Positions 1-13,189 of a stretch of DNA of 13,189 nt are shown in pieces. The translations under genes and the position numbers were made by a program. How positions within the stretch are numbered: the first letter of the stretch is position 1; each line of letters starts with the position of its first letter. A model generated the notes under the pieces. It was not told the DNA's origin, did no database searches, and saw nothing but the letters and a program-made list of their open reading frames with translations. Origin of the DNA: a virus. The stretch lies in IMG/VR virus record IMGVR_UViG_3300035498_001035, positions 1-13,189 of that record. One strand, written 5' to 3'.

Positions 1-1267
1 CACAACTTAATCTATCTTTCGAATAGCAATCTGCAAGTTTACTATCAAATTTTAAAACTTTCTCTTTCTTTTTCTTTTCTTTATCTCTAACAGCTTCTCT
101 AGCTTTCTTTGCGGCTTCCCTCGCTTTACGAGCATTAATCGACTTATCAAAAATTTTTTTAATTTCTTTTTCATTAATTTCAAATAATTCTTTTAATGCT
201 TTAGTAGAAAATTTTTGAACATAAGTTCTTCCTTCAGATGAGCTTAATTCTTCTTTATTTTGTCCTTTAAAAACTGGGTCAATCATTTTAAAATTAATAA
301 TTAAAAGTTGTCCTTCTTCAAAATCTGAGCCTTGAAGATTTTCATCTTTATCTTTAAGCCATTTTTTTTCTTTTGCGAATGTATTTAAAGTTGATGTAAA
401 GGCCGTTTTAAAACCAGTTAAATGAGTACCTTTATTTTGAGGAATATTATTTGTATATAATTTTACTATCGAATTATATGAATCATTATATCCAAAAGCT
501 ACTTCTACTTGAAAAGTGCCTTCATTTTCTTCAAAATAAAAAGGCGAACAAATAAAATTTTTATTTTTATTAAGATATTCAAGATAATCATAAAGTCCAT
601 TATTAGAAATATAAGAATTTTTTTCATCAAGTTCTTCATCATATAAAGTAAAAGTAAGTCCTTTACATAAAAAACTAAATTCTTGAATTTGAGTTTTTAA
701 TCTTTTTGCATCAAATTTAACCTCTTCAAGATATTTTGAATCTGGATAAAACTGTACTTGAACGCCACTTGTTTTTTTATCTTTAAAATCTTCTATAGTA
801 TGAGAAATTTTTATTCCATTTTTAAAATATATTTGTTCTATTTTCCCATCTCTAATAGATTGTACAAACATTTTACTAGAAAGTGCATTTACACATTTAG
901 CTCCAAGACCGTGCATCCCACCAGCTGAATTATATCCGCTTTGTCCTGTTGCATTAAGAAATTTACCTCCCGCATGCTCTTCTGTAAAACAAAGTTCTAA
1001 TGCAGTTTTTCCATTTTCTTTTTGCCCAATCGGAATTCCTCTTCCATTATCAGAAATTTTTAAGCTTCCATCTTTAAATAATACTAAATCAATTTTAGTG
1101 CAGCTACCATTTAAATACTCATCTATACTATTTGAAATAATTTCTTTTGCTAAATGATGAAGTCCATCTATATCTTTTGAACCTATATACATACCGGGAT
1201 ACTTTCTAACAGCTTCAAAAAAATTTAATTTTTGAATAGTATCTGTTGTATAACTATTATTTGTCAT
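1..1267 (-). CDS. gyrB: Type IIA DNA topoisomerase subunit B (GyrB / ParE / T4 gp39-like); N-terminal ATPase and transducer domains. Partial: the C-terminal Toprim part lies beyond the window start.
   Basis: ATG at 1267..1265. I translated all 422 codons by hand and found no stop. GHKL/GyrB signature motifs are present: FEAVRKYPGMYIGS, GLHHLAKEIISNSIDE, DNGRGIP, EEHAGGKF, GGMHGLGAKCVNALS, YLEYLNKNK, NNIPQNKGTHLTGF, QNKEELSSSE, and ARKAREAAKKAREAVR...KLADC (the linker into Toprim). Not in the ORF track because its stop is outside the window. Confidence 0.9.
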   Translation of the reverse strand, partial: MTNNSYTTDTIQKLNFFEAVRKYPGMYIGSKDIDGLHHLAKEIISNSIDEYLNGSCTKIDLVLFKDGSLKISDNGRGIPIGQKENGKTALELCFTEEHAGGKFLNATGQSGYNSAGGMHGLGAKCVNALSSKMFVQSIRDGKIEQIYFKNGIKISHTIEDFKDKKTSGVQVQFYPDSKYLEEVKFDAKRLKTQIQEFSFLCKGLTFTLYDEELDEKNSYISNNGLYDYLEYLNKNKNFICSPFYFEENEGTFQVEVAFGYNDSYNSIVKLYTNNIPQNKGTHLTGFKTAFTSTLNTFAKEKKWLKDKDENLQGSDFEEGQLLIINFKMIDPVFKGQNKEELSSSEGRTYVQKFSTKALKELFEINEKEIKKIFDKSINARKAREAAKKAREAVRDKEKKKKEKVLKFDSKLADCYSKDRLSC

Positions 1268-1304
1268 AATTATATTATTTTCCTTTCTTTTATATAATAT
1301 TAAA

Positions 1305-2135
1305 TTATATAATAAATTTACTTGTTTCTAATTTTAAATCTTCTATACATAAATTGTTATAATGTGTATAAGGTATTCTTATTAAAGGAATATTATTATC
1401 TTTGCACCATTGATTTTTAAATTTATCTCGTTCTTGTGTTTTTAATAATTTTTCAGTACCAGTTTCTTTTTGACTTCCAAAAGACATAGGATAAAAATGT
1501 TGTTCTCCATCATATTCAATTAAATATTTATTATCAATATAAAAATCAAATTTTGCAAAATAATTAGTATTAGGAAAAATACAAGTGTTAAAAGTTTTTT
1601 CTTTAATAAAAGATAAATTATTTTGTTTCAATAAATTTTCTATTTTTAATTCTCCCTTACTAATATTTTTATAACAATCACATGGATTATTACCTCGATT
1701 TCTTTTTAAGGAAATTAATTGGGAGGGAATTTCTTTAAATCTTTTACCACATTTTTTACATTCTATAACCCAATATATTCCACAAGCATTTTTTTCATTT
1801 GTTGGTTCTATAAATTTATAAAAAGGATTATCTATTTTTGAATAATCTTTTGAATAAGATTTTTTTCCAATTTTTTCACACATTTTTTTATGAAGCTCTT
1901 TATTATAACATCCGCAGGATTTAGTAGAGCCATTTCTAAAAGCATTTAATTTTAATAAAGTATAATTACCACATTTACATTTACAAATTATAGTAGCTCC
2001 TCTTCCCGATTTTGGAGCAGGTCCTCTATCACACACGGTGAGCATTCCATCAGGATTTGTTTCTCCGATTTTTACTGAAGACTGTCCTATTGGGATTGAT
2101 TGTACTTGAGTTCCATCTTTTAAAATATATAACAT
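1305..2135 (-). CDS. Free-standing homing-endonuclease-like protein. Two Cys-rich zinc-binding-type repeats sit N-terminal to a C-terminal DUF559/Vsr-like PD-(D/E)XK nuclease fold.
   Basis: Complete ORF of 276 aa, ATG at 2135, TAA stop, RBS GAAAGG. The N-terminal half has two similar Cys clusters (CKCKCGN...STKSCGC and ECKKCGKRF...NPCDC). The C-terminal ~80 aa (FDFYIDNKYLIEYDGEQH ... ERD ... NIPLIRIPY) fits the D...(I/V)E.DG..H ... R ... (I/V)R pattern of DUF559/Vsr-type endonuclease domains, which are common in phage homing-endonuclease genes. It sits in the intergenic slot between rnh and the topoisomerase gene. Confidence 0.5.
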   Translation of the reverse strand: MLYILKDGTQVQSIPIGQSSVKIGETNPDGMLTVCDRGPAPKSGRGATIICKCKCGNYTLLKLNAFRNGSTKSCGCYNKELHKKMCEKIGKKSYSKDYSKIDNPFYKFIEPTNEKNACGIYWVIECKKCGKRFKEIPSQLISLKRNRGNNPCDCYKNISKGELKIENLLKQNNLSFIKEKTFNTCIFPNTNYFAKFDFYIDNKYLIEYDGEQHFYPMSFGSQKETGTEKLLKTQERDKFKNQWCKDNNIPLIRIPYTHYNNLCIEDLKLETSKFII

Positions 2136-2254
2136 AATTTTATACCTTTCTTTTTTAAATATATAAAATTTAATATATTTATATTATTTAATGTTACCCA
2201 AATTTTATCTTGGGATAATATAAAATAAATATTTACAATTTTTTATTATAATTA

Positions 2255-2283
2255 ATTATATCATATTTTATAAAATTAGTCAA
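2255..2283 (-). promoter_or_regulatory. Sigma-70/SigA-type promoter candidate, TTGACT-N17-TATAAT, reading into the HEG-like ORF and gyrB-like gene.
   Basis: On the minus strand the -35 is TTGACT (2283..2278), the spacer is 17 nt and the -10 is TATAAT (2260..2255). It lies immediately downstream of the RNase H stop. AT-rich DNA produces chance matches, hence the moderate confidence. Confidence 0.35.
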
Positions 2284-2288
2284 TTTTT

Positions 2289-2777
2289 TTATATTAATCC
2301 TTGTAAAGTAGCATTATTTATAATTTTGGCAATTTTAGTTTTATTATTAGTAGCAAGTGCATCTGCAAGTTCATTTTCTAAAATTCCACAATGAGATTTA
2401 CAATGGATTACTTGACAATTAAAAAAATCTATGGTAAGATAATTATAAAGAGATTTAATTAAATCAATATTTTCTATTTGTTTCTTTTTGCTATTTATCC
2501 AATTATTCTTTGCCCATAAATATATCCATGAATTACATATATTAACACAATATGCAGAATCTGAATATATTAAACAAGTTTCATTTTTAAATCTAGTTTG
2601 TGCTAATTCAAAAGCTAAAAGAATAGCTTTTAATTCAGCTTGATTATTAGTAATAAGAGGTTCTTGAACATTTTCACAATCAATTATTTTTTGAGTTTCT
2701 TTATCTTTTATTACAATAGCATAACCACCCGGACCGGGATTACCTTTACTACTTCCATCAGTATAAATTTCTATCAT
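2289..2777 (-). CDS. rnhA: Ribonuclease HI (RNase H type 1)
   Basis: 162 aa. Motifs YTDGSSKGNPGPGGYA, TNNQAEL.A, YSDSAY, WAKNNW and HCGILENELADALA are the canonical RNase HI catalytic DEDD region and basic protrusion. ATG at 2777, TAA stop. Confidence 0.9.
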   Translation of the reverse strand: MIEIYTDGSSKGNPGPGGYAIVIKDKETQKIIDCENVQEPLITNNQAELKAILLAFELAQTRFKNETCLIYSDSAYCVNICNSWIYLWAKNNWINSKKKQIENIDLIKSLYNYLTIDFFNCQVIHCKSHCGILENELADALATNNKTKIAKIINNATLQGLI

Positions 2778-2840
2778 TTTTTTTAAACTATCCTTTCCTA
2801 TTTTATAATAATTGAGTAAGCTATTTTTTATTTCATTCTT

Positions 2841-2869
2841 ATTATAATATAATTTTTGAAGAAAATCAA
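2841..2869 (-). promoter_or_regulatory. Promoter candidate TTGATT-N17-TATAAT upstream of rnhA.
   Basis: Minus strand: -35 TTGATT (2869..2864), 17-nt spacer, -10 TATAAT (2846..2841). It sits between the endolysin terminator and the rnhA start. The same architecture recurs at 6409..6437 and 11266..11294. Confidence 0.35.
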
Positions 2870-2890
2870 ATACCTTTACTAAAAATTAGT

Positions 2891-2926
2891 TAAAATAAAT
2901 AAAAAAAATAAGTGAGTAGCAAAATG
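2891..2926 (-). terminator. Rho-independent terminator, read on the minus strand, ending the lysis-cassette transcript.
   Basis: Perfect 11-bp inverted repeat aagtgagtagc (2900-2910) / gctactcactt (2916-2926) with a 5-nt loop. On the minus-strand RNA it is followed by A-U8-AUUUAUUUUA (complement of the a8 run at 2891-2898). It starts 14 nt after the endolysin stop. Confidence 0.7.
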
Positions 2927-2939
2927 CTACTCACTTATA

Positions 2940-3713
2940 TTACACTTTCTCAGTATACTTTAAAGAAATCCAACCGGCACCTGATTTTAACTTACCCCAA
3001 CCATTATTTTCTTGAACAATAGTATAAGTACCTTTATCAGTAATTTTACCAACAATAGGATAAGTAGTCCCAGCACCACTTCTAATATTTAAAATACTTG
3101 CGGTTACCTTGACTTTATACGCGGAAGTTGAGGTAGAAGAAACTTTAGCTGGAGTTGAAGTTGCACTAACCGACACCCCGCTCAATTTATTTGTCACCTC
3201 TTGTGCTAAATTGCCCATTTTATTATACATCCAGTCGCCAGGACATGACTTTGCGGCAAACCATCTATGAACTGTTAATAACATTTCATCATCTTTTGGA
3301 GTATAATTTAATGCAGTATTTTTATTTTCAATCCAAATTAATTTAGTTTTATTATATCTTTTACAGATATCTATACATAAATTAATTAATGAATTATATA
3401 CTTTATCATTAAAAGCATAAGGGGCGGTTTTATCTGACGCACATTCTATTGTAATAGCCCTTTGGTCATTATCATTATTTGAACTACACCAAGAACGATT
3501 ATTTTCATCTACACAAAGAAGAATCCTACCATCTGTGCCTATGCCATAATTACAACTAGCTTGTCTACTTGAATTAGCAAAAGTATTTCCTAAACTTTCT
3601 ACACTTAATTGACCTACAACACAATGTGGAGTAATTCTATCAATTTTATGTGTTCTAGTTCCACTATGATTAGGGCTTAATTTTGTGTAATTAACTAAAC
3701 TACTTTTACTCAT
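2940..3713 (-). CDS. Endolysin: N-acetylmuramoyl-L-alanine amidase (Amidase_2/PGRP fold) with a C-terminal SH3b cell-wall-binding domain.
   Basis: 257 aa with a strong RBS AAGGAGA. The N-terminal domain aligns with CwlA/T7-lysozyme-type amidase_2 (ITPHCV, NYGIGTDGRI, NRSWCSS, ITIECAS, VHRWFAAKSCPGDWMY). A Ser/Thr-rich linker follows. The C-terminal stretch LNIRSGAGTTYPIVGKI...GWGKL..GWISLKY is a typical SH3_3/SH3b domain. Confidence 0.85.
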   Translation of the reverse strand: MSKSSLVNYTKLSPNHSGTRTHKIDRITPHCVVGQLSVESLGNTFANSSRQASCNYGIGTDGRILLCVDENNRSWCSSNNDNDQRAITIECASDKTAPYAFNDKVYNSLINLCIDICKRYNKTKLIWIENKNTALNYTPKDDEMLLTVHRWFAAKSCPGDWMYNKMGNLAQEVTNKLSGVSVSATSTPAKVSSTSTSAYKVKVTASILNIRSGAGTTYPIVGKITDKGTYTIVQENNGWGKLKSGAGWISLKYTEKV

Positions 3714-3728
3714 ATTAATTCTCCTTAA

Positions 3729-4073
3729 TTATTTATTTATATAATTTTGTAAATTTGAATTTTGTTCTAATATATTTTTAAATTCGTCTAAAACTTCATC
3801 TACTAAATTGCTAAAATATTCAAAAGAAATAATTTTTGAAAGATATGGAAATTTAGTTAAAAACATATTATATACATAACTAAGCTTAATTTGTCCAGTT
3901 CCTGAACCTAATTCTTTTTCTGCTATAGTTACTGCATAAAGTAACCATTCTTTTATTTTTGCAATTTGTTCTGTTTTTGGGGTTTTTATAAAAATATAAA
4001 TTTCATATCCAATTGCAGCAATAGCCGCAATAATTATAATAATTAAAACCCAATTAGAAATTAAAAATTCCAT
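3729..4073 (-). CDS. Holin, LL-H-family-like (single N-terminal TM helix).
   Basis: 114 aa. N-terminal TM helix WVLIIIIIAAIAAIGY, then YAVTIAEKELGSGTGQIKLSYVY, which resembles the conserved AE..G.G.G..K motif of Holin_LLH proteins. It lies immediately upstream of the endolysin with a 15-nt gap. RBS AAAGGAGA. Confidence 0.5.
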   Translation of the reverse strand: MEFLISNWVLIIIIIAAIAAIGYEIYIFIKTPKTEQIAKIKEWLLYAVTIAEKELGSGTGQIKLSYVYNMFLTKFPYLSKIISFEYFSNLVDEVLDEFKNILEQNSNLQNYINK

Positions 4074-4087
4074 AATATTTATCTCCT

Positions 4088-4492
4088 TTATCCTACAATA
4101 TTATCATTATTATTATTTATTTCAAATTGTTTCATTGCTATATCATATGTAATTCCATTTTTAGTATTTTCTTTAGTAGATTTTAAAGCGTAGATAGCAA
4201 AAGAAAAAATTTCTCCTATTGTAACTCCTATTAATGTAGTTAATGGAGAAAAATCAGGAGCTAAATTGGTATATTTTGCTAATTGCAAACTTTGAACAAC
4301 AGTCCAGCCAGTAAATAATTCAATAATAGTACAATTTATAAATAAAAATAAAATTAATAATTTTGTTGTAGTAATTTTTTTCTTTTTATGTAATTCTTTT
4401 TTTTCTTCATCTATTTTTTGTTGTCTTTTTATTAAATCCTTTTTAGCAGCCCACAGTTCCTCTTCTTTTTTTATTTTTTTCTCATTTAACAT
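4088..4492 (-). CDS. Lysis-cassette membrane protein of unknown function. It has a charged coiled N-terminus and two TM helices, and could be a holin partner, antiholin or other lysis regulator.
   Basis: 134 aa. Lys/Glu-rich N-terminal 40 aa, then two hydrophobic helices (LLILFLFINCTIIELFTGW and LTTLIGVTIGEIFSFAIYAL). It is the first gene after the 4586-4614 terminator and the promoter candidate. RBS GGAG. Confidence 0.45.
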   Translation of the reverse strand: MLNEKKIKKEEELWAAKKDLIKRQQKIDEEKKELHKKKKITTTKLLILFLFINCTIIELFTGWTVVQSLQLAKYTNLAPDFSPLTTLIGVTIGEIFSFAIYALKSTKENTKNGITYDIAMKQFEINNNNDNIVG

Positions 4493-4548
4493 AAATGTGA
4501 TATCTCCATTTTTTTTAAATATAAACTTTTATAAGAAATATTAAATTC

Positions 4549-4577
4549 ATTTTAGATAAATTAATCACTTTTGCCAA
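4549..4577 (-). promoter_or_regulatory. Promoter candidate TTGGCA-N17-TAAAAT for the lysis cassette.
   Basis: Minus strand: -35 TTGGCA (4577..4572), 17-nt spacer, -10 TAAAAT (4554..4549). It lies about 55 nt upstream of the ORF 4088-4492 start and just downstream of the 4586-4614 terminator. Confidence 0.3.
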
Positions 4578-4580
4578 ATA

Positions 4581-4614
4581 AAAAAAAGAAGTTAATATAA
4601 AATATTAACTTCTT
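4581..4614 (-). terminator. Rho-independent terminator read on the minus strand; possibly bidirectional.
   Basis: Perfect 13-bp inverted repeat aagaagttaatat (4586-4598) / atattaacttctt (4602-4614) with a 3-nt loop. On the minus RNA it is followed by U7 (complement of a7 at 4581-4587). The plus-strand side is also T-rich. It overlaps the TAA stop of ORF 4605-4889. Confidence 0.6.
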
Positions 4615-4889
4615 ATTTTATTAATTTTTTCTTGTAATTCTTTACTATTGCCAGTTCCGCTATGTCCAAATATCATGCCAATAACACTAATTACTCCACA
4701 TATTAAAGGAATTGAATCTGGGCTAATATTAATATGTAATAAAGCTAATCCAGCACAAAAAGTTACTCCAAAAATTTTCTTAATGAATATTCCAATTATC
4801 CAGCCTTCAGCAAAAGATAAAATAGAAATAATTATAGCACAAAGAATTATTGCAATAACCATAATTAGAAAAATAGCAAATATTTCCAT
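4605..4889 (-). CDS. Small 3-TM membrane protein, possibly a class-I-type holin or other membrane factor.
   Basis: 94 aa, three hydrophobic helices and a charged C-terminal tail (NSKELQEKINKIRS). RBS AAAGGAG. It is followed directly by the terminator. The plus-strand ORF 4648-4917 is its shadow. Confidence 0.45.
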   Translation of the reverse strand: MEIFAIFLIMVIAIILCAIIISILSFAEGWIIGIFIKKIFGVTFCAGLALLHINISPDSIPLICGVISVIGMIFGHSGTGNSKELQEKINKIRS

Positions 4890-4894
4890 TTATT

Positions 4895-5428
4895 TTAATA
4901 AGCTCCTTTCTTATTGATATCTTCAATAATAGTATTTAAATTAACAGGATAGCAATTGTGGGCATCCATATTTACATTATAAGTATGTGGCACGTCGCTC
5001 CATTTATTTTGACTATGAGTATGTCCATGCAGGCTATAAATAAATTTCTTTTCACCCATATTTGCAACTAATTGCGGATAATGACTTAAAACAAAAGTTT
5101 TTTTACCTACTTTAATACGATATCCCATTTGAACATCTTTAATGTTTTTAATAGTTTTGAATAACTTCTCGCGGGTATCCGTATCATGGTTCCCTAGAGC
5201 TAAAATAATATTCCCATTAAGTTGGCTTAATAATTTTAAACCTTCTTCATTATTGCCTAGCATAACATCTCCAAGATGATACACAATATCATTATATCCT
5301 ACAACAGAGTTCCATCTTTCAATAATTGTTTCATTCATTTCTTCAATACTATTAAAACCACGTGGCTTCCAGATAAAATCCTTATTATGCGCCAAATGAG
5401 TGTCACTAGTAAGCCAAATTTCTGACAT
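4895..5428 (-). CDS. Calcineurin-like metallophosphoesterase; likely the phosphatase partner of the adjacent polynucleotide kinase.
   Basis: 177 aa. The motifs SDTHLAH (D-x-H), GDV, GNHD and HGHTH are the metal-binding motifs of the binuclear metallophosphoesterase fold. Perfect RBS AAGGAGGA. Its start is 19 nt downstream of the pnk stop. Confidence 0.8.
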   Translation of the reverse strand: MSEIWLTSDTHLAHNKDFIWKPRGFNSIEEMNETIIERWNSVVGYNDIVYHLGDVMLGNNEEGLKLLSQLNGNIILALGNHDTDTREKLFKTIKNIKDVQMGYRIKVGKKTFVLSHYPQLVANMGEKKFIYSLHGHTHSQNKWSDVPHTYNVNMDAHNCYPVNLNTIIEDINKKGAY

Positions 5429-5446
5429 TTTTATTCCTCCTTATAA

Positions 5447-5968
5447 TTAATTAATATAAATTTCATCTTTAATAATATTAGCGTTTATACGACATTGAAT
5501 AGGTTTATTATCTTCAATTATATAAATTTTGTTAAATCCTTCATCAAAATCTGGTGCTTCAATATTACCATACATGCGGCGAAGCTGGTTTTCAGGAACA
5601 TATGACCGAGTTCCCGCGCGATTTGCATTTCTATTGATGCACTCTTCTAATGGAGTTTTTATCCATATAACTTCAATTGAACTAGGCTTGACTGTAATAT
5701 TTCTTAATAACTTATTTCTTGAACTTCTATTTAAATGAGTTGCATCTGCAAAAACATTATATCCAGCTTTTAAATTCTCATTAATTTGTCTTATATATTC
5801 TGCATATACTTGCTTTTCTTTTGAAAAATACTCTTCATCTTCTGACACCATAGAAAATCTAATTTCGTCACGAGAAATATATTTGTCAGTTTCAATATTC
5901 ATATGATTTCGAGTCCATGTACTCTTACCAGCACCTGGACATCCCATTAACATATATAAATTACTCAT
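5447..5968 (-). CDS. Polynucleotide 5'-kinase, T4 Pnk kinase-domain homolog (P-loop; kinase domain only, no fused HAD phosphatase).
   Basis: 173 aa. Motifs align with the T4 Pnk N-terminal kinase: GCPGAGKSTWTRNH (Walker A, GCPGSGKSTWAREF in T4), ISRDEIRFS (INRDDYRQS), FADATHLNRSSR (ISDTNLNPERR), RNANRAGTRSYVPENQLRRMY (RNSKRGTKAVPIDVLRSMY). Confidence 0.85.
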   Translation of the reverse strand: MSNLYMLMGCPGAGKSTWTRNHMNIETDKYISRDEIRFSMVSEDEEYFSKEKQVYAEYIRQINENLKAGYNVFADATHLNRSSRNKLLRNITVKPSSIEVIWIKTPLEECINRNANRAGTRSYVPENQLRRMYGNIEAPDFDEGFNKIYIIEDNKPIQCRINANIIKDEIYIN

Positions 5969-5969
5969 A

Positions 5970-6371
5970 TTACCAACCTCTATTCAATAAATTTTTTGTT
6001 TCATCATTAGGATTGTCTTTTAAGATTCGATGCCCGCATGAATAATCACCTTTTGAGTTCCAACATTTACCAGACCTATTGTATTTACAATCTGTCTTTG
6101 AACAACTTAATAATTCTGCTACAGGAACTTTTTCTCCATTTACAAATCTACCTAAACGGAACTCTTCTTGAAAATCTTCTAATCTATATGCCCCGAAAGG
6201 ACGAATTTCTGCGTGATTGGTCGTTTTTTGGCATTCCAAGCAAAACATTTTTTTCAAATGCCCAGCTTCTCTTTGTTTACCAACTTGTCGAGGTACCATT
6301 ACCCCTTCTTTTCCACACTCAGTACAAAACATTCTACTAATTGTAAAACCATTATTGTTCTTTTTCCCCAT
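5970..6371 (-). CDS. Cys-rich zinc-ribbon protein of unknown function.
   Basis: 133 aa. N-terminal CxxC...(~20 aa)...CxxC ribbon (FCTECGKEG...HLKKMFCLECQKTTNH) with a loose resemblance to bL33-type ribbons. The C-terminus has a second Cys/His cluster (CSKTDCKYNRSGKCWNSKGDYSCGH). ATG at 6371, RBS GAAGGT. Its stop lies 2 nt upstream of the pnk start. Confidence 0.5.
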   Translation of the reverse strand: MGKKNNNGFTISRMFCTECGKEGVMVPRQVGKQREAGHLKKMFCLECQKTTNHAEIRPFGAYRLEDFQEEFRLGRFVNGEKVPVAELLSCSKTDCKYNRSGKCWNSKGDYSCGHRILKDNPNDETKNLLNRGW

Positions 6372-6408
6372 TTATTATCATACCTTCTTTTTCTTATTTT
6401 ATAAATAT

Positions 6409-6437
6409 ATTATATAATATTTTTTTAATAAAATCAA
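6409..6437 (-). promoter_or_regulatory. Promoter candidate TTGATT-N17-TATAAT upstream of the Cys-rich/pnk/phosphoesterase block.
   Basis: Minus strand: -35 TTGATT (6437..6432), 17-nt spacer, -10 TATAAT (6414..6409). It is about 38 nt upstream of the ORF 5970-6371 ATG and partly overlaps the foot of the MVP terminator hairpin. Confidence 0.35.
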
Positions 6438-6470
6438 AAAGAATGATATTTCTATCATTCTTTTATCATT
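6437..6470 (-). terminator. Intrinsic terminator candidate immediately after the MVP-homolog stop.
   Basis: Perfect 12-bp inverted repeat aaaagaatgata (6437-6448) / tatcattctttt (6453-6464) with a 4-nt loop. On the minus RNA the stem ends in UUUU and is followed by UGAUUUUAUU. AT-rich stem, so moderate confidence. Confidence 0.5.

Positions 6471-13189: not shown

Follow-up and report, generated by a model that had tools for sequence, protein, structure and literature searches.

Free-standing homing endonuclease genes (HEGs) have been described in phage T4, where MobA lies between 60.1 and 39 with gene 39 as its target, and where seven such genes follow a promoterless-cassette pattern (PMC2988022). 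ICP1-type T5orf172 HEGs carry CapR/DUF723/DUF4397 zinc-finger repeats and belong to work on “nuclease genes at boundaries of genetic exchange” (Barth, Dunham and Seed; PMC10055350, PMC10448857); the CxxC...CxC zinc-binding motif of CapR type has been described (PMC10055350). I-Bth0305I (PDB 3R3P) is an “EDxHD” Vsr-like homing endonuclease with the composite motif E170, D196, N208, H213 and D222, and phage U5 Hef has been placed in the same family (PMC3239194).

Here we describe a probable HEG in 13,189 nucleotides of an uncultivated phage (IMG/VR record IMGVR_UViG_3300035498_001035, positions 1 to 13,189; hereafter the window). Like T4 MobA, SegF, SegG and MobE, it is free-standing and lies beside an essential DNA-metabolism gene, which for MobA is the topoisomerase large subunit; like the T4 HEGs, it is promoterless, uses an upstream resident promoter and would have its flanking sequence co-converted in homing (PMC2988022). 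The T4 HEGs encode HNH or GIY-YIG nucleases, whereas the window HEG encodes a Vsr-like one in an unrelated phage lineage, and its putatively co-transferred flank is a whole module of ~370 codons that is only ~31% identical to the one replaced. With ICP1-type HEGs it shares repeated CxxC...CxC zinc-finger modules fused to a nuclease and a position beside essential genes at the edge of a recombined block, but theirs is a T5orf172 (GIY-YIG-related) nuclease, and the Vsr-like window protein has no Pfam CapR match itself. I-Bth0305I and the window protein have a Vsr-like catalytic fold in common without detectable sequence similarity. I-Bth0305I binds DNA through NUMOD/HTH motifs and has its gene inside a recA group I intron; the window protein has two Cys4 clusters and its gene is free-standing, 5′ of a topoisomerase gene. 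As a selfish nuclease gene that moves and lies at a phage topoisomerase, the window HEG is a clear but fairly ordinary case of a known kind of element, and phage mobile-element specialists will find nothing surprising in it.

Gene, neighbours and promoter

All features discussed here lie on the minus strand. The HEG (1305..2135) is an intact, free-standing ORF of 276 aa that starts with ATG, with the ribosome-binding site GAAAGG 9 nt upstream. It is flanked upstream by rnhA, which encodes RNase H (2289..2777; Pfam RNase_H 3.8e-29), and downstream by the N-terminal part of a GyrB-like topoisomerase gene (1..1267; Pfam DNA_gyraseB 9.7e-43 and HATPase_c 4.8e-10; PHROG phrog_543 “DNA topoisomerase II large subunit” 5e-72). 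This is the arrangement that an earlier sequence-only reading had proposed, and the ORF call and the Pfam and PHROG matches bear it out. The span singled out in that reading, 1305-2283, comprises the ORF, its leader and the promoter; the last two are included because the HEG is on the minus strand. The leader (2136..2254) is 119 nt long and is cassette-borne except for its first ~13 nt (2242-2254), and the 37-nt spacer between the HEG and the topoisomerase gene (1268..1304) contains the topoisomerase ribosome-binding site AGAAAGGAAAA. The spacing in sister lineages ranges from an 11-nt overlap to 82 nt; the overlap with the topoisomerase start codon is 4-11 nt in several sister copies. The HEG is outside any intron or intein: it stands as a distinct ORF, with a ribosome-binding site of its own, in the interval from the promoter to the topoisomerase ATG, and both rnhA and the topoisomerase gene are uninterrupted.

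A sigma-70-type promoter, TTGACT-N17-(TG)TATAAT, occupies 2283..2255 and is the top-scoring site in the window, with 11 of 12 consensus positions plus the TG. For the strict pattern TTGAC-N18-TATAAT the window has a single match where 0.06 would be expected, and at least one match was obtained in 11 of 200 shuffles. The sequence-only reading was right about this near-consensus promoter but had assigned it to the HEG, whereas it is common to HEG-less relatives. It sits in a flank block that is 98.8% identical to the HEG-less locus L014 and is kept upstream of the topoisomerase gene in L014, L001, L016, L018, L031 and L035. In HEG-less relatives it lies 25-40 nt upstream of the topoisomerase ATG; in L014 the HEG leader is absent, and the promoter is followed by 32 nt and then the topoisomerase ATG. 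The HEG is a promoterless cassette, because the promoter is in the flank shared with L014 and is conserved at the topoisomerase gene in HEG-less relatives; the promoter itself is the resident topoisomerase promoter, which would now drive the HEG. Since the HEG lies between this promoter and the topoisomerase ribosome-binding site, it is expected to come first in the transcript of the topoisomerase operon, with read-through from 2283-2255 presumably driving the topoisomerase gene. A candidate internal topoisomerase promoter within the HEG (1537..1509, 10 of 12 matches) was rejected as chance-level for AT-rich DNA.

Two Cys clusters and a predicted nuclease fold

The HEG protein matches phrog_559 (5e-32) and phrog_9084 “homing endonuclease” (2e-22) and has 5662 homologues at E ≤ 1e-5. 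Its N-terminal part contains two invariant Cys4 clusters, with no Pfam NUMOD or HTH match in the window protein. Cluster 1 (1908..1985; C51/C53/C55 ... C74/C76) is a putative zinc-binding DNA-recognition module; among 65 sequences C53, C55, C74 and C76 never vary, and conservation of C51 is at least 90%. Cluster 2 (1674..1760; C126-x2-C129 ... C152-x-C154) has a CapR-type CxxC...CxC pattern, and its four cysteines C126, C129, C152 and C154 are likewise invariant in the 65 homologues, so that the two Cys-cluster repeats noted earlier from the sequence hold up well. The Pfam CapR profile (PF21817) matches 3 of the 65 homologues (best E 2.4e-8) and not the window protein.

The C-terminal domain (about aa 158-262; 1350..1664) is predicted to have a Vsr-like PD-(D/E)XK nuclease fold with catalytic-type residues, and the protein is probably an active nuclease. 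The AlphaFold2 model of the protein has a mean pLDDT of 94.7; its structural neighbours are PD-(D/E)XK enzymes, and the best matches are active nucleases. D197, E207, D209, H213, D237 and K240 are invariant across the 65 homologues (39-68% identity). With respect to the EDxHD motif, D197, H213 and D237 are invariant and E207/D209 occur at the “x” position with matching spacing, a tentative residue correspondence guided by secondary structure and spacing. E162 is the window protein's counterpart of the motif's first acidic residue, and this position is variable in its close clade; this first Glu is a feature of the EDxHD family that the window clade does not conserve.

The nuclease assignment rests on the predicted fold and on residue conservation because the protein has no sequence match to Vsr or I-Bth0305I. 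Searches of all PDB sequences by phmmer and by hmmsearch with a profile of the 65 sequences found neither 3R3P (I-Bth0305I) nor Vsr, and their sole yield, matches to C2H2 zinc fingers, was judged spurious. In comparison with E. coli Vsr (PDB 1CW0), DUF559/NGO0050 (3HRL) and DUF2726 proteins, no profile-level match to E. coli Vsr was obtained (hhalign of the family profile, probability 0.2). Vsr is a mismatch-specific repair nickase with its own zinc site inside the domain, whereas the domain of the window protein is fused to separate DNA-binding modules and the gene behaves as a mobile one. The sequence-only reading had proposed a DUF559/Vsr-like PD-(D/E)XK tail and had looked to profile or fold searches for a C-terminal nuclease fold. 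The structure model supplies a fold of Vsr-like type and the nuclease stands at this level; the family label does not, as no Pfam DUF559 match occurs in the window protein and the weak match that does occur is to DUF2726 (19.2 bits, under the 24.7 cut-off), a profile matched by 15 of the 65 homologues at E ≤ 0.01.

The designation HNH homing endonuclease, which is the name of phrog_559 and is found in many GenBank annotations, was also rejected: the window protein has no HNH or beta-beta-alpha-metal motif (no Pfam HNH match at E ≤ 1), its structural neighbours are PD-(D/E)XK enzymes, and it aligns only to positions 212-406 of the 607-position phrog_559 profile. This zinc-finger plus Vsr-like family is abundant in phage genomes, where it is often labelled “HNH” or “hypothetical”. 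A correct annotation and a defined target site would be useful because no characterized member was found in a literature search.

Distribution and exchange among related phages

A megablast search with the entire window gave no match among 50,697 phage records, so relatives were found through proteins. The nearest records are uncultured faecal phages with about 42% aa identity. The topoisomerase is a two-gene gyrB/gyrA-type enzyme, and together these results do not sustain the T4-like framing of the sequence-only reading. Scanning metagenomes with the HEG protein yielded nothing beyond distant relatives (best-segment identity 32-62%, highest on short partial matches). Each of the 13 close-clade lineages (at least 52% identity) has the HEG immediately 5′ of a gyrB-like gene, with differing upstream neighbours. 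It is sporadically present or absent at this one locus among close relatives; about 38 of the 39 L-type loci lack it, as do about 12 of the 19 W-type loci in IMG/VR. Family relatives occupy many other loci. The family has 641 copies in 425 phage records, and a genome often has several; annotations such as “homing endonuclease” and “group I intron-associated VSR homing endonuclease” are attached to some of them.

Decay is also recorded at this site. In L013 the same slot is occupied by a pseudogene, a copy interrupted by three in-frame stops, and L173 retains only the last ~35 codons, a remnant that overlaps the topoisomerase ATG. One site in uncultivated phages could thus display a full HEG life cycle of invasion, flank co-transfer, pseudogene decay and deletion to a remnant. 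A GIY-YIG gene fills the slot between rnhA and the topoisomerase gene in L009, and GIY-YIG genes occur within or after gyrB/gyrA in L002, L028, L045, L046, L161 and L163. In this phage group the topoisomerase locus is a hot spot of mobile endonuclease genes, in agreement with the earlier view of topoisomerase genes as landing sites for such genes.

Empty alleles, which the sequence-only reading had suggested looking for at the junction, occur in near-identical relatives: L014, L001 and L027 have no HEG and their flanks are 96.6-99.5% identical to the window (98.8% and 99.5% for L014). The cleaner junction expected in HEG-less relatives was not what emerged; instead, an exchanged block of ~2.09 kb (148..2241, delimited by blastn against L014) comprises the leader, the HEG, the 37-nt spacer and also the first ~370 topoisomerase codons. 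In blastn of the window and L040 against L014, identity is 96.6-98.8% on the rnhA side and 99.46% on the far side, with no nucleotide similarity across the block at ~148-2241. In its place L014 has ~1.1 kb that looks unrelated and codes for an N-terminal module only ~31% identical to the “W-type” ATPase/transducer module of the window (148..1267). Topoisomerase aa identity to L014 is about 31% over residues 1-363 and 99-100% from residue 364, and the junction on this side lies between window positions 128 and 148. The shared part of the topoisomerase gene begins with a relatively GC-rich, nucleotide-conserved linker (1..147; DKSINARKAREAAKKARE...) that holds the crossover; it is near-identical to L014 and has 72-81% nucleotide identity to nearly all related loci. 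An essential topoisomerase would thus be a working chimera, the modules having only about 31% identity to those replaced.

On its upstream side the block has the same edge as the HEG cassette, a dozen nt beyond the -10 box. Together with 1.1 kb of adjacent topoisomerase sequence, the HEG forms one contiguous non-homologous block, and the HEG may have caused its exchange. Mismatch density rises next to the block, over the adjoining ~1 kb on the rnhA side and ~30-80 bp on the topoisomerase side: mismatches to L014 per 250 bp are 8, 10, 9 and 4 over 2242-3241 and 0-1 over 3242-5741, and rnhA divergence is raised to 3-4%. Such raised divergence on both sides is as would be expected for a conversion tract. 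No HEG adjoins a second patch divergent from L014 by up to 7% (window 5742-7241), so mosaic exchange takes place in the absence of a HEG as well. N- and C-terminal topoisomerase modules have been reshuffled into many combinations, both at loci that carry the HEG and at loci that lack it. The possibility that the W-type module is always HEG-linked as an “immune allele” was rejected, as ~12 IMG/VR loci have the module without the HEG. A search for protected targets, comparing HEG-less with HEG-bearing alleles of the same module type, found no systematic nucleotide differences in a protein-guided alignment that is imperfect near the 5′ end.

Homing and its alternatives

The ORF is, with good probability, a free-standing HEG that combines two zinc-finger-like modules with a Vsr-like (EDxHD-type) PD-(D/E)XK domain in a promoterless cassette that spreads by homing. 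The proposal of a free-standing homing-endonuclease-type gene made from the sequence alone is strengthened by the nuclease fold, the conserved residues and the empty alleles in near-identical relatives. Targeting of the gyrB-like gene by the HEG is plausible, and we infer the target site, the direction of transfer and a causal role of the HEG in the exchange. In a mixed infection, the enzyme would cut the allele that lacks the HEG at, or close to, the 5′ end of its gyrB-like gene. After resection of the break, repair would copy the HEG-bearing genome from the nearest homology on either side, with the promoter/rnhA region serving at one end and the conserved linker that follows the transducer domain at the other. 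For the window's own lineage, this would have brought in the HEG together with a deeply divergent ATPase/transducer topoisomerase module.

The same block could have moved without any cleavage, the HEG-like gene being a passenger in 2.09 kb swapped by ordinary homologous recombination between co-infecting phages, with crossovers at promoter/rnhA and the linker. The HEG-free mosaic patch at 5742-7241, the reshuffling of topoisomerase modules irrespective of the HEG and a crossover in the most nucleotide-conserved stretch of the topoisomerase gene would all suit such an exchange. We consider it improbable: the exact fit of one block boundary to the cassette's upstream edge, a dozen nt after the -10 box, and the strong conservation of catalytic-type residues argue for homing, and a single precise position in 13 lineages with different neighbours needs a site-specific process.

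There is only a slim chance that the gene is instead a stable, non-homing member of the topoisomerase operon, acting as a nuclease against competitor or host DNA or as a DNA-binding operon regulator. It is sporadic, being absent from the near-identical L014, L001 and L027 and from most L-type (about 38 of 39) and W-type (about 12 of 19) loci; a pseudogene and a remnant exist, and family relatives are found at many other loci. These observations outweigh its first place in the operon downstream of the operon promoter, the leader element that travels with it and the 4-11 nt overlaps with the topoisomerase start codon in sister lineages, which suggest translational coupling and could indicate long-term residence. 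Slimmer still is the chance that the C-terminal domain is catalytically inactive and the protein solely a sequence-specific DNA-binding one, from a HEG that had decayed before acquiring stop codons. The variability of E162 in the clade, a DUF2726 score below the Pfam threshold and the lack of a sequence-level match to characterized nucleases would fit a dead enzyme, but the invariance of D197, E207, D209, H213, D237 and K240 across 65 sequences down to 39% identity, and a high-confidence fold model with active nucleases as best match, speak for catalysis.

Within the homing interpretation, a bolder version is rather unlikely: that the clade is a dedicated “gyrB 5′-end” homing lineage that repeatedly swaps whole ~31%-identical ATPase/transducer modules at one conserved linker, with a leader element serving as an operator or RNA signal that limits HEG expression within an essential operon. 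If this were true, the lineage would be a natural engine of domain shuffling in an essential enzyme. The leader element, CAAG-N6-7-TTKGG-TAAC (2192..2212), was recognized as a pattern across lineages. In its strict form it occurs once per locus, only in HEG leaders, in six lineages, and is absent from the other loci compared; looser variants in three more lineages bring it to 9 of 13. An exact-pattern scan of IMG/VR gave 17 matches, of which only 4 are HEG leaders, and the remainder were judged to be chance. RNA structure in the leader is not claimed, because the fold of 2110-2248 is no better than that of shuffled sequences (z = -0.73) and a CCCAA/TTGGG hairpin is only partly kept in sister loci, with uncompensated changes. 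The GC content of the HEG cassette is no different from that of its surroundings.

Gene context, promoter and leader

All long ORFs of the window lie on the minus strand. The homing endonuclease gene (HEG; 1305-2135) is intact, encodes 276 aa from an ATG start and has a GAAAGG ribosome-binding site 9 nt upstream. Pfam and PHROG matches in the flanking genes confirm its placement between rnhA and a GyrB-like topoisomerase gene: the upstream neighbor (2289-2777, minus strand) encodes RNase H (Pfam RNase_H, 3.8e-29) and the downstream neighbor (1-1267, minus strand) encodes the N-terminus of a GyrB-like type II topoisomerase (DNA_gyraseB 9.7e-43, HATPase_c 4.8e-10, phrog_543 5e-72). The topoisomerase gene runs past the window end, with only its N-terminal part inside; complete downstream context comes from the contig L040, which matches the window at 99.96% identity. 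Read from L040, the complete topoisomerase is 642 aa long and carries HATPase_c, DNA_gyraseB, Toprim and GyrB_C domains. The next ORF is unannotated in L040, is 99.5% identical there to the HEG-less relative L014, and has a GyrA-like gene as its counterpart in sister loci. The locus is a two-gene bacterial-type arrangement, unlike the 39/60/52 arrangement of T4, and the T4-like framing of the sequence-only reading is not supported.

A near-consensus promoter was correctly recognized just upstream of the HEG (TTGACT-N17-TATAAT with TG before the -10 box; 2283-2255, minus strand). No other site in the window scores as well, and the strict pattern has one occurrence where 0.06 would be expected. 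Its description as the HEG's own promoter does not stand. The promoter sits within the flank common to the window and L014, where it lies 32 nt upstream of the topoisomerase ATG, and the same A-tract/TTGnnn/N17/TATAAT arrangement is kept in front of the topoisomerase gene in L001, L016, L018, L031 and L035, which are HEG-less, and in front of a decayed HEG in L013. Strict matches <100 nt from the topoisomerase start are common in related loci, almost all on the coding strand. These positions identify 2283-2255 as the topoisomerase promoter. Because it lies in the shared flank and is conserved 5' of the topoisomerase gene in HEG-less relatives, the HEG is a promoterless cassette that uses a captured operon promoter.

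Within the cassette leader, some 60-75 nt before the HEG start, lies a 21-nt element, CAAGATAAAATTTGGGTAACA (2192-2212, minus strand), with conserved CAAG-N6-7-TTKGG-TAAC. In 6 lineages the strict pattern is present in a single copy per locus, always in the HEG leader; counting looser forms from three further lineages, the element is found in 9 of 13 HEG-bearing lineages. Other occurrences are in L042 (5917-5932), L046 (3923-3938), L049 (3918-3933), L053 (~3917) and the leaders of L054, L161 and L162, and the strict pattern was not found outside HEG leaders among the other related loci scanned. Pairing potential is only partly kept across loci, and the whole-leader RNA fold is no better than that of shuffled sequence. 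It may act as an operator for a binding protein, or as a short RNA signal or small hairpin. A strong terminator-like hairpin (2938-2908, minus strand; 14-bp stem, then a T-run) occurs just downstream of an amidase/SH3 endolysin gene (2940-3713) and divides the lysis genes from the rnhA-HEG-topoisomerase unit.

Protein family and nuclease fold

A Pfam search of the HEG protein gave nothing above threshold, with a sub-threshold match to DUF2726 as the sole match. PHROG matches are phrog_559 ‘HNH endonuclease’ (5e-32), covering profile positions 212-406 of 607 only, and phrog_9084 ‘homing endonuclease’ (2e-22); an HNH motif was not found in the protein. The family is represented by 5662 homologues in the protein database (E<=1e-5) and, in isolated phages (tblastn), by 641 copies in 425 records, frequently several per genome. 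Most are carried by phages of Staphylococcus, Enterococcus, Streptococcus, Bacillus and Lactococcus, and one homologue is annotated ‘group I intron-associated VSR homing endonuclease’. An alignment of 65 sequences (39-68% identity) has two invariant cysteine clusters (C53, C55, C74, C76; C126, C129, C152, C154) and invariant nuclease-region residues D197, E207, D209, H213, D237 and K240. The second cluster has the CxxC...CxC pattern of CapR-type zinc fingers in phage HEGs (PMC10055350); the Pfam CapR profile matches 3 of the 65 homologues and does not match the window protein.

Vsr is the only notable PDB match in Foldseek. The EDxHD motif of I-Bth0305I comprises E170, D196, N208, H213 and D222, equivalent to Vsr E25, D51, H64, H69 and D97 (PMC3239194). 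By spacing and predicted strand/helix placement, D197, D209 (or E207), H213 and D237 would fit this motif; E162, the candidate first Glu, is present in the window protein and variable across the clade. The assignment rests on fold and motif rather than homology scores because sequence/profile comparisons detected no sequence-level similarity to Vsr or I-Bth0305I. The nuclease domain appears to be of the Vsr-like/EDxHD kind, which includes free-standing members and in which phage U5 Hef has been placed (PMC3239194).

Distribution and decay at the topoisomerase locus

Close-clade HEGs (at least 52% identity, full length) occur directly 5' of the gyrB-like gene in all 13 lineages, which comprise the window, eight reached from database proteins and four more IMG/VR loci. 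Between HEG stop and topoisomerase ATG the spacing varies from an overlap of 11 nt to a gap of 82 nt, and upstream neighbors differ (rnhA, small ORFs, lysins or PhoH). Distant members (33-47% identity) occupy other places: between gyrB and gyrA in L061, L069, L102, L110, L113 and L122, after gyrA, or at unrelated loci. Topoisomerase N-terminal modules are of two deep types, window-like (W) and L014-like (L), with about 31% mutual identity, and the HEG is found with both. Most IMG/VR loci of either type are empty, about 38 of 39 for L and about 12 of 19 for W.

Decay products are also found. In L013 (2288-3055) the rnhA|topoisomerase slot holds a pseudogene, a copy with 46% identity to the HEG that is interrupted by three in-frame stop codons. 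Only the last ~35 HEG codons (PLIRIPYTHYNN; …PLIRIPYTHYNNIIIDDLLIETSDFIVKENNNE) are left in L173 (2871-3005), where they overlap the topoisomerase ATG; this remnant is the footprint of a deletion that left the topoisomerase ribosome-binding site in place. Taken together, the patchy distribution, the fixed insertion point, the decay products and the expansion of the family are what marks a homing endonuclease gene, and they bear out the identification of the ORF as a free-standing gene of that type.

Other families use the same locus. A GIY-YIG/NUMOD gene fills the rnhA|topoisomerase slot of L009 (7211-7984), and GIY-YIG genes lie within or after gyrB- or gyrA-like genes in L002 (6674-7147), L028 (9435-10160), L045 (7839-8570), L046 (6770-7459), L161 (5261-5843) and L163 (5047-5802), splitting these genes at several loci. 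The topoisomerase locus is a HEG hot spot for several families. In L017 (6872-7867) and L019 (6892-7887), a 331-aa multi-pass, permease-like membrane protein is encoded between rnhA and the topoisomerase gene; it may represent an auxiliary metabolic gene in the same variable slot.

The exchanged block and a possible homing route

Near-identical relatives of the window, L014 (an IMG/VR contig of 139.6 kb), L001 and L027, have no HEG. The expected empty-site alleles thus exist, but not as a simple empty junction, since the topoisomerase N-terminus is also replaced. Nucleotide identity to L014 is 98.8% on the rnhA side (window 2242-10211) and 99.46% on the far side (L040 2272-4499), and there is no nucleotide similarity to L014 across the intervening block (window ~148-2241; 2.09 kb), which is replaced in L014 by about 1.1 kb without the HEG. 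The two topoisomerases share ~31% identity within residues 1-363 and 39% across the full 422-aa alignment, and they are identical from DKSINARKAREAAKK on. The topoisomerase-side crossover lies between window 128 and 148, where a relatively GC-rich stretch of this ~24% GC genome begins (window ~95-147, minus strand; L014 ~9078-9130). This stretch encodes the linker DKSINARKAREAAKKARE and has 72-81% nucleotide conservation in nearly all related loci, with flanking modules at 30-75% protein identity; the linker seems to be a recurrent joint between topoisomerase N- and C-terminal modules. The rnhA-side break is about 12 nt beyond the -10 box. Mismatches to L014 are 3-4% for about 1 kb beside the block (2242-3241), then about zero for 2.5 kb, and 8 of 12 mismatches on the topoisomerase side fall within the first 79 bp. 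Such raised mismatch would look like a conversion tract.

We infer that the HEG caused the exchange and that transfer was toward the HEG-less allele. The enzyme would break that allele at the 5' end of the gyrB-like gene or close to it, and the ends would be resected as far as the nearest homology, provided by the promoter/rnhA region in one direction and by the conserved linker in the other; repair templated by a HEG-bearing donor would copy in both the HEG and the donor's divergent ATPase/transducer module. HEG-bearing and HEG-less W-type alleles, when compared, showed no protected-site signature; the recognition site could span the promoter/RBS/ATG junction and be disrupted by the insertion itself. 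The window HEG would work in the manner of the free-standing HEGs of T4; in location its closest analogue is MobA, next to topoisomerase gene 39. It is also similar to the HEGs that Barth et al. described at recombination boundaries, and its DNA-binding part is like the Zn-finger repeats found in ICP1-type HEGs. The gene is of a known kind with a somewhat new domain combination, and fold, empty sites and fixed position support the core reading of a homing-endonuclease-like gene beside a gyrB-like topoisomerase gene.

A second patch divergent from L014 (window 5742-7241; as many as 18 differences per 250 bp, with ~100% identity in the rest of the stretch) is centered on a Cys-rich 133-aa ORF (5970-6371) and the 3' part of ORF 6471-8045. 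Divergent patches are not unique to HEGs because no endonuclease gene is adjacent to this one. ORF 6471-8045 (minus strand) encodes a 524-aa protein with a major vault protein shoulder domain (PF11978, 1.5e-22) and a Vault_3 repeat, which is unusual phage content. Upstream of it are a 251-aa ORF with no Pfam match (8237-8992, minus strand) and, at 9072-9902 (minus strand), a gene for a Thg1-family tRNA-His guanylyltransferase homologue (PF04446, 2.3e-32).

Follow-up and report, generated by a model that had tools for sequence, protein, structure and literature searches.

We propose, with a probability of about 0.62, that three co-oriented, tightly spaced genes on the minus strand (6371-4895) of the window, as we call the whole 13,189-nt stretch of viral DNA that was analysed, make up a module with which a large, low-GC phage heals RNA ends. 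The operon would encode a zinc-ribbon protein, a stand-alone polynucleotide 5'-kinase-like protein and a binuclear metallophosphoesterase (MPE), and this trio most likely mends broken RNA ends, because the same trio lies right behind an RNA ligase in related phages. The features on which the argument rests are the following.

4895-5428, minus strand: binuclear MPE of the aq_1665/PHROG 547 family, 177 aa, complete
5447-5968, minus strand: stand-alone P-loop kinase resembling polynucleotide 5'-kinases, 173 aa, without phosphatase domain
5970-6371, minus strand: Cys-rich zinc-ribbon protein, 133 aa (PHROG 1257, E 2e-13)
6409-6437, minus strand: possible sigma-70-like promoter (TTGATT-17-TATAAT), 5' of the zinc-ribbon gene, a consensus match only
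9072-9902, minus strand: Thg1-like protein of the bacterial TLP type, 276 aa (Pfam Thg1, E 2e-32)
10533-10997, minus strand: YqeY/GatB-like protein, 154 aa (Pfam YqeY, E 1.4e-11)
11321-12370, minus strand: Pol-beta-type nucleotidyltransferase with a C-terminal CodY-like HTH, 349 aa
12527-13189, minus strand: NinI/lambda-phosphatase-like MPE (PHROG 246, E 3e-32), truncated by the window end

An earlier note on this DNA had given the positions of the kinase and MPE ORFs and a Cys-rich zinc-ribbon gene ahead of them, and all three ORFs were confirmed on the minus strand at the positions listed.

The three proteins of the operon

The kinase ORF matches Pfam AAA_33 (E 2.7e-23) and PHROG 505, labelled 'polynucleotide kinase' (E 5.7e-25), and BLASTP aligns 145 aa of it with T4 Pnk at 30% identity (E 8e-11). 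Its C-terminus is the point where the HAD domain of T4 Pnk would start, and no HAD_PNKP or PNK3P match was obtained from Pfam, whereas T4 Pnk in the same scan matches HAD_PNKP with E 2.8e-59; the earlier reading as a T4-Pnk-like kinase that lacks the HAD domain is thereby upheld. In the alignment, K15, S16, D34, R37 and R117 pair with K15, S16, D35, R38 and R126 of T4 Pnk, and among 49 aligned sequences K15, D34, R37 and R117 are invariant and S16 is conserved in at least 90%. We take Lys15, Ser16, Asp35, Arg38 and Arg126 to be the essential residues of T4 Pnk, and all five are kept. By homology, K15 and S16 would belong to the P-loop, D34 would be the general base, and R37, R117 and R121 would contact phosphates.

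The AF2 model of the kinase (pLDDT 92) has as its nearest PDB fold in Foldseek the kinase of Clostridium thermocellum Pnkp (CthPnkp; 4jt2, E 3e-8, TM 0.73), and the other top folds are PSTK, mammalian PNKP, T4 Pnk and Pnkp1. Furthermore, NCBIfam bacter_Pnkp covers kinase positions 10-162 (E 3e-12), and the kinase in turn covers positions 1-151 of the PHROG 8238 profile (737 positions, labelled 'RNA ligase'). Judged by its sequence and modelled fold, the protein belongs to the polynucleotide-kinase clade. The objection, foreseen in the earlier note, that it might be a generic AAA_33 or zeta-toxin-type kinase fails, because the kinase domain of T4 Pnk is itself assigned to AAA_33 only, at a score on a par with that of the ORF (82 bits vs 83 bits); for the zeta toxin, the Pfam Zeta_toxin score is 16.8 against a gathering score of 22.3.

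The adjacent MPE is matched by Pfam Metallophos (E 9e-8) and by PHROG 547 (E 6e-50), and it resembles Aquifex aeolicus aq_1665 (PDB 1xm7) and PHROG 547 over the full length in both sequence and fold. The metal-ligand motifs of the calcineurin-like superfamily (DxH, GD, GNH(D/E), H and GHxH) are all present, and the AF2 model (pLDDT 94) confirms the superfamily fold. The binuclear site with DxH, GD, GNHD and GHTH that had been read from the sequence is borne out by 50 homologues, in which D9-x-H11, G53-D54, G79-N80-H81-D82, H116 and G135-H136-x-H138 are invariant. The PPP Ser/Thr-phosphatase signature (GDxHG, GDxVDRG, GNHE), named earlier as a refutation, is absent from this protein, which we regard as a candidate 2',3'-cyclic phosphodiesterase/3'-phosphatase.

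The zinc-ribbon protein carries CxxC...CxxC together with conserved GHLKK and NHxE in its N-terminal ~70 aa, and a C-terminal Cys cluster is present in some relatives only. It has no match in Pfam, and a PDB sequence search was likewise empty. Its family numbers 276 representatives in 1.84 billion proteins, nearly all of them small and stand-alone, and in four representatives the zinc ribbon is fused to an AAA_33 kinase; the protein is probably an accessory or substrate-binding partner of the kinase. Its stop codon lies 1 nt ahead of the kinase ATG, which, with the fusions, agrees with the co-transcribed upstream gene that had been suggested. The spacer between kinase and MPE, given earlier as 19 nt, is 18 nt (5429-5446) and holds a strong ribosome-binding site, AAGGAGG. 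Upstream, an AT-rich hairpin and T-run at ~6440-6466 precede the possible promoter; promoter-like sites in the window are not enriched over shuffled sequence, and a terminator scan found none.

Gene order, RNA ligases and the surrounding island

The gene order was surveyed in 80 related viral contigs, with the number of evaluable loci differing per count, and the order zinc ribbon-kinase-MPE is nearly invariant. Counted over loci that come mostly from one phage clade and so are not independent events, 73 of 77 have the MPE no more than 1.5 kb downstream of the kinase, as expected from the claim that the MPE is the conserved operon partner of the kinase, and in at least 55 of 75 the gene directly upstream of the kinase is the zinc ribbon. 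The gap between kinase and MPE has a median of ~1 nt across loci that range down to ~40% kinase identity. The E-values of the matches are far beyond chance, and the gene order is repeated in dozens of diverged contigs; the whole window gave zero megablast matches against 50,697 phage records.

Linkage to RNA ligases is frequent in these relatives. Of 58 evaluable loci, 41 encode an Rnl5-type ligase no more than 4 kb upstream of the module, and in a fully syntenic lineage this ligase stands directly 5' of the module (Pfam PF09414 and PF21189; NgrRnl, E 9e-20). An Rnl1 ligase takes the upstream position in contig L255 and in the L180-L190 clade. In L119 and L135, Rnl1 and small kinases of another family, PHROG 2071, accompany the PHROG 547 MPE, and the order recurs in Aeromonas phage PAc, where the AAA_33 kinase has 131 aa. 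By genomic context, a role in healing RNA ends is well supported, since the order of the trio is conserved and Rnl5 or Rnl1 adjoins the module or the MPE family in relatives.

The search for a ligase, recommended in the earlier note, thus succeeded in the relatives and gave none in or near the window: ~36 kb of the window lineage, from a genome of ~140 kb, showed no RNA ligase, tblastn found no ligase remnant, and ~6.6 kb of extra upstream sequence (L179) encodes a reverse transcriptase and a 1570-aa protein, with no ligase. As a weak negative, the window-lineage contig is not among the best 80 loci of the Rnl1- and Rnl5-anchored scans (at least 600 Rnl5 candidates). The Rnl1 of L064 as a single-protein query matched itself only. 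A linkage of the Rnl1 match P0435 with the kinase P0015 was ruled out, the two being on different contigs of equal length (23,431 bp).

The pairing of kinase and MPE had also been likened to the healing modules of bacterial Pnkp/Hen1-type systems. This comparison stands for the kinase, whose best fold is that of CthPnkp, and not for the adjacent MPE, which is of the aq_1665/PHROG 547 type, nor for Hen1: among the main window ORFs (several small ORFs lay outside the scan) no Hen1/methyltransferase or ligase family match was found. The Pnkp-type MPE is a separate gene that had gone unnoticed, the NinI-like gene at 12527-13189. Its product (240 aa in relatives) covers PHROG 8238 positions 175-306, is weakly matched in the PDB by ApaH and the CthPnkp phosphatase (4j6o), and by its sequence is a homologue of the bacterial Pnkp phosphatase domain. 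In several relatives, its gene stands directly 5' of the genes for zinc ribbon and kinase; here it lies 7 kb upstream.

Between these two sites lie further genes of the island. Homologues of the nucleotidyltransferase adjoin Rnl1 ligases in other phages and have weak matches to Pfam RlaP; the protein is assigned to the predicted RNA-repair island. The YqeY-Thg1 order is retained in relatives, beside Rnl1 in L224. The Thg1-like protein, separated from the kinase in the window by a vault-protein-like gene, has as its best PDB match the Bacillus thuringiensis TLP (4kgk, E 1e-53) and is a predicted 3'-5' nucleotidyltransferase for 5'-phosphorylated RNA. A tRNA scan of the window gave zero tRNA genes, which counts against RNA repair.

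Proposed function and alternative readings

The following account of substrates and activities, of how the two MPEs divide the work and of what becomes of the healed ends is an inference. Metal-independent RNases such as host anticodon nucleases and toxins would leave 5'-OH together with 2',3'-cyclic-phosphate or 3'-phosphate ends. The kinase would move the gamma-phosphate of an NTP onto the 5'-OH, the binuclear MPE would turn cyclic-phosphate or 3'-phosphate ends into 3'-OH ends, a task that the NinI-like MPE may share, and the zinc ribbon would serve the kinase as accessory or substrate-binding subunit. In most relatives, the resulting 5'-P and 3'-OH ends would presumably be joined by the Rnl5-type nick-sealing ligase encoded immediately upstream. 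In the window lineage, the healed ends may instead pass to the Thg1-like 3'-5' polymerase, which would need the 5'-phosphate, and to the nucleotidyltransferase; alternatively, a ligase may be supplied from elsewhere in the phage genome or by the host.

A bolder and rather unlikely version is that tRNA ends are rebuilt independently of any ligase by the kinase, the Thg1-like enzyme, one or both MPEs, and the nucleotidyltransferase or the host CCA-adding enzyme. The kinase would give the 5'-phosphate, and the Thg1-like enzyme would then activate the end and put back lost 5' nucleotides in the 3'-5' direction, with the opposite strand of the acceptor stem as template. Clearing of 3'-phosphates would fall to the MPE, with or without help from the NinI-like MPE, so that the 3' end could be rebuilt either by the RlaP-like nucleotidyltransferase or by the CCA-adding enzyme of the host, and the zinc ribbon may direct the enzymes to tRNA. 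If true, the phage would mend acceptor-stem or end-trimming damage that is beyond the reach of ligases, and the bacterial-type Thg1-like proteins would gain a long-sought physiological role.

It is unlikely that the module acts instead on nicks in DNA or RNA-DNA hybrids, where kinase and MPE, like mammalian PNKP, would clean 5'-OH/3'-phosphate termini of phage DNA, or of nicks that contain ribonucleotides, during replication or repair, and the phage ATP-dependent DNA ligase, or Rnl5 in relatives, would join them. DNA-replication genes on the other flank count against RNA repair and point this way, with the module lying between RNase H, gyrase (B/A) and an ATP-dependent DNA ligase of 369 aa; so does mammalian PNKP, a DNA-repair enzyme whose kinase is one of the top fold matches. 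Rnl5 ligases have been linked to DNA repair, which counts against RNA repair, and DraRnl aids genome reassembly after irradiation (PMC5397189). However, the island is mostly RNA- or tRNA-related (Thg1-like, YqeY and RlaP-like nucleotidyltransferase, with PIN-PhoH in relatives), and there is linkage to Rnl1-type ligases too, whose targets in T4 are tRNA-like breaks.

The MPE could also be uncoupled from the kinase and hydrolyse small phosphodiesters (cyclic (oligo)nucleotide immune signals, 2',3'-cNMPs or Ap4A), the adjacency being a mere shared early-gene block, which we consider quite unlikely. Its closest characterised relatives, MJ0936, YfcE, LpxH and SapH, are no RNA-end enzymes, a point against RNA repair, and the closest characterised structures (MJ0936, YfcE and SapH) are generic phosphodiesterases and an Ap4A hydrolase. 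The PHROG 547 MPE is not confined to RNA repair, since it is widespread in phages without a Pnk-like kinase (~1,700 phage records against ~550 with a detectable kinase) and stands alone in Herelleviridae of Staphylococcus and Bacillus, in the Bacillus case amid replication genes. Against this stand the start and stop codons of kinase and MPE, which overlap or nearly touch down to ~40% kinase identity, and the independent recurrence of the family beside Rnl1 and a different kinase family. Furthermore, PADLOC on eight island proteins gave no defence match, and anti-defence families likewise gave none.

Very doubtful is the view that ends are healed for degradation, so that 5'-monophosphate and 3'-OH ends let host exonucleases (RNase J-type 5'-3' enzymes and 3'-5' enzymes, whose end requirements are established) recycle the nucleotides. 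The lack of a ligase over ~36 kb in the window lineage and the PIN-PhoH predicted RNase/ATPase that adjoins the MPE in relatives would fit. PIN nucleases, however, normally leave 5'-P and 3'-OH ends already, most relatives encode a ligase immediately upstream of the module, and the Thg1-like and nucleotidyltransferase neighbours suggest rebuilding.

It is highly improbable that the kinase acts on something other than a polynucleotide 5' end, as a PSTK- or KTI12-like enzyme on a tRNA-bound moiety or as a 5-hydroxymethyl-dU DNA kinase in hypermodification, for although in NCBIfam and the PDB it scores best by sequence with PSTK and has a weak Pfam HMUDK_HMUD1 match (E 0.004; the homologue P0110 bears that label), it lacks the C-terminal tRNA-binding domain of PSTK (173 aa against ~250, and against 249 positions of TIGR03574, where it reaches 55.9 bits and the cutoff is 290.5 bits), the HMUDK_HMUD1 score is 17.2 against a gathering score of 27 over residues 90-123 only, no hypermodification genes are nearby, and the ligase linkage suits 5'-phosphorylation.

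Comparison with known end-healing systems

The RNA end-healing module proposed here shares with T4 Pnkp (pseT)/Rnl1 a homologous kinase domain, in which the P-loop, the general-base Asp and the Args are common to both, and the character of a phage-encoded countermeasure-type enzyme, with Rnl1 beside the module in some relatives. T4 Pnkp differs by its fused HAD (DxDxT) 3'-phosphatase, in whose place a separate gene here encodes a binuclear metalloenzyme; unlike T4, there is an extra zinc-ribbon partner, and no Rnl1 was found in the ~36 kb of the window lineage. As in bacterial Pnkp of Clostridium thermocellum, a kinase and a binuclear metallophosphoesterase would heal the ends, here as predicted from the genes. 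In bacterial Pnkp, however, the lambda-phosphatase-like MPE is fused to the kinase, whereas the NinI-like MPE is separate and encoded 7 kb upstream; the C-terminal ligase module and Hen1 of the Pnkp-Hen1 systems were not found in the main window ORFs.

The HD-Pnk type offers a further parallel, as a Pnk-like kinase and a non-HAD, metal-dependent phosphoesterase in a ligase-linked operon, with the HD domain fused to the kinase where the MPE here is separate. Runella HD-Pnk is such a kinase-HD end-healing enzyme encoded beside a ligase, and gp173 of Bacillus phage Nate is a kinase-HD protein next to an RNA ligase. Some jumbo-phage RNA-repair systems use calcineurin-like and HD phosphatases (PMC7824862), and a lambda-type MPE is seen in PHROG 8238/Pnkp-like proteins. 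These cases show Pnk-type kinases with interchangeable phosphoesterase partners: HAD in T4, HD in Nate, a lambda-type MPE or an aq_1665-type MPE.

The upstream ligase of most relatives belongs to the Rnl5 family (DraRnl, NgrRnl) and is missing in the window and its closest relatives. DraRnl requires RNA only at the 3'-OH side of the nicks that it seals, and the physiological role of Rnl5 has been described as uncharted (PMC5397189); in the wider clade, this nick-sealing ligase is placed in a clear heal-and-seal operon. Operons of a bacterial Thg1-like protein and PNK have also been described, in which the kinase was proposed to supply the 5'-phosphate needed by Thg1 (Anantharaman, Iyer, Aravind 2010, PMC2904730). 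The window resembles them in linking a Pnk-family kinase to a Thg1-like protein of the bacterial TLP type, but here the constant partners of the kinase are the MPE and the zinc ribbon, and Thg1 occurs in only ~12 of 79 related loci.

The operon offers a testable function for two families without an assigned role, the aq_1665/PHROG 547 MPEs of ~1,700 sequenced phages and the phage-restricted zinc ribbon, and its ligase-less, Thg1-containing version in the window is a natural experiment on healed ends without a nearby ligase. In practical terms, its proteins are candidates for new enzymes of end healing and could mark phages that counter immunity based on RNA cleavage. Set beside the known systems, the module is most likely a known repair scheme in an uncharacterised form.

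Kinase and adjacent phosphoesterase

The window is AT-rich (GC 21-37%), carries every substantial ORF on its minus strand and looks like a piece of a large phage genome, encoding holin-like proteins, an Amidase_2/SH3 endolysin, RNase H and an HNH endonuclease. A 139,648-bp IMG/VR contig is 98.5% identical to it across 11 kb and a 9.5-kb JGI contig is 99.94% identical; no DNA-level match was found among deposited phage genomes. The HNH gene (1305-2135, minus strand) is homing-endonuclease-like (PHROG 559, E 5e-32) and lies in a segment of about 2 kb (177-2241) between RNase H and the gyrB start; this segment is missing from L016, a contig otherwise 98.5% identical, and thus looks like a mobile insertion. 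The core operon is read in the following order.

5970-6371, minus strand: zinc-ribbon protein, 133 aa, Cys-rich
5447-5968, minus strand: kinase, 173 aa
4895-5428, minus strand: adjacent metallophosphoesterase (MPE), 177 aa

The earlier note had described these three ORFs, and they are real; the sole correction concerns the spacing of kinase and MPE, which are indeed adjacent, with 18 nt and not 19 between them. This spacer contains AAGGAGG. The likeness to the T4 Pnk kinase domain was borne out by BLASTP (30% identity over 145 residues, E 8e-11), in which K15, S16, D34, R37 and R117 align with T4 Pnk K15, S16, D35, R38 and R126, which we take to be essential. In a 49-member family alignment K15, D34, R37 and R117 are invariant and S16 is at least 90% conserved. 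PHROGs names the protein "polynucleotide kinase" and Pfam files it under AAA_33 (83 bits), a label that the earlier note had associated with generic kinases. The T4 Pnk kinase domain is assigned by Pfam to AAA_33 only (82 bits), so the label is no argument against polynucleotide specificity. Searches of PDB sequences returned PSTK, the CthPnkp kinase domain, T4 Pnk, Pnkp1 and little besides. The AF2 model (pLDDT 92) matches the CthPnkp kinase best (TM 0.73), followed by PSTK, mammalian PNKP, T4 Pnk, Pnkp1 and two kinase structures from fungi (Mucorales). Over 750 homologues were recovered, and all 120 among the matches listed are 155-180 aa long, so the stand-alone form is normal for this family.

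The adjacent MPE is a binuclear metallophosphoesterase, as had been claimed, with complete and invariant metal-ligand motifs (D9, H11, D54, N80, H81, H116, H136, H138). It belongs to PHROG 547 (E 6e-50), the aq_1665 family, with members in about 1,700 phage records. The next matches score much lower (LpxH 11.1, YfcE 10.7, lambda phosphatase 10.2, CthPnkp phosphatase 8.5). A PPP-type protein phosphatase was rejected, since GDxHG and GDxVDRG are missing and GNHD stands instead; the lambda-phosphatase type of bacterial Pnkp was rejected as well.

Gene order and linkage to RNA ligases

Gene order was surveyed in 80 IMG/VR loci from a kinase-profile search (38-99% identity). Of the 77 loci with enough sequence, 73 carry a PHROG 547-type MPE on the same strand within 1.5 kb downstream of the kinase, at a median gap of about 1 nt. 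The zinc-ribbon gene, whose stop in the window is 1 nt ahead of the kinase ATG, is the gene immediately upstream of the kinase in at least 55 of 75 loci. Among 1.84 billion proteins its small family counts 276 representatives, almost all of 65-145 aa; four representatives (P0328, P0333, P0381, P0355; 229-246 aa) are predicted zinc ribbon-AAA_33 kinase fusions, which suggests that zinc ribbon and kinase are physical partners.

Linkage to RNA ligases is the key functional evidence for the operon. In a fully syntenic lineage (kinase 61% identical, contigs of 132-139 kb) the order is NinI-like MPE, vault-protein-like gene, RNA ligase (403-416 aa), HPr-like gene, zinc ribbon, kinase, MPE, PIN-PhoH, endolysin, RNase H and gyrase. 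The ligase carries PF09414 and PF21189, and of the proteins with solved structures the Naegleria Rnl5 ligase matches it best (E 9e-20). When the 80 loci were re-scanned, 41 of the 58 that could be evaluated had an Rnl5-type ligase on the same strand no more than 4 kb upstream, and four more had a ligase elsewhere in the locus. Across the wider clade, the canonical operon consists of an NgrRnl-like Rnl5-type ligase, a small HPr-like protein, zinc ribbon, kinase, MPE and PIN-PhoH (examples: L264, 7849-9495; L019, 7670-9214). IMG/VR contains at least 527 relatives of the Rnl5 family.

In some loci (L255 and the L180-L190 clade) an Rnl1-type ligase stands upstream of the module instead, and the L180-L190 clade has a second PHROG 547 MPE ahead of the ligase. 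L255 also has a full-length sigma-70 family factor (2615-3652, plus strand) and an HNH gene inserted between the NinI-like MPE and the ligase. PHROG 547 MPEs recur in the MPE-kinase-Rnl1 cassettes of L119 and L135, with a kinase of another family (PHROG 2071), and in Aeromonas phage PAc the genes run MPE, Rnl1, 131-aa AAA_33 kinase. Other phage Pnk-like kinases near ligases are paired with HAD (T4) or HD domains (Bacillus phage Nate, many metagenomic loci); the phosphoesterase partner is thus modular and the aq_1665-type MPE is one option. Calcineurin-like or HD phosphatases are used in some jumbo-phage RNA-repair systems (PMC7824862).

The Thg1 island and a second phosphoesterase

No RNA ligase or ligase remnant was found in the window or in about 36 kb of its closest relatives, out of a genome of about 140 kb. 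PIN-PhoH, detected after the MPE in 29 of 79 loci, was not found between the MPE and the holin genes of the window (3729-4073 to 4605-4889, minus strand; compare 10117-11352 in the related locus L002). The lineage of the window therefore is without either gene in this region. The region upstream of the zinc ribbon contains a vault-protein-like gene and the following genes.

9072-9902, minus strand: Thg1-like protein of the bacterial TLP type (best PDB match B. thuringiensis TLP, E 1e-53)
10533-10997, minus strand: YqeY/GatB-like protein
11321-12370, minus strand: Pol-beta nucleotidyltransferase (NTase) with CodY-type HTH
12527-13189, minus strand, running off the window: NinI/lambda-phosphatase-like MPE (PHROG 246, E 3e-32)

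The Thg1-like, YqeY/GatB-like and NTase families adjoin Rnl1 ligases in other phages (L224, L235, L213-L219), and homologues of the NTase have weak Pfam RlaP matches. Thg1-PNK operons have been published, with the idea that PNK gives Thg1 its 5'-phosphate (PMC2904730). Thg1 and an Rnl5 ligase occur together in several relatives, so they are complementary and not strictly alternative.

The vault-protein-like gene (6471-8992, minus strand) is a homologue of the eukaryotic major vault protein (MVP_shoulder, E 1.5e-22, plus Vault_3). It is broken near 8262-8266 by a 1-nt A-run deletion (GGGGAAAAG to GGGGAAAG), compared with the related L010 in which the gene is intact (840 aa), leaving ORFs of 251 and 524 aa; L012, a nearly identical JGI contig, has the identical split. 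MVP-like genes occur in about 30 related loci, and in L247 one adjoins a kinase-HD gene as well as two RNA ligases. In the lineage of the window (L179), a reverse transcriptase (2458-3699, plus strand; RVT_1, E 2.6e-10) and a protein of 1570 aa containing DUF6273 (4361-9073, minus strand) are encoded about 3-9 kb upstream of the island; the two may represent a diversity-generating retroelement together with its target.

The NinI-like MPE, 240 aa in relatives, matches the CthPnkp phosphatase domain and ApaH weakly; it is a homologue of the bacterial Pnkp phosphatase domain and the second phosphoesterase of the island. In several relatives its gene immediately precedes the zinc ribbon-kinase pair. 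PHROG 8238, a 737-position profile labelled "RNA ligase", is matched by the kinase at 1-151 and by the NinI-like MPE at 175-306, and we infer from these sequence matches that it represents a kinase-MPE-ligase protein like Pnkp. The window thus encodes the first two Pnkp modules as separate genes, besides the aq_1665-type MPE. The earlier note had likened the kinase and its neighbour to the Pnkp pairing; the neighbour is not of the Pnkp phosphatase type, and the Pnkp-type MPE at 12527-13189 had gone unnoticed.

Proposed function and known systems

What we observe is homology, conservation of the catalytic residues, the organization of the operon and its linkage to ligases; the activities and substrates of all the operon's enzymes we infer, and healing of RNA ends is the favored function (probability about 0.6). 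The kinase would create 5'-phosphate ends, probably aided by the zinc ribbon, and the adjacent MPE, possibly with the NinI-like MPE, would turn 2',3'-cyclic or 3'-phosphates into 3'-OH. Healed ends would then be sealed by a ligase, or lengthened by the Thg1-like enzyme and the NTase. That the Thg1-containing version lacking a local ligase is a ligase-independent end-rebuilding pathway is a tentative proposal of low probability. Processing of DNA or hybrid nicks is rather unlikely, and is favored by the neighboring replication genes and the DNA-repair phenotype of the Rnl5 member DraRnl (PMC5397189). Slightly less probable is an MPE acting on small phosphodiesters independently of the kinase, and it is doubtful that RNA-end healing licenses exonucleolytic decay. 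A kinase substrate other than a polynucleotide 5' end is very improbable.

The operon would work like T4 Pnkp/Rnl1 and bacterial Pnkp; the earlier note had proposed a likeness to Pnkp/Hen1-type repair. The kinase stands alone without the HAD domain of T4 Pnkp, as had been noted, while the fused lambda-type MPE and the ligase domain of bacterial Pnkp are absent here and no Hen1 was found among the window ORFs scanned; the operon is therefore a member of neither architecture. Modular phage RNA-repair cassettes are already an established concept, and what is new within this known kind of system is its split arrangement, with an aq_1665-type MPE and a dedicated zinc ribbon.
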